This document shows, piece by piece, positions 1 to 64,000 of a stretch of DNA of 64,000 bases. Positions within the stretch are counted from its first letter, which is position 1, and every line of letters starts with the position of its first letter. Made by a program: the position numbers and the translations under genes. The DNA is from Alphaproteobacteria bacterium (GTDB lineage Bacteria > Pseudomonadota > Alphaproteobacteria > CALKHQ01), in contig CBDDFZ010000001.1 in assembly GCA_965227515.1 (NCBI GenBank), positions 896,001 through 960,000 on the forward strand, written 5' to 3'. Under the pieces are notes generated by a model, which made no database searches, was not told the origin of the DNA, and worked only from the letters and a program-made list of their open reading frames with translations.

Positions 1-93
1 TTGGTCGAACCATCTGTGCTGATTGGAGAAATGACATTCAGCGCGTGAAATTCACGGCTTGACGTTCAATCAAGCTGCCAGTACCCATGGCAC

Positions 94-756
94 GTGAGCG
101 ACAAATCGAAAATCGAGACCGAGCTGGACTTCCTCACCGCGCTGGAGGAAGGCACGGTGGTCACCCAGATGACGCTGGCCAAGCGCGTCGCGGTCTCCGT
201 CGGCCTGATCAACGCGCTGCTCAAGCGCGCCGTCGGCAAGGGCTTCGTCAAGGCCAAGTCGGCGCCCTACAAGCGCTATGCCTACTACATGACGCCCACC
301 GGCTTTGCCGAGAAGGGGCGGCTGGTCCGCGAATACCTGGAAGCGTCGCTGAAGTTCTTCCGGTCCGCGCGGCTGGAGTACTACACACTGGCGATGCGTG
401 CGCGTGGCGCCGGCAAGAACCGGCTGGTCTTCGTCGGTGCCGGCGAGCTGGCCGAGATCGCCCTGCTGGCGGCGCGCGAGGCCGAGGTCGATATCGTCGC
501 CGTGATCGACACCACCACCAACCGGGCGAAGTTCTGCGGCCTGCCGGTGGTGCGCGATCCGGCCGACCTGAAGAATGGCGCCCTGAATGGGGCACTGAAT
601 GGCATCGACGGCGTCATCATCACCGACCGCACCCGGCCGCAGGAAGCGTTCGAGATGATGCGTACGCACTACGCCGACACCGAGATATTCACCCCGCCGC
701 TGCTGCGCATATCGCGCCGGCCGGTGGAGTTCAGCCCCAAGGTCGCCGGATCGTGA
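94..756 (+). CDS. Winged-helix (MarR-like, EPS-associated) transcriptional regulator with C-terminal Rossmann-like domain
   Basis: wHTH 'TQMTLAKRVAVSVGLINALLKRAVGKG..K..RYAYYMTPTGF.EK' followed by 'FVGAGELA'; heads a polysaccharide cluster. Confidence 0.8.
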   Translation: MSDKSKIETELDFLTALEEGTVVTQMTLAKRVAVSVGLINALLKRAVGKGFVKAKSAPYKRYAYYMTPTGFAEKGRLVREYLEASLKFFRSARLEYYTLAMRARGAGKNRLVFVGAGELAEIALLAAREAEVDIVAVIDTTTNRAKFCGLPVVRDPADLKNGALNGALNGIDGVIITDRTRPQEAFEMMRTHYADTEIFTPPLLRISRRPVEFSPKVAGS

Positions 757-778
757 GCATGCCGGCGAGAGCTAGATC

Positions 779-1279
779 ATGAAAGCCTGGTACGTCGTCA
801 GCACCCTGCCCAACCAGGAGGTTCGGGCCCAGACCAATCTGGTGCGCCAGGGGTTCCGGCCCTGGCTGCCGATGATGAAGCGGTCGCGGCGGCACGCCCG
901 CAAGCTCGACACCGTGCAGGTGCCGCTGTTTGCCGGCTACCTGTTCGTGGAACTGGACGTTGAGCGCGAGCGCTGGTCGCCGATCAACGGCACGTTCGGG
1001 GTGCGCAAGCTGTTGAGCCAGGGCGACCGCCCGGTCCCGGTGCCGCATGACTTCGTGGAGGCGCTGTCCGCGTCGCTGGACGACGACGGCACGGTGAAGG
1101 TGCCGGCGCCGGCCTTGCGCCCCGGCCAGAAGGTGCGGATGATCGCCGGCCCGTTCGTCGATTGCGTCGCCACCCTGATCAATCTGGCTTCGGCCGACCG
1201 TATTGCGGTACTGCTCAACGTGCTGGGCCGTGACGTTTCGACCGTGGTTTCGTCGCGCATGGTGGCCCCCGCAGGTTGA
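779..1279 (+). CDS. NusG/RfaH-family transcription antiterminator
   Basis: NGN domain 'WYVVST.PNQE.RA..NL..QG...PLFAGYLFV' plus KOW 'GQKVRMIAGPF'. Confidence 0.85.
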   Translation: MKAWYVVSTLPNQEVRAQTNLVRQGFRPWLPMMKRSRRHARKLDTVQVPLFAGYLFVELDVERERWSPINGTFGVRKLLSQGDRPVPVPHDFVEALSASLDDDGTVKVPAPALRPGQKVRMIAGPFVDCVATLINLASADRIAVLLNVLGRDVSTVVSSRMVAPAG

Positions 1280-1338
1280 CCGGACGGTAGAAGCGTGGCC
1301 GGCCCACGGTCCGCCGAGCGCGAGGGCGTGCAAGTTAC

Positions 1339-2355
1339 ATGGCAGTATTGGTCACCGGCTCGGCAGGCTTTATCGGCTTCCACACCGCGCGCGCGCTCTT
1401 GGACCGCGGCGACACGGTGGTCGGCGTCGACAGCATGGACCCCTACTACGATCCGGCGCTCAAGCGCGCCCGGCATGACATCCTGGACGGGCTGGCAGGG
1501 TTCAGCCGGCATGAGATCAGCGTCGCCGACCGCCCCGCGCTGGAAGCGGTGTTCGCCGAGGTCAAGCCGAAGCGGGTGATCCATCTCGCCGCCCAGGCCG
1601 GCGTGCGCTACTCGGTGGAGAACCCGCACGCCTATGTCGACGCCAATCTGGTCGGCTTCACCAACATCCTGGAATGCTGCCGGCACGGCGCGGTCGAGCA
1701 TCTGGTGTTCGCCTCCACCAGCTCGGTCTACGGCGCCAATGCACTGATGCCGTTCGAGGAGCATCACGGCGCCGGCCACCCGATGAGCTTCTATGCCGCC
1801 ACCAAACGCGCCAACGAGCTGATGGCGCACGCCTACGCCCACCTCTATGGCTTCCCCTGCACGGGCCTACGGTTCTTCACCGTCTACGGGCCATGGGGCC
1901 GCCCCGACATGGCGCTGTTCCGCTTCACCGAGGCGATCCTGGCCGGCCGGCCGATTCAGGTTTTCAACAATGGCGACATGGAGCGCGATTTCACCTATGT
2001 CGACGACATCGTCGACGCGGTGGTCGCGGTGAGCGATCGCCCGCCGGATGCCGATCCGGCCTGGGATGCGGCAAGCCCGCACCCGGCGACCGGCCGCAGC
2101 GGTGTCGCGCCCTATCGCATCTACAACATCGGGCGTGGCCAGCCGGTGCAACTGATGGACTTCATCCGCGTGCTGGAGGACAAGCTGGGCGCCAAGGCGG
2201 AACTGGAGATGCTGCCGATGCAGGCCGGCGACGTGGCCGCGACCAGGGCCAGCATCGACGCGCTGACGGCGCTGACCGGCGTGGCGCCCTCGGTGTCGGT
2301 GGAGGAAGGTGTGGGCCACTTCGTGGCGTGGTACCGCGACTATTATGGCGTCTGA
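1339..2355 (+). CDS. NAD-dependent epimerase, UDP-glucuronate 4-epimerase-like
   Basis: 'VTGSAGFIGFH', 'HLAAQAGVRYS', 'YAATK', 'RFFTVYGPWGRPDMA'. Confidence 0.9.
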   Translation: MAVLVTGSAGFIGFHTARALLDRGDTVVGVDSMDPYYDPALKRARHDILDGLAGFSRHEISVADRPALEAVFAEVKPKRVIHLAAQAGVRYSVENPHAYVDANLVGFTNILECCRHGAVEHLVFASTSSVYGANALMPFEEHHGAGHPMSFYAATKRANELMAHAYAHLYGFPCTGLRFFTVYGPWGRPDMALFRFTEAILAGRPIQVFNNGDMERDFTYVDDIVDAVVAVSDRPPDADPAWDAASPHPATGRSGVAPYRIYNIGRGQPVQLMDFIRVLEDKLGAKAELEMLPMQAGDVAATRASIDALTALTGVAPSVSVEEGVGHFVAWYRDYYGV

Positions 2356-2356
2356 G

Positions 2357-3658
<1,302 letters not shown>

Positions 3659-3662
3659 GTTC

Positions 3663-5588
3663 ATGTGTGGCGTGGCCGGGATATTCATTCCGGGCGGTGC
3701 ACCGAACGATGCGCTCCACGGCGGCATTCGCGCCATGACCGAGCGGCTGCATCATCGCGGGCCGGACGGCGGCGACACCTGGCTGGATGCGGATGCCGGC
3801 ATCGCGCTCGGCCAGCGGCGGCTCGCCATCATCGACCTGTCGCCGGCCGGCGCCCAGCCGATGCAGTCCAAGTGCGGGCGCTATGCGATTACCTACAACG
3901 GCGAGATCTACAACGCTGCGGAGATGCGTGCCCCGCTGGAGGACGCCGGCCTCTGTTTTCGCGGCCATTCCGACACCGAGGTACTGCTGGAGGCGATCGC
4001 GCGCTACGGCGTGCTCGCCGCCGTGCGTCGGACGGTGGGCATGTTCGCGTTCGCGGTGTGGGACCGGAAGGACCGCACGCTGACCCTGGTGCGCGACCGG
4101 CTCGGCATCAAGCCGCTGTACTGGGGCCCGGTCGGCGGCGACGGGACGCTGGGGTTCGCCTCGGAGCTGTCCGCGTTTGCCGCGCACCCGGCCTGGCGCG
4201 GCGAGATCGACCGCCGGGCGCTCTCCGCCTATCTGCAACTCGGCTATGTGCCAGCGCCGTTGTCGATCTGGCGCGGCATCGCCAAGCTCGCGCCCGGCAC
4301 CATGCTGACGATTGCCGCCGACGGCAGCCAGCGGACCGAGGCGTTCTGGTCTCTGCCGGCCCAGATCGCCAACCTGCGGGTGTCGTCCAAGCCGCCGACG
4401 GCCGAGATGCTGGCACCGCAGATCAAGGCCTGCATCGCGGACGCCGTGAAGTGCCGGCTGGTGTCCGACGTGCCGCTTGGCGCGTTCCTGTCAGGCGGCA
4501 TCGACAGCTCGCTGGTCGCCGCGCACATGCAGGAAGCCTCCACCCGCCCGGTGAAGACCTATTCCATCGGGTTCGAGGATGCGGCCTATAACGAGGCCGA
4601 CTATGCGGCCGCCGTCGCGCGCCGGCTCGGCACCGACCATACCGAGCTCACCATCAGCGAGGCGGCGCTGCTGGACATGGTGCCGGACATCCCGTCTATG
4701 CACGACGAGCCGTTTGCTGACTCCTCGTCGATACCGACCCATGCGCTGAGCAAGCTGACCCGCGCGGAGGTGACGGTGGCGCTCTCCGGCGACGGCGGCG
4801 ACGAGCTGTTCGCCGGCTACCACCGCTATCTCTACTCGGCGCGGGTGGAGCGGTGGCGCAACCGCCTGCCGGGCCCGGCCAGGGCGCTGGCCGCCGGCAC
4901 GCTGAAGGCGATCCCGCCCTCGGTCATTGCCGGCGTGGCGGGTGCGCGCGGGCAAGGCATGGCCGACCGCGTCACCAAGTTCGCCAATGCGCTCGCCGCC
5001 GCCGATGCCGATGCGGCGTACGGTGCTACCGTGCGCTTGTGGCACGAGGGCGACCCGGCCGACTGCCCGGCGCCGGAAGCGCCGCCACCATTGCTGCGGC
5101 GGCCGGAAGAGCGCATGCAGTATTTCGACATGCTGACCTACCTGCCCGACGACATCCTGACCAAGGTCGACCGGATGAGCATGGCGGTAGCGCTGGAGGT
5201 GCGTGTGCCGCTGCTTGATCACCGGCTGGTCGGGCTTGCCTGGCAGTTGCCGTTCGAGGCCAAGCTCAGCGGCGGTGTCGGCAAGCGCATCCTGCGCGAT
5301 ATCCTGGCCGAATACCTGCCGGCGGACCTGATCGACCGGCCGAAGATGGGGTTCGCGGTGCCGTTGCGGCGCTGGCTGTCGGGGCCGCTGCGCGAGTGGG
5401 CCGAGACGCTGGTGGCCGATACCGACTGGCAGGGCGCCTATGGGCTGGCGCCGGAGACGGTGCGGCGGGACTGGCAGGGTTTCGTGCGCGCCGGACGGCC
5501 CAATGCGCACCGCATCTGGTCTTTGCTGGCGCTGGCCGGCTGGGGCGCCGGCATGGCGTCCACCAACACGAGGGCTGCTGCCGCATGA
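3663..5588 (+). CDS. asnB: Asparagine synthase (glutamine-hydrolysing)-family amidotransferase
   Basis: N-terminal MCG, 'HRGPD', 'NGEIYN', 'LSGGIDSS', 'SGDGGDELFAGY'. Confidence 0.9.
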   Translation: MCGVAGIFIPGGAPNDALHGGIRAMTERLHHRGPDGGDTWLDADAGIALGQRRLAIIDLSPAGAQPMQSKCGRYAITYNGEIYNAAEMRAPLEDAGLCFRGHSDTEVLLEAIARYGVLAAVRRTVGMFAFAVWDRKDRTLTLVRDRLGIKPLYWGPVGGDGTLGFASELSAFAAHPAWRGEIDRRALSAYLQLGYVPAPLSIWRGIAKLAPGTMLTIAADGSQRTEAFWSLPAQIANLRVSSKPPTAEMLAPQIKACIADAVKCRLVSDVPLGAFLSGGIDSSLVAAHMQEASTRPVKTYSIGFEDAAYNEADYAAAVARRLGTDHTELTISEAALLDMVPDIPSMHDEPFADSSSIPTHALSKLTRAEVTVALSGDGGDELFAGYHRYLYSARVERWRNRLPGPARALAAGTLKAIPPSVIAGVAGARGQGMADRVTKFANALAAADADAAYGATVRLWHEGDPADCPAPEAPPPLLRRPEERMQYFDMLTYLPDDILTKVDRMSMAVALEVRVPLLDHRLVGLAWQLPFEAKLSGGVGKRILRDILAEYLPADLIDRPKMGFAVPLRRWLSGPLREWAETLVADTDWQGAYGLAPETVRRDWQGFVRAGRPNAHRIWSLLALAGWGAGMASTNTRAAAA

Positions 5589-6595
5589 GCTATACGAACT
5601 CCGCCTACGACCGGGACATCGGTGCCGAGGGCCGGCAGGCGGACGAAGGCGCCGTGCGCCGGATGTACGAGCACGCGCCCTACCCGGACTTGGGCGCGAA
5701 CCTGAAGGACGCCGCGTCGTTCTTCGCGCCTGTTGTGGCGCGTTACGGCGCGCGGGCCGACCGCCTCAGCTTCATCGATGTGGGCTGCGGCACCGGCCAC
5801 CTGCTGGTCGGCGCGGCGAAGGCGTTCCCCGGCTGGACCTGCCATGGCGTGGACCTGTCGCAGGCATCCCTGGATGTCGCCCGGCAACTGGCCGACAAGC
5901 ATGGCGCGACGGTGGAACTGGCGCGCGCGAGCTACCTCGACCCGCTGCCGTTCGAGACCAAGACGTTCGACCTGATTTCGGCCCAGGGCACGATCCACCA
6001 TGCCGCCGACCCGGCCGGCGCGCTCGGCCGGCTGCGCGAGGTGCTGGCCGACGACGGCTATCTCTCGATGCACCTCTACGGCTGGCGGCTGGACCGCGGC
6101 AAGTTCGAGGTCAAGGAGATGCTGTCGATCCTGGAGCCGGACCTGTTCGCCCACGACACGCGCTTTAAGCGCTATCGCGAGCTGATGGCCTACCGCAACC
6201 GCTGGACGCTGCGCCGCCTCGCCGCGATATCCCCGCTCGACATCTATGTCGGCCTGAAGACGGCATTGCGCAACGCGCGCCGCCGCCGCCGGGGCCAGAG
6301 CTGGTCGCCGCCGTGGACCGACGACTACACCAAGGTCGACGCGCCGTGGATCGACCATTTCTGCCATCCGTGCGAGCGCGCCTATGAGGTGCCCGACGTC
6401 GAACGGCTGGTGCGCGACAGTGGTTTCGAGGTGGTGGAGATGCGCACCCAGGGCCGGCCCGACGAGCGCTGGCTGCCGCCGGAATGGCGCGCGCAGTTCC
6501 GCAGCCTGGACCCGTGGCAGCAGTATCGCCTGATGGAGTTGCTGTCGCCGTCTGAGACGTCGTTCAACATGGTGCTGAAGAAGGCGGGCGTTTAG
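5585..6595 (+). CDS. Class I SAM-dependent methyltransferase
   Basis: 'IDVGCGTG' motif I, N-terminal 'YEHAPYP'; ATGA overlap with the asnB stop. Confidence 0.8.
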   Translation: MSYTNSAYDRDIGAEGRQADEGAVRRMYEHAPYPDLGANLKDAASFFAPVVARYGARADRLSFIDVGCGTGHLLVGAAKAFPGWTCHGVDLSQASLDVARQLADKHGATVELARASYLDPLPFETKTFDLISAQGTIHHAADPAGALGRLREVLADDGYLSMHLYGWRLDRGKFEVKEMLSILEPDLFAHDTRFKRYRELMAYRNRWTLRRLAAISPLDIYVGLKTALRNARRRRRGQSWSPPWTDDYTKVDAPWIDHFCHPCERAYEVPDVERLVRDSGFEVVEMRTQGRPDERWLPPEWRAQFRSLDPWQQYRLMELLSPSETSFNMVLKKAGV

Positions 6596-6620
6596 CACCT
6601 TCCTGCAACCAACCACCAAC

Positions 6621-6799
6621 TCGTCGCCCTCGCCCTTGTGGCGAGGGCCCATTCGTAAGCAATGTCAGGTATGTGCGATCTTCGCACATCGTCGATGCAG
6701 CAAGGTCCTTCGGTGACTGCCACAGTGCTCCGAGAACGGCCGTCAACCATTGGCATGTCGGACATAAATGGGTCCTCGCCACAAGGGCGAGGACGACGA
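6621..6799. repeat. REP/MITE-like element family A, copy 1
   Basis: Arms tcgtcgccctcgcccttgtggcgagggcccatt / aatgggtcctcgccacaagggcgaggacgacga; recurs at 22423 and 45510. Confidence 0.85.
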
Positions 6800-6896
6800 T
6801 AAGGAGCAGTGATCGTTGTTCGGAACTGTCAGCATGCCGGTCGGCACGGCGCCGTAGGCGGTTCGCGATGACGAGTAGCGTTGGTGTGACCCTTGC

Positions 6897-7778
6897 CTAC
6901 CCCGCCGGCGGTGGGGCCACCGTCGTGGTCTGCTTGATCCGGCTTTCGCGGTAGGCGATGTAGATCGAGCTGGCGAAGATCACCGCGCCGCCGATCCAGG
7001 CATAGGGGCTTGGCACCTCGTTCAGCACCAGGTAGCCGAGCACGCTGGCCCAGACGATCTTCAGGAAATCGAACGGCATCACGGCGGTGGCGTCGGCGCG
7101 GCGCAGCGCCTCGGCCAGGGTGAACTGGGCGCAGTTGCCCAGGATCGCGATCACCACCAGCCAGCCCATCTGCGGCCATGTCGGCCAGTCCCAATAGACC
7201 AGGGCCGGCACCAGGATCAGCACGGTCATCATGGCCGACGAGTAGGCGGTGATGGTGGCGCTGTCGGCGTATTGGGTCAGGCGCTTGATCACCAGCATCG
7301 ACACCGCCCAGATCAGCGCCGACGTCAGGGTGAGGTAGGGGCCCAGTTCCATCGGGCCGAAGCCGGGCCGCAGCACGACTAGCACGCCGGCGAAGCCCAG
7401 CACCAGGGCGACGATGCGGCGCGACCGCCACTTCTCGCCCAGGAACAGCCAGGCACCGGCGGCAGCGAACAGGGGTGCTGTGAACATCAGCGAGGTGACG
7501 GTGGTCAGCGGCGTCATGCTCAGCGCGGCAAAGAACGACAGCATGGCAGCCGTGTTCATGAACGCGCGCACCCCGATCAGCTTCAGCCCCTTGCCGCGCG
7601 GCACCGGCACCCGTCTCGGGATCAGCCAGGCGAACAGGAACATCGCCCCCAGCCCGCAGCGGAAGAACGCGACCACGAACGGATGCAGTTCCTGCACCGC
7701 AGTCAGTTCACGCACGCATACGTGCATCAGCGAGAACGAGATCGTGCTCGCGATCATAAAGGCCAAGGCTGCGAGCAT
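6897..7778 (-). CDS. DMT/EamA-family transporter
   Basis: About 10 hydrophobic segments, 'FTAPLF..LFLGE', 'EVPS..WIG..IFAS'. Confidence 0.85.
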   Translation of the reverse strand: MLAALAFMIASTISFSLMHVCVRELTAVQELHPFVVAFFRCGLGAMFLFAWLIPRRVPVPRGKGLKLIGVRAFMNTAAMLSFFAALSMTPLTTVTSLMFTAPLFAAAGAWLFLGEKWRSRRIVALVLGFAGVLVVLRPGFGPMELGPYLTLTSALIWAVSMLVIKRLTQYADSATITAYSSAMMTVLILVPALVYWDWPTWPQMGWLVVIAILGNCAQFTLAEALRRADATAVMPFDFLKIVWASVLGYLVLNEVPSPYAWIGGAVIFASSIYIAYRESRIKQTTTVAPPPAG

Positions 7779-7839
7779 GCGTTCTCCGGATCGGCGGGGC
7801 GCCGAGCTTACCAGTCAGGCGATGAGCTGTGGCCTGCAA

Positions 7840-8718
7840 TTATCTTCTGGCAGCCCTGCGGCCGACAACGCTCTCGCGGTAGTACATGTAGACACCGCTG
7901 ACCACGATCACGCCGCCGCCGATCAGCGTCCAGTGGTTCGGCACCTCGCCGAACACGATCAGCCCGCCGAGCGTGCCCCAGATCAAATGCACGTACAGGA
8001 ACGGCGCCAGGTTGGAGGCGCTGCCGTGCCGATAGGCGTAGATCAGGAAATAGTGGCCGCCGGTCGCCAGCACCGCGAAGCCGAAGAAGCTCAGCCAGTG
8101 CACCAGGTCGGGCGGCACCCACACGAACGGCATGTAGACGCTGTAGGCGGCCGAGCCCACGGCGGTCGACCAGAACAGCACGCAGATCGGGTCGGTGTTG
8201 TCGCGCATGGCGCGGGTGATGATGATGACGAGCGCATAGAAGAACGCCACCGCCAGCGGCGCCAGCACGATCAGGCCCAGATCGTCGGACTGCGGCTGCA
8301 CCACCAGCAGCATGCCGACGAAGCCGAACCCGACAGCAGCCCAGCGGCGCGGGCCGACGTGCTCGCGCAGCAGCGGCACCGACAGCGCGGTCATGATCAG
8401 CGGCGAGACGTACTGGATCGAGAGCGCCGTTGACAGCGGCATCCGGCTGATGGCGGTGAAGAACAGGCCGGTGCAGATGGTGAGCAGGATGCCGCGCGCG
8501 AACGCCAGGCGCGGCTGGCGCGGCCACCAGCCATGGTCCGGGTGCGGCTTGCGCAGCACCATCAGCGCGGTGATCGACAGCAGGCTGAACGTGAACCGCG
8601 CCCAGATCACCACGTCGATGGGCAGGTCGCGCGACAGCGCCTTTGCCAGCACTTCCATGCCGGCAAAGCACGCCGTTGCCATGACGACCAGCAGGATGCC
8701 GCGGGTGGCGGCGGTCAT
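7840..8718 (-). CDS. DMT/EamA-family transporter
   Basis: 'SPLIMTALSVPLLREHVGPRRW', 'FGEVP..WTLIG'. Confidence 0.85.
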   Translation of the reverse strand: MTAATRGILLVVMATACFAGMEVLAKALSRDLPIDVVIWARFTFSLLSITALMVLRKPHPDHGWWPRQPRLAFARGILLTICTGLFFTAISRMPLSTALSIQYVSPLIMTALSVPLLREHVGPRRWAAVGFGFVGMLLVVQPQSDDLGLIVLAPLAVAFFYALVIIITRAMRDNTDPICVLFWSTAVGSAAYSVYMPFVWVPPDLVHWLSFFGFAVLATGGHYFLIYAYRHGSASNLAPFLYVHLIWGTLGGLIVFGEVPNHWTLIGGGVIVVSGVYMYYRESVVGRRAARR

Positions 8719-11700
8719 TGGGCGTCCGGTTCAGAATCCGGGTCGGAGGACGGCGTTCGACCGTCGCCGATGAGCAGCCATTGCATGCGGCCGGGGCCGG
8801 TGTTCGCGCCGTCGACGGCGGTCGCCGGGTCGCTTGTGCCATCTGTCGGCACGATGGAGGGCAGGACGCCGTCGTCGGGCGCGTCGCCGCCCATCGGAAT
8901 GACCGCCGCGTTGGCCCCCAGTGCCAGCAGCATCAGCGCCAAGTCACCGGCGACGCGCGGGCTCTCCGGCGGCAGCGCTGCCCACTGGCCCGTGACGTCG
9001 CCGAGTGCGGCCAGCACCGGCGGCCAGCCGCCCTCGCCCGGCGGCGGCAGTTCGGTCCAGCCGGCGGAGGCTGCGCCGCGGCGGGTCGCGCGCCAGTGCG
9101 TCAGCGATGGCACCAGACTGGCGCCGACCGGCAGCCGGCGCAGCGTGTCCAGGGTCGCCGGCAGGTCGGCCCAATAGGACGGACCGGCGGCCACGAAGAT
9201 GTGGGCGGCACCGTCGAGCGCGTCCGTCAGTGCGGCGCGGTCGACCCCGAACGGCCCTCCGTCGCCGTCCTCCGGCATCAGCACGTGCAACGCATCCGGG
9301 CGGATCACCCACACCACACCGGTGCCCGACACACCTTCGCCGACCGCCATCATCAGCGCCTCGTCGCCTGCCATGGCCCGCCGCAGCCGCCAAAGTGCCA
9401 CCGGCCTGGCCGTCACCAAGGTCGTCAGCAGGGGCGACTGGCCCTCTAGTGCGTCATTGGCGGCGGCGACGCGGGCAAGCGCGTCGTCGCGGCCGGCCGC
9501 CAACGCGTCCATGGTGGCGGAGACGCGAAAGCGCGGCAGGACCGCGTATTCGGCCATGAGCTGCCGGTCGAGCTGGTGCCATCGCGCCACCGCGTCGGCA
9601 CGCTCGGCCAGCCCCGATGCGGCCGCATTGCCGCGCGCCGCCAGCACCGGCACCAGCCGGTCGACGACAGTGGCGGACAGCCGCTGGCTGGTCGCGATCT
9701 GCGCGGCGGCCAATGCGTTGGCGTGCGCGCTCAGGTCCGAGGTCTCGTCCTCCACCGCCGTGCGGGCGAGCGCGATGGCGATGTCGGCGGTCTCGCGGGC
9801 CAGACCGTCGCTGGCGAGCCCGTGGGTCAGAGCGGCTTCGGCCGCGCGCAGGGCGGTGTCGAAACGCTGCCGGGCAACGGTGCGCGCGCCGTCGTCCGCC
9901 GCAAGTGCCGCCTGCCCGGAGACGGCCGCGACCATCAGCGGGTGCTGGCTGCCGAGCGACAGGCCGATGGCGGTCTGGGCGACGGCGAACAGCGGCTCGG
10001 CCCGCACCGGTTGCCCGTCGCGGGCCAGCAGCCGCGCCAGCATCGTCGCCGCTTGCCCGAGCTGCGGGGTGTTGGGCCCGTAGGTCGCCTCGATGGCGTC
10101 CAGCATCGCGCGCTGGGCCGCGATCGCACCGACCCGGTTGCCGGTGGACTGGGCCAGGGCGACGCGGGCGCGGTAGGCGGCGATCAACGCGCTGTCGTCG
10201 GTCGACCGGTCGTCGATGGCGATGGCTTCGGCCATCCGCACCAGCCGGCCGGCATGGACCGGCTGGTCCAGCGCCAGCCAGTGCTGCGCCAGTTGCGCCG
10301 CCAGCGATGCCGCCACCGGCGCCGGCAGCACCAACTCGGCATCGGGCACCCGCTGGCCGCTCTCGTCGTAGATGCGGCTCAGGTCGCGTTCGACCGCGGT
10401 CATCACCAGGTCGGCCTGCACCGGATCGCTGGCCAGCCGCAGCGCCTGGGCGAAGGTGATCAGGGCGGTCAGGCGCAGGTCGCTCTGCGGGTCGGTGTCG
10501 TTGGACACCAGGCTGACCGCGGCGCGCGCCGCCTCGACCGCGACGTCGGCGCGGCCGACGATCAGCGCCAGCCGCGCCCCGGTCGCCAGCACGGCGGCAC
10601 GCTCGCGGCGCAGGGCGACGTCCTTGCCGTCCACTTCCATGGCCAGCGCCAGCGCATCGCCGGCGACCTCGTTGGCGCGGGAGAGGCGGCCGAGCGCGCT
10701 GAGCGCGGTGGCGTACTGGCGCATGGCGTGCAGGCGCAGCAGCGGGTCGTCGATACCGGCGGTGTCGATGCGGGCGACGATCTGGCCCAGCAGGGCCTCG
10801 GCATCCGGCATGTTGCCGCGCTTCAGCTCGTAGTCGGCCAGCCTGAGCTGTGCCGCCACCGCGCGGTTCACGTCGCCGCTGGCCAACGCCTGCGCCATCA
10901 GGCGGCGGGCGGCACCGACCGCGGCCTCCACGTCCAACGCCTGCACCCGCGCCTCGGCCAGCATGTCCCGCGCCGCCAGTGCCTCCGGCGCATCGGCCCG
11001 GGCTAGCACCACGACGGCGGGTTCCAGCAGGTCGACGGCATCCGGCGCCAGCCCGTTCAGCATCAGGGTCTCGGCATACTCGAACGCCAGCCGCGCGGCG
11101 GCCGGATGGGCGGCGCCGAAGCCGGTGCGCAGAGCGTTCAGCGCATCGTCATAGAGGCTGAGCGCCTCGGTCACGTCGTCGGTCAGCCAGGCCAGCGTCG
11201 CGGCGGCCTGCCCGGTCGCCGGGTGCACCGGCCCCCAGATGGCGTCGAAGATCGCCAGCGCCTGGCGCGTGTCCGCTTCCGCCTGCTCCAGATCGTCGAT
11301 GGCGATGTACTGGTTGGCGCGGCCCATGAAGGCATTGCCGGCAAAGTTGTTGTCCAGGCCCTCGCCGGCCTCGCTGCGGGCGATCGCCTCGTCGTAGAGC
11401 GCGATCGCCGCTTCGGTGTCGCCGCGTTCCGCCGCCAGCGTCGCCTGTCCGGTAATCGCATCGACGGTGCGCCAATGGTTCGGCCCCAGCGCGTCTTCGA
11501 ACAGCGCGCGCGCCCGGTCGTAGTGGGCCGCGGCAGCATCGAAATCGCCGGCCAGCGTGTGCGCCTTGGCAAGCTGCAGCAGCAGGAAGCCGGTGGTCTC
11601 GGGCTGGTCGCCGAATGCCTCCTCGCTCAGCGCCAGCGCAACCTCGCCAACCTCCGCCGCCGCCGCGAAATCGCCGGCCTGGAACAGGTCGCGGAACGCG

Positions 11701-11804
11701 GCCACCTGGTCGCGCAGCTGCACGTCGGGGGGCACTTCCGGGGTGTCCTGCGCCACGGCACCGCCTGCGGCGAGGCAAAGTGCGACCAACAGCGCGGATG
11801 CCAT
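8715..11804 (-). CDS. Secreted tetratricopeptide-repeat protein with degenerate CHAT-like C-terminus
   Basis: Signal peptide 'MASALLVALCLAAGGAVA'; TPR-like units '..LGPNHWRT', 'WGPVHPAT', 'LGSQHP'; start inferred within the longer ORF 8715..12068. Confidence 0.7.
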   Translation of the reverse strand: MASALLVALCLAAGGAVAQDTPEVPPDVQLRDQVAAFRDLFQAGDFAAAAEVGEVALALSEEAFGDQPETTGFLLLQLAKAHTLAGDFDAAAAHYDRARALFEDALGPNHWRTVDAITGQATLAAERGDTEAAIALYDEAIARSEAGEGLDNNFAGNAFMGRANQYIAIDDLEQAEADTRQALAIFDAIWGPVHPATGQAAATLAWLTDDVTEALSLYDDALNALRTGFGAAHPAAARLAFEYAETLMLNGLAPDAVDLLEPAVVVLARADAPEALAARDMLAEARVQALDVEAAVGAARRLMAQALASGDVNRAVAAQLRLADYELKRGNMPDAEALLGQIVARIDTAGIDDPLLRLHAMRQYATALSALGRLSRANEVAGDALALAMEVDGKDVALRRERAAVLATGARLALIVGRADVAVEAARAAVSLVSNDTDPQSDLRLTALITFAQALRLASDPVQADLVMTAVERDLSRIYDESGQRVPDAELVLPAPVAASLAAQLAQHWLALDQPVHAGRLVRMAEAIAIDDRSTDDSALIAAYRARVALAQSTGNRVGAIAAQRAMLDAIEATYGPNTPQLGQAATMLARLLARDGQPVRAEPLFAVAQTAIGLSLGSQHPLMVAAVSGQAALAADDGARTVARQRFDTALRAAEAALTHGLASDGLARETADIAIALARTAVEDETSDLSAHANALAAAQIATSQRLSATVVDRLVPVLAARGNAAASGLAERADAVARWHQLDRQLMAEYAVLPRFRVSATMDALAAGRDDALARVAAANDALEGQSPLLTTLVTARPVALWRLRRAMAGDEALMMAVGEGVSGTGVVWVIRPDALHVLMPEDGDGGPFGVDRAALTDALDGAAHIFVAAGPSYWADLPATLDTLRRLPVGASLVPSLTHWRATRRGAASAGWTELPPPGEGGWPPVLAALGDVTGQWAALPPESPRVAGDLALMLLALGANAAVIPMGGDAPDDGVLPSIVPTDGTSDPATAVDGANTGPGRMQWLLIGDGRTPSSDPDSEPDAQ

Positions 11805-11988
11805 TGTGCGGGCGGATCGGGCCTTGCGCTCGACCGCTTTGGCGACGATGTTAGGCGCCGTCTTTGCGCGTGGTCCGCCCGGCACCCGGGTGTGGCTGCC
11901 GACCGGCGCACTGCACGATCTGCGCAAACAACAAATCGAAGTCCGCGCCAGGTTTGGGCGCAGCGACCTTACGGAGGGGAGACGGGAT

Positions 11989-13044
11989 ATGAGAACAATC
12001 AAGGGACCGGCCATTTTCCTGGCCCAGTTCGCCGGCGACAATCCGCCTTTCAATACGCTGTCGTCCATCGCCGACTATATGGCCGGACTGGGGTACAAGG
12101 GCCTGCAAATCCCCTCCTGGGACAGTCGCATGATCGACCTGGAAAAGGCGGCAGAAAGCCCGACGTATTGTGACGACCTCAAGGGCATGCTCGCCGACAA
12201 GGGCCTGGAAATCACCGAGCTGTCAACACATTTGCAGGGCCAGTTGGTGGCGGTCCATCCGGCCTATGACGCAGCCTTCGATGCCTTCGCGCCGGAGAAG
12301 GTGCACGGCAATCCGGCCGCGCGCCAGGAATGGGCGGTCAGCCAGCTTCATCTGGCGGCGCAGGCCTCCAAGAACCTGGGTCTGTCGGCGCACGCCACGT
12401 TCTCCGGCGCGCTGTTGTGGCCGTTCATGTACGCATGGCCGCCGCGCTCCGCCGGGTTGGTCGAGGCGGGCTTTGCCGAGCTCGCCCGGCGCTGGCGGCC
12501 GATCCTGGATGCGTTCGACGAGGCCGGGGTCGATGTCTGCTACGAGGTGCATCCCGGCGAGGACCTGCACGACGGCGCCACGGTGGAGATGTTCCTGGAC
12601 GCGGTCGACCAGCATCCGCGCGCCAACATCCTCTACGATCCCAGCCACTTCGTGCTGCAGGCGCTGGACTACCTGGAATACATCGACCTCTATCACGAGC
12701 GGATCAAGATGTTCCACGTCAAGGACGCGGAGTTCCGTCCCAACGGCCGGGTCGGCGCCTATGGCGGCTACCAGGGCTGGGTCGACCGCGCCGGGCGCTT
12801 CCGCTCGCTGGGCGACGGTCAGGTCGACTTCAAGTCGATCTTCTCCAAGATGGCGCAGTACGACTTCGAGGGCTGGGCCGTGCTGGAGTGGGAATGCGCC
12901 CTCAAGCACCCGGAGGACGGTGCCCGCGAAGGCGCGAAGTTCATCGCCGACCACATCATCAACGTGACCGAGGTGGCCTTCGACGACTTTGCCGCCGGCA
13001 GCGTCGACGAGCAGGCGAACCGCCGCATGCTCGGCATTTCGTAG
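11989..13044 (+). CDS. Sugar phosphate isomerase/epimerase (xylose isomerase-like TIM barrel)
   Basis: 'MRTIKGPAIFLAQF', 'YEVHPGEDLHDG', 'YDPSH', 'FHVKDAE', 'LEWE'; GGAGGGG RBS. Confidence 0.85.
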   Translation: MRTIKGPAIFLAQFAGDNPPFNTLSSIADYMAGLGYKGLQIPSWDSRMIDLEKAAESPTYCDDLKGMLADKGLEITELSTHLQGQLVAVHPAYDAAFDAFAPEKVHGNPAARQEWAVSQLHLAAQASKNLGLSAHATFSGALLWPFMYAWPPRSAGLVEAGFAELARRWRPILDAFDEAGVDVCYEVHPGEDLHDGATVEMFLDAVDQHPRANILYDPSHFVLQALDYLEYIDLYHERIKMFHVKDAEFRPNGRVGAYGGYQGWVDRAGRFRSLGDGQVDFKSIFSKMAQYDFEGWAVLEWECALKHPEDGAREGAKFIADHIINVTEVAFDDFAAGSVDEQANRRMLGIS

Positions 13045-13054
13045 GGAGGCCGGG

Positions 13055-14224
13055 ATGAGCGAGACCTCACAACGCCGCCTGCGGCTGGGCATGGTCGGCG
13101 GCGGCCAGGGCGCCTTCATCGGCGCCGTGCACCGGCTGTGCGCGCGGATGGACGATTGCTTCGAGCTGGTGGCCGGCGCCCTGTCGTCGTCGCCGGAGCG
13201 GTCGCGGGCCTCCGGCGCGGAGCTGGGCCTGGCGCCCGATCGCATCTACGACGACTACCAGACCATGGCGCGCGAGGAGGCGGGCCGCGACGACGGCATC
13301 GATGCGGTTGCCATCGTGACGCCGAACCACATGCACCACGGCCCGGCGGTCGCGTTCCTGGATGCCGGCATCCACGTCATCTGCGACAAGCCGATGACGA
13401 CCTCGGTCGCCGATGCCGTCGATCTTGTCACACGGGTCCGCCAGTCGGGCCTGGTGTTCGCGCTGACCCACAACTACACCGGCTACCCGTTGATCCGTGA
13501 GGCGCGCGACATGGTGGCGTCGGGCGAACTGGGCGAGATCCGCGTGGTGCAGGCCGAATACGCGCAGGACTGGCTGGCCACCAAGCTGGAAGACACCGGC
13601 ATGAAGCAGGCCGAATGGCGCACCGACCCGGCGCGGTCGGGGGCCGGCGGCTGCATCGGCGACATTGGCACCCATGCCTACAACCTGGCGAATTTCGTCA
13701 CCGGCATGCGGCCCGACACCCTGTCGGCGCAGCTCACGACTTTTGTGGACGGGCGGGCGCTGGACGACGATGCGCAGATCGCGCTGCGCTACGGCAACGG
13801 CGCGCGCGGCCAGCTTTGGGCGAGTCAGGTCTCGGTCGGCAACGAGAACGGCCTGACGCTCCGGGTCTATGGCGAGAAGGGCGGGTTCTCGTGGGGCCAG
13901 GAGAACCCAAATGTGATGACCTTCGCGCGGCTCGGCGAGCGCCCGCAGGTGGTCACCCGTGGCGGTGGCGGCCTGGGTGGGGCGGCGGCCGCCAGCACCC
14001 GCGTGCCGCCGGGCCATCCGGAGGGCTATCTGGAGGGCTTCGCCAACATCTACCGCGATGCGGCGGCGAAGATCCGTGCCCATACGGCAGGCGAGGCGCC
14101 GCCGGAGTCGGCGATGCTGGTGCCGACGGTGGAAGACGGCGCCCATGGTATGAAATTCATCGAGGCGGCGGTCGAATCCAGCCGCAACGATGCGGCTTGG
14201 GTCAGTCTGGAGCTGGACATCTGA
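13055..14224 (+). CDS. Gfo/Idh/MocA-family oxidoreductase
   Basis: '[15 protein letters not shown]', 'TPNHMH', 'ICDKP', 'GDIGTH'. Confidence 0.9.
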
Positions 14225-15618
14225 GCGACGATATCGCGCTGGAGCCCGGCGTCGGCCGGCTCCGGCGTTTCTTAGCCCTGTTCGGTGCCGGCGCCGACGG
14301 CCCTGCCGCGGTCGGCGAAGCGATTCGTCGTGCCGAGCTGGCGGGTTTGCGCGTCGCCACCATGGCGCGGCTGATCGCGATCGGCGTGGTCTTCGTCTGG
14401 CTCACCATCCTGATCGGCAATTTCGACATCGTCGCCTTCTACTGGGCGATGCTGGCGCTGTTCGCGCTCAGCACCATCGCGCAATACCAGGTCGGCAAGC
14501 GCGAGCCGCCGTTCTGGATCTCCAGCATCGCGTTCCCGACCCTGGATATCGTGCTGATCTGCCTGGCCGGTCTGTGGCCCAACCCGCTGGACCCGGAGGC
14601 AGTGCCGCCGCCGATGGGGCTGAAGCTCTCCAACCACATCTATTTCATGCTGATCCTGTGCACCAACGCGCTCAGCTATGTGCCCGGCCGGGTGGCGTGG
14701 ACCGGCATTGCGTCCGGCGCGGTCTGGCTGGCGGCGGCGTTCATCATCAGCTTCATGCCGGGCATGACCACCGAGTTCGTGCTGATGGAGGACGGCGGCG
14801 CGCCCTGGTACGAGCAGGCGATGCGGGCCGATTTCGTCAATTTGAACGACGCGATCACGGTCGCCATCGTCTATGTGCTGGCCGGGCTGACCCTGGCGGC
14901 GGTGGTGCAGCGCGCCCGCCGCATGGTGCTGCGCCAGACCGCGACCGCGCGGGCGCGGGCCAACCTGACCCGCTATTTCCCGCCCAACGTCGTCAAGCAG
15001 TTGCAGGAGCGCGACCAGCCGTTCGCCGACGTGCGCCAGCAGAAAGTGGCGGTGATGTTTGTCGACATGGTGGGCTTCACCCGCCAGGCCGAGGGGATGA
15101 CGCCGCAGCAGATGGTCGGCTTCGTGCGCCAGTTCCACCGGCGGATGGAAGGCATCGTGTTCGCCAATGACGGCACGCTGGACAAGTATCTGGGCGACGG
15201 CCTGATGGTCACCTTCGGCACGCCGGCCACCGGGCCGCGCGACGCCGCTGACGCGGTGTCGTGCGCACTGGCCATCCAGGTCGACATGGCGGCGTGGAAC
15301 CGCGAGCGCGCCAGCCATGGCTTGCCGCCGGTGCGGGTCGGCGTCGGCATCCACTATGGCGACGTGGTGATGGCGGACGTGGGTGCGGCCCGCCGGCTGG
15401 AGTTCGCCGTGCTCGGCGACACGGTCAATGTGGCGAGCCGGCTGGAGGAACTGACCCGCGGCCTCGGCGCCGACATCGTCGCCAGCGACGAGGCGATCCA
15501 GGCGGCCCAGGCCCAGGGCGCCGATGTGTCCGGCTTCCGGCGCGCGCCGGCCCAGGCCCTGCGTGGCCGCGACGCGCCGATCGAGGTCTGGCTCTGCGGC
15601 GTCGAAGCTGACAGCTAG
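14221..15618 (+). CDS. Membrane-bound class III adenylate/guanylate cyclase
   Basis: TM region, then 'MFVDMVGFT', 'DKYLGDG', 'VGIHYG', 'GDTVNVASRLE'; start uncertain (CTG 14221 or ATG 14362). Confidence 0.85.
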   Translation: MSDDIALEPGVGRLRRFLALFGAGADGPAAVGEAIRRAELAGLRVATMARLIAIGVVFVWLTILIGNFDIVAFYWAMLALFALSTIAQYQVGKREPPFWISSIAFPTLDIVLICLAGLWPNPLDPEAVPPPMGLKLSNHIYFMLILCTNALSYVPGRVAWTGIASGAVWLAAAFIISFMPGMTTEFVLMEDGGAPWYEQAMRADFVNLNDAITVAIVYVLAGLTLAAVVQRARRMVLRQTATARARANLTRYFPPNVVKQLQERDQPFADVRQQKVAVMFVDMVGFTRQAEGMTPQQMVGFVRQFHRRMEGIVFANDGTLDKYLGDGLMVTFGTPATGPRDAADAVSCALAIQVDMAAWNRERASHGLPPVRVGVGIHYGDVVMADVGAARRLEFAVLGDTVNVASRLEELTRGLGADIVASDEAIQAAQAQGADVSGFRRAPAQALRGRDAPIEVWLCGVEADS

Positions 15619-15695
15619 AGTGCCTGTGTTTATGGTCTAGCGGCGCCATTCGGCGCCAACATGCCAACAGCATCGTTCTCGTCATGGGGGGAGAC

Positions 15696-16358
15696 ATGAC
15701 AGGACCTCAGGAACGGCCGTCGCTGCGCCACCGCCTGTTCGCCGACTTCATGGCGAAGGCGGACGACGAGAGCCACCGGCTGTATGCGGAGAAGAAGCAG
15801 GCGCTGCTCAGCGCGTTGCGCGGCCGCGTGCTGGAGATCGGCCCCGGCACCGGGGTCAATCTGCGCTATCTGAGCCCCGAGGTGACCTGGATCGGGGTCG
15901 AGCCGAACACCGCCATGCACCCGCACCTGCGCGCCGAAGCGGAGCGGCTGGGCCTTGCCGTCGAGCTGCATACCGGCATGTCGGAGGCGCTGGGTGTCGA
16001 GGCCGGCAGCGTCGACATCGTGCTCAGCACGCTGGTGCTGTGCTCGGTCAGCGACATGCGCCAGGTCATGGCGGAGGTCCAGCGGGTGCTGAAACCTGGC
16101 GGCCGGTTCGTCTTCCTGGAGCACGTCGCCGACCGGCGCTGGACCTTCCGCTGGATGGTGCAGAAACCTATGCCGTTCACGCCGTGGCGGTTCTTCTCCG
16201 ACGGGTGCGATCCGGGGCGCGACATCGGCGCGGTCATCGCCGCCGCGGGGTTCGAGGACGTGGACTGCACGCCGTACATGCAGGACGGCCCCGGCATCAT
16301 CCTGGCGATCAACCGCCCGCACATCTGGGGCTCGGCCCGCAAGCGGACAACTGTGTGA
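15696..16358 (+). CDS. Class I SAM-dependent methyltransferase
   Basis: 'VLEIGPGTG', 'LVLCSV', 'RVLKPGG.FVFLEH'. Confidence 0.85.
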   Translation: MTGPQERPSLRHRLFADFMAKADDESHRLYAEKKQALLSALRGRVLEIGPGTGVNLRYLSPEVTWIGVEPNTAMHPHLRAEAERLGLAVELHTGMSEALGVEAGSVDIVLSTLVLCSVSDMRQVMAEVQRVLKPGGRFVFLEHVADRRWTFRWMVQKPMPFTPWRFFSDGCDPGRDIGAVIAAAGFEDVDCTPYMQDGPGIILAINRPHIWGSARKRTTV

Positions 16359-16388
16359 TCAGGCGCCTTGCAGTGCCCGCGCCGCGGG

Positions 16389-17108
16389 TCAGGCAGAGAC
16401 GAGAGTCCAGAGTTGCCAAAGGCCCAATGCCATAACAGCGGCAAATGCAGCGCGCCCGCCATCGCGGAGTAATTTGGTCCACCATGTGATTTTCATATCG
16501 CTGGGTTGGTCCTGCAGTTCGTACACCCACCAACTCATCAGACGAATGGCGACCATGATCAGGGTGCGTCGTACGACATCGACATCTGAAATCCTGAGTG
16601 CGAATGAAAGCACATCGTCAGCCTCAGGTCGTCCGACAGGCTTGTACACATAGTCTTCCGGATCATCGATTTCTCCGGAATTTCTAATGTAGTCCTCGCT
16701 AATCTCCTGAACGAATTCATACCTCAACATGAACAGATAATCGTGGACCACGGAAGCTTCGGTGTGCCCGCCCGTCCTGGAGATCAGCCACCGAAACACC
16801 CAAGGAATGCTTGAAAAATCGGTATGCACAATCTTGTGCGCCTGACAGCAAGTGATCGGGCAGTTTCTAGATTTGCAATCTCGCTTGCACTCTTCGCCCA
16901 GGACCGGGTTTAGCTTGCTCTCGAGGATCCATTGGTAAGGGGGAATGACAAAATTCTTCGTCTCATCGCCGACTGTGTAAGAAAAATGATAGGGTTTATC
17001 GAAGAAAAACAGATCACCGAAGTCGACGTTATCTGGGCACGGGCGCGCGTTGAATCTGATCAGTGCCATATGACTTTCAAATGCGAACTCTGTAATAGGT
17101 TTTCGCAT
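16389..17108 (-). CDS. DUF1353-like protein, copy 1
   Basis: 'TDFSSIPW...EASVVHDYL...R.EAD'; C-terminal hydrophobic helix; visibly lower GC; AGGAG RBS. Confidence 0.7.
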   Translation of the reverse strand: MRKPITEFAFESHMALIRFNARPCPDNVDFGDLFFFDKPYHFSYTVGDETKNFVIPPYQWILESKLNPVLGEECKRDCKSRNCPITCCQAHKIVHTDFSSIPWVFRWLISRTGGHTEASVVHDYLFMLRYEFVQEISEDYIRNSGEIDDPEDYVYKPVGRPEADDVLSFALRISDVDVVRRTLIMVAIRLMSWWVYELQDQPSDMKITWWTKLLRDGGRAAFAAVMALGLWQLWTLVSA

Positions 17109-17141
17109 AATAAACTCCTAAGAAATACAACTATGAGTTGG

Positions 17142-17171
17142 ATTATGCCGGACCTGATCCGATATCGTCAA
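17142..17171 (-). promoter_or_regulatory. Putative sigma70 promoter of DUF1353 copy 1
   Basis: Minus strand TTGACG-N18-CATAAT, about 35 nt upstream of the ATG. Confidence 0.45.
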
Positions 17172-17284
17172 ACTAATTAGGGCGCGCACGGACTGAGCCG
17201 GATGTCCGGCCAACGTTCCCATTCAACGTCGCGGCGCCACGTCAACGCATCCCTCCAGATCCCAGATAGACCGCCCCACGTATT

Positions 17285-17313
17285 TTGCGATTGCGAGTGA
17301 GTTGCAACTGCAA
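17285..17313 (+). promoter_or_regulatory. Putative Fur/Mur-type metal-responsive operator
   Basis: Near-palindrome TTGCGA-gtgag-TTGCAA with overlapping extra half-sites upstream of an iron-uptake operon. Confidence 0.55.
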
Positions 17314-17426
17314 TATAGATCGACGGCAGAAACAACCTGCATGATGGCCATGAGGGGAACGGCGCGGGCACGCGCGCGCCGCTGGGGCGGTTGTGCCTGG
17401 CAGCCACGTAAAGGAGGCACTGAGCC

Positions 17427-18707
17427 ATGCGAATCTCAACGGAAACGACACGACAATTCAGGCTATTGGCGCCGGCTGCGGCGGCACTGGCGCTGGTACC
17501 GCAAGCGGCCAGCGCGGCGGATGAAGCGGCGGTCATGGCCAACTATGCCGACATCGCGCATGCGATCTATGCCGATGCGCTGACCACCGCCGGGACCCTG
17601 AACGAGGCGGTGCAGGCGTTGGTGGAGAGCCCGTCGCCGGTGACCATGGCGGCGGCTCGCGGCGCCTGGCTGGAAGCGCGCGCCGCCTATCAGCCGTCGG
17701 AGGCGTTCCGCTTCGGCAACCCGCTGGTCGACGACTGGGAGGGCCGGGTCAACGCCTGGCCGCTGGACGAGGGCCTGATCGACTATGTCGACACCGGCGC
17801 CTATGGGTTCGAGAGCGACGAGAACATGCTCTACACCGCCAACGTCATCGCCAACCCGACGCTGACCTTCGGCGGCGAGACGGTGGATGCCTCGGTCATC
17901 GATGCCGCGCTGCTGCAGGACACGTTGCAGGAGGCCGACAATATCGAGGCGAACGTCGCCACCGGCTACCACGCCATCGAATTCCTGCTCTGGGGCCAGG
18001 ACCTGAACGGCACCGATGCCGGTGCGGGCGACCGCCCCTACACTGACTATGACGCCGCAAACTGCACCGGCGGCAATTGCGACCGGCGGGCGGAATACCT
18101 GCTGGCCGCCGCCGAGCTGCTGGTCGCCGACCTGGAAGAGATGGTGGCGCTGTGGGACGACGACGGCGCTGCGCGCGCCGAGGCGGCGGACGCCGGGCCG
18201 ACCGCGATCGTCACCGGGCTCGGCAGCCTGTCATATGGCGAGCTGGCCGGCGAGCGCATGCAGCTCGGCCTGTTGCTGCACGACCCGGAAGAGGAGCATG
18301 ACTGCTTCTCCGACAACACCCACCACAGCCACTACTACGACCAGGTGGGCATGCAGGCGGTCTATCAGGGCCAGTATGTCGGCATCGACGGGCATGTGGT
18401 GGCCGGGCCGTCGCTGTCCGACCTGGTGGCCGCGGCCGACCCGGCCCTGGACGCGCGGGTGCAGGCGCTGATGGATGCGACCTCTGCGCGCATGGCGCAC
18501 ATGGTGGCGGTGGCCGAAGGTGGCGTCGCCTATGACCAGATGCTGGGCCAGGGCAACGATGCCGGCAACGCCGTGCTGCAGGGGGTGATCGACGCCCTGG
18601 TCGCACAGGCCGGCGGCTTCGAGGAGGTGGTCGCCACCCTGGGCTACGACGTCAGCGGGTTCGAAGGCTCCGACAGCCTGGACGATCCTGACGCCGTGTA
18701 CGAATAA
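17427..18707 (+). CDS. Imelysin-family iron-regulated protein (IrpA/IcmP-like)
   Basis: 'VNAWPLDEGLIDYV', 'TGYHAIEFLLWGQD', 'EEEHDCFSDNTH'; signal peptide. Confidence 0.9.
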   Translation: MRISTETTRQFRLLAPAAAALALVPQAASAADEAAVMANYADIAHAIYADALTTAGTLNEAVQALVESPSPVTMAAARGAWLEARAAYQPSEAFRFGNPLVDDWEGRVNAWPLDEGLIDYVDTGAYGFESDENMLYTANVIANPTLTFGGETVDASVIDAALLQDTLQEADNIEANVATGYHAIEFLLWGQDLNGTDAGAGDRPYTDYDAANCTGGNCDRRAEYLLAAAELLVADLEEMVALWDDDGAARAEAADAGPTAIVTGLGSLSYGELAGERMQLGLLLHDPEEEHDCFSDNTHHSHYYDQVGMQAVYQGQYVGIDGHVVAGPSLSDLVAAADPALDARVQALMDATSARMAHMVAVAEGGVAYDQMLGQGNDAGNAVLQGVIDALVAQAGGFEEVVATLGYDVSGFEGSDSLDDPDAVYE

Positions 18708-18733
18708 GCGGCCGGCGAGCCGCGGGAGCTGCA

Positions 18734-20220
<1,487 letters not shown>

Positions 20221-20221
<1 letters not shown>

Positions 20222-21267
20222 TGCGCATGGCATCCGTCTTTCTGGCCGCGAGCATGGCCGCGGGCGTGGCCGCGCTGGCCGCCGGCCCAGCCTCGGCACA
20301 ATTGCCCGACACGCTGCAGCCGGGCCTCAACGCGCGCATCGCTGCGGCCCACGCGGATCTGGCCGACGCTGCGGCGGATCTGGTCACCCACGTCGGCGCC
20401 TTCTGTGCCGGCGACGCCGACCGTTCTGCGGCCGCCGACGCCTATCACGCCGCGGCCGACGCATTTATGCCGATCCAGTGGGCCGGCATCGGCATCGCGA
20501 TCGCGTTCGACCGCCGCTTCCGCCTCAACTTCTGGCCCGACGACACCAACGCGATCAGCCGCCAGCTTGCCGAGGCGGTGACGGACCAGCCGCCGGAGCT
20601 GTTGACGCCGGAGGGCATGGCGGACGCCAGCGTCGCCCTGCAGGGCCTGCCGGCATTGGAGCGCCTGCTGTTCGGCCAGCCGCTGGCCGAGCCGGGCACT
20701 TACGCCTGCGATCTGGCTGTCGCCATCGCCGGCAGCGTATCGGCGGTATCGACCGAGCTGGCGGACGGTTGGGCCGACCCAGCCGGCCCGATGCTGGCGA
20801 TGGATGCCGAAACCTATCTGGATCACGTGTTGAGCGGCATCTACGGCCATCTGGAACTGGTCGGCGACCGCAAGATCGGCCGCGTGGCCGGACCGACCCT
20901 GGACGAGGCGCGGCCGCGCCGCAGCGAGGCGTGGCGCTCCGGACGGTCGCTGCGCAATATCGCCCTCAACCTGGAAGCCGTGGAGTACGTTCTGTTCGGT
21001 TCTGGAGGAGAGGGCCTGTTGGTGGATTTCGCTGGCACGCCGGCGGCCGAGGCGCTTGCCCAGCTCGAGGTCCACATCTCCGTCGCCCGGGCGCTCGCCG
21101 AACCGATGCGCGACCACACCATGGCCGACATGCTGGCGACCCCCGAGGGCCACGCCGCGTTGCTGGACTTGCGCAAGGCCATCGACGCGATCCGCCAGGA
21201 CCTGGCGCTGTCGGTCTATCCGGCGCTGGGGCTCAGGGTCGGCTTCAACAGCGCGGACGGCGATTGA
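20221..21267 (+). CDS. Imelysin-family protein (second type)
   Basis: 'NFWPD', 'QGLPALERLLF', 'EAWRSGRSL', C-terminal 'GFNSADGD'. Confidence 0.85.
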
Positions 21268-22391
21268 TGGCCCATTGGCTTTCCCGCCGCGAGGCCCTGG
21301 GTGGGGCGGCCGCTTTGGCGGCGGCAACGCTCGTCGGATCGGCGCGGTCGACCTTTGCCGCACCAGCTTCGGTGCGATTGTTCGGCAGCGCGCTCGATCG
21401 TGGGGGCGACAACGCGCTGCGGCTGGCGGTTCCCGGCGGCGAGGCGATGCAAATCGCGTCGCTGCCGGGCCGCGGTCACGAGGTTTGCGTGTCGGACGAC
21501 GGCTCCGTCGCGGTGGTGGTGGCGCGCCGCCCCGGTACCTTTGCGGTTGCATTCGATCCGGCAAGCCTGGAGATCCTGCGGCGTTTAGAAAGCCCGCCTG
21601 ACCGGCACTTCTATGGCCATGGCGCGTTCTCGCGCGATGGGCGGCTGTTCTTCGCCACTGAGAACGCATTCGACGAGGACGGGGCCGGGCGGATCGGCAT
21701 CTACGACGTGGCGGACGGGTTCGCGCGGGTCGGCGAGTGGTCGAGCCATGGCATCGGCCCGCACGACCTGGTGCGCGCGCCCGGCGGCGACTGGCTGGTC
21801 GCCGGCAATGGCGGCATCCGCACCCACCCCAACACCGGGCGTGCCAAGCTGAACGTCGACACCATGCAGCCGAGCGTGGTGGTGGTGGATGGTGCCACCG
21901 GCGCGCTGGTGGCCGAGCACCGGCTGCCGGCCGAGCTGCGTCATCTCAGCCTTCGCCACCTCGCGATCCGCGACGATGGCCGGCTGGTGGTCGGCGGCCA
22001 GTGGGAGGGCGATCCGACCGTCCACACGCCGCTGGTGGCCGTGGGGTCGCTGGCGGACGGCATCGCGCCGGTCCCGATGGCGGACGGGCAGACCGCGGCG
22101 CTCGCCAACTACATCGGCAGCGTCAGCCTGTCACCGGATGGACGACTGGCCGCCGCCTCCGCGCCGCGTGGCGGGCACTGCGCCATCGTCGCGGTCGACG
22201 GCCCGCTTCTGGTCGACATGCTGGCGATCGAGGATGTCTGCGGCACCGCCCCCGCGCCGGCCGGCAGCGGCCTCTACCTCAGCGACGGCCTGGGCCGCCT
22301 GCATACCTATGACGGCGGCCAACTCACCCCGGTCGACGTGGTGCAGGCGCCTTACGCCTGGGACAACCATTTGGCCGTACTGCCTGGTTGA
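21267..22391 (+). CDS. DUF1513-family Tat-exported beta-propeller protein
   Basis: 'LSRREAL' twin-Arg signal, 'ARRPG', 'HFYGHG', 'GIGPH', 'NGGIRTHP', 'WDNHL'. Confidence 0.85.
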   Translation: MAHWLSRREALGGAAALAAATLVGSARSTFAAPASVRLFGSALDRGGDNALRLAVPGGEAMQIASLPGRGHEVCVSDDGSVAVVVARRPGTFAVAFDPASLEILRRLESPPDRHFYGHGAFSRDGRLFFATENAFDEDGAGRIGIYDVADGFARVGEWSSHGIGPHDLVRAPGGDWLVAGNGGIRTHPNTGRAKLNVDTMQPSVVVVDGATGALVAEHRLPAELRHLSLRHLAIRDDGRLVVGGQWEGDPTVHTPLVAVGSLADGIAPVPMADGQTAALANYIGSVSLSPDGRLAAASAPRGGHCAIVAVDGPLLVDMLAIEDVCGTAPAPAGSGLYLSDGLGRLHTYDGGQLTPVDVVQAPYAWDNHLAVLPG

Positions 22392-22422
22392 AGGCACAAG
22401 GCGCCGTCCTCACCACCCGCCT

Positions 22423-22602
22423 TCGTCGTCCTCGCCCTTGTGGCGAGGACCCATTCCTGTCCAATGCGGCTGCGTTTCACTGGTTTCGCAGTCGAATGGG
22501 GACGACCTTGGGCCATTGGCCCGCGGCGACGACCAAGCCATGGGCGCACGTATCGCATCCGGCATTGCGATGGGCCCTCGCCACGGAGGGCGAGGGCGAC
22601 GA
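22423..22602. repeat. REP/MITE-like element family A, copy 2
   Basis: Same inverted arms as 6621-6799 around a different spacer. Confidence 0.85.
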
Positions 22603-22648
22603 GGTGTTTGGTTGCGAACATCGAGTGTCCGCGCGCCCGCTCCTGAGC

Positions 22649-23968
22649 CTACCAATAGCTCTGGGTGAGTTCGGCGTAGGTGTCGTAGAAGGCGCGCGCG
22701 TCGACCGCCATGTTCCAGTCGAACGGCCCGCTGTCGTTGAACAGCACGGCACTCTCGATGGCGATCACGTAGTGGCGCCCGCCCATCACCACCATGAACG
22801 GCGAGCCCGAGTCGCCCTGCAGCGTGTCGCACTCGTGGAACACGGTATTGTCGTCATAGACCTCGGTCAGGCGGCAGCCGATGTGCGCGCTGAGCTGGTA
22901 CTCGCTGTCGGCGCTGTAGCCGGCCTGGCTGACCGCCAGCCAACGGCCCAACGCGGCGTCGCGCAACTCGTCGGACGTCACCGGGTACACCGGCACGAAG
23001 CCGGCCTGGGCGCCGATCCGCTCGTCCAGGATCACGAACGCCCAGTCGAAGCCGTCGACGTCATGGGTCTGCATGCTCAGCACGTTGTCGTAGTTCGGCG
23101 AGATGTAGACCTCCGAGATGCCGGCGCGGGCGACGTAGTTGCCGCCGTTCTCGCCGGCGACGAACTCCACCGGCCAGTCGCGGTCATTGCTGTCGGAATA
23201 CATGAACAGGCAGTGGGCCGCGGTCAGCACCACCTGCTCGGAGACCAGCACGCCGGAGCAGATGCCGCCGCCCTGCATGTAAAGCTTGCCGATGGCGCTC
23301 CACGGCTGCTGGGAGGAGTCGACGAACACCCGGTCGTCGCGGCCGAAGAACACGCGATAGGCGTCGTCGACGGTGTAGCCGCCATATCCGCCGCCACCGC
23401 CCCCATAGCCGGGATTGGGGTACCCGCCACCGCCATAGCCGCCACCTCCTCCGCCGCCGCCGCCATAACTCGGCGTCCATTCGTCGATGATGTTGGGGCC
23501 ATTGCCATAGCCGCTGGCATAGTCGTCGATGATGTTCGGGCCGTTATAGCCACCCCCGCCGCCACCATCGCCGTAGATGCCACCCCAGGCGCTGTATCCG
23601 CCCTGGCAGTCGGCGACATCGGTGCCGTACAGGCACGCACCGGTGCCTTCGCCCGGATGGTCGCATTCGTTGTCGTAGGCAAAGACGCAATCGTTGGCGC
23701 CGAGCGCGTAGTTGCGTCCGCAGTCGTAGCTGTCGGTGCCGAACGCGCAATAGGCCGGGTCGACGAGGCCAAGCTCGTCGCACTCGCCGTCATAGGCGTA
23801 CTGGCAGGAATTGTCGTTGGCCTGCGCCGTCCCGGAAATCGACAGCGTCACGGCCATCAGCGCGCCGCCGAATGTGGCGGCAACGGCGAATGGTCTCAGG
23901 CCGATGCGACGGAGATCGTGTCGGTTGCGGCCGTTGGTCATGTGCGTGTGCGTCAGCATGGTGCCCAC
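22649..23968 (-). CDS. Secreted trypsin-like (V8-type) serine protease with N-terminal Cys-rich repeats and Gly-rich linker
   Basis: Catalytic triad motifs 'LTAAHC', 'DWAFV', 'GDSGSP'; signal peptide ending 'TAQA'. Confidence 0.8.
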   Translation of the reverse strand: MGTMLTHTHMTNGRNRHDLRRIGLRPFAVAATFGGALMAVTLSISGTAQANDNSCQYAYDGECDELGLVDPAYCAFGTDSYDCGRNYALGANDCVFAYDNECDHPGEGTGACLYGTDVADCQGGYSAWGGIYGDGGGGGGYNGPNIIDDYASGYGNGPNIIDEWTPSYGGGGGGGGGYGGGGYPNPGYGGGGGGYGGYTVDDAYRVFFGRDDRVFVDSSQQPWSAIGKLYMQGGGICSGVLVSEQVVLTAAHCLFMYSDSNDRDWPVEFVAGENGGNYVARAGISEVYISPNYDNVLSMQTHDVDGFDWAFVILDERIGAQAGFVPVYPVTSDELRDAALGRWLAVSQAGYSADSEYQLSAHIGCRLTEVYDDNTVFHECDTLQGDSGSPFMVVMGGRHYVIAIESAVLFNDSGPFDWNMAVDARAFYDTYAELTQSYW

Positions 23969-24348
23969 CTTGTCTGTCTGCTCTCATCCGACCCCATGTG
24001 GGGGATGCCTACCGGGCCGCTGCCGCGCGCGGATTCTATGGGGTAGACACCGAGCACCCGCGCCGGCCGGGCCGCGCGCCGATATCGCCGCAACTATCGC
24101 CGTCCGGCACCGGGCCGGCGCAGTCGATGCTCTAGGCGGGGACCATGCCGGGCCACCACGGCGAGAGCATGACCGGATTGTGGCAAGGCGGGGTAAATGC
24201 GCCGCGTCTCCCGGGGTTCAATGAAATGCCCGGCCTCGGTGATCTGGTTCACAGGTTGGCGCGGCTGGCGTTCCCAAATCCAACTCATCGGCAGGGCAAG
24301 CTATCGACCACTGGGCCCACAGCCACTTGGAAAACGGGAGCAACCATC

Positions 24349-24678
24349 ATGTTCAAGACCATCCGGAATACCGCAGTCGCCACCATCGCCGCCGCCGGCG
24401 TGCTGGCCGCCGCCACCGCCGCCCAGGCCGCGTCGAACCTGTCCCTGGAAAATGCCAGCGGCATGGACATCCACTACGTCTACATCTCGCCGGACTACGC
24501 GGCCGACTGGGGCACCGACGTGCTGGGCAACGACATCCTGCCGGCCGGCGGCGTCTATGAGCTGAGCTCCAACGGCGACCACTGCATCTACGACGTGCTG
24601 GTCGTCTGGGCCGACGGCTACGAGATGGACGGCTACGGCTTCGACTTCTGCGCCAACGACACGCTGGTGATCGAGTAG
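24349..24678 (+). CDS. Small secreted conserved hypothetical protein
   Basis: Ala-rich signal peptide; 'DWGTDVLG.DIL..G...CIYDV...W.DG'; GGGAG RBS. Confidence 0.7.
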   Translation: MFKTIRNTAVATIAAAGVLAAATAAQAASNLSLENASGMDIHYVYISPDYAADWGTDVLGNDILPAGGVYELSSNGDHCIYDVLVVWADGYEMDGYGFDFCANDTLVIE

Positions 24679-24784
24679 ATCAGCTTGCGCTGAAGTCGGC
24701 ACCGGCCCTCTCCCCCACCCGGCCACCCAGCAGGATACTTTCGTGGGCGGTCGGGTGGGGGAGAGGGCTGGCGCAGACTTGAAT
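24678..24784. repeat. Palindromic repeat family B, copy 1
   Basis: aagtcggcaccggccctctcccccacccg...cgggtgggggagagggctggcgcagactt; recurs at 35383 and partly at 40884. Confidence 0.85.
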
Positions 24785-24844
24785 GAGAAGCGACAGCGCA
24801 TCACAGATATGACCGGGTGACCAACGCCGCAATCGCCCGGGCAT

Positions 24845-24876
24845 AAGCCCTCCCCCACGCACGCGGGGGAGGGCTT
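24845..24876. terminator. Hairpin between convergent genes, possible terminator
   Basis: aagccctcccc-cacgcacgcg-ggggagggctt, 11-bp stem. Confidence 0.45.
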
Positions 24877-24911
24877 CTCGCGTTTGGAACCTGACCAGCG
24901 CAAGCTGACCA

Positions 24912-26330
24912 TCAAGCCAGCATGATGCCCTGCACGTTGGCGTCGTAGCCCGGCATCCAGAACTGCGCCACGCCGGCATCATCGAACGTCACCGTGTAGG
25001 TCAGGCCGGCATCGTTGGTGATCACCAGGAAACTGGTGCCCGAGACGCGGTCGCCCTCGGCGGCGTCATAGTCCTCGATCCGGTCCAGCTCGGCGAAGTT
25101 GGCGGCTGTCTCGGCCGGCGTGTCGCCGAACAGCGGGATGCCCGGCGCGCGGTCGTCCTCCACCATGATGAAGGTGTCGGCGCCGGCACCGCCAACGAAG
25201 GTGTTGTCGCCATAGCCGCCCATCAGGGTGTCGTCGCCCTCGCCGCCGACAATCAGGCGGCGGCCGTCGGTGTCGGAGGCATAGATCCTGTCATTGCCGG
25301 CACCGCCCAGCAGGATGTCGTTGCCCGGCCCGCCGGTGATGGTGTCGTCGCCATCGCCACCGTCGAGCGTGTCGTCGCCTGAGCCTGCGACCAGCCGGTC
25401 GTTGCCCGCACCGCCCAGCAGCGTGTTGTTCCCGCCCGAGCCGAACAGCTCGTCGTCGCCGTCTCCGCCGTTCAGGACATCGTCGCCCTGGCGGCCGTCC
25501 AGCCAGTCGTTGCCGGCGCCGCCATCCAGCACGTCGTTGCCCGCGCCACCGTCCAGAACGTCGCTGTCGGCACCGCCGAACAGGATGTCGTCACCCTGGA
25601 AGCCGCGAATCTCGTCATTGCCATCGCCACCGTACAGCGTGTCGTCGCCATCGTACGGCGACAGCGTGTGGAGGTAGGTGCCGCCGACGATCAGGTCGTC
25701 ACCGGTGCCGCCGCGCACGATGTCGTTGCCGTCGCCACCCTCCAGATAGTCGTTGCCGTCATGTCCGTTCAGGGTGTCGTCGCCGGCATCGCCCAGCATT
25801 GTGTCGTCGCCACTGCCGCCGATCAGCTCGTCATTGCCGGAATAGCCGGTCAAATAATCGTTGCCGGCATCGCCATCGAGGACGTCGTCGCCCGACCAGC
25901 CGCCAAGCTCGTCATCGCCGTCGCCCCCGGCCATGACGTCGTCGCCCATACCGCCGAACATGGTGTCGTCGCCATCCTGGCCGTCCATGATATCGTTGCC
26001 GACACCGCCTTCCATGATGTCGTCGCCGGTGCCGCCGAGCACCCGGTCGTCGCCTTCGCCGGCGATCAGCCGGTCGTTGCCGTCACCGCCCAGCAGCGTG
26101 TCGTTGCCGGCAAGCCCGATGACGGTGTCGTCGCCGCCCGCGCCGTTCAGCGTGTCCTGGGCGCCGCCGCCGGCGATGGTCTCCGGTTTGTCGGTGCCGT
26201 CGATCACCCGCGACGTGTCGAAGCCGTAGATCAGCTTCTCGGGATCGAAGTCGACGATCGGCTTCTTGAATGACAGCGACCAGTCGAGGTCGCGGTCGAA
26301 CTTGCCGCGCAAGAAGGCGCCGGTGGCCAT
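24912..26330 (-). CDS. RTX/haemolysin-type calcium-binding repeat protein
   Basis: Dozens of GGxGxDxLx nonapeptides; no N-terminal signal; C-terminal 'DRIEDY...GDRV'. Confidence 0.9.
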   Translation of the reverse strand: MATGAFLRGKFDRDLDWSLSFKKPIVDFDPEKLIYGFDTSRVIDGTDKPETIAGGGAQDTLNGAGGDDTVIGLAGNDTLLGGDGNDRLIAGEGDDRVLGGTGDDIMEGGVGNDIMDGQDGDDTMFGGMGDDVMAGGDGDDELGGWSGDDVLDGDAGNDYLTGYSGNDELIGGSGDDTMLGDAGDDTLNGHDGNDYLEGGDGNDIVRGGTGDDLIVGGTYLHTLSPYDGDDTLYGGDGNDEIRGFQGDDILFGGADSDVLDGGAGNDVLDGGAGNDWLDGRQGDDVLNGGDGDDELFGSGGNNTLLGGAGNDRLVAGSGDDTLDGGDGDDTITGGPGNDILLGGAGNDRIYASDTDGRRLIVGGEGDDTLMGGYGDNTFVGGAGADTFIMVEDDRAPGIPLFGDTPAETAANFAELDRIEDYDAAEGDRVSGTSFLVITNDAGLTYTVTFDDAGVAQFWMPGYDANVQGIMLA

Positions 26331-26608
26331 GGCTGAGGCTCCGTTGTTGACTGCCCGCGAAGAGGTGGTGCCGACGTAGATTGGCGGCGAATGTGGCGAC
26401 GGCGTGCAAAGGCGCGGGCAAGGCGCGTACCGCCATTCACATGGCCGTCACGACGGATTTTGGAGTACCGAACGGGCTGTGCGCCGCACCGCGCCCTATC
26501 CCCGGTGACGCGACCGCACTATTGTTGGCGCCGATCCCATTGCGGAACCATCGACACACACAATGCGCAGGCGCGCGGGCACTCGCCCGCTGCGCGACAG
26601 GAGGCACC

Positions 26609-27775
26609 ATGACAGGCTGCATCGTGGGCTGGGCCCATTCCAAGTTCGGCAAGCTGGAAGACGACGATCCGGAATCGCTGATCACCGGGGTGGCCCGCGC
26701 CGCCCTGGCGGACGCCGGGGTCGAGGCCAAGGACGTCGATGCCATCTACCTCGGCTGGCATAATGGCGGCTTCTCGAAGCAGGACTTCGGCAGCTCGCTG
26801 GTGCTGCAGACCGACGACGACCTGCGTTTCGTGCCGGCAACCCGGGTCGAGAACGCCTGCGCCACCGGCAGTGCCGCCATCCACCAGGGGCTGAACCACA
26901 TCGCCGCCAACAAGGCGCGGTTCGTGCTGGTGGTCGGCATGGAGAAGATGACCGCCACGCCGGGGCCTGAGATCGGGCCGCTGCTGCAGCGCGCGGCCTA
27001 TCTGAAGGAGGAGGCCGACATCGAGGGCGGCTTCGCCGGCGTGTTCGCCCGCATCGCCCAGATCTACTACCAGGCCTATGGCGACCAGTCCGACGCGCTG
27101 GCCCACATCGCCGCCAAGAACCACCACAATGGCTGCGCCAACCCCTACGCCCAGTTGCGCAAGGACCTGGGCGTCGAGTTCTGCCGCGAGGTCTCCGACA
27201 AGAACCCGATCGTCGCCCCGCCGCTGAAGCGCACTGACTGCTCGCTGGTCTCCGATGGCGCCGCCGCCGTGGTGCTGAGCGACGTCGACACCGCGCTCGG
27301 CATGGACAAGGCGGTGGTGTTCCGCGCCCGCCAGCAGGTGAACGACTACCTGCCGATGAGCCGGCGCGACATGACCCGGTTCGAGGGCTGCGCGCTGGCC
27401 TGGTCGCGCGCGTTCGAGGAGGCTGGCGTCACCCTGGACGATTTGAGCCTGGCCGAGACCCACGACTGCTTCACCATCGCCGAGCTGATTCAGTACGAGG
27501 CGATGGGCCTGACCGCGCCCGGCCAGGGCGCCCGTGCGGCGCTGGAGGGCTGGACCGCCAAGGACGGCAAGCTGCCGGTGAACCCCTCCGGTGGGCTCAA
27601 GTCGAAGGGCCACCCCATCGGCGCCACCGGCGTGTCGATGCACGTGATGGCGTCGATGCAGGTGAAGGGCGAGGCCAACGATATGCAGGTGCCCGACGCC
27701 AAGCTCGCCGGGGTGTTCAACATGGGCGGGGCTGCGGTCGCCAACTACGTCTCGATCCTGGAGGCGCTGCGGTAG
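26609..27775 (+). CDS. Acetyl-CoA acetyltransferase (SCP2-type thiolase)
   Basis: 'RVENACATGSAA', 'ETHDCF', 'NPSGGLKSKGHPIGATG'; AGGAGG RBS. Confidence 0.9.
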   Translation: MTGCIVGWAHSKFGKLEDDDPESLITGVARAALADAGVEAKDVDAIYLGWHNGGFSKQDFGSSLVLQTDDDLRFVPATRVENACATGSAAIHQGLNHIAANKARFVLVVGMEKMTATPGPEIGPLLQRAAYLKEEADIEGGFAGVFARIAQIYYQAYGDQSDALAHIAAKNHHNGCANPYAQLRKDLGVEFCREVSDKNPIVAPPLKRTDCSLVSDGAAAVVLSDVDTALGMDKAVVFRARQQVNDYLPMSRRDMTRFEGCALAWSRAFEEAGVTLDDLSLAETHDCFTIAELIQYEAMGLTAPGQGARAALEGWTAKDGKLPVNPSGGLKSKGHPIGATGVSMHVMASMQVKGEANDMQVPDAKLAGVFNMGGAAVANYVSILEALR

Positions 27776-27832
27776 TTCTCCGACGTCTCGTCCTTGACCG
27801 GAGCCAAGCCATCTTCGGTGGTTTACCTATCT

Positions 27833-27922
27833 CGTCATGCCCGCACTTGTTGCGGGCATCCACGCCTAATAGGCCGCTGCGCGGCCTTCTCGTGGATGCT
27901 CGGGACAAGCCCGAGCATGACG
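27833..27922. repeat. REP-like element family C, copy 1
   Basis: cgtcatgcccgcacttgttgcgggcatccacg...cgtggatgctcgggacaagcccgagcatgacg. Confidence 0.85.
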
Positions 27923-27989
27923 ATGTTGTTGTTGGCGGCTCTTGCGCGCGCAATGTTGCCGTGACGGAAATCTGCGATCCAATCCGTTT

Positions 27990-28991
27990 ATGACCGAGCA
28001 CTCCAACCTCCTTCCCGTCCTGCGGGACATGGGCCTGGTGGGCGCGGACGAGACGCCTGCATTCATCGCGCTGACCGGCGGGGTGGCGTCGGACATCTGG
28101 CGGGTCGACGCGGCGCGCGGGCCGTTCTGCATCAAGCGCGCGCTCGCCAAGCTGAAGGTCGCGGCGGACTGGCGCGCACCGGTGGAGCGCAACGCCTATG
28201 AAGTCGGCTGGCTGCGCGCGGCCGACCGTATCGTGCCGGGCGCCGCACCCGCCGTGCTGGGGCATGCGCCCGACGAGGGTCTGTTTGCGATGGCCTGGCT
28301 GGACCCGGACCGGCATCCGGTCTGGAAGGCGGAACTCTTGGCCGGTCGCGCCGACCCTGATTTCGCCGCCAAGGTCGGCGACGCCATCGGGCGCATCCAT
28401 GCCGCCACCGCGGGGCGCGACGATATGGCGGCGACCTTTCCCACCGACGCGGTGTTCTGGGCGATCCGGCTGGAACCCTATCTGATCGCCACGGCGACGG
28501 CGCACCCCGACCTTGCCGGTCACCTGCGCGCGCTGGCCGAACGCACCCACACCACCAAGCGCACGCTGGTCCACGGCGACGTTAGCCCGAAGAACATCCT
28601 GGTCGGTCCCACCGGCCCCGTGTTCCTGGATGCCGAGTGCGCCTGGTATGGCGATCCCGCCTTCGACGTCGCCTTCTGCCTCAACCACCTGCTGCTGAAG
28701 TGCGTGCCCCAGCCCGGAGCGGCACCCACCTTCCTGGCCGCGTTCGATGCGCTGGCCGACGCGTGGCTGGCCCGGATCGACTGGGAGCCGGCGGCGGAGG
28801 CGGAGGCGCGCGCCGCGACCCTGCTGCCGGCGCTGACACTGGCGCGGATCGACGGCAAGTCGCCGGTCGAGTACATCACCGACACAGCGGCGCAGGACCG
28901 CGTGCGCACCGCCGCGTGCAGGATCGTTCAATCCGGCGCCGACACCCTCGCCGCCGTGCGCGCCGCCTGGAACAAGGAAATCGCCGCATGA
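27990..28991 (+). CDS. Aminoglycoside phosphotransferase / methylthioribose kinase-like small-molecule kinase
   Basis: 'GGVASD', 'IKRA', 'LVHGDVSPKNIL', 'LDAECAWYGDPAFD'. Confidence 0.8.
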   Translation: MTEHSNLLPVLRDMGLVGADETPAFIALTGGVASDIWRVDAARGPFCIKRALAKLKVAADWRAPVERNAYEVGWLRAADRIVPGAAPAVLGHAPDEGLFAMAWLDPDRHPVWKAELLAGRADPDFAAKVGDAIGRIHAATAGRDDMAATFPTDAVFWAIRLEPYLIATATAHPDLAGHLRALAERTHTTKRTLVHGDVSPKNILVGPTGPVFLDAECAWYGDPAFDVAFCLNHLLLKCVPQPGAAPTFLAAFDALADAWLARIDWEPAAEAEARAATLLPALTLARIDGKSPVEYITDTAAQDRVRTAACRIVQSGADTLAAVRAAWNKEIAA

Positions 28992-30277
28992 CCGACACCC
29001 GCATCACTGCCGTCACCGGCCGCCGGGTGTGGGATTCGCGCGGGCGCCCGACCGTCGAGGCCGAGATCGCGCTGGCGAGCGGCGTCACCGGCCGGGCGAT
29101 CGCACCCGCCGGGGCCTCCACCGGGCGCCACGAGGCGGTCGACAAGCGCGACGGGGGCACGGCGTTCGGCGGGCTCGACGTCGCAGGCGCGCTGGACGCA
29201 CTTACCGTCGAACTGGCGCCGGCCCTGATCGGCCGGAATGCGGCGGACCAGGCCGGCATCGACAAGGTGCTGAGCGAGACCGATGGCACGCCTGATCTGG
29301 CCCGTTGCGGCGGCAACGCGGTGATCGCGTGCTCGATGGCCACCGCCCATGCCGCGGCCGCCGCCGCCGGGCTGCCGTTGTGGCGTTGGCTGGCCGCCAA
29401 CGCGCCGGTCACCGACATGCCGATCCCGGAGATCCAGGTCTTCGGCGGCGGCGCGCACGCCAGCCGGCGGGTTGACATGCAGGACTTTATGGTGGTCGCG
29501 GTCGGCGCCGCCCACATCGCCCAGGCATTCGACTGGACCGCCGAGGTCTATCGCGCTGCCGGCGGGCTGATGGCCGAGGCCGGCAAGCTCGCCGGGGTGG
29601 CCGACGAGGGCGGCTGGTGGCCGCAATTCGAGGGCAACGAGGACGCACTGGATTTCCTGGTCCGCGCCATCGAGCGCGCGGGCCTGCGTCCCGGCGAGGA
29701 TGTCGCCATCGCCCTCGACATCGCCGCCACCCAGTTGCTGGACGGCGAGCATTACCGGCTGGCGGCGGAGGATCGGCGCCTGGACGGCGACGAATGGCGC
29801 GAACTGCTGCTCGGCTGGTGCCGGCGCTACCCCATCGTGTCCATCGAGGACCCGTGCGCGGAGGACGACTTCGACGGCATGGCGGCGTTCGTGGCCCAGG
29901 TGCCGGCCGGCATCATCACGGTCGGCGACGACCATCTGGCGACCGCGCCGGAACGGATCGCCGATGCCGCCGGCGCGCGTTCCTGCACCGCGGCCCTGAT
30001 CAAGCCCAACCAGGCCGGCACGCTGACCCGCGCGCACCACGCCCTGAACGACGCCCGCGCCCATGGCTGGGCCACCATCGTGTCGGCCCGCTCCGGCGAG
30101 ACCGAGGATGTGACCGTGACCCATCTCGCCGTTGGCTGGGGCGCCGATCAGCTCAAGGTCGGCTCCTTCACCCGTTCCGAACGGATGGCGAAGTGGAACG
30201 AGTGCCTGCGCATCGACGAGGCCCTCGGTGGCGGCCTGCCGCTCCGGCGGCCCCGGGCGTGGGTTGGAGGATCGTAG
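28988..30277 (+). CDS. eno: Enolase-like protein (variant phosphopyruvate hydratase)
   Basis: 'DSRGRPTVE', 'GASTG', 'DEGG', 'SIEDP', 'VGDD', 'LIKPNQAG', 'SARSGETED'; ATGA overlap with the kinase. Confidence 0.8.
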   Translation: MTDTRITAVTGRRVWDSRGRPTVEAEIALASGVTGRAIAPAGASTGRHEAVDKRDGGTAFGGLDVAGALDALTVELAPALIGRNAADQAGIDKVLSETDGTPDLARCGGNAVIACSMATAHAAAAAAGLPLWRWLAANAPVTDMPIPEIQVFGGGAHASRRVDMQDFMVVAVGAAHIAQAFDWTAEVYRAAGGLMAEAGKLAGVADEGGWWPQFEGNEDALDFLVRAIERAGLRPGEDVAIALDIAATQLLDGEHYRLAAEDRRLDGDEWRELLLGWCRRYPIVSIEDPCAEDDFDGMAAFVAQVPAGIITVGDDHLATAPERIADAAGARSCTAALIKPNQAGTLTRAHHALNDARAHGWATIVSARSGETEDVTVTHLAVGWGADQLKVGSFTRSERMAKWNECLRIDEALGGGLPLRRPRAWVGGS

Positions 30278-30327
30278 CCCGGGTGAAACGAAGTGGAACC
30301 CGGGTTTCGCTGCGCTCCACCCAGGCT
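30274..30327. repeat. GTAG-type REP element interrupted by the IS110 element
   Basis: gtagcccgggtg...cacccaggct; the closing 'ac' lies at 31757-31758 beyond the IS. Confidence 0.75.
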
Positions 30328-30359
30328 TCTGTAACGGGCCATTGTTGGTCAATCCCTTT

Positions 30360-30530
30360 TTCGTCGTCCCGGCGCCTGGGTCATGCTTCTGTACGGGGTC
30401 GGCGCACGGCCGCCACCAAGATGGATATGCGAGGATCGGTCGGTCCAATCTACGGAAGCGTGCTCTCGTGCGAGGCGACATCCTGGATGGCGGCCTGACC
30501 TGATCCATCGTCCCGGCGCGGGACGGCGCT
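30360..30530 (-). ncRNA. Putative bridge RNA / seekRNA of the IS110 element
   Basis: Segments matching target (30482-30490, 30450-30454) and donor (30418-30424, 30386-30393) inside stem-flanked loops; RNA ends are estimated. Confidence 0.7.
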
Positions 30531-30600
30531 TGACGGGCCGGTGTCTGCGCCCGCCGAAGCTCGTGTGCTGGTTCTCCCTATGCGGCGGTCGTCTTTGCCA

Positions 30601-31644
30601 TTAGGCCGCTGCCATCGCCGGGCGCACCGGTCCGGCATGGTTGAACGCGGTGCCGTCAACCCACATCCGGTGCATGATCACGGCGAGCCGGCGCGCCAGC
30701 GCGACCTTCGCCTTCCTCATGCCCGCACGCCTGGCCAGCTTCATCGCCCAGCTCTTCAGCCAGCCGCCCTCGATCGGCCGGGTCAGAACCACGTGTGCCG
30801 CCTCATAGAGGGCCGAGCGCACATCGGCGTCCCCTACCTTCGATATCCGCCCCATCACCTCGCTCTCGCCCGACTGGCGCTTGGTCGGCGTCAGGCCGAA
30901 GTGCGCACCCACCAGGCGCGACGAGGCAAACCGCCCGGGGTCGTCCACTCCCGACAAGTAGGTCAGTCCGACAATGCTCCCCACGCCCGGCACCGTCATC
31001 AGCAGGCGAGCGCGATCGTCGGCCTGCGCCGCCGCCCGGACCTGCCGGTCCAGCGCCGTGAACGATAGCAACAGGCCATCGCGTGCCGACAGCAGCGCCC
31101 CCGCCACCGCCTCCAGTACCGGATGCCCCGCCACAAGCTCCGAAATACGTGTCGAAAAGCTGCGCCTGGTGGTGTGCCCTACCTTCAGCCCGAAGTTCCG
31201 CAGCTGACCACGAAGGTGCATCTCAAGATCGTGCAGCTTCGCGCGGAGCTGGTCGCGACCCTTCAAAAGGGCCCGCATCTCCTGGGCCGCCAAAGACTTG
31301 CAGTGAACCGGCCGAAACCAGCCCACACGCATCAGCTGAGCAATCCCGCGTGCGTCCGAGCGGTCCGACTTCACCGGCATCGTCGAAAGGGCCCGCGCAA
31401 CATGACGCGTCTCCAGCAACTCAACCGAAAGACCGCCCTGCGCGCACTCCCGCACAAGCCATTGCGACAACGGCCCCGCCTCAAGACCAATCCGCTCAAC
31501 CGAAATCCCCAAAGACCCAAACCACAACAACAAACCCGCCGGCGTGCTCGCAATACGAGCCTCGCAGACAATCCCGCCCGCGCCGTCAACAACGCATACC
31601 GATGACCATTCCAAAGAAACGTCAATCCCGGCATAGTAGTTCAT
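30601..31644 (-). CDS. IS110-family transposase (RNA-guided recombinase)
   Basis: RuvC-like D-E-D-D ('GIDVS', 'GLEAG', 'KSDRSDA'), 'TVPGVG', 'GLTP..RQSG..GRISK.G', 'VALARRL'. Confidence 0.95.
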   Translation of the reverse strand: MNYYAGIDVSLEWSSVCVVDGAGGIVCEARIASTPAGLLLWFGSLGISVERIGLEAGPLSQWLVRECAQGGLSVELLETRHVARALSTMPVKSDRSDARGIAQLMRVGWFRPVHCKSLAAQEMRALLKGRDQLRAKLHDLEMHLRGQLRNFGLKVGHTTRRSFSTRISELVAGHPVLEAVAGALLSARDGLLLSFTALDRQVRAAAQADDRARLLMTVPGVGSIVGLTYLSGVDDPGRFASSRLVGAHFGLTPTKRQSGESEVMGRISKVGDADVRSALYEAAHVVLTRPIEGGWLKSWAMKLARRAGMRKAKVALARRLAVIMHRMWVDGTAFNHAGPVRPAMAAA

Positions 31645-31773
31645 GGTCGTCTCTCCTCGATGTCTTGGAGCGGCAAACCCGACTCCGTGTATGACACCGA
31701 CATCTTGAGGGACGACCACTCATGCACGCCACCAAACAAGGGCCGTTAGCCCATCTACAACGTCCGGTGCGCC

Positions 31774-32205
31774 TCAACCCGCCGCGATGTACTGCTCCAG
31801 TGCGTCGCGTTCGTGCTGCAACTCGCCCAGGCGGTGCTTCACCACGTCGCCGATGCTGATTATGCCGACCATGCGGTCGTTGCGCATCACCGGCAGGTGG
31901 CGGATGCGGTGGTCGGTCATCAACTGCATCAGCTTGTCGAGCGTGTCGTCCGGCGTGCAGGTGATGACGTTCGCGGTCATGTAGTCCCTGACCGGCCCGT
32001 CCAGGCAGGTGGTGCCGTGGGTGGCCACCGCGTGCACGATGTCGCGCTCCGACAGGATGCCGTCGACCGCGCCCGCGCGGTCCGAGACGACAATGACCCC
32101 GATATGCTCGCGCTGGAGGGTCGCTGCCGCGTCGGCCATCTTGGAGCCCGGCGTGGCGTGAACGACCCTGTTGCCCTTGTCCTTCAGGATGGCTGCAACA
32201 TGCAT
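31774..32205 (-). CDS. CBS-domain protein
   Basis: 'GILSERD', 'IRHLPV', 'GIISIGDVVK'; GGAGG RBS. Confidence 0.9.
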   Translation of the reverse strand: MHVAAILKDKGNRVVHATPGSKMADAAATLQREHIGVIVVSDRAGAVDGILSERDIVHAVATHGTTCLDGPVRDYMTANVITCTPDDTLDKLMQLMTDHRIRHLPVMRNDRMVGIISIGDVVKHRLGELQHERDALEQYIAAG

Positions 32206-32388
32206 GGCGTCCTCCGCCTTTTCTTCTGATTTGGGGGACAAGAATGCTACCGCAGTCGCGCGGAATGTCGACCGGCGATTTGGGGGTGAATTGCTGACCT
32301 AAGTTCGCATTGCCTGATACCGACTGCGCCAAGAAACAGCTCAAATTCTTCGGCGTCATCAACACAGTTGAGCGCTTCCAACCACTAT

Positions 32389-32476
32389 CGTCATGCCCGC
32401 ACTTGTTGCGGGCATCCACGTCTTTGGATCGGGCGATGACAAGTCGTGGATGGTCGGGACAAGCCCGACCATGACG
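32389..32476. repeat. REP-like element family C, copy 2
   Basis: Left arm identical to the one at 27833; right arm cgtggatggtcgggacaagcccgaccatgacg. Confidence 0.85.
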
Positions 32477-32505
32477 ATTGTGAATAATTTCAATGAGTTC
32501 CAATC

Positions 32506-32603
32506 TCATCGCGAGGACTGAAATGACGACGCGATCCAGGCGACTGACTTGACGTCACGCATGTTGCCCTGGATTGCCGCGTCGCTCCGCTCCTCGCAAT
32601 GAC
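32506..32603. repeat. REP-like palindromic element family D
   Basis: tcatcgcgagga...gcgatccagg / cctggattgc...tcctcgcaatgac inverted arms. Confidence 0.7.
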
Positions 32604-32704
32604 GGCAAGGGCGCGGGAGATGGCGCCACTAGCCCAATAGCGTATATGGCCCCAAAAACGGTTGTCGCATTCACTGGTCCCCGCACCGACACGAAAGAAT
32701 CGCA

Positions 32705-34489
32705 CTAACCCCCAAGCGGCCAGACGATCACGATCAGCGGCACCGCCACGGCGACGATCAGGATTTCCAGCGGCAGGCCCATCCGCCAATAATCGCCGAA
32801 GCGATAGCCGCCCGGCCCCATGACCAGGACGTTGTTCTGGTGGCCGATCGGGGTCAGGAAGGCGCACGACGCGCCGATCGCCACCGCCATCAGGAACGGG
32901 TCTGGGCTGACGCCCAGCGCAATCGCGATCTGCGCGGAGATCGGCGCCATCACCACCGCCGTGGCGGCATTGTTCATGATGTCCGACAAGGTCATCGTCA
33001 CCACCAGCACGATGGCCAGGATGATCACCGGGTCCAGCGCCGCCCCCACGTCCAGCACCAGGCCGGCGATCAACGCGGTGCCGCCGGTCGCCTCCAGGGC
33101 GCCGCCGAGCGGGATCATGGTCGCCAGCAGCGCGATCACCGGCCAGTCGATGGACTGGTACATGGCGCGCGGCGTGATCGTGCCGCTGACCACCATCACG
33201 CCCACGGCGAGCGCGAACGCGACCGCTGCCGTGGTGACCCCTGCCGCCGTCAGCGCGATGGCGCCGATGAAGATCGCCAGCGGCAGCCAGATGTTGCGAT
33301 TTGCCGTCAGCGACAGGGCGCGGGTGGCGAGCGGCAGGCACCCCATCTCGCGCGCGACATCCGGCAGCGCGTCAAGCTCGCCCTGCACCAGCAGCACGTC
33401 GCCGGCGACGAACGGCACCTCGCCCAGCCGGCGCTTGATCGGCCGCCCCTCGCGCGCGATTGCCAGCAGGTTGGCGCCATAGCGGCGGCGGAAATGCAGG
33501 CGGGCCGCCGAGCGGTTCTCCACCGCGGCGCCCGGCTGCACCACCATCTCCATCAGGCCGACGTCCTCGGAACGCAGGTCCTGGGTGTCGAAGTCGGCGC
33601 GGCCGACGAAGTCGATGCCCGTCTTGCCGACCAGGTTCTTCAGATCCGCCGGGTCGCCGCGCACGATGACGATGTCGCCCTGGGCGATCTCCATCATGCG
33701 CAGGCTGGAATAGAAGCGCGCGTGGCCGCGAATGATGCCGACCACCGCGACCGTGTCGCCATGGTCCTTTTCCAAGTCGCGCACAGTGGTGCCGATCAGC
33801 TTGGCGCCTTCGCCGATCTTCAACTCGGTCATGTAGTCGCGAATCTCGAACGCCTCTTCCGCCGATTGCCGGCCGCGCCGGTCGGTGGGCACCAGGCGCC
33901 AGCCGATCAGCACGACGAAGATGACGCCGGCAATGGCGACCAGCGCGCCGACGGGCGAGTAGTCGAACATCGAAAACGGCTCGCCGGCCGCGCCCGCGCG
34001 GTAGTTGGCGACGATGATGTTGGGCGGCGTGCCGATCTGGGTGGTCAGCCCGCCCAGGATGGTGCCGAACGACAGCGGCATCAGGATGTGGGAGGGCGAC
34101 TGGCCGTTGGCGCGGGCGTTGCGCAGGGCCAGCGGCATCAACAGCGCCAGCGCGCCGACATTGTTCATAAAGCCGGAAATGAGGGCGCCGACCCCGGTCA
34201 TCAGCGCGATGTGAACCATCGTGTTGCCGGTCAGCCCGGCCAGCCGGGCGGCCACGATGTCGAGCAGGCCGGAATTCTGCAGCGCCTGGCTGATCACCAG
34301 CACGGCGGCGACGGTGATGACGGCGGGGTGGCCGAAGCCGGAGAACGCGTCGCCCGCCGGCACCACGCCGGCCAGGGTCGCGGTCAGCAGCGCGCCGCAA
34401 GCCACGATGTCGTACCGGAACCGTCCCCAGACGAACAGAACCAGGGCGATACCCAGCACGGCGAAGATGATGATCTGTTCGGTTGTCAT
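32705..34489 (-). CDS. SLC13-family permease with TrkA-C domains
   Basis: 'FSGFGHPAVITV', 'GFMNN', 'IGTPPN', 'FLTPIGHQNN.LVMGPGGYRFGDY'. Confidence 0.9.
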   Translation of the reverse strand: MTTEQIIIFAVLGIALVLFVWGRFRYDIVACGALLTATLAGVVPAGDAFSGFGHPAVITVAAVLVISQALQNSGLLDIVAARLAGLTGNTMVHIALMTGVGALISGFMNNVGALALLMPLALRNARANGQSPSHILMPLSFGTILGGLTTQIGTPPNIIVANYRAGAAGEPFSMFDYSPVGALVAIAGVIFVVLIGWRLVPTDRRGRQSAEEAFEIRDYMTELKIGEGAKLIGTTVRDLEKDHGDTVAVVGIIRGHARFYSSLRMMEIAQGDIVIVRGDPADLKNLVGKTGIDFVGRADFDTQDLRSEDVGLMEMVVQPGAAVENRSAARLHFRRRYGANLLAIAREGRPIKRRLGEVPFVAGDVLLVQGELDALPDVAREMGCLPLATRALSLTANRNIWLPLAIFIGAIALTAAGVTTAAVAFALAVGVMVVSGTITPRAMYQSIDWPVIALLATMIPLGGALEATGGTALIAGLVLDVGAALDPVIILAIVLVVTMTLSDIMNNAATAVVMAPISAQIAIALGVSPDPFLMAVAIGASCAFLTPIGHQNNVLVMGPGGYRFGDYWRMGLPLEILIVAVAVPLIVIVWPLGG

Positions 34490-34601
34490 GCCTGCTCGCC
34501 GTGCTCAATCCTATGTCGCCGGCATTTTCACGGCCGGCATTTTCATTGCCATTGGGGCGCCCTACTATGGCGGGGGGCGAGGCCAAGCGAAAGCAGGTGA
34601 C

Positions 34602-35372
34602 ATGGCGAAATTGGAAGTCCACCAGGTTCCGGTGCTCAGCGACAACTACGTCTATCTGGCGCACGACCCGGAGACCGGCGACACCGCGGTCATCGACCCG
34701 GCGGTCGCCGAACCGGTGATGCAGGCGGCGGACGCGAAGGGGTGGCGGATCACCCACATCCTGAACACCCACCACCACAACGACCATGTCGGCGGCAACA
34801 TGACGATCCAGGCCGCGACCGGCTGCACCATCGTCGGACCGCGCGCCGACGAGGCCCGCATCCCCGGCATCCAGGTCGCGGTCGGCGACGGCGACACCTA
34901 TGCGCTGGGCAGCCAGGTGGCGCAGGTGTTCGACGTGCCCGGCCATACCCGCGGCCACATCGCCTACTGGTTCGCGGACAGCGACGTGCTGTTCTGCGGC
35001 GACACCCTGTTCGCGCTGGGCTGCGGACGCCTGTTCGAGGGCAGCCCCAAGCAGATGTGGCATTCGCTCGGCAAGCTGCGCGACCTGCCGGGTTCGGCCA
35101 AGGTCTATTGCGCGCACGAATACACCCAGGCCAATGCGCGCTTCGCGCTGACCGTCGAGCCGGAGAACGAGGCCCTGGTGGACCGCGCGCGCGCGATCGA
35201 CGGCCTGCGCCGCGAGGGGCAGCCGACGGTGCCGTCGACCCTGGCCGAGGAGCGCGAGACCAACCCGTTCCTGCGCGCCGACGCGCCAGAGCTGGCCGCC
35301 GCCATCGGCATGGCCGGCGCCGATCCGGTCAGCGTGTTCGCCGAGGTCCGCGCCCGCAAGGACCAGTTCTAG
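34602..35372 (+). CDS. gloB: Hydroxyacylglutathione hydrolase (glyoxalase II)
   Basis: 'DNYVYL', 'THHHNDHVGG', 'PGHTRGH', 'GDTLFALGCGRLFEG', 'CAHEYT', 'TNPFLR'. Confidence 0.93.
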   Translation: MAKLEVHQVPVLSDNYVYLAHDPETGDTAVIDPAVAEPVMQAADAKGWRITHILNTHHHNDHVGGNMTIQAATGCTIVGPRADEARIPGIQVAVGDGDTYALGSQVAQVFDVPGHTRGHIAYWFADSDVLFCGDTLFALGCGRLFEGSPKQMWHSLGKLRDLPGSAKVYCAHEYTQANARFALTVEPENEALVDRARAIDGLRREGQPTVPSTLAEERETNPFLRADAPELAAAIGMAGADPVSVFAEVRARKDQF

Positions 35373-35382
35373 AGTTCTTTGT

Positions 35383-35491
35383 ATTCAAGTCGGCACCGGC
35401 CCTCTCCCCCACCCGGGCACCCAGACAGCATACTTTCGTTGGGCGGCCGGGTGGGGGAGAGGGCCGGCGCAGACTTCAGCGCAAGCTGATC
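35383..35491. repeat. Palindromic repeat family B, copy 2
   Basis: Near-identical core to 24678-24784 with swapped flanks. Confidence 0.85.
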
Positions 35492-35523
35492 GAAAAATCA
35501 TCCCACCTTACCCGGAGTACCCA

Positions 35524-36141
35524 ATGAAGCTGTTCTATAGCGCGACCTCTCCGTTCGTGCGCATTGTCATGGTCACTGCCCACGAGCTTGGCCTGGTCGA
35601 CCGGATCACGTTGCAGCCGGTCTCCGCGACACCGGTCGACCCGCCGGCGGAGCTGCTGGCGGTCAATCCGCTGGCCAAGGTGCCGACCCTGGTCACCGAC
35701 GACGGTCTGGCGCTCTACGATTCGCGGGTGATCTGCGGCTATCTGGACGGGTTGGCTGGCGACAAGGCCCTGATGCCGCCGGAAGGCCCGGGGCAGCGCA
35801 CCACCGAGCAGCGGATCGCGCTCGCCAACGGCATCCTCGATGCCGCGGTGCTCTCGATCTACGAGAAGCGTTTCCGGTCGGCGGAACAGCAGTCCGGCGC
35901 CTGGCTTGCCGGCCAGCGCCGCAAGATCGACAGCGCGCTGGATGCCCTGAATGTCCAGGCGGAGGGTTGGCAGGACGCCCGGTTCGGCCTCGACAAGATC
36001 GCGGTGGCCTGCGCGCTCGGCTACCTGGACTTCCGCTTCGGCGATGCGGACTGGCGCAACGGGCGGCCCGCCCTGGCGCAGTGGTACGGCCAGGTTTCCG
36101 AACGGCCGTCGATGACCGCGACCGTGCCGTCGGACGCCTGA
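35524..36141 (+). CDS. Glutathione S-transferase family protein
   Basis: 'SPFVR', 'NPLAKVPTL', 'LYDSRVIC.YLD', 'ACALGYLDFR'. Confidence 0.9.
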   Translation: MKLFYSATSPFVRIVMVTAHELGLVDRITLQPVSATPVDPPAELLAVNPLAKVPTLVTDDGLALYDSRVICGYLDGLAGDKALMPPEGPGQRTTEQRIALANGILDAAVLSIYEKRFRSAEQQSGAWLAGQRRKIDSALDALNVQAEGWQDARFGLDKIAVACALGYLDFRFGDADWRNGRPALAQWYGQVSERPSMTATVPSDA

Positions 36142-36427
36142 GTATCGCCCCATTTTTCTCCCAACGTGCGCGGCGCTCGGGGCACGTGTTCACACTGGTG
36201 TGACGGCGCGGTGCCGCAGCCTTGCTGCAAACCCCCTTGGCAGCGGCACCGGGTCGCCATTATTAAGGCGTATTCATATTTTATGTTCGCATTCATAGGC
36301 GCATGAATTTGCGGGGGCCGTGGCGTCTAACGTCTTGACGCGGCACCGGAATTGACGATCCAAGTCACCTGACGCATTCTGGGGGCCGTTCGGCCGGCGA
36401 AAATGTGTCGGGTTCGCGCGTAATCGA

Positions 36428-39400
36428 GTGGGGAACATGGTGGCCGTCATGAGACCGTTGTTCGCTGGAACACTGCTCCTGATTGTCTGGTGCCTTGGCA
36501 CGACCGGCATATATGCCGACGATCGCGGTGCCACGCGCCAGAATGAAGAGCTTGGGCCGGAGCGTCGTGTCGCGCTGGTCATCGGCAACAGCGACTACGA
36601 GCACACCGCCCGGCTGGCCAATCCCATCAACGACGCCGAGGCGATGGGCGATTCGCTGACCGAGCTTGGATTCGAGGTCTACCTGGGCATCGATCTCGAC
36701 AAACAGGCCTTCGACGCCCTGATCTACCAGTTCATCATTGCGCTCGACGATGCGGATGTCGGGCTGTTCTTTTACGCCGGCCACGGGCTGCAGGTGGACG
36801 ACATCAACTATCTGGTGCCCGTTGACGCGCGCCTGGAGCACGAGGCTGACCTGTTCTACCAAGTGGTCCGCGCCAACGACATCGTCGCCCAGCTTTCCCG
36901 CCCGGACTTCATGGGCCTGGTGTTCCTGGATGCCTGCCGCAACAATCCGCTTGCGCGCAGCCTGACGACCACATCGCGCAGCGTCGGCCGCGGCCTGGCC
37001 GAAATGCGGACCAGTGCCTCCGGCACCCTGATCGTCTATGCCACCGCGGCCGGCGAGGTCGCCTACGACGGCGACGGCGACCACAGCCCGTTCACCCAGG
37101 CCCTGCTGAACAACATCAACGAGCCCAATCTGGACGTCCGCCTGATGCTGGACGACGTCGCCGCCGAGATGCGCGAGGTCACCGACGGCGCCCAGACGCC
37201 GTGGGTGCACTATGCGCCGACCGGCAACTCGTTCCAGTTCAATCCGCAGGTCCAGGTTGTCGAGAACCCGGAGACCGATGGGCCGCCGGAGATCGACGGC
37301 GCCCAGGTGGCCGTCTACGACGCGCAAGCCGCGATCCAGCTCTACGTGCAAGCGACCACGGCCACCGATCTGGAATTGCAGCGCGTGCTGCTGGAGCAGT
37401 TCATCGCGACCTATCCGGAGCATCCGCTGGCCATTCCGGTGGCGCAGAAGCTGACCGAGGTGATCCAGGCGATCGAGGCGGCGCGTGCCGCCGTGCCGGA
37501 CCCCGACCGCGACAATCCCCCCGCGGGTGATGTCAATAATCCGCCGGTGGTCGCCCCGACCCGCACCCTGGAGCTGGATGCCGACGCCGGCGAGGCCGAG
37601 CTTGGCATCGACAAGCCCTCCGACGAGGATGGCGACGATCTCGTCATCACGGTTCTGGAGCTGCCGCGGGCCGGCGACGTGCTCTCGCGCGGCATCGCCG
37701 TGGCGGTGGACCAGGAACTGTCGCTTCTGCAGCTCGGCGCGCTGACCTACGTGCCGGACCCCGAGTTCCAGGGCTCGGCGGGCGTGTTCCGCTACAGCGT
37801 CGACGACGGCAACGAGGATGGCGTCGTCGAGGGCCTGCTGCGGATCAGCCTGCGTGCGCCCAACCAGTCGCCGATCATTCCCGACGTGCTGCGCGTGAAC
37901 GTGCCGATCGATGCCGAGACGCACCCGCTGCGCATCCCGGCGCCCATCGACCCGGACAACGATGTCCTGACGCTGCGGACGACGTGGCTGCCCAACAGCG
38001 GCACCATCGAGATGAACGGGCGCCCCATCGGCCGCTTCGAGGAACTGACCATCTATCAGCTCACCGCGCTGACCTATCGCCCGGATGGCGAGGCCACCGG
38101 TCAGGTCGGCTCGTTCGAGTACGAGGTCAGCGACGAGCGCGGCGGTGTGGTGCGCGGCATCGTGCGCATCACCATCGTCACCCCGAACCTGCCGCCGGTG
38201 CTGGCCGACCAGCGCTTCGTGGAAGTGACAGCCAGTGCCGAGGGTGCGCCGCTGGAGCTGTCGCTGCCGACCGATCCGGAAGGCGACGCGCTGTTCTTCC
38301 GCATCACCTGGCTGCCCAGCCGTGGCGAGGTCCATCTTGGCGCGCAGGCCCTGAGCATTGGCGACACGCTGACCGCGCGCGATTTCGGCCGGCTGGTCTA
38401 TGTGGCGGCGGCCGGGCATTCCGGCGACGCCGGCTCGTTCGAGTTCGAAGTCACCGACGAGACCAACGATCCGGTGCGCGGCATGGTGCGCATCACCGTG
38501 GTGGCGCCGGACCAGCCGCCGCAGGTGGTGGAGAACCAGGCCGTCGTGGTGCAGGCTTCGGCCGGGGCCGCGTCGCTGGTGTTCGACGCGCCGTCCGACA
38601 GCGGCGACGACAGCTTCGAGGTGACGATCCTGGAGCTGCCCTATCGCGGCACCGTGACCCTGGGCAACCGCCCGCTGCGGGTGGGCGACACCATTCCCGG
38701 CGACGAGTTCGCGCAACTGCGCTACGAGCCGTCGGCCGGCCATGTCGGCGATGCCGGCATCCTGCGCTATGCCGCGGCCGACGCGTCCCATTCCCCCGTC
38801 GTCGGCGAGGTCGCCATCGCGGTGGAGAGCGACAACCGTGCGCCGTGGGTGCCGGAGTTCCGCGAGATTTCGGTGCCGTCCGGGACCGCCACCAATCTGG
38901 GGCTGAGCCTGCCCACGGATCCGGACAACGATCCGATGACCGTGCGCATCCTGCAGCTGCCCTCGCCCGGCGAGATGCTGCTGAACGGCGGCGTGGTCCG
39001 GGTTGGCGACGAATTCGCCCACCGCGAGCTGGCGGCGCTGGAGTTCCGCGCCACCGCCGTGGACCTGGCATCCAGCCGGTTCAGCTATGAGGTCGACGAC
39101 GGCCGCGGCGGCGTGGTGCCGGCCAGCGTCTCGCTGTCGGTCGAGCCGGTCGCGAACGCCCTGGCCAGCGGCCCGCTGCCGTCGGACCCCGGCGGCACCT
39201 TGGCCGATGCCCTGGACATCGGGTCGATCGACGGCCAGGACCTGGAATACACTGGCAGCGTCGATGCGCTGGATGTGGACGACTACCTGCGGTTCGAGAT
39301 CGGCAGCTGGTCGGCCGTCGAGATCGAGATCGACGGCCTGGAGGATGACGCCGACCTGATCGTGTGGACCGAAGACGAGCGGGTGGCCGGTTCGTCGGAG

Positions 39401-40873
39401 TTCATCGGCCAGGAAGCCGAGGAGGTGCAGCAGATCCTGCCGCCTGGCGTCTACTACATCCACATTCTGGGCTACGAAGGCGCGGTCACGCCCTACGTGC
39501 TGAGCGTCTCGGCGGAGCGTGCCAACCAGCCGCCGGCCGACACCATCGGCAACAGCGCCGCCAACGCCGCGCCCTTGGGCACCGTCACGGCGACCAACGT
39601 GCTGCAGCGGAGCGAGCGGCTGGACCTGATGGACGAGGAGGATTGGTATTCCTTCACCATCTCCCAGGGCATGACCGTGCTGGTGCAGACCACCGGGCTG
39701 AGCCAGGACATGGACCTGGAGCTCTATGACGCCAACGTCAATTTCCTGCAGTCGAGCAACGAGGGCGGCTATCGCGACGAAGCCATCGCGATGCGCCTGG
39801 AGCCGGGTACGTATTACGCGAGGGTCTATGTCTACTCCGGCCAGTCCGACTACACGGTCAGCGTGCAGCAGACGCGCGACGACCTGGCCGGCAACGATCT
39901 GGACACCGCCACCAATCTCGGCGTGGTGACCGGGCAGGTCGTGCGGTCCGACTGGGTCGGCGCCGGCGACCAGAACGACTACTACGCGTTCCGCCTCAAC
40001 GGCGACAGCGACCTGACGCTTTCGCTGACCGGTCTCGCCGGCGATGCCGACATGGATCTGATGAACGGCATTGGCGAGATCCTGTTCAGCTCGACCAATG
40101 TGGAGCTGGCGGACGAGTACATCGAGGCGTCGTTGCAGGCCGGCGACTATTACGTCCGGGTGCTGCCCTATGAGGGCGAGACCGAGTACCAGCTGACCGT
40201 GGACGTGAGCCGGGCCGAAACGCTGGCCGAGCTGCAGGCATGGGAACAGGGCTGGAGCCAGGAGGAGCGCCGTGTCGTGCAGCGCGCCCTTGCGCTGCTG
40301 GGCCACTATGACAGCACCATCGACGGCATTTTCGGTGGCGGCACGCGGGCGGCGATCGAGGCCTACCAAGTCAGCATCGGTGCCACCAACGTCACCGGTT
40401 ATCTGTCGCGCAACCAGCGCATCAGCCTGTCGGTGGATGCCGCCGACGCGGCCATGGCCTTGGCCGAGGCCGCGGCCGTGAACGCGCGCTCCGCGGCATC
40501 GGCACCGGGCGCGTCGTACGACGAATACAACGGCGGCGACACCTATGAGGGCGATCGCGGCCGGGTCGGCTTCGGCGTCTACACCTGGTCGGCGGGGCAC
40601 ACCTACGCCGGCGAATGGGACGGGTCGCGCGACGGCTATGGCGTGCTCGATATGGTGCAGGGCGCATGGTACGGCGGCCAGTGGGCGGAATCGGTCTTCA
40701 CTGGCTTCGGCGTGGTGATCAGCCCGGACGGCGACCGCATGGCCGGCGAGTGGCACATGCCGCCGAGCGCCGATCTCGACACCGGCATGAACGGCGTCGG
40801 CATCATTCAATACGCCGACGGGTCGGTGGAATCCGGCGTGTTCCGCGACGGCGTGCTGGTGGAGCCGTTCTAA
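36428..40873 (+). CDS. Secreted caspase-family (peptidase C14) multidomain protein
   Basis: 'RVALVIGN..Y', 'FFYAGHG', 'LDACRNNP'; then about 5 Ig/cadherin-like repeats, 3 PPC-like repeats, a PG-binding motif 'DGIFGGGTRAAI', and MORN-like repeats. Confidence 0.85.
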   Translation: MGNMVAVMRPLFAGTLLLIVWCLGTTGIYADDRGATRQNEELGPERRVALVIGNSDYEHTARLANPINDAEAMGDSLTELGFEVYLGIDLDKQAFDALIYQFIIALDDADVGLFFYAGHGLQVDDINYLVPVDARLEHEADLFYQVVRANDIVAQLSRPDFMGLVFLDACRNNPLARSLTTTSRSVGRGLAEMRTSASGTLIVYATAAGEVAYDGDGDHSPFTQALLNNINEPNLDVRLMLDDVAAEMREVTDGAQTPWVHYAPTGNSFQFNPQVQVVENPETDGPPEIDGAQVAVYDAQAAIQLYVQATTATDLELQRVLLEQFIATYPEHPLAIPVAQKLTEVIQAIEAARAAVPDPDRDNPPAGDVNNPPVVAPTRTLELDADAGEAELGIDKPSDEDGDDLVITVLELPRAGDVLSRGIAVAVDQELSLLQLGALTYVPDPEFQGSAGVFRYSVDDGNEDGVVEGLLRISLRAPNQSPIIPDVLRVNVPIDAETHPLRIPAPIDPDNDVLTLRTTWLPNSGTIEMNGRPIGRFEELTIYQLTALTYRPDGEATGQVGSFEYEVSDERGGVVRGIVRITIVTPNLPPVLADQRFVEVTASAEGAPLELSLPTDPEGDALFFRITWLPSRGEVHLGAQALSIGDTLTARDFGRLVYVAAAGHSGDAGSFEFEVTDETNDPVRGMVRITVVAPDQPPQVVENQAVVVQASAGAASLVFDAPSDSGDDSFEVTILELPYRGTVTLGNRPLRVGDTIPGDEFAQLRYEPSAGHVGDAGILRYAAADASHSPVVGEVAIAVESDNRAPWVPEFREISVPSGTATNLGLSLPTDPDNDPMTVRILQLPSPGEMLLNGGVVRVGDEFAHRELAALEFRATAVDLASSRFSYEVDDGRGGVVPASVSLSVEPVANALASGPLPSDPGGTLADALDIGSIDGQDLEYTGSVDALDVDDYLRFEIGSWSAVEIEIDGLEDDADLIVWTEDERVAGSSEFIGQEAEEVQQILPPGVYYIHILGYEGAVTPYVLSVSAERANQPPADTIGNSAANAAPLGTVTATNVLQRSERLDLMDEEDWYSFTISQGMTVLVQTTGLSQDMDLELYDANVNFLQSSNEGGYRDEAIAMRLEPGTYYARVYVYSGQSDYTVSVQQTRDDLAGNDLDTATNLGVVTGQVVRSDWVGAGDQNDYYAFRLNGDSDLTLSLTGLAGDADMDLMNGIGEILFSSTNVELADEYIEASLQAGDYYVRVLPYEGETEYQLTVDVSRAETLAELQAWEQGWSQEERRVVQRALALLGHYDSTIDGIFGGGTRAAIEAYQVSIGATNVTGYLSRNQRISLSVDAADAAMALAEAAAVNARSAASAPGASYDEYNGGDTYEGDRGRVGFGVYTWSAGHTYAGEWDGSRDGYGVLDMVQGAWYGGQWAESVFTGFGVVISPDGDRMAGEWHMPPSADLDTGMNGVGIIQYADGSVESGVFRDGVLVEPF

Positions 40874-40883
40874 GATAGAGCGG

Positions 40884-40931
40884 GATCAGCTTGCGCTGAG
40901 TCCGCGCCAGCCCTTTCCCCCACCCGGCGCG
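40884..40931. repeat. Partial family B repeat
   Basis: gatcagcttgcgctgagtccgcgccagccctttccccacccggc. Confidence 0.65.
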
Positions 40932-41142
40932 CTGCCCGGGCAGGTTGGTGGGCGATGTGCCGGTTGCGCCGTGGCAATGTATCAACGTACTTGCATATGC
41001 ACGCCGATGTATAAAGGTGCCACGGTCGATTCGCCCCGTGCGCGGCGTCACGGCGGTGGGCATGTCGTTTGCCGCCCGCCAAGTGCCGCCGTCCAACGGG
41101 AGATGCCGACCGGCGACGCACGCCACTGACCGGGACAGCTTG

Positions 41143-42393
41143 ATGACCGTTCGATTCGCAGACAGCACACTGGCCGCGGCAGTGCTGGCCGCGACACTCT
41201 GGGTGGGATCGGGCACGGCCTTCGCCGACCTCGAATCCGGGCTCGCCGCCGCCGAGCAGGGCGACTATGCCACCGCCTATCTTGAGCTGAAGCCGCTTGC
41301 CGACGAGGGCGATTCCACCGCCCAGTACAACATCGGCGTCATGTTCCAGCGCGGCCTGTATGTGCGCCAGGACGTAGTCCGCGCGGCGGAGTTCTATCAG
41401 GCCGCGGCCGAGCAGGGCCATCCGATCGCCCAGTACAATCTGGGCCTGCTGGCCGAGCAGGGGCTGGGCATCGAGCAGGACTACGAGCTTGCCCGCCGGC
41501 TCTATGAGGCGTCCGCCGCCGAAGGCTGGCCGCACTCGCTGATCAACCTCGGCCGCCTCTACGCCAATGGCTATGGCGTGGAGCAGGACATGCAGGAGGC
41601 CCTGCGGCTCTATCGCGAGGCCGCCGACGAATACGACCTGCCGTCGGCCCAGTTCAACATCGGCCAGCTCTACGAGCGGGGCCGTGGCGTGCCGGAGGAC
41701 CTGGCGGAAGCCGCGCGCTGGTATGCGCTGGCGGCGGAGCAGGGCTTCCCCCGCGCGCAGCTCAATCTGGGCAAGCTGTTCCTCAACGGCGTCGGCGTCG
41801 AACAGGACCTGGACCGGGCCATGGAGCTGTTCCAGGCCGCCGCCGCCCAGGGCGACGGCGCCGCCATGTACAACATCGGCTACATGTACCACGAGGGGTT
41901 GGGCGTCGACCGCGATCCGTCCGAGGCCGCCAAGTGGTACGAGCAGGCGGCCACCGCCGGCAGTGCCGCCGCCGCCAGCCATCTCGCCTATCTCTACGAG
42001 GTCGGCGAAGGCGTGGAGCAGAACACCGAGACGGCGCTGTTTCTGTATGCGCGCGCGGCCGAGGCCGGCGACCCGGTCGCCCAGTACAATCTGGGCCGCA
42101 TCTTCGCGGTCGGCGAGCTGGTGGAGCAGAACCTCGACCGGGCGTTCGAGTTCTACATGGAGTCCGCGCAGCAGGGCGAGCCGTTGGCGCTCTATAGCCT
42201 GGCGCTGATGTACGAGACCGGCAGCGGCGTCGAGCAGAACCTGCAGCACGCCATCCAGCTTCTCAACCTGGCCGCCATGCGCGGCCTGCCGGAAGCCGAA
42301 GCGAAGCTGGAGGAACTGGGTGGGGTCGCCGGCGACGCCGACGAGAACATGGACCTCACCGCCCCCGAAGGCGGATCTGACGGGGACGGGTGA
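41143..42393 (+). CDS. Secreted Sel1-repeat protein
   Basis: About 9 'AQYNLG..Y..G.GVEQD...A...Y..AAEQG' repeats; signal peptide. Confidence 0.9.
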   Translation: MTVRFADSTLAAAVLAATLWVGSGTAFADLESGLAAAEQGDYATAYLELKPLADEGDSTAQYNIGVMFQRGLYVRQDVVRAAEFYQAAAEQGHPIAQYNLGLLAEQGLGIEQDYELARRLYEASAAEGWPHSLINLGRLYANGYGVEQDMQEALRLYREAADEYDLPSAQFNIGQLYERGRGVPEDLAEAARWYALAAEQGFPRAQLNLGKLFLNGVGVEQDLDRAMELFQAAAAQGDGAAMYNIGYMYHEGLGVDRDPSEAAKWYEQAATAGSAAAASHLAYLYEVGEGVEQNTETALFLYARAAEAGDPVAQYNLGRIFAVGELVEQNLDRAFEFYMESAQQGEPLALYSLALMYETGSGVEQNLQHAIQLLNLAAMRGLPEAEAKLEELGGVAGDADENMDLTAPEGGSDGDG

Positions 42394-42482
42394 TTAATTC
42401 GGGGACAGTTTACTAATCATCATATCGGCCTGTAGGGGTCGAAGATTCTCAGGCAATAATTAGTAAACTGTCCCCGAATTAA
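42394..42482. repeat. Perfect 24-bp inverted repeat element (MITE/REPIN-like)
   Basis: ttaattcggggacagtttactaat (42394-42417) / attagtaaactgtccccgaattaa (42459-42482). Confidence 0.85.
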
Positions 42483-42527
42483 CGGCAGTTGCCCGAACTG
42501 ATACGCTCGAAATGACGCCGGGATGCC

Positions 42528-43280
42528 TCAGCGCCCGCCGCTGACGTCGATGACCGCCCCGCTGACATAGGACGACCGGTCCGACAGCAGCCACATCACC
42601 GTGTCCGCCACCTCGGCGGCGGTGCCGGCGCGGCCGGCCAGCGGCACGGTCTTGGCCATCGCCTCGAACTGCGCACCCTTGCCGTAGATCTCGTGGATCT
42701 CGGTGTCGATCAGGCCGGGGCGCACCGAATTGACCCTGATGCCTTCGTGGCCCAGTTCCTTGGCGAGCCCGATGGTGAAGGCATCGACCCCGCCCTTGGT
42801 GGCGGCATAGGCGGCCATGCCCGGCAGTCCGCCGGTCTTGGCCGCGACCGACGAGATGTTGACGATGGCGCCGCCCGGCCCGCCGAGCGCGGTCGACATG
42901 CGGCGGATCGCATGCTGGGCAGCGGTGAAATAGCCGGTCAGGTTCAGTGCCCACAGGGCCGCCCAGTCGGCCGGGTCGGTGTCGGCGACCCGCGCCATCG
43001 GGCCGATCACACCGGCGTTGTTGACCAGCGCATCGAGGCGGCCGAACGCCTGGTCCACGCCCTCGAACAGCCGCGCGGCATCGTCCGGCACCGCCATGTC
43101 GGCCTGCAGCGCGACCGCCCGCCCGCCGGCGCCCTCGATCTCGCGCACCAGGGCTTCGGCGGCGGCGGCGCTGCTGTTGTAGTTGATCGCCACGGCGTAG
43201 CCGTCTACGGCCGCGGCACGCGCGACTGCCGCACCGATACCGCGGCTGGCCCCGGTGACCAGCACAACCTTTTCCGTCAT
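42528..43280 (-). CDS. SDR-family oxidoreductase
   Basis: 'TGASRGIG', 'NNAG', 'YAATK', 'RPGLIDT'. Confidence 0.9.
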   Translation of the reverse strand: MTEKVVLVTGASRGIGAAVARAAAVDGYAVAINYNSSAAAAEALVREIEGAGGRAVALQADMAVPDDAARLFEGVDQAFGRLDALVNNAGVIGPMARVADTDPADWAALWALNLTGYFTAAQHAIRRMSTALGGPGGAIVNISSVAAKTGGLPGMAAYAATKGGVDAFTIGLAKELGHEGIRVNSVRPGLIDTEIHEIYGKGAQFEAMAKTVPLAGRAGTAAEVADTVMWLLSDRSSYVSGAVIDVSGGR

Positions 43281-43420
43281 CTTGAATTCCCCCTTTTCCG
43301 GCGCTTGCCGCCCCGCGAGACGCGCAATGTCACATCTGCCTGCTTGTGCTGGCACCCGGCATCATTCGTCGCTATCGTCCCCCACCAATAACAACGATCC
43401 GTGCAGGAGGGGAGTTCGGA

Positions 43421-44194
43421 ATGCGCCTTCAGGACAAGGTAGCGATCGTCACCGGGGGCGCCCGGGGAATCGGGCGGGCGATCGCCGAGGGCTATGCGCG
43501 CGAGGGCGCGACGGTCGCGGTTTGCGACGTGCTGACCGCCGCGGCGGAAGCGACCGCGGAGGAGATGGGCGGCAAGGCGTTTGCCGTGGCGGTGGACGTG
43601 ACCGACCAGGAGTCGATCGACGCCATGGTCGCCAAGGTTATGGAAAAATGCGGCCGCATCGACTTGCTGGTCAACAATGCCGCCGTGTTCGACCTGGCGC
43701 CGCTGGAGGACATCACCCAGCGCAGCTACGACCGGGTTTTCGACGTCAACGTCAAGGGGCTGTTATTCGTCACCCAGGCCGTGGTGGCCAAGATGCGCGA
43801 GGGCGGCCATGGCGGCAAGATCGTCAACATGGCGAGCCAGGCCGGCCGGCGCGGCGAGCCGCTGGTGGCGGTCTACTGCGCCAGCAAGGCGGCGGTGATC
43901 AGCCTCACCCAGTCGCTCGGGCTCAACCTGATCAAGGACAAGATCTACGTCAACGGGATCGCGCCGGGCGTGCACGACACCGACATGTGGGAAGAGGTCG
44001 ACGCCCTGTTCGCCCGCTATGAGGGCCTGGAGATCAAGGAGAAGTTCCGCCAGGTCGAGGCGGCGCTGCCGATCGGGCGCTTCGGCACCGCGGAAGACCT
44101 GGTCGGCGCCGCGATCTTCCTGGCGTCGTCCGAAAGCGACTACGTCGTCGGCCAGACCATAGACGTCAACGGCGGCAACTGGGTGTCGGGGTAG
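43421..44194 (+). CDS. SDR sorbitol/L-iditol dehydrogenase-like
   Basis: 'TGGARGIG', 'NMASQAGRRGE.LV.VYCASKAAVISLTQS'. Confidence 0.85.
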   Translation: MRLQDKVAIVTGGARGIGRAIAEGYAREGATVAVCDVLTAAAEATAEEMGGKAFAVAVDVTDQESIDAMVAKVMEKCGRIDLLVNNAAVFDLAPLEDITQRSYDRVFDVNVKGLLFVTQAVVAKMREGGHGGKIVNMASQAGRRGEPLVAVYCASKAAVISLTQSLGLNLIKDKIYVNGIAPGVHDTDMWEEVDALFARYEGLEIKEKFRQVEAALPIGRFGTAEDLVGAAIFLASSESDYVVGQTIDVNGGNWVSG

Positions 44195-44212
44195 GGAAAG
44201 CCGCCCCTCGCC

Positions 44213-45427
44213 ATGGCCATCGCCACCACCGCAACCGTGATCGACGACACGCGCGCCAAGCGCAATGTCGGGGTGTTGTTCCTCACCCATGCCATCCTGG
44301 GCGCCCAGATGCCGATCCACATCATCCTGGGCGGGCTGGCCGGTGCCCTGTTGGCGCCGGACCCGGCGCTGGCGACCCTGCCGATCTCGTTCACGGTCCT
44401 GGCGTCGATGTTCACCGCGGCACCGGCATCGCTGTTCATGGGGCGGTTCGGCAGGCGGACCGGGTTCCTCACTGGGGCGCTGGCCGCGTCGCTCGGCGGC
44501 GCCTGTTGCATGGCAGGCCTGTTCCTGGGCAGCTTCGAGCTGTTCCTTGCCGGCAGCGCGCTGCTCGGCATCTACCAGTCGTTCCAGGGCTATTACCGGT
44601 TCGCCGCCGCCGACACCGCGTCGCAGGCGTTCAAGCCGAAAGCGATTTCCTGGGTGCTGGCCGGCGGCCTGATCGCTGCCCTGCTGGGGCCGGAGATCGC
44701 CCAGAACACACGCGACTACCTGACGCCGGTGCCCTATGCGGGCGCCTATGGCGCCACCCTGCTGGTCAACATCGTCGGCGCCGTGGTCCTGCTGTTCCTC
44801 GATATCCCGACGCCGCCGCGCCGCGTGCGCGGCACCAGCACCGGCCGGCCGCTGGGCGTCATCCTGCGCCAGCCGAAGGTCGCGGTCGCCATCATCTGCG
44901 GCATGGTCAGCTTCGCGCTGATGAGCCTGGTGATGACCTCGACATCGCTGGCCATGGTGGGCTGCGGCTTCTCGCCCGACGATGCCGCCGATGTCGTGCG
45001 CTGGCACGCGTTCGCGATGTTCGCGCCCAGCTTCTTCACCGGCTCCATCATCGCCCGCTTCGGCCAGATCAAGGTGATGTCGGTCGGCCTGGTGCTGCTC
45101 GCCGGTTGCGGCGCCGTCGCGCTGAGCGGTGTCGACCTGACCCAGTTCTACGTCGCGCTGATCCTGCTCGGGCTCGGCTGGAACTTCGGCTTCATCGGCG
45201 CGACCAGCCTGCTGGCGAGCGCGCATGAGCCCGAGGAGCAGGCCAAGGTGCAGGGCCTGAACGACTTCCTGGTGTTCGGCCTGGTCTCGGTGGCCTCTTT
45301 CAGCTCCGGCGCGCTGCTCGACGCCCATGGCTGGGACGTGGTGCAGTATGCGATGGCGCCGGCCCTGGTGCTGGCCGGCGGCGCCATCGTCTGGCTGGTG
45401 CTGCGCGGACACCACCGCGCGGCGTGA
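44213..45427 (+). CDS. MFS transporter
   Basis: About 12 TM segments, 'GRFGRR', 'YRFAAAD', 'WHAFAMFAPSFFTG'. Confidence 0.88.
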   Translation: MAIATTATVIDDTRAKRNVGVLFLTHAILGAQMPIHIILGGLAGALLAPDPALATLPISFTVLASMFTAAPASLFMGRFGRRTGFLTGALAASLGGACCMAGLFLGSFELFLAGSALLGIYQSFQGYYRFAAADTASQAFKPKAISWVLAGGLIAALLGPEIAQNTRDYLTPVPYAGAYGATLLVNIVGAVVLLFLDIPTPPRRVRGTSTGRPLGVILRQPKVAVAIICGMVSFALMSLVMTSTSLAMVGCGFSPDDAADVVRWHAFAMFAPSFFTGSIIARFGQIKVMSVGLVLLAGCGAVALSGVDLTQFYVALILLGLGWNFGFIGATSLLASAHEPEEQAKVQGLNDFLVFGLVSVASFSSGALLDAHGWDVVQYAMAPALVLAGGAIVWLVLRGHHRAA

Positions 45428-45509
45428 GACGGGGCGTCTCCGGGAAACAGGCCTGCTTCGGCACCGCCAATTGACGACAGTTGCTTGCAGACCTGAGCCC
45501 ACCAACCAT

Positions 45510-45540
45510 CGTCGCCCTCGCCACAAGGGCGAGGACGACG
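45510..45540. repeat. Collapsed single-hairpin copy of family A
   Basis: cgtcgccctcgccacaagggcgaggacgacg between convergent genes. Confidence 0.75.
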
Positions 45541-45551
45541 CATAGTTCTGG

Positions 45552-46079
45552 CTACTCGGCGGCGGCGGCCGCGACGGGCTGGATCTCGATATCCAGGTTG
45601 ACCGGCACCGGCTTGGTCAGGATGTCCAGCACCGGGCAGTGGGCGTTGACCGCGCCGCGCAGCATCTCGAGCTGCTCGGGCGATGCGCTGGACTGCAACG
45701 TCACCGTGCCGTGGATGCCCTGGTAGCCCGGCCTGACGCTGTCGTCGACGGCGAAGAAGCCGCGCAGGTCGATGTCGCCGTCGAGCTTGACCGAGACCTG
45801 TTCCAACGGAATGCCGAGCGCGGTCGCATAGGCGCGGTAGGTGATCTCCTGACAGGTGCCGAGGGCCGCCAGCACCAGTTCCACCGGGTTCGGCCCCTTG
45901 TCCGTGCCGCCCAGCATCTCCGGCTCGTCGACCTCGACCGCGTGGTCGCGCATGGCCGCGCGGGTGTGCAGGCCCTCCTGCAACGCCGACGCCGATGAGA
46001 ACGTCACCTTCGCTGCCTCGGGGTCGGCCTGGAATTTGGCCTGGGTGTCGACGATCACCTGGCGCAGTTGCTCGCTCAT
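45552..46079 (-). CDS. OsmC-family protein
   Basis: 'DEP..LGG.DKGPNPVE..LAALGTC' and 'HCPV'. Confidence 0.88.
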   Translation of the reverse strand: MSEQLRQVIVDTQAKFQADPEAAKVTFSSASALQEGLHTRAAMRDHAVEVDEPEMLGGTDKGPNPVELVLAALGTCQEITYRAYATALGIPLEQVSVKLDGDIDLRGFFAVDDSVRPGYQGIHGTVTLQSSASPEQLEMLRGAVNAHCPVLDILTKPVPVNLDIEIQPVAAAAAE

Positions 46080-46216
46080 GTTGGGTTACCTCCCTTGTCG
46101 CCCCGGCTGCTCGGGGTCTGTGCGGGGAGTTCAGGCCAACTGCGGCACGGCCTTCAACAAACGAATTCTGACGTTGGCGCGCCTCAAGTTCACAAGGCCT
46201 GAATTAACAGATCGGA

Positions 46217-47422
46217 CTACTTGTATGGATCGGCGGCGTCGCGCAGGCCATCGCCCAGGAAGTTGAACGCCAGCACGACGATGATCACCGGCACCATGGG
46301 GTAGATCAGCCACGGGTGCAGCACCACGTCGGTGAAGTTGGTCGCCTCCTTCATCAGCACGCCCCAGCTCACCGCCGGTGAGTCCAGCCCCAGGCCCAGG
46401 TAGCTAAGCGCGGTTTCGGCCAGGATCATGCCGGGGATCGACAGGCTGGCCGACGCGATCAGGTGGCTGGCGAAACTCGGCAGCAGGTGCCGCCCGATGA
46501 CCCGCGAGGGCTTGGCGCCCATCAACTGCGCCGCGGTGGCAAAGTCCTCCTCGCGCAGCGACAACAGTTTCGAGCGCACCGCGCGGGCAAGCGACGGCCA
46601 GTCCAGCAAGGCCAGGATCAGGGTGAGCCCGAAATAGATCCACACCATGTCCCAGGTCGCGGGTAGCGCCGCGGACAACGCCATCCACAATGGCAGTTGC
46701 GGGAACGAGCGCAGGATCTCGATGATCCGCTGCACCGTGCTGTCGACTAGGCCACCGTAGTAGCCGGCCAGGCCGCCGAGCACGATGCCGAGCATGAAGC
46801 TCAAGGTGATGCCGACCAGGCCGACGGTCAGCGAAATGCGCGCGCCATAGATCATGCGCGACCACACGTCCCGGCCCAGCCGGTCGGCGCCCAGCCAATA
46901 GAACACGCCATCCTCTGGCGGGCAGATGAAGTGGAAGTCCATCTCGATCAGGCCGAGCCAGAAGTACTCGTCGCCGGAGCAGAAGAAGCGCAGAGGTTGC
47001 GGGTTCGTCGTGTCCTCGCCCCAGACCGGCAGGAAGGTCTCTGTGTCGATACCCTCGTTCTTCACGCCATAGACGAACGGCCCGATGAACTCGCCCTCGT
47101 GGAACCAGTGCACGTCCATCGGCGGCAGGAAGATGTGGTCGTTGGACCGGGTCTCCAGCGCGTAGGGCGCCAGCATCTCGCTGAACAGGACCGAGAGGTA
47201 GAGGATCGCCAGCACGACGGCGGAGATGACGGCCAGCCGGTGGCGCTTGAGCTTCCACCACATCATCGTCCACTGCGACGCCATGTAGTAGCGCTGCATC
47301 TCCGGCGACATTTCGGTTTCGGCGGCCGGCTCGAACGGATCGTCGGAGACGAAGTGCGGCAGCCGGTCGGGCGGCGCGTCGCTCACCGGGCGTTCCGGGC
47401 GGCGTCCGGTCATGTCGCTCAT
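46217..47422 (-). CDS. Peptide/nickel-type ABC transporter permease (DppC-like)
   Basis: 'LGADRLGRD', 'GARISL', 'AFNFLGDGLRDA.DP'. Confidence 0.92.
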   Translation of the reverse strand: MSDMTGRRPERPVSDAPPDRLPHFVSDDPFEPAAETEMSPEMQRYYMASQWTMMWWKLKRHRLAVISAVVLAILYLSVLFSEMLAPYALETRSNDHIFLPPMDVHWFHEGEFIGPFVYGVKNEGIDTETFLPVWGEDTTNPQPLRFFCSGDEYFWLGLIEMDFHFICPPEDGVFYWLGADRLGRDVWSRMIYGARISLTVGLVGITLSFMLGIVLGGLAGYYGGLVDSTVQRIIEILRSFPQLPLWMALSAALPATWDMVWIYFGLTLILALLDWPSLARAVRSKLLSLREEDFATAAQLMGAKPSRVIGRHLLPSFASHLIASASLSIPGMILAETALSYLGLGLDSPAVSWGVLMKEATNFTDVVLHPWLIYPMVPVIIVVLAFNFLGDGLRDAADPYK

Positions 47423-48414
47423 TTGGTCTGCCCCCCGCCGAGCCGGATGCGCGGGTCGAGCACCGCGAGCAGCAGGTCGGACAGCAGCATGCCGAGCACG
47501 GTCAGCGCGGCCAGGAACATCAGGAACGAGCCGGCCAGGTACATGTCCTGCACTTGCAGCGCGCGCACCAGCATCTCGCCGGTGGTGTTCAGGCCCAGCA
47601 CGACGGAGACGATGGCCGCACCGCTGATCACCTCCGGCAGCAAATTGCCGATGTCGGCGATGAACGGGTTCAGCGCCATGCGCAGCGGGTACTTCACCAA
47701 CAGCTTGCCGCGCGGCACGCCCTTGGCGCGGGCGGTGACGACATACTGCTTCTGCAGCTCATCCAGCACATTGGCGCGCAGGCGGCGGATCATGCCGGCC
47801 GTGCCCGAGGTGCCGATGATCACAACCGGCACCCACAGGTGGGACAGGAACGAGCCGACCTTGCCCCACGACCATGGCTGGTCCCGGTACTCGTCGTCCA
47901 ACAGGCCGCCGATGTCGGTGTCGAACCACTCGTTGGCCAGATACAGCATGACGATGGCGAGCAGGAAGTTCGGGACCGCCAGTCCGAGGTAGCCGATGAA
48001 CGTCGCCAGGTAGTCGCCCGGGCTGTACTGGTAGACGGCGGAGTAGACGCCGATGGGGAACGCCACCGCCCAGATGAACAGGATGGTGAAAAAGTTCAGC
48101 AGGAAGGTGAAGAAGAAGCGGTCGCCGACCACCTCCGACACCGGGCGGCCGTAGTCGAACGAATAGCCCAGATTGCCGCGCAGCAGGTCCCACAGCCACG
48201 AGAAGTACTGCTCGATGAACGGCCGGTCGAACCCGTACTCGGCCATCAGGAAGTCGAGCTGCGCGCGCCCGGCCGGCCCCTGCGCCTCCAGCTCCGACAG
48301 CATGTTGGAGATGATGTCGCCCTCTGGCAGCTGGATAATCACGAAGATCAGGAAGCTGATGACCAGCAGGGTCGGGATCATCACCAGCAGTCGATGGGCG
48401 ACATAGCGCAGCAT
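47419..48414 (-). CDS. Peptide/nickel-type ABC transporter permease (DppB-like)
   Basis: 'GNLGYSF', 'YVVTARAKG', 'SDLLLAVLDPRIR'. Confidence 0.92.
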   Translation of the reverse strand: MLRYVAHRLLVMIPTLLVISFLIFVIIQLPEGDIISNMLSELEAQGPAGRAQLDFLMAEYGFDRPFIEQYFSWLWDLLRGNLGYSFDYGRPVSEVVGDRFFFTFLLNFFTILFIWAVAFPIGVYSAVYQYSPGDYLATFIGYLGLAVPNFLLAIVMLYLANEWFDTDIGGLLDDEYRDQPWSWGKVGSFLSHLWVPVVIIGTSGTAGMIRRLRANVLDELQKQYVVTARAKGVPRGKLLVKYPLRMALNPFIADIGNLLPEVISGAAIVSVVLGLNTTGEMLVRALQVQDMYLAGSFLMFLAALTVLGMLLSDLLLAVLDPRIRLGGGQTK

Positions 48415-48436
48415 GTCGGTCGGTTATGCCGGCTTT

Positions 48437-48677
48437 CCCTCTCCCGCGCCGCGAAGCCGCACGCGGCGCGGCCTGGGAGAGGGAGGGGCCCAGCCGCAGG
48501 CTGGGAGGGTGAGGGCATCGGCGCGGTGGTCAGCGCTCTCGCGGCGACGAAGGCGAGAAGACGTCATTGCTGCCCGCACCTCCAGGCCGATGCGCGGGGT
48601 CAAACCATTGCCCTCACCCTCCCGCAAACCTTCGGTTCGCGGGTCCCTCCCTCTCCCATCCTGCGGACGGGCGAGGG
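48437..48677. repeat. Composite palindromic repeat (CCCTCTCCC...GGGAGAGGG family) inside the ABC operon
   Basis: gggagagggagggg...gggagggtgagggc versus gccctcaccctccc...ccctccctctccc. Confidence 0.75.
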
Positions 48678-48704
48678 TAAATACGGCGAAGGCGCGTGGC
48701 GGCA

Positions 48705-50603
48705 CTATTCCATCCAGAAGGAGTCGGGGCGGTACATGCCGAACTGGGCGCCGGGGTCCCAGTTGTAGATGCCGTCCACCGGCACGTTGTGCAGGCGGTT
48801 GGACACCACCACCGGCTGCGGCACCTGATTGACGGTGCCGATGGTGAAGACGTTGTTGGTGTAGATCTCAACCATCTCCTTCCAGATCGCCGCGCGTTCC
48901 TCGCTGGAGGAGGTCTCGCCCCAGTCGAGATAGAGCTCCATCAGGCGCTCGGCTTCCGGCATGTCGACCGCCAGTCCGGCACCGCCCTTGGTCTCGTAGA
49001 ACTGGCCCCACATCGGCCACTGCCACTGGTCCTGGGTGGTCGGTGCCAGCTCCCACGGCGACATGTCGGGGGTGGGAATGCCGTTATCCAACCCGTTGAA
49101 CACCGACATGATGGTCTCGCCGGAATAGATGCGGTTGCGCAGCGCCTCGCGCTCCTGGGGCCGGATGAAGATGTTGACGCCGATGTTGCGCCAGCTCTCC
49201 GCGATCAGCTCCAGCATGTCGGAATGCTCGCTCGACTCACCGGTCGTCTCGACCACGATCACCACCGGACGGCCATCGGGCAGCAGGCGCACACCCTCGT
49301 CGTTGCGCTCGGCCAGCCCCATCTCGTCCAGCAACGCGTTTGCCGCGTCGTAGTCCAGCGTGACCCACTTGTTGGCGACCGCTTCCTCGTACAGCGGACT
49401 GGCCGGCAGGATGGTGTTGGCCCCCGGGGTCGCCATGTTGAAGAACAGGGCAGCGTTCAGGTCGTCGCGGTCCACCGCCATCGACAGCGCGCGGCGGAAG
49501 CGCACGTCGCGCAGCACTTCGCGCCACACCGGATCGGCGGCGTTCAGGTTGGGAATGATGGCCATCCGCGAGCCCTGGCCGGTCCGCCACAGGTTCATGG
49601 TGTAGTCGCGCTCGCCCTCGTTCTGCTTCAGGAGCGGCGCGTCGGTCAGCGACAGGCTGCGTGCCTGCAGGTCGCTGTCGCCGGTGGCGGTCTTGGCGGC
49701 GATCAGGTCGCCGGCGGCGATGTCGACATAGACGGTATCGATGTACGGGAGCTGGTGGCCGGCGGTGTCGATGCGGTGATAGTAGGGATTGCGGGTGAAG
49801 ACGTAGCGGTCCGACAGCTCGTCGGACTGCAGGATCCACGGCTGCAGCGTCGGCAGGTCGTCATTGTCCTGCCGGTGCAGATTGTCCAGGTCGTTGTGCA
49901 GCGAGGCCCAGGACCGGCTCTGGTTTTCCTCGACCATGGTGGCGATCTCGCCCGAATCGCCGTAGTCGATGTGGAATTGCTTCAGATAGTGGGCGGGCCG
50001 ATAGATGAACAGCGGCGAGGCGCCGGCCAGCGCGGGAATGAAGAACGGGTTCGGCGCCGGCCACGTGTAGCGCACGGTCTGTTCGTCGATCACCTCGAAC
50101 TCGGGCGGCGAGCCGCCCACCAGCATCTGCACCGGCGGGCCCGACGGCGCCAGCTCGGGGTTCAGCGCCACGTCTTCCCAATAGTAGCGGAAGTCCTCGG
50201 CGGTAAACGGCGCGCCGTCCGACCACTTATGCCCCTCGCGCAGATGCAGCGTGAAGATGCGCCCCTCCTCGACCGTCAGGTCGTCCAGGACGTCCGGCAC
50301 GATCTCCAGGTCTGGGGTGAAACCGACCAGCCGCGAATAGCCATAGACCGTCATCAGCCGGGTGTCGCGCGAGCGGCCGAACAGCATCCGCATGGTGCCG
50401 CCGTACTGGCCGGTGACCTTGCCCTCGGCCTCCATGTCCACGATCAGCGGGTTGGCCGGGATGCGGGCGTCCACCGTCGGCAGCCCGTCGATATCGATCA
50501 GCCCCTGGAAGAAGGGCGGCTCCTGCATCGTCGGCACTTGCGCTGCGGCGACTGAGATTGCGCAGGCCCCAAACAGGCTAGAAAGTAGGATCGGCTTCAT
50601 CAT
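48705..50603 (-). CDS. ABC transporter substrate-binding protein (family 5)
   Basis: Signal peptide; 'GQYGG', 'LREGHKWSDGAPFTAED', 'RNPYY', 'QLPYID', 'RFRRALS'. Confidence 0.92.
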   Translation of the reverse strand: MMKPILLSSLFGACAISVAAAQVPTMQEPPFFQGLIDIDGLPTVDARIPANPLIVDMEAEGKVTGQYGGTMRMLFGRSRDTRLMTVYGYSRLVGFTPDLEIVPDVLDDLTVEEGRIFTLHLREGHKWSDGAPFTAEDFRYYWEDVALNPELAPSGPPVQMLVGGSPPEFEVIDEQTVRYTWPAPNPFFIPALAGASPLFIYRPAHYLKQFHIDYGDSGEIATMVEENQSRSWASLHNDLDNLHRQDNDDLPTLQPWILQSDELSDRYVFTRNPYYHRIDTAGHQLPYIDTVYVDIAAGDLIAAKTATGDSDLQARSLSLTDAPLLKQNEGERDYTMNLWRTGQGSRMAIIPNLNAADPVWREVLRDVRFRRALSMAVDRDDLNAALFFNMATPGANTILPASPLYEEAVANKWVTLDYDAANALLDEMGLAERNDEGVRLLPDGRPVVIVVETTGESSEHSDMLELIAESWRNIGVNIFIRPQEREALRNRIYSGETIMSVFNGLDNGIPTPDMSPWELAPTTQDQWQWPMWGQFYETKGGAGLAVDMPEAERLMELYLDWGETSSSEERAAIWKEMVEIYTNNVFTIGTVNQVPQPVVVSNRLHNVPVDGIYNWDPGAQFGMYRPDSFWME

Positions 50604-50645
50604 CGTGGCGGCTCCGTCGGCTCATTCGAGCTTGTTTATGGACAT

Positions 50646-52565
50646 TCAGGCGGCAACTCGGGGCGGTTCAGCGGTCGCGCGCACGAAGTGTTCCTCCCCC
50701 AGGTCGATCATAGACGCAACTTCTCCGGGCGTCAGCCGGAACGGCTCCGGCCAGGCCGCGGGCACCGAGGCCTTGCCGTCCATCAGCGCCCCCAGGTCGA
50801 GCTGCGCGCGCGGGTCCGGCTCCGGCACCGCGGCCAGCAGTGCCTGGGTATAGGGATGCACCGGGTTGCGGAACAGCACATCCCGTGGCGCCATCTCCAC
50901 CAGCCGGCCGGCGCACATCACCGCGATGCGGTCGGCGATGTAGTCGACGACGGCCAGGTTGTGGGAGATGAACAGGTAGGTCAGGCCGAGCTGGCTCTGC
51001 AGGTCCTTCAGCAGGTTGAGGATCTGGGCCTGGATCGAGACGTCCAGCGCCGACACCGGCTCGTCGCAGATCAACAGGTCGGGGCGCAGCGCGAGCGCGC
51101 GGGCGATGCCGATGCGCTGGCGCTGGCCGCCGGAGAAGCTGTGCGGGTAGCGGCCGAGCCAGCGCGGGTCGAGCCCGACGAGCTGCATCAGCTCGCGCAC
51201 CATTTCGCGCCGGTGCTCGCGGTCGCCGATGCGGTGGATCACCAGCGGCTCGCTGACGATGTCGGTTACCGTCATGCGCGGGTTCAGCGAGCTGAACGGG
51301 TCCTGGAAGATGAACTGGATGCGGCGGCGGAACGCGATCAGGTCGTCGCCGGTCAGGCCCAGCACGTCGGTGGGGTCGTAGCCGCCGTGGAAGGTGATGC
51401 TGCCGGCATCGGGCGACAGCGCCCGCATGATCACCTTCGACAGCGTGGTCTTGCCGCAGCCGCTCTCGCCGACCAGGCCCAGGCACTCGCCGCGCCTGAT
51501 CTGCAGGCTGACGTCGTCGACCGCCAGCACCGAGCCGGTGGGCTTGGTCGACAACCCTGTCTTGCGGATCGAGAACGACTTGGAGATGTGGGAGACGTCG
51601 AGCAGCACCTTGCCTTCGGCGGCACCCTGGGGCGCGTCCTCGCGGGCCTGCATCAGGTGGCCGGTGGTCGGCTTGATCTCGCGCAGCGGGGTCAGCCGCT
51701 CGCCCGGTTCCATGTCGAAGCGCGGCACCGCGCGCAGCAGCGCCTTCAGGTAGGGGTGGGACGGCCGGTCGTAGATATCGTCCAGGGTGCCCGATTCCAT
51801 CACCCGGCCGTGGTACATCACCACCACCTCGTCGGCGACATTGGCGACCACCCCCAGGTCGTGGGTGATCATCAGCACCGCCATGTTCAACTCGCGCTGC
51901 AGGTCGCCGATCAGCTTCAGGATCTGGGCCTGGATAGTAACGTCGAGCGCCGTCGTGGGCTCGTCGGCGATCAGCAGCGACGGCCGGCAGACCAGCGCCA
52001 TGGCGATCATCGCGCGCTGGCGCAAGCCGCCGGAGAGCTCGAACGGATAGGTGCGGATGGCGCGCACCGGATCGGGGAAACCGACCATGTCGAGCATCTC
52101 CACCGCCAGCTCGCGCGCCGCGCCGCCGCGCACGTCGGAGTGGAGCTTGATCGCCTCGCCGATCTGGTTGCCAACGGTGTGCAGGGGCGACAGCGAGGTC
52201 ATCGGCTCCTGGAAGATGATCGAGATCGAGCCGCCGCGAATCTTGCGCATGATGCGCGATTTCGGCGACAGCGCCGCCAGGTCGACCGGGCCGCCCTGGG
52301 TCTTCGGGTCGTTGAACAGGATCTGGCCGCCGGTGATGGCGCCCGCCTTCGGCAGCAGGCCCATGATCGCCTGGCTGGTCACCGACTTGCCAGAACCGGA
52401 CTCGCCGACCAGCGCCACGGTGGTGCCGGCGCGCACCCGGAACGACACGCCGTCGAGGGCTTTGACGACGCCGGCGCGGCGCAGGTTGAACTCGACCTTC
52501 AGGTCGCGCACGCTCAGCAAGTCACTCGCGTTTGGCGTCTCGCTCACGGTTGGCGTTTCGCTCAC
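50646..52565 (-). CDS. ABC transporter ATP-binding protein with two fused NBDs
   Basis: Walker A 'GESGSGKS' and 'GESGCGKT'; 'LSGG' and 'FSGGQRQR'; GTG start overlapping the upstream stop. Confidence 0.92.
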
Positions 52566-53143
52566 TGGCGGGCCTCCACCGGCGCCTGGCCTTCGCGCTC
52601 CGCCGCCTCGGCCTGCTCGGCAGCCTCGGCGGCCATCATGTCCTTGGTCGGCACCGCGAAGCCCATCGCGGCGAAGTTGGCGCAGCTGCTCTCGCTCACC
52701 GGCAACCGGTTGGCCAGTGCGGCATTCGCGGCCTGGGCGACGATGTCGTCGAACCCGTCGAGCTGGGAGTCGATCCTGAGCGTCGCCTTGTCGTCGCGCA
52801 GCACGAGCTGCATCCAGCCGCGCTGGCGGTCGCGCCGGGTGGAGAAGTATTTCAGCTTCAGCCGCCGCAGCCGGGCCATGTCGACGCGGGTGTTCCACAG
52901 GCCATTGGCCTGGACGCCGCTGTCGTCGGTCGTGATGGTGGTCGACTGGCGAACGTAGGTGCGCACGCCGAAGGCCACGAACATCAGCGCCAGCGCGCCG
53001 AGCACGTACAGCATCGCACCGTCGGGCATCACCAGCAGCAAGGGGCCAAGGGTCAGCAGCAGGCCCACCCCGGCGCGCACGTAATCGCCCATGATGGCAC
53101 GCCGGTCGTAAGTATGTGCGGCTGGCGTGGCGAGATCGGCCAT
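52562..53143 (-). CDS. Hypothetical membrane protein (two TMs plus soluble domain)
   Basis: Hydrophobic hairpin followed by '[14 protein letters not shown]'; lies within the operon. Confidence 0.65.
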
Positions 53144-53149
53144 TAGGTC

Positions 53150-53209
53150 CCCAAGAAGCGCCGGCTCAAGAAACGCCCGCTCAAGAAACACCCACTCAAG
53201 AAACACCGG
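53150..53209. repeat. 15-bp tandem repeat, 4 copies
   Basis: cccaagaagcgccgg ctcaagaaacgcccg ctcaagaaacaccca ctcaagaaacaccgg. Confidence 0.8.
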
Positions 53210-53990
53210 GTGCGCGAAAGATCACGTCCGATGCGACCCAACAGGCGGCGGGATGGCCAACCATAGCCGAAAGCAGGGCCTCGATGAATGCCCAAGTCGC
53301 GTCGTCATGGTCCAGATGGTGTGTCATCAGGCCGGTGGGTTCATTCGCGTCCACAACGCCGGTGCGGCGGTCGCGCAAATGGCCGGTCAGTGCGCCGAGT
53401 GCTGCCGCATTCCCCACGAAACCGCGCGTGCCGCGCCAGTCGATGACGTCGACATGGGTGTTGGCCACCGCAAGGCCCGGCACCGGCGTGCGCGGCCCGA
53501 AGGTGGAGAGCCCGGTGAAGCCGAGGGCCGGCAGGCGCTCGACCAGCGCCGGCGCGATGCGGTTCCATGGCGGCACCAGGGCCGGCACGAACCGGTCGCC
53601 GAAAAGGTCCGTCAGCCGCGCCCGGCCGCTGGAGAGGTCGCCAGCCAGGTCGTCGATATCGCGGCTGCCGCCCAGCTCGATCTTCTTGCGCCGCTTGCCG
53701 GGGGCGGCCGGCAGGCTGTTGTCCTGATGCGCAATACCGTGTTGCAGCACCTGCACCAGCGGATGGGCGGCAACCTCTGCGGCGAGCGCGGGCGTGCACG
53801 ACGCCGGAATCACCGCAAGGGCCAGCGGCACGGCAAATGTGTCCGACAGGCCGATCAGCCGGTCGAGGTCCGCCGACGGCGCGGTCGCGTCGTCGTCGCG
53901 CCACCACAGGGTGGCGGTGCGCCCGGCCTCACCCCAGCGGTCGAGCTCGGCGGTCAGGTCGGGCCAGCCGGCTTCCATTTGGGTGCTCAT
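53196..53990 (-). CDS. Polysaccharide deacetylase-family protein
   Basis: 'WWRDDDA', 'LAVIP', 'QHGIAH', 'VPPWNRI', 'THHL.H'. Confidence 0.8.
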   Translation of the reverse strand: MSTQMEAGWPDLTAELDRWGEAGRTATLWWRDDDATAPSADLDRLIGLSDTFAVPLALAVIPASCTPALAAEVAAHPLVQVLQHGIAHQDNSLPAAPGKRRKKIELGGSRDIDDLAGDLSSGRARLTDLFGDRFVPALVPPWNRIAPALVERLPALGFTGLSTFGPRTPVPGLAVANTHVDVIDWRGTRGFVGNAAALGALTGHLRDRRTGVVDANEPTGLMTHHLDHDDATWAFIEALLSAMVGHPAACWVASDVIFRAPGVS

Positions 53991-55129
53991 TTGGACCGGT
54001 GCAGGGTCTCGATGGCCGCCACCGTGCCCCGCGCGCCATCCAGATCGAGGGCGGCGACGGCGGCCGGCGGCAGCGATACGGCCTTGTCGAGCGCGGCGGC
54101 CAGCGCATCGGCGTCGAGGTCGGCCTCGCTTACCACGACGGCGCGACCACGCGCGGCGAGTGCCGAGGCCCGCTCAGGCTGTTCGGTCTCGCCGCTGCCG
54201 GCGAACGGCACCAGCACGGCGCGGGTCTGGGTCACGAGCACATCCATGACCGTATTGTAGCCGGCCTGGGAGATCGATGCCCGCGCGCCGGCGAGACAGG
54301 CGAGGAAATCGGAGCGGTGGCGCGCCACCGTCAGTCCGTTGCCGGCCCGCGCGGACAATCGGGCGAAGTCCTGGTCGGGCAGGTTGTCGCCGGTCAGCAG
54401 CAACCACGGCGCGTCGGCCAGGCTTGACCGCGCCCGCGCGTCCACGGCGGCGTTCAGCAGCGGACCGCCAACCGCACCACCGCCGGCGGAGACCACGACG
54501 CCTTGTCGATGTGGCGCCGGTGCTGGCGGCACTGGAGCGACAAAGCCGGTGTAGCCCACCTTGTGTGCGATGGCGTCCGCCGGCCCGAAGCTCTCCTCCA
54601 GCCGGTGCACCGCCGGGTCGCCATGCACCAGCACGGCATCGAAGAACGCGTCGACGGTTGCCACCGTCTCGGCCTCGCGTTCCGGCTTGCGGCGTTGCAG
54701 GATGTCGCGGATCGAACAGGCCACCATCGGCCGGGGGTGGCGGGCGTGCGCGCGCTCCAGCAGCGGCAGCAGCTCGAAGCGCATTTGCCGGCGGCCGAAC
54801 GGAAACGCCTCGACCACCAGCACGTCGGGGCGTACGTCGTCGAACGCGGCGATCAGCGCGTCGCGGCGCGCGGCCTTGCCGGCATCGTCCAACGGTCGGC
54901 CGTCCTCCATGACCAGGCCGCTGAAGTCGGCGTCGGCACTGCGCAGCGGCGGCAGCTGCACGGTGCGCACGCCGTCGAACGGCATCATGGCCGACGGCAT
55001 GCCGCCACTGACCGCCACCGGCGCATGACCGGCCGCGTTCAGCGCACGCGCGATCAGCGCCACTCGCCGCAGATGACCGACGCCCAGCAGGTGCTGGACA
55101 TAGATCATCACGCGCAAGGGCTGGCTCAT
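53987..55129 (-). CDS. Glycosyltransferase (GT-B, GT28 C-terminal-like)
   Basis: 'YVQHLLGVGHL.R', 'EAFPFGRR', 'VSAGGG', 'SQAGYNT', 'ETEQ'. Confidence 0.85.
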   Translation of the reverse strand: MSQPLRVMIYVQHLLGVGHLRRVALIARALNAAGHAPVAVSGGMPSAMMPFDGVRTVQLPPLRSADADFSGLVMEDGRPLDDAGKAARRDALIAAFDDVRPDVLVVEAFPFGRRQMRFELLPLLERAHARHPRPMVACSIRDILQRRKPEREAETVATVDAFFDAVLVHGDPAVHRLEESFGPADAIAHKVGYTGFVAPVPPAPAPHRQGVVVSAGGGAVGGPLLNAAVDARARSSLADAPWLLLTGDNLPDQDFARLSARAGNGLTVARHRSDFLACLAGARASISQAGYNTVMDVLVTQTRAVLVPFAGSGETEQPERASALAARGRAVVVSEADLDADALAAALDKAVSLPPAAVAALDLDGARGTVAAIETLHRSK

Positions 55130-56586
55130 CGCTCTGCGGTCGTAGTCGGGGCGGTGGTTGTCGGAGCGCTCGCGGGCGGGGGCGGCGGAGGTGACCGGCG
55201 CAAGTGGCGCAGCAGGTCGGTCGGCGGACGGGCGACCGCGCGCAGCAGCGTGCCCGTGTGCTCGTTCAGCATCCGCATGGTCGCCGGCAGCACATGCAGC
55301 ACCATCAGCACCTCGGCCACGGCGGCGGCGATACCGGCGCCGGCGAGGTCCAGCCATTCGATCAGCGGCCAGGCGGCGGCCAGCGACAGGGCATTCACCG
55401 CAACATAGTACGCCGCCATCCGCCGGTTGCGGTTGGTGGCATACATCACCATCGCGCTGGCGAACCAAATGGCGTAGGCGACCATCGCCACCAGCAGGCC
55501 GGAGAACAGGTCGAACCGCACCGCGACCTCGCCGTTCGTCCACAGGTCGACGAACCAGGGCCCCAGCAGCGCCATGCCGATGGTGGCGATGCCGACCGCC
55601 CAGACCGCGATCTGCAAGGCGGCGGCGTGCAGCCGGCGCTCCATGGCGGTGTCCTTCTTGCCATGGGCGATGGAAATCTCGGGCCGGAGCGTGCCGTGGA
55701 AGGCGTTCAGTACGCTGGTGGTCACCCGTGTCAGCATGCGCAGCACGTTGAACACGGTGACGGCGGCCGGGCTCAGCACCACGCCGACCATGATCACCAT
55801 GCCTTGCAGGTTCAGTGCCTGCCCCAGGGTGATGGCGATATATCCCATCGCCGGGCGGGCGGTGGCCCTGAACGTCGCCTTGGTGGCGTGGCGCACGCCT
55901 ATTTTGACCCAGGGCGCGTGGCGGCGCACCAGCAGGCGGATGCTGACCAGGCATGTGGCCTGCGAGCACAGCATGGCGGCGGCAACGGTGACCGGCCCGT
56001 AGCCGAGGCCGGCAATCAGCGCGAGCAGGCCGAAATCTGCCAGCCGGAACAGCGACAGCGCGGTCGCGCCAAGCCCGTAAGCACCGATGCTGACCAGGCC
56101 GGCGTTCATCAGCCCGCTTTGCAGGCCGCACACGACCATCAGCAACTGCATGGTCAGCACCAGGGCCGCGTCGGTGTTGTCCAGCATCGCGAAGTTGAAC
56201 CAGTCGCCCAGCGGCGCCAGCCAGGCCACGGTGGCACCGATGCCGGCCACCGCCAGCGACATCGCGGTGATCAATATCCAGCTCGACTGGAAGGTCTCCA
56301 GCGCGGCATCGCGCTTGCCGCCGGAGACCTGCATGGTCATCGCATTGATGGTGGCGGTGGTGAAGCCCAGGTCCGACAGCACCAGATAGGCCGGCACCGC
56401 GGTCAGGATCAGCCACTCGCCCATCAGGTCCGGGCCCCACAGCACGATCAGCAGGGGCACGGTCGCCAGTTGGATCAGGATGTTGACCGGCTGGGCGACG
56501 GCCTGGCCGCCGAGCCCGCGCAGCAGGCGGCCCTTCACCGTTTGATGGGCAGCGGTCTGTTGGGGCTGGACCGGTTGCTCGGTCAT
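55126..56586 (-). CDS. Polysaccharide flippase (Wzx/MOP-like)
   Basis: 12 or more TM segments, 'WG....GEWLIL....YL.LSDLG'. Confidence 0.75.
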   Translation of the reverse strand: MTEQPVQPQQTAAHQTVKGRLLRGLGGQAVAQPVNILIQLATVPLLIVLWGPDLMGEWLILTAVPAYLVLSDLGFTTATINAMTMQVSGGKRDAALETFQSSWILITAMSLAVAGIGATVAWLAPLGDWFNFAMLDNTDAALVLTMQLLMVVCGLQSGLMNAGLVSIGAYGLGATALSLFRLADFGLLALIAGLGYGPVTVAAAMLCSQATCLVSIRLLVRRHAPWVKIGVRHATKATFRATARPAMGYIAITLGQALNLQGMVIMVGVVLSPAAVTVFNVLRMLTRVTTSVLNAFHGTLRPEISIAHGKKDTAMERRLHAAALQIAVWAVGIATIGMALLGPWFVDLWTNGEVAVRFDLFSGLLVAMVAYAIWFASAMVMYATNRNRRMAAYYVAVNALSLAAAWPLIEWLDLAGAGIAAAVAEVLMVLHVLPATMRMLNEHTGTLLRAVARPPTDLLRHLRRSPPPPPPASAPTTTAPTTTAER

Positions 56587-56614
56587 GGCCGGGCTGGGCA
56601 GGTGGCGGGCGCGC

Positions 56615-57403
56615 TCACCGGCCGGTCTGCAGGAACTTCCGCTCTTCGCCCTGCAGCACCAGGCAGGTCAGCACGCCGGTGGCGTAGGCGCCGGTGTCGA
56701 TGCCGATGCGGTTGACCCGCTCCTGCGGTTCCGGCGCGATGGTGTGGCCGTGCACCACCATGTGGCCCAGGGCGGCCTGGCTGCCCAGGAACTCCTCGCG
56801 GATCCACAGCAGGTCGTTGCGGTGCTGGTCCTCCAGCGCGACGCCGGGGCGGATGCCCGCGTGCACGAACAGATAGTCGCCGTCGCTGTGGAACAGCGGC
56901 AGGTTGAGCAGGAAGTCCTTGTGCGCCTGCGGCAGCTTGGCCCGCATCTGCGCTTGCGCGTCCTCCAGCCTCAGCTTGATGTCGTTGGTGTCGCTGCGCA
57001 TGGCCACGCCATAGCTCAGCATGGTCTCGCCGCCACCGTTGCGCAGCCACATCCCGCCGATGGAGATATCCTCCAGGAAGCTGACCATCGCCTCCTCGTG
57101 GTTGCCCATCAGGTGGACCGCCTCGAACCCCTCCGGCGGCCCCGAGATCAGCCGTTCGATGACGGCCGCCGACTCCAGGCCGCGGTCGACATAGTCGCCC
57201 AGGTAGACGATGACGTTGCGCCCCGCCGCCGGCCAGTCGCTGCCTTCCCGGTCGCTGGCGATGCGGTCCAGCAGCGCGTCGAGCAGGCTGGCGCAGCCAT
57301 GGATATCGCCGATGGCATAGATGCGCGTATCCGGCGCCGTGCGCGGCACGGCCGTCGGATCAGCCGCCGGCAATTTGGCGCCGCCGAACAATTTGCGCAG
57401 CAT
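56615..57403 (-). CDS. Metallophosphoesterase (PPP-type Ser/Thr phosphatase-like)
   Basis: 'GDIHG', 'GDYVDRG', 'GNHE', 'VHAG', 'HGHT', 'IDTGA'. Confidence 0.9.
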   Translation of the reverse strand: MLRKLFGGAKLPAADPTAVPRTAPDTRIYAIGDIHGCASLLDALLDRIASDREGSDWPAAGRNVIVYLGDYVDRGLESAAVIERLISGPPEGFEAVHLMGNHEEAMVSFLEDISIGGMWLRNGGGETMLSYGVAMRSDTNDIKLRLEDAQAQMRAKLPQAHKDFLLNLPLFHSDGDYLFVHAGIRPGVALEDQHRNDLLWIREEFLGSQAALGHMVVHGHTIAPEPQERVNRIGIDTGAYATGVLTCLVLQGEERKFLQTGR

Positions 57404-57521
57404 GTCATCGTCTCCGATCGCCTGTTCGGGGGATGTGGGTGCGGGCGATTTATACATGCTTGGCCGATCGGGTGCTATTGCGTGTGAAGGGGGGCGGGGG
57501 CGAGGGGCGATGTGCCGCCGG

Positions 57522-58796
57522 CTACCGCCCTGCGGCGGCGCGGCGGACCCGCACCGGCGGGCGCGGCGGCTCGGCATCGCGCAACAGCCTGTCGATGTGG
57601 TGCCCCTGGTAGAGGCCGACGCCGAAGCGCGCGCCCAGCTCCAGCGCGCCGGTAGTCTCGCAATGGCAGAAGATCACGCGCGACGGATCGTTGGCGCGGA
57701 TCGACTGCCCGAACCCGGACAAGCCGCCATTCTCGATCTGGTCGACGGCGGTTGCGTCCACCTGCACCTTCACGAAATCGATGCCGAGCCGCGCCCGGTC
57801 GACGAACGCCAGCGACTGATGGCTGATGCCGTCGAGCGAGATGCGGTAGCCGCGCGCCGTTGCCAGGTCGCGGGCGAAGTAGAACCGCGCCAGGTCGGCG
57901 AACGCGTCCACCACCTGGAACTCCAGCATCACGGTGCCGCGCGCGGCTCCGGGCAGCGCCTCGTCGAACTCCAGGAACGCCGGGGTCAGCACGGTGGCAA
58001 TATTCAGGTTCAGGCTCAAATACGACTGGCCGCGGATGTCGCCGGTGTTGGCGACCGCGCGCAGCATGCGCTGGTCCAGCGTCTCGGTGAAATGGCGGAA
58101 CAGCCACGGATTGGCGCGCAGATCGCGGCCCGGCACCAGGGTCCGCTGCAAGTCGGGCACCGAGAAGAAGCGCTCCCACAACACAGGGTTCGGCGCGCCA
58201 TTGGGGGTGACGGCGCAGATCGGCTGGCGGCGCAGCAGGCCCGACAGGTCGGACCGCGCGATCATGCTCTCGCACTTCGCCAGCATCTCGGGCTCCAGCG
58301 GCGCCATGGGGGCTGGCGTTTCGGATGGCGCCTCGGCCTCGGCCATGGCGGCGCGGCGCGCGATCGCCTCCGCATTGCGCAGTGCCTCGGCATGGGCGCG
58401 GAATGCTTCGTAGTCGGTCTCAAGGTCGAACCAGGTCGCGAATTCCCGCCCGCGGGCGTCGATCTGCGCTACCGGGTCGTCCGGGAACATATGCCGGAGC
58501 TTGATGACCCCGTGGTCGATGTCGCGGACCTGCGCGTCCCTGGCGATGAACACGATATCGCCCTCGGCGAGCTGGTAGGTCTGGCCCTCGAAGACGCGGA
58601 CGTGGTCGGCGAAGGTCTGGGTCGCGGCGCGCAGATATTGCGGGCGGCGGTGCTCCGGCGCCAGGCGGGAGAGATGGATGTGCACCGCCATGCGGCGCTC
58701 GCGGTGACGCGCCAGGCGCACGACCGCGTCATACAGCTGGGCGGCGGGGTTGCCGTCTGACGACGGCGGCGCGTGGATGGCTTCGGCGAGCGACAT
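57522..58796 (-). CDS. Degenerate EAL-domain protein
   Basis: 'RRQPI', 'SLNLN', 'GY.ISLDG', 'DFVK', 'YQG' pattern; canonical EAL and DDFG motifs absent. Confidence 0.7.
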   Translation of the reverse strand: MSLAEAIHAPPSSDGNPAAQLYDAVVRLARHRERRMAVHIHLSRLAPEHRRPQYLRAATQTFADHVRVFEGQTYQLAEGDIVFIARDAQVRDIDHGVIKLRHMFPDDPVAQIDARGREFATWFDLETDYEAFRAHAEALRNAEAIARRAAMAEAEAPSETPAPMAPLEPEMLAKCESMIARSDLSGLLRRQPICAVTPNGAPNPVLWERFFSVPDLQRTLVPGRDLRANPWLFRHFTETLDQRMLRAVANTGDIRGQSYLSLNLNIATVLTPAFLEFDEALPGAARGTVMLEFQVVDAFADLARFYFARDLATARGYRISLDGISHQSLAFVDRARLGIDFVKVQVDATAVDQIENGGLSGFGQSIRANDPSRVIFCHCETTGALELGARFGVGLYQGHHIDRLLRDAEPPRPPVRVRRAAAGR

Positions 58797-58946
58797 GGCC
58801 CGGCCACCATGGCCGACAGAGTTTGTCGAATGGTGAATTCGCCACAAATGCCCGCAACACGAAAACGGCGGCCCGTGGTCGATGTCTCCGACCACGGACC
58901 GCCGATGGTTGGACCCTGTTTCGGTCAGGGCGGGATGCTGGTGGGA

Positions 58947-59093
58947 TCAGTCAGCCCACGCGGTGCAATAGGTCGGCCGATAGCCGGGCGACCCTTGCGA
59001 ATAGTCGGTGTACCAACTGATGCAGTTGTCGTCGTTGAAGCAGGCCGCCAGCAGCGGCGCGAGAAGTGCAATCGCCAAGATAGCCTTTAACAT
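58947..59093 (-). CDS. Small lipoprotein, 48 aa (not in the ORF track)
   Basis: Translated by hand: MLKAILAIALLAPLLAAC-FNDDNCISWYTDYSQGSPGYRPTYCTAWAD; LAAC lipobox; GGGAGGGG RBS 7 nt upstream. Confidence 0.75.
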   Translation of the reverse strand: MLKAILAIALLAPLLAACFNDDNCISWYTDYSQGSPGYRPTYCTAWAD

Positions 59094-59441
59094 TTCGGTT
59101 CCCCTCCCGAATGTCGACATGACAGGCAGCCCAACGTGGCCGGCGTTGCGAACGTTCGCGGTCCGCGTATGGCCAAGTCGGGACAGGCAGGTACTAGGCG
59201 AGGTTGTTCATCGGAACGCTCAGCCTCCGCGCTTGTGGTTCTTGTGTGTGATCATTGCTTCGACGGTGCCGCGCCTCGTGGATGGCAGGATTTTCGGACG
59301 CGACAGTTGGGCAGATGGTGCGCCACCTGGGCGATGGCGTGGCCATTGTGGGACCATTTCGCGCCGGCGGAGGTGCTGGCGTGGCGCGATCGGGGCCGCA
59401 ACCGGCGCCAGGTTGGCGCGTGCGGCGTGGCCGAAGCACGA

Positions 59442-59470
59442 TTGACACCCAGTCATGACTGGCTTACTCT
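59442..59470 (+). promoter_or_regulatory. Putative sigma70 promoter with palindromic operator in the spacer
   Basis: TTGACA-N17-TACTCT; perfect palindrome CCAGTCATGACTGG at 59449-59462. Confidence 0.5.
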
Positions 59471-59546
59471 TTCAGTGTGTTGCTGAGTTTTTAGTATGAA
59501 TGTTTGTCTTCAAATTTCTTCGAAACTCAAATTTGGATGTATAGAG

Positions 59547-60230
59547 ATGGCGATTAATATAACGAAATTTCATTTCGACTCAGATATAATACTGGTTCGC
59601 TTCAAGAAGCGCCCCTGTACGAACTATGATTTTGGAGATCTATTTTTCTTCAAAGAGCCTTACGAGTTCCACTACGAATTCGACGGAGATCCGAAGAACG
59701 TCAAGAGATTCGTTATCCCCCCGTTCCTCGGCATGGAGAAGCCGGATTTCGATTCCGGGTTGCTCGAATGCAAGAGCACGGAGTCCGAGATCCATACGGA
59801 TTTCTCCAGCGTACCCTGGGTTTTTCGGTGGTTGATCTCGCGCACGGGCGCATATACCGAGGCCTCGATCGCGCACGATTACCTGTACATGCTGCGCCAT
59901 GAGTATGTGCAGAAGCGCACCCGTGAGTTCATCGCCGCCCACAACAATCGATATCAAGGCTATTGCAGCGAGGAAGTCGGACGCGAAGAAGCCGACCAGG
60001 CATTCTTCAGGGGCCTTATCGACTCCGAGGTGCACGATGTTCGCTATCGGCTGATCAAACTCGCGATCAAACTGGGTGGTCAACGGGTGTATGGCGACAA
60101 GACGCTCAAGAGGAACGAGAACGAAGACGTGCTTGCCCGCAAGCGCCGGATCGGTCGCTATGCATTTACCGGTGTCTTGTTGTCGGGCGTCGTTACACCG
60201 ATTGCGTGGGTCGTGACTGCTCTGGCATAG
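59547..60230 (+). CDS. DUF1353-like protein, copy 2
   Basis: 'TDFSSVPW...EASIAHDYLY...REEAD..F'; C-terminal TM; lower GC; start aligned to copy 1. Confidence 0.7.
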   Translation: MAINITKFHFDSDIILVRFKKRPCTNYDFGDLFFFKEPYEFHYEFDGDPKNVKRFVIPPFLGMEKPDFDSGLLECKSTESEIHTDFSSVPWVFRWLISRTGAYTEASIAHDYLYMLRHEYVQKRTREFIAAHNNRYQGYCSEEVGREEADQAFFRGLIDSEVHDVRYRLIKLAIKLGGQRVYGDKTLKRNENEDVLARKRRIGRYAFTGVLLSGVVTPIAWVVTALA

Positions 60231-60243
60231 CCCAGGCTCGCGC

Positions 60244-61701
60244 CTACCGCTCGGTGAACGCGGACTCCGCGGTGCGGGTCACCCGGTCGGTCAGGTAGGC
60301 CAGGATGGTGCGGGTGCCGATTTGCAGGTCGACCATGGTCGCCATGCCGGGCAGCACCGGGAACTGGCCCTCTTCCTCGCCCAGATAGGTGCGGTCGGTC
60401 CGCACCCAGACCTTGAAGTAGGTCATGCCGGTGTTCTGGTCGACGGTGGCGTCGGGCGCGATCTCCTCCACCACGCCCATCAGCGAGCCGTAGGTGATGA
60501 AGTCGTAGGTCAGCACCTTCACCTCGGCCTCCATGCCGAGCTCGATGAAGCCGATGTCCTCGTTGGCGACCGACGCCTCCACGATCAGGGTGTCGCCGAT
60601 CGGCACGATGTTGAGCAGCGGCTCGTTGGCGACGATCGACTGGCCGACATTGTTGACCACCAGGTTCTGCACGATGCCGGCCTCGGGCGCGGTGATCGAC
60701 AGGCCCGCCTGCTCGGTCTCGCTAAGCTGCAACTGGCTCGACACCGCGTCGAGGCGGTTGCGGGCGTCGGCGAGTTCGGCCAGCAGCTCGGCGCGCCATT
60801 GCTCGTCGACCGCGGCGCGCTGGGTCCTCGCCTCGTTCAGGCTGGAGCGCGCCGCCGCCAGGTCGGACTCCGCCGCAACGATGCCGGACCTGAGCTCGAC
60901 CAGGAACGCCAGTGCTGAGTCGTAGTCCTGCTGCGAGTAATTACCCGAGGCCAGAAGCTCGGCGTAACGGGCGACCTGCCGCTCGCGGATGGTCAGGGTC
61001 TCGCGCATGCCGCTCAGGCTGGCCTCTAGGGAGGCGATGGCTTCCTGGCGTTGCGCGATGGTGGCGTCGGCGACGGCGCGGGCCGAGTTCAGCGACGACT
61101 GCCGCGCCTCCAGCAGGTCGAGCTGGTTGGCGGCCAGATTAGGCGCCTCGTCCAGCACCGCGTTGGGGAACAGCGGCTCGGCCTCGGTGGCCTCCGCCTC
61201 CAGCCGCGCGACCTCGCTCAACAGGGTCAGCCACTGGTTGCGCAGCCCGGTGCGCTCGACATCGACGAACTCGGCGCTCAGCACAAGCAACACGTCGCCG
61301 GCCTGCACCAGATCGCCCTCCTCGACCATGATCTCGGCCACCGTCCCGCCAAACGGGTGGTTCACCACTTTCACCCGGCCGGCGGGGCGGACCTGGCCGT
61401 TGGCGGTGGCGACCTGGTTGACCTCGGCCATCGAGGCCCAGACGACGAAGACGCCGAACAGGACCGCGACGGTGATGATCACCCAGCGCGCATAGGGCGA
61501 ATGGCGGCGGTCGGCCACCGCTTCCACATCAGGCAGGAACTCGGCGAACCGGGACGGTATGCCCTTGCGCTGGCCCTGCGCCGGCGGCGCGTTGCGTTTG
61601 GCCGGCAGCTTGCCGCCGGGCTTGCGCGCCGGGGGCTTGCCCTGGGCTGGGCCGGGAGTTGCGCCGGGGGTGGCGCCTGCGGCTGCGTCCTGCGCGCTCA
61701 T
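60244..61701 (-). CDS. HlyD-family type I secretion periplasmic adaptor
   Basis: 'FLP', TM segment, 'GG.V..I.VEEGD.V..GDVL', 'APEAGIV', 'DIGFI..G', 'PGM', 'G.RTIL.YL'. Confidence 0.92.
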   Translation of the reverse strand: MSAQDAAAGATPGATPGPAQGKPPARKPGGKLPAKRNAPPAQGQRKGIPSRFAEFLPDVEAVADRRHSPYARWVIITVAVLFGVFVVWASMAEVNQVATANGQVRPAGRVKVVNHPFGGTVAEIMVEEGDLVQAGDVLLVLSAEFVDVERTGLRNQWLTLLSEVARLEAEATEAEPLFPNAVLDEAPNLAANQLDLLEARQSSLNSARAVADATIAQRQEAIASLEASLSGMRETLTIRERQVARYAELLASGNYSQQDYDSALAFLVELRSGIVAAESDLAAARSSLNEARTQRAAVDEQWRAELLAELADARNRLDAVSSQLQLSETEQAGLSITAPEAGIVQNLVVNNVGQSIVANEPLLNIVPIGDTLIVEASVANEDIGFIELGMEAEVKVLTYDFITYGSLMGVVEEIAPDATVDQNTGMTYFKVWVRTDRTYLGEEEGQFPVLPGMATMVDLQIGTRTILAYLTDRVTRTAESAFTER

Positions 61702-64000
61702 GTGTCCTGATCCCCGGTTTTCGTGCCCTGTGCCTCGTTGGCCTGCGCGTTGGTGGAAGGGGCTTCCTTGGTGGGAGCAGTGCCCCCGGCACCGGACTCA
61801 CCGGCGGAATTGCCGTCAGCCGCTTGCGGGCCTGTCGAGGCCTGCGGACCTGTCGAGGCCTGCGGACCTGGCGAAGTCTGCGGACCTGGCGAAGTCTGCG
61901 GACCTGACGGGGTCTGCGGACCCGGCCCTGGCTGCGGGTTCTGGGCACCCTGCGGCCCCTGTCCTTGTTGCTGCGGACCCGCCACCTGTTGCTGCGGCGC
62001 CATCCGCTCGCGGGCGTAGGCGGTGACGTCGCGCGGAGTGCCCACCTTCTCTACCTGGCCGTCGACCAGCAGCACGGCGGTGTCGGCGATGTAGAGCGGC
62101 GCCATGCGGTGGGTGATCATGATGATGGTGCGGTTCTGCGCGTGACGGCGCAGGCTGCGCAGCAGCATCTCCTCGCTCGCCGGGTCCAGCGCGCTGGTCG
62201 CTTCGTCCAGGATCAGGATGCGCGGGTTGCGGATCAGCGCGCGGGCGACACAGATCAGTTGGCGCTGGCCGGCCGACAGGCCCACGCCGCGCTCGCCGAT
62301 CTGGCTGTCATAGCCCTTGGGCAGGCGCTGGATGAAGTCGTGGGCGCCGACGAACTTGGCCGCCGCTACCGCGCGCTCCGGCACGTCCAGCGGCTGGCCC
62401 ATCATGATGTTCTCGCGCACCGAACCGCTGAAGAGCTGGGATTCCTGCGGCACCACGCCAAGCTGCGACCGCAGGGCCGCGCGCGACACGTGGGCGATGT
62501 CGGTGCCGTCGACCAGCACCCGGCCCTGGGTCGGCTGGTAGAGGCCCTGCAGCAGCTTGACCAGCGTGCTCTTGCCCGAGCCGGAGGGGCCGATGATGGC
62601 GGTGACCTTGCCGCTGTCGAACTTGATAGAGACGTCCTTCAGGATCGGCGGCTGGTCCTGCTCGAAGGTGTAGTAGACGTTCTCCACCGCGATATCGCCG
62701 CGCAGCGGCGGCTGCGGCGCCACGTCGCCCGGGTTCTCCTCCGTCGGGCTGTCCATCACCTCGCTCAGCCGCTCGAAGGCCGCGCGCACCTCCTGCACCT
62801 GGTACCACGCGCTGACGACCTGGCGCAGCGGCGCCAGCGCGCGGGTGGTCAGGATGGAGGCGGCGATCAGCGCGCCGATGGTCAGGTCTCCGTCGATCAC
62901 CAACGTGGCGCCGAGCACGATGACCAGCAGGCCGAACAACTGTTGCAGGCTGGTGGTCAGGCCGGTCAGCCAGTTGGAGAGGTTGTGCGACTTGAAGCCG
63001 TGCCATGCCGCAGTGGCCAGCCTGCCTTCCCAGCGGCGCTCGACCTCGGATTCCAGGCCCAGCGACTTGATGGTGACCGCGTTGTTGATGGTCTCGTTCA
63101 GCGCCGAGGTCTTGGCCGACAAAGCGGTGAAGCTTTCCGCGATCAGCTTCTTCTGGCGGCGGTGGAACAACAGCGACACCAGCACGAACAGCGGGATCGC
63201 GCCCATTGCGATGAAGCCGAACAGCGGGCTGATGAACATCAACGCGGCGATGAACAGCGCCACGAACGCCAGATCGACGATGGTCATCGGCATCTGGCCG
63301 GTGAAGAACGCGCGGATGGTGTCGAGCTGGCGCAAGCGCTCCGATATCTGGCCGCTGGGCGCGGATTCGAAATAGCGGAACGGCTGGTGCAGCAGCCGGT
63401 GCACCACCTCGCCGCCGATCAGCGCGTCGATCCTGGCCCCGGTGTGGCTGGAAATGTAGCCGCGCGCCACCCGCAGCACGAACTCGAAGCCGTAGACCGC
63501 CAGCATGCCGATGGCGAGCACGGTCAGCGTGTCCAGCGCGCGCTGACCGATCACCTTGTTGTAGACGGTCATCATGAACAGGGGCGCGATCAGCGCGAAG
63601 ATGTTGATGACCAGCGATGCCAGCAGCAACTCGCCCATCACGCCGCGCACCCGCCGGCCGATCATGCCGCGCCAGCCGGCGGTCTGCGCCGTGCGCCCGG
63701 CCTTGTCGCCGACCCCGGTGTCCGGCTTGACCAGGATCGCTTCGCTGCATGCGTCGGCGATCTGCGCCGGTGTCACGGCGCCGCGGTCGCCGCTCACCGG
63801 GTCGACGACGATGATGTCGTCGCCCTCGCGGCCCACCGCCAGACGCACCAGCCGGCCTTGTTTCGGGATCAGCACGTAGGGCGGCGGCATGCTGGCCACG
63901 GTGCCCGCGGACACCGGCTCGCGCGCGGACTTGTAGCCCAGGCGCTGCGCCACACGGATGAACGACGAGATGCTCATGCCCCGGCGTGGCACCGGGGCTG
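61698..64000 (-). CDS. Type I secretion ABC transporter (HlyB-like with C39-like N-terminus), probably 5'-truncated by the window edge
   Basis: 'PLFMMTVYNKV', 'GPSGSGKST', 'LSAGQRQ', 'ILDEATSALD'. Confidence 0.9.
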   Translation of the reverse strand, partial: APVPRRGMSISSFIRVAQRLGYKSAREPVSAGTVASMPPPYVLIPKQGRLVRLAVGREGDDIIVVDPVSGDRGAVTPAQIADACSEAILVKPDTGVGDKAGRTAQTAGWRGMIGRRVRGVMGELLLASLVINIFALIAPLFMMTVYNKVIGQRALDTLTVLAIGMLAVYGFEFVLRVARGYISSHTGARIDALIGGEVVHRLLHQPFRYFESAPSGQISERLRQLDTIRAFFTGQMPMTIVDLAFVALFIAALMFISPLFGFIAMGAIPLFVLVSLLFHRRQKKLIAESFTALSAKTSALNETINNAVTIKSLGLESEVERRWEGRLATAAWHGFKSHNLSNWLTGLTTSLQQLFGLLVIVLGATLVIDGDLTIGALIAASILTTRALAPLRQVVSAWYQVQEVRAAFERLSEVMDSPTEENPGDVAPQPPLRGDIAVENVYYTFEQDQPPILKDVSIKFDSGKVTAIIGPSGSGKSTLVKLLQGLYQPTQGRVLVDGTDIAHVSRAALRSQLGVVPQESQLFSGSVRENIMMGQPLDVPERAVAAAKFVGAHDFIQRLPKGYDSQIGERGVGLSAGQRQLICVARALIRNPRILILDEATSALDPASEEMLLRSLRRHAQNRTIIMITHRMAPLYIADTAVLLVDGQVEKVGTPRDVTAYARERMAPQQQVAGPQQQGQGPQGAQNPQPGPGPQTPSGPQTSPGPQTSPGPQASTGPQASTGPQAADGNSAGESGAGGTAPTKEAPSTNAQANEAQGTKTGDQDT
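61825..61932. repeat. 18-bp coding tandem repeat, 6 copies
   Basis: tgcggacct(g)-based units encoding GPQTSP / GPQAST in the ABC C-terminal tail. Confidence 0.85.

Follow-up and report, generated by a model that had tools for sequence, protein, structure and literature searches.

The insertion locus

In the window, that is, the whole 64,000-nt stretch of alphaproteobacterial DNA analysed here, an insertion sequence of 1,429 bp (30328-31756, counting one CT; 1,427 bp for its body without the core dinucleotide) and a pair of REP hairpin units sit between convergent genes, a gene context checked at this copy alone, and the element splits the GTAG tag of one REP hairpin between GT and AG (Table 1). 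To the left lies an enolase-type open reading frame (28994-30277; Pfam matches Enolase_N and Enolase_C), whose stop codon, the TAG at 30275-30277, belongs to the gtagcccgggtg that begins at 30274. The partner arm cacccaggCT ends at 30327, a second CT is found at 31755-31756, and the ac that follows at 31757-31758 restores a REP arm matching the left arm, inverted, at 11 of 12 positions. What a repeat search returns as a palindrome with 29-nt arms (30276-30304 and 30299-30327, 79% complementary) resolves into two inverted GTAG-tagged REP hairpin units of ~31 nt that overlap by 6 nt, and on the minus strand of the first the CACCCGGGCTAC target is uninterrupted. An earlier note on this DNA had read the locus as an IS110 insertion in a GTAG REP at a CT core and had deduced the element ends without homology searches; coordinates, motifs and recurring boundaries confirm that reading, and the deduced ends are those of all 21 insertions in the genome. 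For an empty allele of this particular locus, the nearest of the genomes searched belong to another genus (enolase 78% identical) and have a different downstream gene and no REP; an exact search with the 24-nt right flank gave no match in metagenome and genome contig sets, and among contigs from four public runs none bridged the site.

Table 1. Positions of the element, its predicted RNA and the REP units in the window
Feature	Position	Strand	Remarks
REP unit 1: GTAG tag, 7-bp stem, ~12-nt loop	30274..30304	+	listed as C1 926273 +
REP unit 2, inverted partner: body and AG of its GTAG tag	30299..30327	-	left CT/AG core 30326-30327
Insertion-sequence body	30328..31754	-	20/20 full copies match from first to last base
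Subterminal inverted repeat, distal arm	30332..30349		4 nt inside end; pair I8
TTGACC, candidate -35 box of a promoter that only the circle would complete	30347..30352	-	TTGAC in 12/14 aligned elements
Predicted bridge/seek RNA domain, 161 nt	30365..30525	-	covariation-supported structure
RNA outer stem	30525-30512/30379-30365		predicted helix
RNA target-arm stem	30506-30499/30439-30433		predicted helix
RNA donor hairpin	30416-30409/30403-30395		predicted helix
Putative donor guide g4, UACAGAAG	30386..30393	-	identical to transposase-distal end plus core
Putative donor guide g3, UCCAUCUU	30418..30425	-	complementary to transposase-proximal end across core
Putative guide g2, CGUAG	30450..30454	-	identical to other flank plus core (cgt|AG)
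Putative guide g1, CCAUCC(A/G)GG	30482..30490	-	predicted to pair with REP stem strand CCYGGRTGG beside core; 30484 polymorphic
Transposase gene, 347 aa	30601..31644	-	DEDD/RuvC-like N-terminal and Transposase_20 C-terminal domains; GLTPxxxxSG motif
5'-UTR hairpin, arms 31718-31707 / 31655-31644	31644..31718	-	pair I24: 12 nt, 92%
Subterminal inverted repeat, proximal arm	31731..31748		6 nt inside end; pair I8
Right core copy CT (31755-31756) plus ac (= GT of split GTAG tag)	31755..31758	-	

The transposase and its family

The transposase matches PF01548 (E = 1.6e-12) and PF02371 (E = 2.3e-20), the domain pair that marks the IS110 family, and scores 238 bits with the model NF033542, 'IS110 family RNA-guided transposase', against a cut-off of 140, in agreement with the family membership proposed earlier. 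Its C-terminal domain aligns significantly to the transposase structures of IS621 and ISCro4 (E ~3e-10), with the SG of its GLTPTKRQSG motif facing the SG of IS621, while GID, LEA and SDRSDA stand opposite the GID, IEA and TDTVDA of IS621, which we take to be its catalytic residues, in an N-terminal alignment that is itself non-significant (0.7 bits). Within the family, the IS1111 subgroup is described as having a longer non-coding region downstream of the transposase gene, a transposase of 330-350 aa with a GL-P----S(t)G motif, and subterminal inverted repeats of ~7-17 bp (PMC11187229). Here the non-coding stretches measure 273 nt downstream (30328-30600) and 112 nt upstream (31645-31756), the 347-aa translation contains FGLTPTKRQSG, and the subterminal inverted repeats, of 18 nt and 78% complementary, are in keeping with that description. 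Judged by these features, the element is of the IS1111 type, with a predicted 3' guide RNA, and is not IS621-like. The hairpin in its 5' untranslated region, whose arms by eye are also present in relatives, would take the ribosome-binding region, which directly precedes the transposase start codon, into its stem.

Copies in the genome and their REP targets

In the genome the element is present 20 times at full length, with 97-100% identity except for one copy at 91%, and once more with an internal deletion. All 21 insertions lie at CAYCCRGG-CT / CT-AC, with the same boundaries and always in one orientation, and in each of them (21/21) a short core is found at both junctions of a site-specific insertion with no terminal inverted repeats; the base after AC is G in 15 of 20 copies. 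Recent activity is indicated by transposase reading frames that are open in all 20 full copies and by two sets of three sequence-identical copies.

The REP hairpin that bears the target spot occurs ~130 times in the genome. Its consensus unit reads GTAGCCYGGRTG...AAYCCGGG (114 strict units, or 179 by the looser GTAGCCYGG), its stem arms change together in the listed units when these are read by eye, and it has the properties by which we define a REP, namely an imperfect palindrome of 20-40 bp, a GTAG tag at one of its ends and a high copy number. A 191-aa open reading frame at C1:1603806-1604381 that matches PF01797 (RAYT-like, Y1 transposase) is flanked by inverted units of the same REP at 1603785 and 1604429, which strengthens the original claim that the target is a GTAG REP. 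The uninterrupted 12-mer CAYCCRGGCTAC, with nothing between CT and AC, is present at 114 sites, and the uninterrupted 13-mer CCAYCCRGGCTAC occurs 83 times as against ~2 expected from base composition. The search for other copies and empty sites that the earlier note had proposed thus yields 20 full copies with shared boundaries and 114 empty sites that read as it predicted; its suggestion that the element could spread through the REP network holds as well, all 21 insertions being in REP sites. The added point that genes would be spared agrees with the one locus examined for it, the present one, where the element has convergent genes on its two sides.

Since flanking bases are identical at all copies, and assemblers collapse the element with 6-10 flanking bases, the conserved flanks might be thought part of the mobile unit, or the copies might be thought to have spread by recombination or duplication of REP-flanked segments. 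We regard this as scarcely credible: CT is joined directly to AC at the 114 uninterrupted CAYCCRGGCTAC sites, the sequence past the REP unit differs at every copy, as do REP variants and spacers, identity falls off exactly at the core, and the donor guides described below fit element ends that are joined through a single core. Insertion of a discrete element at the REP core is the reading retained here.

A guide RNA predicted in the 3' non-coding region

Each of the two target flanks and of the two element ends has a matching segment in the 3' non-coding region. Together these four segments provide what characterises a bridge RNA or seekRNA, namely segments for both target strands (g1 and g2) and for both element ends (g3 and g4). 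Being identical to the other flank plus the core, g2 would pair with the opposite strand, and the order of the guides, with the top-strand match 5' of the bottom-strand match, is that reported for IS1111 seekRNAs. In 10 insertions the U of g1 faces T, and in the remaining 11 it faces C; for all of them to be pairable, as U-A or U·G, the RNA must be of transposase sense, to which G-U pairs in the conserved helices also point.

The structure of this RNA was assessed in an alignment of 14 rows, comprising three variants of the element itself and 11 relatives with 45-68% protein identity. The relatives are 2 plasmid loci and 9 of the 19 loci inspected among 29 returned, the 10 outside the inspected set being partial matches; left out after inspection were L038 (distal end missing), L045 (contig ends), L047 (unrelated downstream sequence), L057 (end uncertain), L042, L052 and L060 (near-duplicates of rows used), and L055, L058 and L059 (frame not running through). 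The consensus structure comprises 25 pairs, 16 of them with compensatory changes; 89.9% of cells are paired, against 36-50% with partners slid, and its covariation score is reached by 0/500 shuffles, all counted on the same alignment from which the structure was derived. Folding of the 161-nt domain gives z = -3.0, and single-sequence folds give z = -1.5 for the 273-nt stretch and z = -1.7 for a 166-nt stretch. The minimum-free-energy fold of the single sequence does not leave the guides open and pairs g1 with g3, a pairing rejected as a conserved feature because the long-range helix that it needs (alignment columns 55-62 with 155-160) is no better than shuffles, 150 of 500 of which reach the observed paired fraction. 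Also discarded was ACCCAGGC (30381-30374) as a guide, this segment being invariant among copies and forming the 3' strand of the conserved outer stem. A search of Rfam with positions 30200-31850 returned no family at E <= 1.

In the 5' region and in plus-strand transcripts, only weak, wobble-rich or unanchored target matches were found. This bears on the alternative that the element belongs to the IS110 group, like IS621 or ISPpu9, and uses a 5' guide RNA, its 3' region being an unrelated passenger comparable to ssr9 of ISPpu9. IS621 and ISPpu9 also target REPs, ISPpu9 is described with AG at both ends, and some IS110-group elements are reported to carry a 3' small RNA that is dispensable for transposition. 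Even so, we hold a 5' guide to be highly improbable, given a 5' region of only 112 nt that by eye is mostly hairpin over the ribosome-binding site and whose best target matches are wobble-rich 6-9-mers unanchored at the core, the location of all four guides in the 3' region, where they covary with flanks and ends, and the presence of subterminal inverted repeats. Moreover, Ssr9 of ISPpu9 is described as dispensable and separately mobile (PMC12288879), whereas the genome contains no separate copies of the 3' module here, the 22 pieces returned by BLAST all being parts of the 21 insertions.

Covariation of guides and targets

Two g1 alleles coexist in the genome, A in 7 copies and G in 13. All 7 copies with guide A are in ...CCAGG sites, while those with guide G are in ...CCGGG sites in 11 of 13 cases and in ...CCAGG, through an rG·dT wobble, in the other 2; the association of allele and REP variant is significant (Fisher p = 4.6e-4) in a test that counts insertions as independent though the copies are related, an assumption that is reasonable, not proven. 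No copy requires an rA·dC mismatch, and each guide allele sits in REP variants with which it could pair. The ...CCAGG variants make up 45 of 134 sites. The variant CATCCGGG, a perfect match for the G guide, accounts for only 27 of 134 and harbours 9 of the 13 G-guide copies (p = 1.8e-4). Three sequence-identical G-guide copies occupy CACCCAGG, CACCCGGG and CACCCGGG, so their wobble use is not due to a later mutation of the guide. The earlier note had also supposed that the guide may fit other REP copies better, and perfect-match sites do exist (3 empty CCATCCAGGCTAC and 1 occupied).

The guide that it had proposed, CCAUCCAGG (30490 to 30482, minus strand), covaries with the target not only within the genome but also across related elements, where the segment homologous to g1 is altered to match each element's own flank. 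Runs of at least 8 nt abutting the core are seen in 11 of 14 rows, and L040, L048 and L067 are without a fit to their own flank by this contiguous-run measure; 72 non-cognate g1-flank pairings average 3.1, with one at 8.5. Segment g4 follows the distal end (ACAGA, AGAGA or AGCGA) in 14/14 rows, and in L048 and L049 the match of g2 to the flank extends over 7-8 nt. In the window copy, transposase and RNA region are of different lineages, and the site occupied is one that suits the RNA region.

These data make it very unlikely that target recognition is the work of the transposase alone, through sequence or shape of the REP hairpin, with the complementarity coincidental or regulatory: the REP variant occupied can be predicted from a single-base polymorphism in the guide, in related elements whose targets are unrelated it is precisely the g1 segment that has changed to match, the mismatches tolerated are RNA-DNA wobbles only, and the site of the window copy fits its RNA region, a single case that later gene conversion could explain. 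Yet the target is a conserved hairpin, with 18 of 20 occupied sites in REP pairs, and a 2026 preprint describes a target stem-loop that adds specificity for ISPpu10 (10.64898/2026.03.19.712850), which renders a structural contribution plausible as an additional layer upon the RNA-guided recognition that we favour.

A more tentative idea, to which we give less than even weight, is that one A-to-G change in the target guide split the element into a specialist (A, restricted to ...CCAGG) and a more successful generalist (G, accepting all four variants through wobble). If so, the window copy would be a recombinant between an A-lineage RNA module and a G-lineage transposase, and the genome would show a bridge-RNA system that is still being retargeted, and its modules shuffled, in nature. 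Since the GTAG tag, at which RAYT enzymes cut, is split by each insertion, two selfish elements, the insertion sequence and REP/RAYT, would also be in running conflict.

Proposed mechanism

Very probably, the element is an RNA-guided insertion sequence of the IS110 family, of the IS1111 type and active. If it behaves like ISEc11, ISPa11 and IS621, it would leave its site as a circle in which the two ends meet at a single CT/AG core. Their joining would set the conserved TTGACC, as a putative -35 box, at a distance of 17 nt from a -10-like hexamer that spans the junction, and the resulting promoter, which by eye matches 8/12 consensus positions, would serve both the transposase gene and the non-coding region 3' of it; in the integrated element, a search for promoter-like sites found none. 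The 3' region would give rise to a structured RNA of ~160 nt bound by the DEDD transposase, in which g1 would pair with one REP stem strand beside the core and g2 with the other strand across it, while g3 and g4 would each pair with one of the element ends, likewise across the core. Recombination at the core would then place the element between the GT and AG of the REP's GTAG tag.

Comparison with known systems

The RNA-guided insertion mechanism was first described in 2024. RNA-guided targeting of REPs by this family is already published, the present element is a further member, and current understanding of the mechanism is unchanged by it. Its value is that of a well-resolved natural example of RNA-guided transposition from the under-sampled IS1111-type group, in which 21 insertions, ~114 empty sites, two guide alleles and related elements with different guides allowed all four guides and a three-way-junction RNA fold to be mapped without experiment. 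It also supplies a within-genome readout of the guide-target mismatches tolerated (wobbles only), helps annotate IS1111-type elements, in which ends and RNA mostly go unrecognised, and is candidate material for engineering IS1111-type recombinases.

ISPa11, an IS1111-family element of Pseudomonas aeruginosa, is described as having, like the element here, a seekRNA downstream of the transposase gene, a REP target, and a top-strand match 5' of the bottom-strand match (PMC11187229). This likeness is one of description; the host class and the REP sequence are different, and RNA and circle have been demonstrated experimentally for ISPa11, whereas here both are predicted from sequence. With IS621 of E. 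coli (IS110 group) are shared a DEDD recombinase (C-terminal domain E = 2.9e-10 to PDB 8wt6), the arrangement of four guides, one for each strand of target and donor, around a 2-nt core, and a natural target, ATCAGGC-CT-AC, that is a REP end with its GTAG tag cut at the same place in the reverse-complement reading. The two differ in that the RNA lies in the 5' end of IS621 and would lie in the 3' end here, the guides follow in the opposite order, the insertion is oriented the other way with respect to the GTAG tag, subterminal inverted repeats are longer here, and g1 here, unlike in IS621, is without pairing to the core dinucleotide, having AU where CU would pair. The donor guides are in an internal loop in IS621 and in a predicted multi-loop here, as seen in many IS1111 members (Durrant et al.). 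ISPpu9 and ISPpu10 of Pseudomonas putida are likewise described as multi-copy elements at one REP position, mostly in REP pairs, with AG at both ends and tolerated guide-target wobble pairs (PMC12288879; 10.64898/2026.03.19.712850), but as IS110-group elements with 5' RNAs, in contrast to the guides in a predicted 3' RNA here.

The nearest relatives found are uncharacterised 'IS110 family transposase' elements of alphaproteobacterial genomes and MAGs, with 43-68% protein identity, and the best plasmid matches, at ~68% DNA identity, are elements of Acidiphilium multivorum and Methylocystis iwaonis. These nearest elements share the RNA architecture, each with different guides and targets, and such identities are too low for any of them to be the same insertion sequence. 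The host genome itself is GC-rich and has two replicons, and the nearest relatives of the element are, like it, alphaproteobacterial.

The Insertion Site and the Family of the Element

The REP sequence gtagcccgggtg begins at window position 30274, and its TAG (30275-30277) closes an open reading frame (28994-30277) with Enolase_N and Enolase_C domains. The partner arm, cacccaggCT, stops at 30327 and is completed by an "ac" that follows a second CT at 31755-31756; once restored, it is an 11/12 inverted match. The earlier note had described just this, a REP interrupted at a CT core with its last two bases displaced beyond a second CT, and coordinates and arm match alike agree. A repeat search delimits the palindrome as arms of 29 nt, 79% complementary, which correspond to two inverted REP units with a 6-nt overlap. 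At 30270-30277 the TAG of the REP's GTAG tag serves as stop codon for the enolase-type gene; the last residues of the gene are unlike those of relatives in two related loci, L024 and L025, and the REP may have reshaped its 3′ end.

The stretch between the two CTs holds a single long open reading frame, of 347 aa counted from ATG, with the Pfam domains DEDD_Tnp_IS110 and Transposase_20. It scores 238 bits (cut-off 140) against NCBIfam NF033542, "IS110 family RNA-guided transposase", and its C-terminal domain matches the PDB transposases of IS621 (8wt6) and ISCro4 (9t56) at E ~3e-10, with the SG motif aligned. By criteria described for the IS1111 group (Siddiquee et al., 2024, PMC11187229; Durrant et al., 2024, PMC11208160), namely the longer non-coding region downstream of the transposase gene (273 versus 112 nt), subterminal inverted repeats (18 nt, 78%), and the 347-aa length with a GL-P----SG motif, the element is of the IS110 family and IS1111-type, an assignment by layout and motif. 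The earlier reading of an IS110 element stands in observation and interpretation, with this one correction of type.

Copies and the REP Target

A search of the element's own genome (two contigs, C1 and C2, of 4.07 and 1.45 Mb, 66.6% G+C) with window 30328-31756 returned 20 matches spanning query bases 1-1429 at 91-100% identity, all with an open transposase frame, and, in two pieces, a further copy with an internal deletion. Seen in window orientation, each of the 20 full copies is preceded by CAYCCRGGCT and followed by AC, with G as the next base in 15; the deleted copy shares these flanks. Other copies with different boundaries or unrelated sites, which would have spoken against the proposed ends, are therefore not what was found. 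Contigs from four public runs labelled as other organisms contain the element at ~98% identity: among the collapsed contigs, X2, X4 and X7 end at 31758, while X4 and X7 begin at 30318-30321, and REP contigs continue past 30327 with AC... These data, as assemblies only, are consistent with identical element ends, and with the same reading of the empty site, elsewhere. The genome also holds a second IS110-family element of ~1.2 kb in four copies (C1:85250, C1:2520711, C1:3321434, C2:1183213), with different ends and outside GTAG REPs, and two further single IS110-family genes (C1:1350459, C1:1792779).

Uninterrupted CAYCCRGGCTAC occurs 114 times in the genome, and the 13-mer CCAYCCRGGCTAC 83 times against ~2 expected from composition. 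The consensus of the 114 units comprises a GTAG tag, a 7-bp stem (CCYGGRT / AYCCRGG) whose arms co-vary by eye in the listed units, and a loop of ~12 nt; an inverted partner lies 54-99 nt away at 18 of 20 occupied sites and within 140 nt for 80 of the 114 empty units. The element sits between the GT and AG of the tag. On our own reading of the published IS621 target, ATCAGGC-CT-AC (PMC11208160), its opposite strand would give the same cut position in the E. coli REP tag. Two Y1-transposase (PF01797) hits were found. One lies in a RAYT-like frame of 191 aa with inverted units of this same GTAG REP on either side; together they form a REPtron, in the REP/RAYT arrangement set out in Di Nocera et al., 2013 (PMC3733652). 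The other (C1:2017088-2017375) is of weaker context, with no such REP nearby.

The Predicted Guide RNA

The 3′ region, read as a transposase-sense transcript, was scanned against the target and the joined ends, which yielded four segments, the target guides g1 and g2 and the donor guides g3 and g4. In IS1111 seekRNAs the long top-strand match likewise lies 5′ of the short bottom-strand match (PMC11187229), whereas the guide order of IS621 is reversed (PMC11208160).

Coordinates of the element's features (window positions unless prefixed by contig)
Feature	Coordinates	Strand	Remarks
Palindrome arms	30276-30304 / 30299-30327		REP target
Transposase ORF	31644-30601	minus	347 aa
g1	30490-30482	minus	CCAUCCAGG; pairs with REP stem strand adjoining core
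g2	30454-30450	minus	CGUAG; identical to other flank + core
g3	30425-30418	minus	UCCAUCUU; complementary to transposase-proximal end across core
g4	30393-30386	minus	UACAGAAG; identical to distal end + core
Outer stem	30525-30512 / 30379-30365		RNAalifold prediction
Target-arm closing stem	30506-30499 / 30439-30433		predicted; g1 and g2 flank small variable hairpin
Donor hairpin	30416-30409 / 30403-30395		predicted; g3 and g4 in multi-loop
5′ UTR hairpin	31644-31718	minus	predicted; 12-nt arms, 92%
Internally deleted copy	C1:998355-999179		in REP target; both ends kept; g1, g2 and 3′ half of transposase gene absent
Y1 ORF	C1:1603806-1604381		191 aa
REPtron	C1:1603785-1604460		Y1 ORF and inverted REP units

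The RNAalifold consensus predicts a three-way arrangement; donor guides in a multi-loop are described for many IS1111 members (Durrant et al., PMC11208160). Its pairs are formed in 89.9% of alignment cells, against 36-50% with partners slid; compensatory changes occur at 16 of 25 pairs, and none of 500 shuffles reached the covariation score, the slid control being the fairer one as the structure was derived from the alignment on which it was scored. For the fold of the 161-nt domain, z = -3.0. A g1-g3 pairing in the single-sequence fold was rejected, the helix it needs not being conserved.

Two Guide Alleles and Their Targets

That IS110/IS1111 elements target REPs under RNA guidance is already established (IS621, ISPa11, ISPpu9/10; Tobes and Pareja, 2006, as cited in PMC11208160 and PMC3733652), and the present element is notable mainly for having two guide alleles and for its clean natural data set. 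Position 30484, inside g1, is A or G among copies. The seven A-guide copies occupy CACCCAGG (six) and CATCCAGG (one), the 13 G-guide copies CATCCGGG (nine), CACCCGGG (two) and CACCCAGG (two); guide against target, the counts are 7/0 and 2/11 (Fisher p = 4.6e-4). Measured against available sites, empty and occupied (CACCCGGG 62, CACCCAGG 41, CATCCGGG 27, CATCCAGG 4), 9/13 G-guide copies in the perfect-match class have p = 1.8e-4 and 7/7 A-guide copies in A-type sites p = 4.8e-4. The base separating the two arms of the window palindrome is exactly the polymorphic guide base, and the A-guide element occupies the matching arm.

Imperfect matches are all rG·dT or rU·dG wobbles, no copy needing rA·dC. 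The U of g1 stands opposite T in 10 and C in 11 of 21 insertions, a pattern compatible solely with a transposase-sense RNA. Among the G-guide copies, three identical ones lie in three sites belonging to two REP variants, so wobble use is original; tolerance of wobbles at the guide-target interface is likewise described for ISPpu10 and IS621 (preprint 10.64898/2026.03.19.712850). Identical copies form two sets of three, indicating that the element moved recently.

Compared with C1:558687-560106 and C1:3843241-3844669, the window copy is a clean mosaic of two lineages that otherwise differ at ~60 positions: from 30328 to ~30650 (RNA region and last codons) no base departs from the A-guide lineage, and over ~30685-31756 (transposase and 5′ end) a single base departs from the G-guide lineage. 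It looks as if the RNA module had been swapped between copies by recombination or gene conversion.

Covariation Across Related Elements

To 29 related loci, with transposases 43-68% identical, two plasmid elements (Acidiphilium multivorum, Methylocystis iwaonis) were added, and fourteen 3′ regions (three own variants, 11 relatives) were aligned. Conserved blocks alternate with variable segments exactly at g1 and g2. In 11/14 rows the g1-homologous segment pairs with the flank of its own element over 8-11 contiguous nt that abut or include the core, the exceptions being L040, L048 and L067; across 72 non-cognate pairings the mean is 3.1, and one reaches 8.5. The g2 match covers 7-8 nt of the flank in L048 and L049 and 4-6 nt in most other rows, a count that includes the two invariant core bases. 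The donor guides track the ends, g3 the proximal and g4 the distal one (ACAGA, AGAGA, AGCGA; 14/14 rows). In L040 (CAWBBW010000032.1) neither g1 nor g2 fits the flanks; g2 of L067 (M. iwaonis plasmid NZ_CP143317.1), AACUAG, matches the left flank of L040, and the right flank is common to both. L040 could have been mobilised by another element's RNA, or its guide could have changed later.

Expression

We infer expression and activity of the element. No sigma-70-like promoter was found in its integrated form. In 12/14 rows TTGAC stands at 22-23 nt from the distal end. By eye, 17 nt separate it from a hexamer in which the core is preceded by the final two bases of one end and followed by the initial two of the other; this candidate junction promoter agrees with those described for IS110/IS1111 elements (PMC11187229). 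The predicted hairpin in the transposase 5′ UTR, whose arms are also visible in related elements, would pair the ribosome-binding region immediately upstream of the start codon and likely silences translation of read-through transcripts.

What the first reader, a model, noticed from the sequence alone, without database searches (positions are those of the whole stretch)
30360..30530. Candidate bridge RNA downstream of the IS110 transposase, with readable target and donor guides
Seen: removing the element gives target ccacccagg-CT-acaa, and joining its ends gives donor gcccat-CT-tctgta. Read on the transposase (minus) strand, the downstream non-coding end contains four segments in order. CCAUCCAGG (30490-30482) matches the left target at 8/9. 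(C)GUAG (30454-30450) is complementary to CTAC of the right target. CCAUCUU (30424-30418) is identical to the left donor plus core plus the next base. UACAGAAG (30393-30386) is the exact complement of the core plus right donor. The target pair is enclosed by an imperfect stem (30433-30446 with 30492-30506) with an inner hairpin (ctcgtgcgag); the donor pair surrounds a ggtcggcg..cgccacc hairpin. Known: IS110/IS1111 recombinases use a non-coding bridge/seek RNA with target- and donor-binding loops in LTG-RTG-LDG-RDG order, encoded downstream in IS1111-type elements. Inference: this is an intact, potentially reprogrammable RNA-guided recombinase from an alphaproteobacterial lineage. The LTG does not reproduce the CT core (it continues AU), unlike the donor loop.
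Basis: partly seen in the sequence, partly recalled or inferred. Interest (0 to 1): 0.9.

Follow-up and report, generated by a model that had tools for sequence, protein, structure and literature searches.

The report
Bridge RNA of an IS1111-type element
This is a jumping gene of a known kind (IS1111 group of the IS110 family) that carries, behind its transposase gene, a folded guide RNA whose short loops spell out both the repeat it inserts into and its own ends; it is a well-supported but ordinary new member of a system described in 2024.

Summary
Window 30328-31756 is a 1429-bp IS110-family element with its transposase on the minus strand. It has 20 intact copies in this genome, all inserted at CCAYCCRGG-CT|AC in a REP-like repeat. 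In 5000 dinucleotide shuffles, none reproduced the three longer segments together.

- Two alleles of the first guide (..CCAGG in 7 copies..CCGGG in 13) track the target variant: 7 of 7 and 11 of 13, Fisher p=4.6e-4.
- The window copy is a recombinant whose target follows its RNA end.
- In homologues with 43-68% identical transposases the scaffold is conserved, while the guides change to match each element's own flanks and ends.
- Of 24 consensus base pairs, 17 show compensatory changes.

That architecture is already described for IS1111 elements.

No RNA run was available, so expression is untested. Verdict: a new member of a known kind. Interest is about 0.3, not 0.9.

The parts
30328..31756 (-). 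Whole insertion sequence (1429 bp), counted with one copy of the CT core (31755-31756). The other core copy, 30326-30327, belongs to the target.
   Evidence: blastn found 20 full-length copies at 90.9-100% identity plus one broken copy. Flanks are identical in kind in 20 of 20 copies.
30601..31644 (-). Transposase gene, 347 aa, IS110-family RNA-guided (DEDD) recombinase carrying the GLTPTKRQSG motif.
   Evidence: Pfam PF01548 and PF02371. NCBIfam NF033542 at 238 bits against a cut-off of 140. IS621 transposase 8wt6 at E 2.9e-10, with the GLTP..SG stretch aligned. The ORF is open in 20 of 20 copies.
30366..30524 (-). Core bridge RNA (159 nt), from the 5' strand of closing stem P1 to its 3' strand.
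   Evidence: RNAalifold on extended alignments and on A2. Covariance model R1 scores 135.7 bits, E 4.3e-34, at C1:926352-926529 = window 30352-30529. The window sequence was among those the model was built from.
30512..30524 (-). P1 5' strand, GUCCCGCGCCGGG. It can alternatively form a local hairpin with 30510-30515.
   Evidence: In the P1 helices (columns 7-9 with 193-195 and 14-17 with 186-189), 7 of 7 pairs have changes on both sides.
30366..30380 (-). P1 3' strand, CCCAGGCGCCGGGAC.
30492..30506 (-). P2 5' strand: outer stem of the target-binding arm.
   Evidence: Helix 4: 8 pairs, 5 with changes on both sides, 92.3% of cells paired.
30482..30490 (-). It pairs with the transposase-sense strand of the flank CCTGGGTGG. 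Position 7 is A in 7 copies and G in 13.
   Evidence: Homologues were compared.
30460..30479 (-). P3 inner hairpin of the target-binding arm.
   Evidence: A hairpin of 4 or more pairs forms in 20 of 21 aligned sequences, although the sequence is not conserved.
30450..30454 (-).
   Evidence: AC follows the core in 20 of 20 copies and G follows in 15 of 20. G follows in 81 of 114 empty sites. In the window copy itself the G is an A, so only GUAG pairs.
30433..30446 (-). P2 3' strand.
   Evidence: helix 4
30418..30424 (-). Left donor guide, CCAUCUU, single-stranded in the three-way junction.
   Evidence: It is identical to the end ..CCAT + CT + T of the joined ends. It covaries with the end in homologues: L049 GGCAU with end CGGCAT, and L089 CGCCA with end ACGCCAT.
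30397..30417 (-). P4 hairpin between the two donor guides.
   Evidence: Helix 5: 7 pairs, 5 with changes on both sides, 91.8% paired. The U-to-C change between the A and B alleles turns a G-U pair into G-C.
30386..30393 (-). Right donor guide, UACAGAAG.
   Evidence: It is an exact copy of the last 6 nt of the element plus the core. Five variants in homologues (ACAGAAG, AGAGAAG, AGCGAAG, ACGGAAG, ACCGAAG) each equal their own element's end.
30347..30352 (-). TTGACC, candidate -35 box of a promoter completed only when the ends are joined. After 17 nt comes GA + core AG + AT = GAAGAT.
   Evidence: TTGAC lies 24-26 nt from the end in 19 of 20 homologue loci. No sigma-70-like promoter is found inside the integrated element (0 found). 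The -10 reading is my own inspection.
30332..30349 (.). Sub-terminal inverted repeat, arm at the RNA end.
   Evidence: Pair I6: 18 nt, 78% complementary to 31731-31748.
31731..31748 (.). Sub-terminal inverted repeat, arm at the transposase-upstream end.
   Evidence: I6
30276..30327 (+). REP-like palindromic repeat that is the target, ending in ccacccagg-CT. Its AC continues at 31757-31758.
   Evidence: The first 48 bases of the query recur about 30 times in the genome. There are 114 empty CAYCCRGG-CT-AC sites.

Best explanation
Window 30328-31756 is an active IS1111-group member of the IS110 family.

Behind the transposase gene, on the same (minus) strand, it encodes a bridge RNA of about 160 nt (30524-30366). 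A closing stem P1 opens into a three-way junction.
- One arm (P2, an internal loop, then P3) presents two target guides. CCAUCCAGG pairs with one strand of the REP-like target left of the CT core. CGUAG pairs with the other strand across the core and the next three bases.
- The junction strands on either side of hairpin P4 present two donor guides, CCAUCUU and UACAGAAG. These read the joined ends of the excised circular element.

The transposase, loaded with this RNA, would bring the circle and a REP copy together and exchange strands at CT.

Shown here by comparison: the boundaries, the guide matches, their covariation with targets and ends, and the covarying stems.

Inferred from the family's published experiments: that the interval is transcribed, that the RNA binds the protein, and that a circle is the donor.

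Inferred from sequence only: that transcription comes from a promoter assembled at the circle junction (TTGACC, 17 nt, GAAGAT).
For: Boundaries and activity
- 20 of 20 copies are inserted at ..GGCT|..|AC.
- All 20 ORFs are open: 18 of 347 aa and 2 of 345 aa. Two sets of three copies have 0 differences.

Family assignment
- Pfam PF01548 plus PF02371 and NCBIfam NF033542 'IS110 family RNA-guided transposase'.
- The non-coding end is 273 nt downstream against 112 nt upstream.
- There is a sub-terminal inverted repeat.

Covariation within the genome
- The 7 copies with guide ..CCAGG all lie in ..CCAGG targets. Of the 13 copies with ..CCGGG, 11 lie in ..CCGGG targets. Fisher p=4.6e-4.
- Given 45 A-type sites among 134 sites in all, 7 of 7 by chance has p=4.8e-4.
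- Copies with the G guide occupy 9 of 27 perfectly matching CATCCGGG sites. They occupy only 2 of 62 CACCCGGG sites, which need a U:G pair (p=2.6e-4).
- The window copy carries B alleles at 28 diagnostic sites and then A alleles at 28. The switch lies between window 30685 and 30649, and the copy sits in an A-type target.
- Two copies with partly A-type transposase genes but B-type RNA ends sit in G-type targets.

Covariation across homologues
- The first guide shares an exact run of 6 or more with its own flank in 10 of 14 distinct elements, against 5 of 182 mismatched pairings.
- The second guide has a run of 4 or more, core included, in 9 of 13 own pairings against 12 of 156 mismatched ones.
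- Four further elements found with the model, and not used to build it, match their own flanks by 7, 6 and 9 of 10 bases, and by the 5 bases available before a contig end. In one genome two variants, AAUUUCU and AAUUGCU, match flanks AGAAATT and AGCAAT.

Structure
- 24 consensus pairs, 17 with changes on both sides.
- 89.7% of cells are paired, against 74.3% in shuffles (0 of 500 reach it) and 42.8-50.1% when partners are slid.
- G-U pairs are frequent on this strand (for example U-G in 14 of 21 sequences at columns 36/112). On the other strand they would be A-C mismatches.

Agreement with the literature
- Bridge RNA in the downstream end, and donor guides in a multi-loop, in IS1111 elements (Durrant et al., PMC11208160, passages read).
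- The top-strand match lies 5' of the bottom-strand match in IS1111 seekRNAs, and ISPa11 targets a REP (Siddiquee et al., PMC11187229, sections 8 and 9 read).
Against: - There is no evidence of transcription or protein binding.
- The minimum-energy fold of the 273-nt end alone does not give the model. It pairs the first guide into a stem and is unremarkable in energy (z -1.49; 14 of 200 shuffles fold as well).
- The first guide does not pair with the C of the core here (AU instead of CU), although the IS621 description includes the core in all four pairings.
- The window copy's own pairings are imperfect: a U:G at guide position 4, and only GUAG for the second guide.
- 2 of 13 G-guide copies sit in A-type targets.
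- Among the 14 distinct homologue pairings, four do not reach an exact run of 6 with their own flank: the window copy itself (run of 5, 8 of 9 overall), L033 (both guides discordant), L041 (first guide only) and L056 (7 of 10).
- The A and B alleles also differ in the last roughly 16 codons of the transposase and in 9 nt upstream of the RNA. The within-genome association therefore cannot be pinned on the single guide base alone.
- Rfam 15 has no matching family.
Confidence: 0.88

Rival explanations
1. Only the target-binding arm is functional, as a short seekRNA. The two donor matches would be by-products of end-related sequence, and the ends would be recognised by the protein through the sub-terminal inverted repeats.
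For: For ISEc11, an 82-nt RNA carrying the two target matches supported movement of a mini-element better than the 154-nt form (42% against about 15%; Siddiquee et al., section 10). IS1111 elements have long sub-terminal repeats that could serve protein recognition. The plus-strand stretch around 30384-30398 resembles the element end over about 16 nt with one indel, which could be a duplication.
Against: The right donor guide occurs in five variants among homologues, and each equals its own element's end. The left donor guide changes with the other end in L049 and L089. P1 and P4, which frame only the donor guides, carry compensatory changes: 7 of 7 P1 pairs in the two covarying helices and 5 of 7 P4 pairs.
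Confidence: 0.08
2. The guides act as DNA, not RNA. Sub-terminal single-stranded DNA of the element would pair with the target, as in IS200/IS605 elements.
For: The sequence alone cannot tell an RNA from a DNA strand of the same sense. No RNA run was available.
Against: The protein belongs to the family whose members co-purify with RNA from this same non-coding end, and that nucleic acid is RNase-sensitive (ISEc11, ISPa11, ISKpn4; section 8). It matches NF033542 'RNA-guided transposase' and the IS621 transposase, solved in complex with its bridge RNA (abstract of PMC11208158 in the listing). It has no HUH/TnpA-type domain.
Confidence: 0.02
3. The four matches are coincidences in a GC-rich non-coding end.
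For: The two target matches taken singly are common in shuffles: 471 and 530 of 5000.
Against: All three longer matches together occur in 0 of 5000 shuffles. Covariation within the genome and across homologues argues the same way.
Confidence: 0.01

Closest known systems
IS1111-group bridge RNAs predicted by Durrant et al. 2024 (Nature 630:984; PMC11208160), e.g. ISPa11, ISAzs32, ISCARN28
   Same: [quoted passage not shown]
   Different: This element's transposase has no relative above 68% identity among those I found: 67.8% in plasmids and 68% in genome contigs. Its 90% cluster holds only this genome's copies plus one short contig. The first guide stops short of the core. I could not see the paper's figures or supplementary tables, so I cannot say whether a close relative's RNA is already drawn there.
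seekRNAs of ISEc11, ISPa11 and ISKpn4 (Siddiquee et al. 2024, Nat Commun 15:5235; PMC11187229)
   Same: The downstream non-coding region. Two short target matches, with the top-strand match 5' of the bottom-strand match when read in the transposase direction. A REP target, as for ISPa11. The GL-P----S(T)G motif and a 330-350 aa transposase. No internal promoter, with a promoter formed at the circle junction (sections 6, 8, 9 read).
   Different: Those RNAs were shown experimentally. This one is inferred. That paper describes target matches only. Here donor matches with covariation are also seen.
IS621 bridge RNA (IS110 group), solved in complex (8wt6 and others)
   Same: The same CT core. The same rule that the 5' guide of a loop pairs with one strand over 8-9 nt and the 3' guide with the other over 4-7 nt. 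The order is target guides, then donor guides.
   Different: In IS621 the RNA is upstream of the transposase, and the CT strand is the coding strand. Here the RNA is downstream, and the transposase and RNA lie on the strand complementary to CT. IS621's donor guides sit in an internal loop. Here they sit in a three-way junction. Protein similarity is confined to the C-terminal domain (residues 210-335, E 2.9e-10).
ISPpu9/Ssr9 of Pseudomonas putida KT2440 (Pares-Guillen et al. 2025, PMC12288879; abstract read)
   Same: An IS110-family element inserted in REP sequences, with a small RNA gene downstream of the transposase.
   Different: [quoted passage not shown] Here the model found no solo RNA copy: 21 hits, made up of 20 elements and the broken copy.

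Membership tests
IS1111 group of the IS110 family | DEDD (RuvC-like) N-terminal domain plus PF02371 C-terminal domain | tested here: met
   PF01548 at E 1.6e-12 and PF02371 at E 2.3e-20. NF033542 at 238.4 bits against a cut-off of 140.
IS1111 group of the IS110 family | GL-P----S(T)G motif and a transposase of 330-350 aa (as stated in Siddiquee et al., section 6) | tested here: met
   The translation reads FGLTPTKRQSGES, and the protein is 347 aa. The stretch aligns with GLTPRRYESGSS of IS621.
IS1111 group of the IS110 family | Longer non-coding region downstream of the transposase gene | tested here: met
   273 nt (30328-30600) downstream against 112 nt (31645-31756) upstream.
IS1111 group of the IS110 family | Sub-terminal inverted repeats of 7-17 bp | tested here: met
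   30332-30349 with 31731-31748: 18 nt, 78% complementary. The core TAACGGGCC / TAACGGCCC matches at 8 of 9. Homologues have 10 of 10: GTAACGGGCC, or TAATCGGCCG in the second group (my reading).
IS1111 group of the IS110 family | Site-specific insertion without a target duplication beyond the crossover bases | tested here: met
   20 of 20 copies lie at CCAYCCRGG-CT|AC, and only CT is present at both junctions.
IS1111 group of the IS110 family | Circular intermediate with a junction promoter | not testable with these tools
   There is only a sequence candidate: TTGACC, 17 nt, then GAAGAT across the joined ends. TTGAC is conserved in 19 of 20 homologue loci. No internal promoter was found.
Bridge RNA / seekRNA | Structured non-coding RNA in the long non-coding end | tested here: met
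   24 pairs, 17 compensatory. 89.7% paired against 74.3% in shuffles, 0 of 500. No Rfam family matched.
Bridge RNA / seekRNA | Target loop whose 5' guide (8-9 nt) and 3' guide (4-7 nt) pair with opposite strands of the target | tested here: met
   The 5' guide is 9 nt: 8 of 9 matches in the window copy, with the odd position a U:G. The 3' guide is 5 nt: 4 in the window copy and 5 in 15 of 20 copies.
Bridge RNA / seekRNA | Guides covary with the target | tested here: met
   Within the genome, Fisher p=4.6e-4. Across homologues, 10 of 14 own pairings against 5 of 182 mismatched pairings. Four independent elements also match.
Bridge RNA / seekRNA | Core dinucleotide included in all four pairings (IS621 description) | tested here: inconclusive
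   The second target guide and both donor guides include the core. The first guide reads AU where CU is expected. In homologues it reads CU in L036, L038, L043, L050, L052 and L055, but not in L032, L034 or L053.
Bridge RNA / seekRNA | Donor guides matching the joined ends | tested here: met
   7 of 7 and 8 of 8 matches in the window. There are five concordant variants of the right donor guide among homologues.
Bridge RNA / seekRNA | RNA is made, binds the transposase and is required for recombination | not testable with these tools
   No RNA holder was listed for this sequence.

The most novel reading that the evidence does not exclude
Two bridge-RNA alleles that differ by one guide base (A or G at 30484) coexist in one genome and divide the REP variants between them. 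A natural recombinant, the window copy, shows that target choice follows the RNA end and not most of the transposase gene. Occupancy falls about tenfold when a guide U must pair with G (9 of 27 against 2 of 62). The element therefore retargets by single guide mutations in the wild. Each copy would preferentially use the RNA it encodes itself, because trans use of the other allele's RNA should have blurred the pattern: both alleles have identical donor guides.
Probability: 0.5. Interest if true: 0.45.

Novelty: new member of a known kind. Interest (0 to 1): 0.3.

Why it matters
It adds a well-documented alphaproteobacterial IS1111-type element whose target, donor, core and all four guides can be read directly, with 20 natural insertion events and 114 unused sites in one genome. 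That makes it a convenient natural data set on how guide complementarity, wobble pairs and mismatches shape target choice, and a candidate for bench work on the less-studied multi-loop (IS1111) architecture. Only IS110-group proteins (IS621, ISCro4) appeared among solved structures at E up to 0.001. It does not change what is known about the mechanism.

Tried and rejected
- Rfam 15 scan of 29800-32300 at E up to 10 gave only a chance snoRNA hit in the enolase gene and nothing in the element.
- Single-sequence folding of the 273-nt end did not recover the model and was not significant. I rely on comparative structure instead.
- Public sequencing runs: no RNA holder was listed. Read laying was therefore not used, and expression remains untested.
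- I looked for a switch between the local hairpin GUCCCG..CGGGAC (30524-30510) and the closing stem P1. In the window the 3' tail repeats CCGGGAC, but homologues do not keep this. In L047 and L054 the hairpin is not conserved while GGAC is. I dropped the idea.
- I looked for solo RNA copies, as with ssr9 in P. putida, and found none.
- The three other genomes of the same order have no match to the model, at completeness 96-98%. No orthologous empty site was sought there.
- In the homologue sets I left out L037, L051, L057, L058 and L059 (partial protein matches). I left out L042 because it had no anchor motif.
- L031, L047 and L054 have no recognisable downstream end and were left out of the first-guide test. 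Near-duplicates (subB, L035, L039, L040, L045, L046, L048, L052) were left out of the 14-element control.
- L083 and L085, found with the model, had no recognisable end within 120 nt and were not scored.
- Supplementary files of the two key papers were closed. They may already list this element's relatives or their RNA models.
- I did not run a literature search aimed at within-genome guide polymorphism, so I make no claim that it is unpublished.

Full report
**What is there**

The interval lies in the downstream non-coding end of an insertion sequence at window 30328-31756.

- The transposase ORF (30601-31644, minus strand, 347 aa) carries PF01548 and PF02371. It matches NCBIfam NF033542, 'IS110 family RNA-guided transposase', at 238 bits against a cut-off of 140. 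Its C-terminal domain aligns with the IS621 transposase of PDB 8wt6, including the GLTP....SG stretch.
- The element sits between an enolase-family gene and a CBS-domain gene.
- The same genome (5.5 Mb, 2 contigs) holds 20 full copies at 90.9-100% identity and one internally deleted copy.
- In all 20, the sequence on the window-left side ends in ..CCRGG-CT and the sequence on the other side starts with AC. Only CT is present at both junctions.
- All 20 ORFs are open, and two sets of three copies have no difference at all, so the element has moved recently.

**The target**

The target is a REP-like imperfect palindrome of about 50 bp (30276-30327 in the window).

- The genome has 114 unoccupied sites of the form CAYCCRGG-CT-AC: 60 CACCCGGG, 33 CACCCAGG, 18 CATCCGGG and 3 CATCCAGG.
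- G follows AC in 81 of the 114 empty sites and in 15 of the 20 occupied ones.

**The observation**

All four segments are at the stated coordinates. On the minus strand they are:

- CCAUCCAGG (30490-30482)
- CGUAG (30454-30450)
- CCAUCUU (30424-30418)
- UACAGAAG (30393-30386)

I ran 5000 dinucleotide-preserving shuffles of the 261-nt non-coding stretch. The 8-of-9 first guide arose 471 times, CGTAG 530 times, the 7-mer 31 times and the 8-mer 4 times. Two of the three longer ones arose together once, and all three never.

**Evidence within the genome**

Aligning the RNA ends of the 20 copies shows two alleles.

- Seven copies read CCAUCCAGG.
- Thirteen read CCAUCCGGG.
- The alleles also differ at one loop base of P3, two bases of P4, a 9-nt indel nearer the stop codon, and the last codons of the transposase.

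The seven A-guide copies all sit in ..CCAGG targets. Eleven of the thirteen G-guide copies sit in ..CCGGG targets, and two sit in ..CCAGG, which would be an rG:dT pair (Fisher p=4.6e-4). Given 45 A-type sites among 134 sites in all, seven of seven has p=4.8e-4.

Guide position 4 is U in both alleles, while targets have C or T there. G-guide copies occupy 9 of 27 sites with T (perfect match) but 2 of 62 with C (U:G), p=2.6e-4.

At the 56 positions that are fixed between the two lineages, the window copy has 28 B alleles followed by 28 A alleles. The switch lies between window 30685 and 30649, and the copy lies in an A-type target. Two copies with partly A-type transposase genes but B-type RNA ends lie in G-type targets. 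Target choice therefore follows the RNA end of the element.

There is a caveat. The last roughly 16 codons travel with the RNA end, and gene conversion after insertion cannot be excluded. Conversion would, however, weaken the association rather than create it.

**Evidence from other genomes**

A scan of genome contigs with the transposase gave 29 loci with 43-69% identical protein segments (43-68% among the 24 loci used). Most are from alphaproteobacterial assemblies, and several Hyphomicrobiales are named. In plasmids the best match is 67.8%, from Methylocystis. The 90% protein cluster holds only this genome's copies and one short contig.

Alignment of the downstream ends shows a conserved scaffold with variable blocks exactly at the guide positions. 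Each block matches its own element's flank.

- L032: AAUCCGCC with flank GGCGGATT.
- L034: CAUGCGGG with CCCGCATG.
- L038: CAUGUCCGCU with AG+CGGACATG.
- L043: CAAACCUUCU with AG+AAGGTTTG.
- L050: GGAAUGCCU with AG+GCATTCC.
- L053: CAAUGGGUCC with GGACCCATTG.

In a control with 14 distinct elements, an exact run of 6 or more between the first guide and the flank occurs in 10 of 14 own pairings and 5 of 182 mismatched pairings. The latter involve elements with related targets.

The four own pairings that fall short are:

- the window copy (5, broken by the U:G position)
- L033 (5, at a different place in the guide window)
- L041 (4)
- L056 (3; 7 of 10 by position)

For the second guide, runs of 4 or more including the core occur in 9 of 13 own pairings and 12 of 156 mismatched pairings. 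L038 (CACUUAG) and L041 (CCGAUAG) match 7 of 7.

The donor guides also change with the ends.

- The right donor guide occurs as ACAGAAG, AGAGAAG, AGCGAAG, ACGGAAG and ACCGAAG. Each time it is identical to the last five bases of its own element plus the core.
- The same 7-mer recurs at the end in 20 of 23 loci examined.
- The left donor guide follows the other end in L049 and L089.

**Structure**

In the window it pairs 30524-30512 with 30380-30366.

On the 21-sequence MAFFT alignment A2 the consensus has 24 pairs in P1, P2 and P4, and 17 of them have changes on both sides. Pair counting gives 89.7% of cells paired. Shuffles give 74.3% (0 of 500 reach the observed value on any of the five measures), and slid partners give 42.8-50.1%.

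The inner hairpin P3 is not alignable, but a hairpin of at least 4 pairs forms in 20 of 21 sequences.

The RNA is thus a three-way junction.

- P1 closes it.
- The P2-loop-P3 arm carries the two target guides.
- The donor guides lie single-stranded on either side of P4.

Frequent G-U pairs place the structure on the transposase strand.

A covariance model built from A2 gave these results:

- 21 hits in the own genome: the 20 copies and the broken one, with no solo RNA.
- None in the 3 other genomes of the order.
- Hits in 5 of 150 other genomes sampled across the class.

Four of the newly found elements have recognisable ends, and their first guides match their own flanks. Two variants in one genome are among them: AAUUUCU with flank AGAAATT, and AAUUGCU with AGCAAT.

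**Expression signals (inference)**

- No sigma-70-like promoter is found inside the integrated element.
- TTGACC at 30352-30347 lies 25 nt from the end. After 17 nt come the last two bases GA, the core AG and the first bases AT of the other end, giving GAAGAT only when the ends are joined.
- TTGAC is kept at 24-26 nt from the end in 19 of 20 homologue loci.
- This agrees with the statement for ISEc11 that the only promoter is the one formed in the circle (section 8).
- The upstream end folds so that the ribosome-binding site and start codon are paired (-49.1 kcal/mol, z -2.83; repeat I21).

**Comparison with what is known**

Durrant et al. 2024 (PMC11208160; passages read) state four relevant points.

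- IS1111-group elements have long downstream ends and long sub-terminal inverted repeats.
- Covariance models predict a bridge RNA in 93.0% of them.
- That RNA lies in the downstream end.
- Donor-binding nucleotides often lie in a multi-loop.

Siddiquee et al. 2024 (PMC11187229; outline and sections 6, 8, 9, 10, 13 read) add further points.

- RNAs from this end co-purify with three IS1111-family transposases.
- The top-strand match precedes the bottom-strand match, the reverse of the IS110 type.
- ISPa11 targets a REP.
- Related elements are naturally redirected by changes in the guide blocks.

The present element meets every sequence-level criterion of the group. These are the domains, the GL-P----SG motif, 347 aa, the downstream non-coding end, a sub-terminal repeat (18 nt at 78%) and site-specific insertion.

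Relative to IS621, the geometry is the same only if the window + strand is taken as the top strand. The transposase and RNA then lie on the bottom strand, which is the published 'reversed order'.

The one departure from the IS621 description is that the first guide here does not cover the C of the core. Among homologues some do and some do not.

**Verdict**

Transcription, protein binding and activity of the RNA remain inferred from the family.

It is a new member of a known kind. What goes slightly beyond the expected is the natural single-base guide polymorphism, with matching target partition and a recombinant copy, inside one genome.

Noticed in passing
window 30273-30285 (minus strand): The other arm of the same REP-like palindrome carries an unoccupied target of the G type (CACCCGGG-CT-ACG), read on the opposite strand and next to the occupied one. 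Each repeat therefore offers two sites in opposite orientation.
   Followed up: partly
G000:C1:998355-999179 (loci L021, L022): A broken copy of the element. Positions 121-710 (window + orientation) are deleted, which removes the target-binding arm and the 3' half of the transposase gene. It still sits in a CACCCAGG-CT site, and the covariance model gives only a partial hit there (55.3 bits).
   Followed up: partly
window 30649-30685: The window copy is a clean recombinant between the two lineages of the element: 28 B-type and then 28 A-type diagnostic sites. This points to recombination or gene conversion among the 20 copies. C1_1655176 and C2_1238468 are also mosaics.
   Followed up: yes
G000:C1:694776-696204 (locus L020): One copy is only about 91% identical to the others (102-162 differences). 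It has the A-type guide and sits in the rare CATCCAGG site that matches that guide perfectly, right after an empty CACCCAGG-CT-AC site.
   Followed up: partly
window 31740-31752 (minus strand) and 31644-31718: At the transposase-upstream end there is a terminator-like hairpin, GGGCUAACGGCCC, followed by a U-rich run. There is also a 12-nt stem (92%) that pairs the ribosome-binding site with an upstream segment. Both are conserved in sequence in homologues, and both would silence read-through from the neighbouring gene.
   Followed up: partly
window 30528-30560 (minus strand): Between the stop codon and the bridge RNA lies a further hairpin (GCUUCGGCGGGC..GCCCGUCAAGC) with compensatory differences in the closest homologues (L032-L034). 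Its role is unknown. It could be part of a longer precursor or a processing signal.
   Followed up: no
loci L082 and L091 (handle G059, contig 6): Another alphaproteobacterial genome has at least two variants of a related bridge RNA. Their first guides differ at one base (U or G), and their flanks differ correspondingly (A or C). This is a second case of within-genome guide/target covariation.
   Followed up: partly
handles G001-G003: The order to which the genome belongs is represented by only four species genomes. The three others (96-98% complete) have no match to the RNA model, so the element was probably acquired by this lineage alone and then expanded.
   Followed up: no
locus L031, about 2460-2480: In this homologue the last roughly 30 nt of the element (TTGAC box, inverted repeat, end) are missing. 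The sequence after ..AAAGGGAT is CCTGATTA, which resembles the target predicted from its first guide (AGAUCAGG). It may be a terminal deletion that left the flank in place.
   Followed up: no
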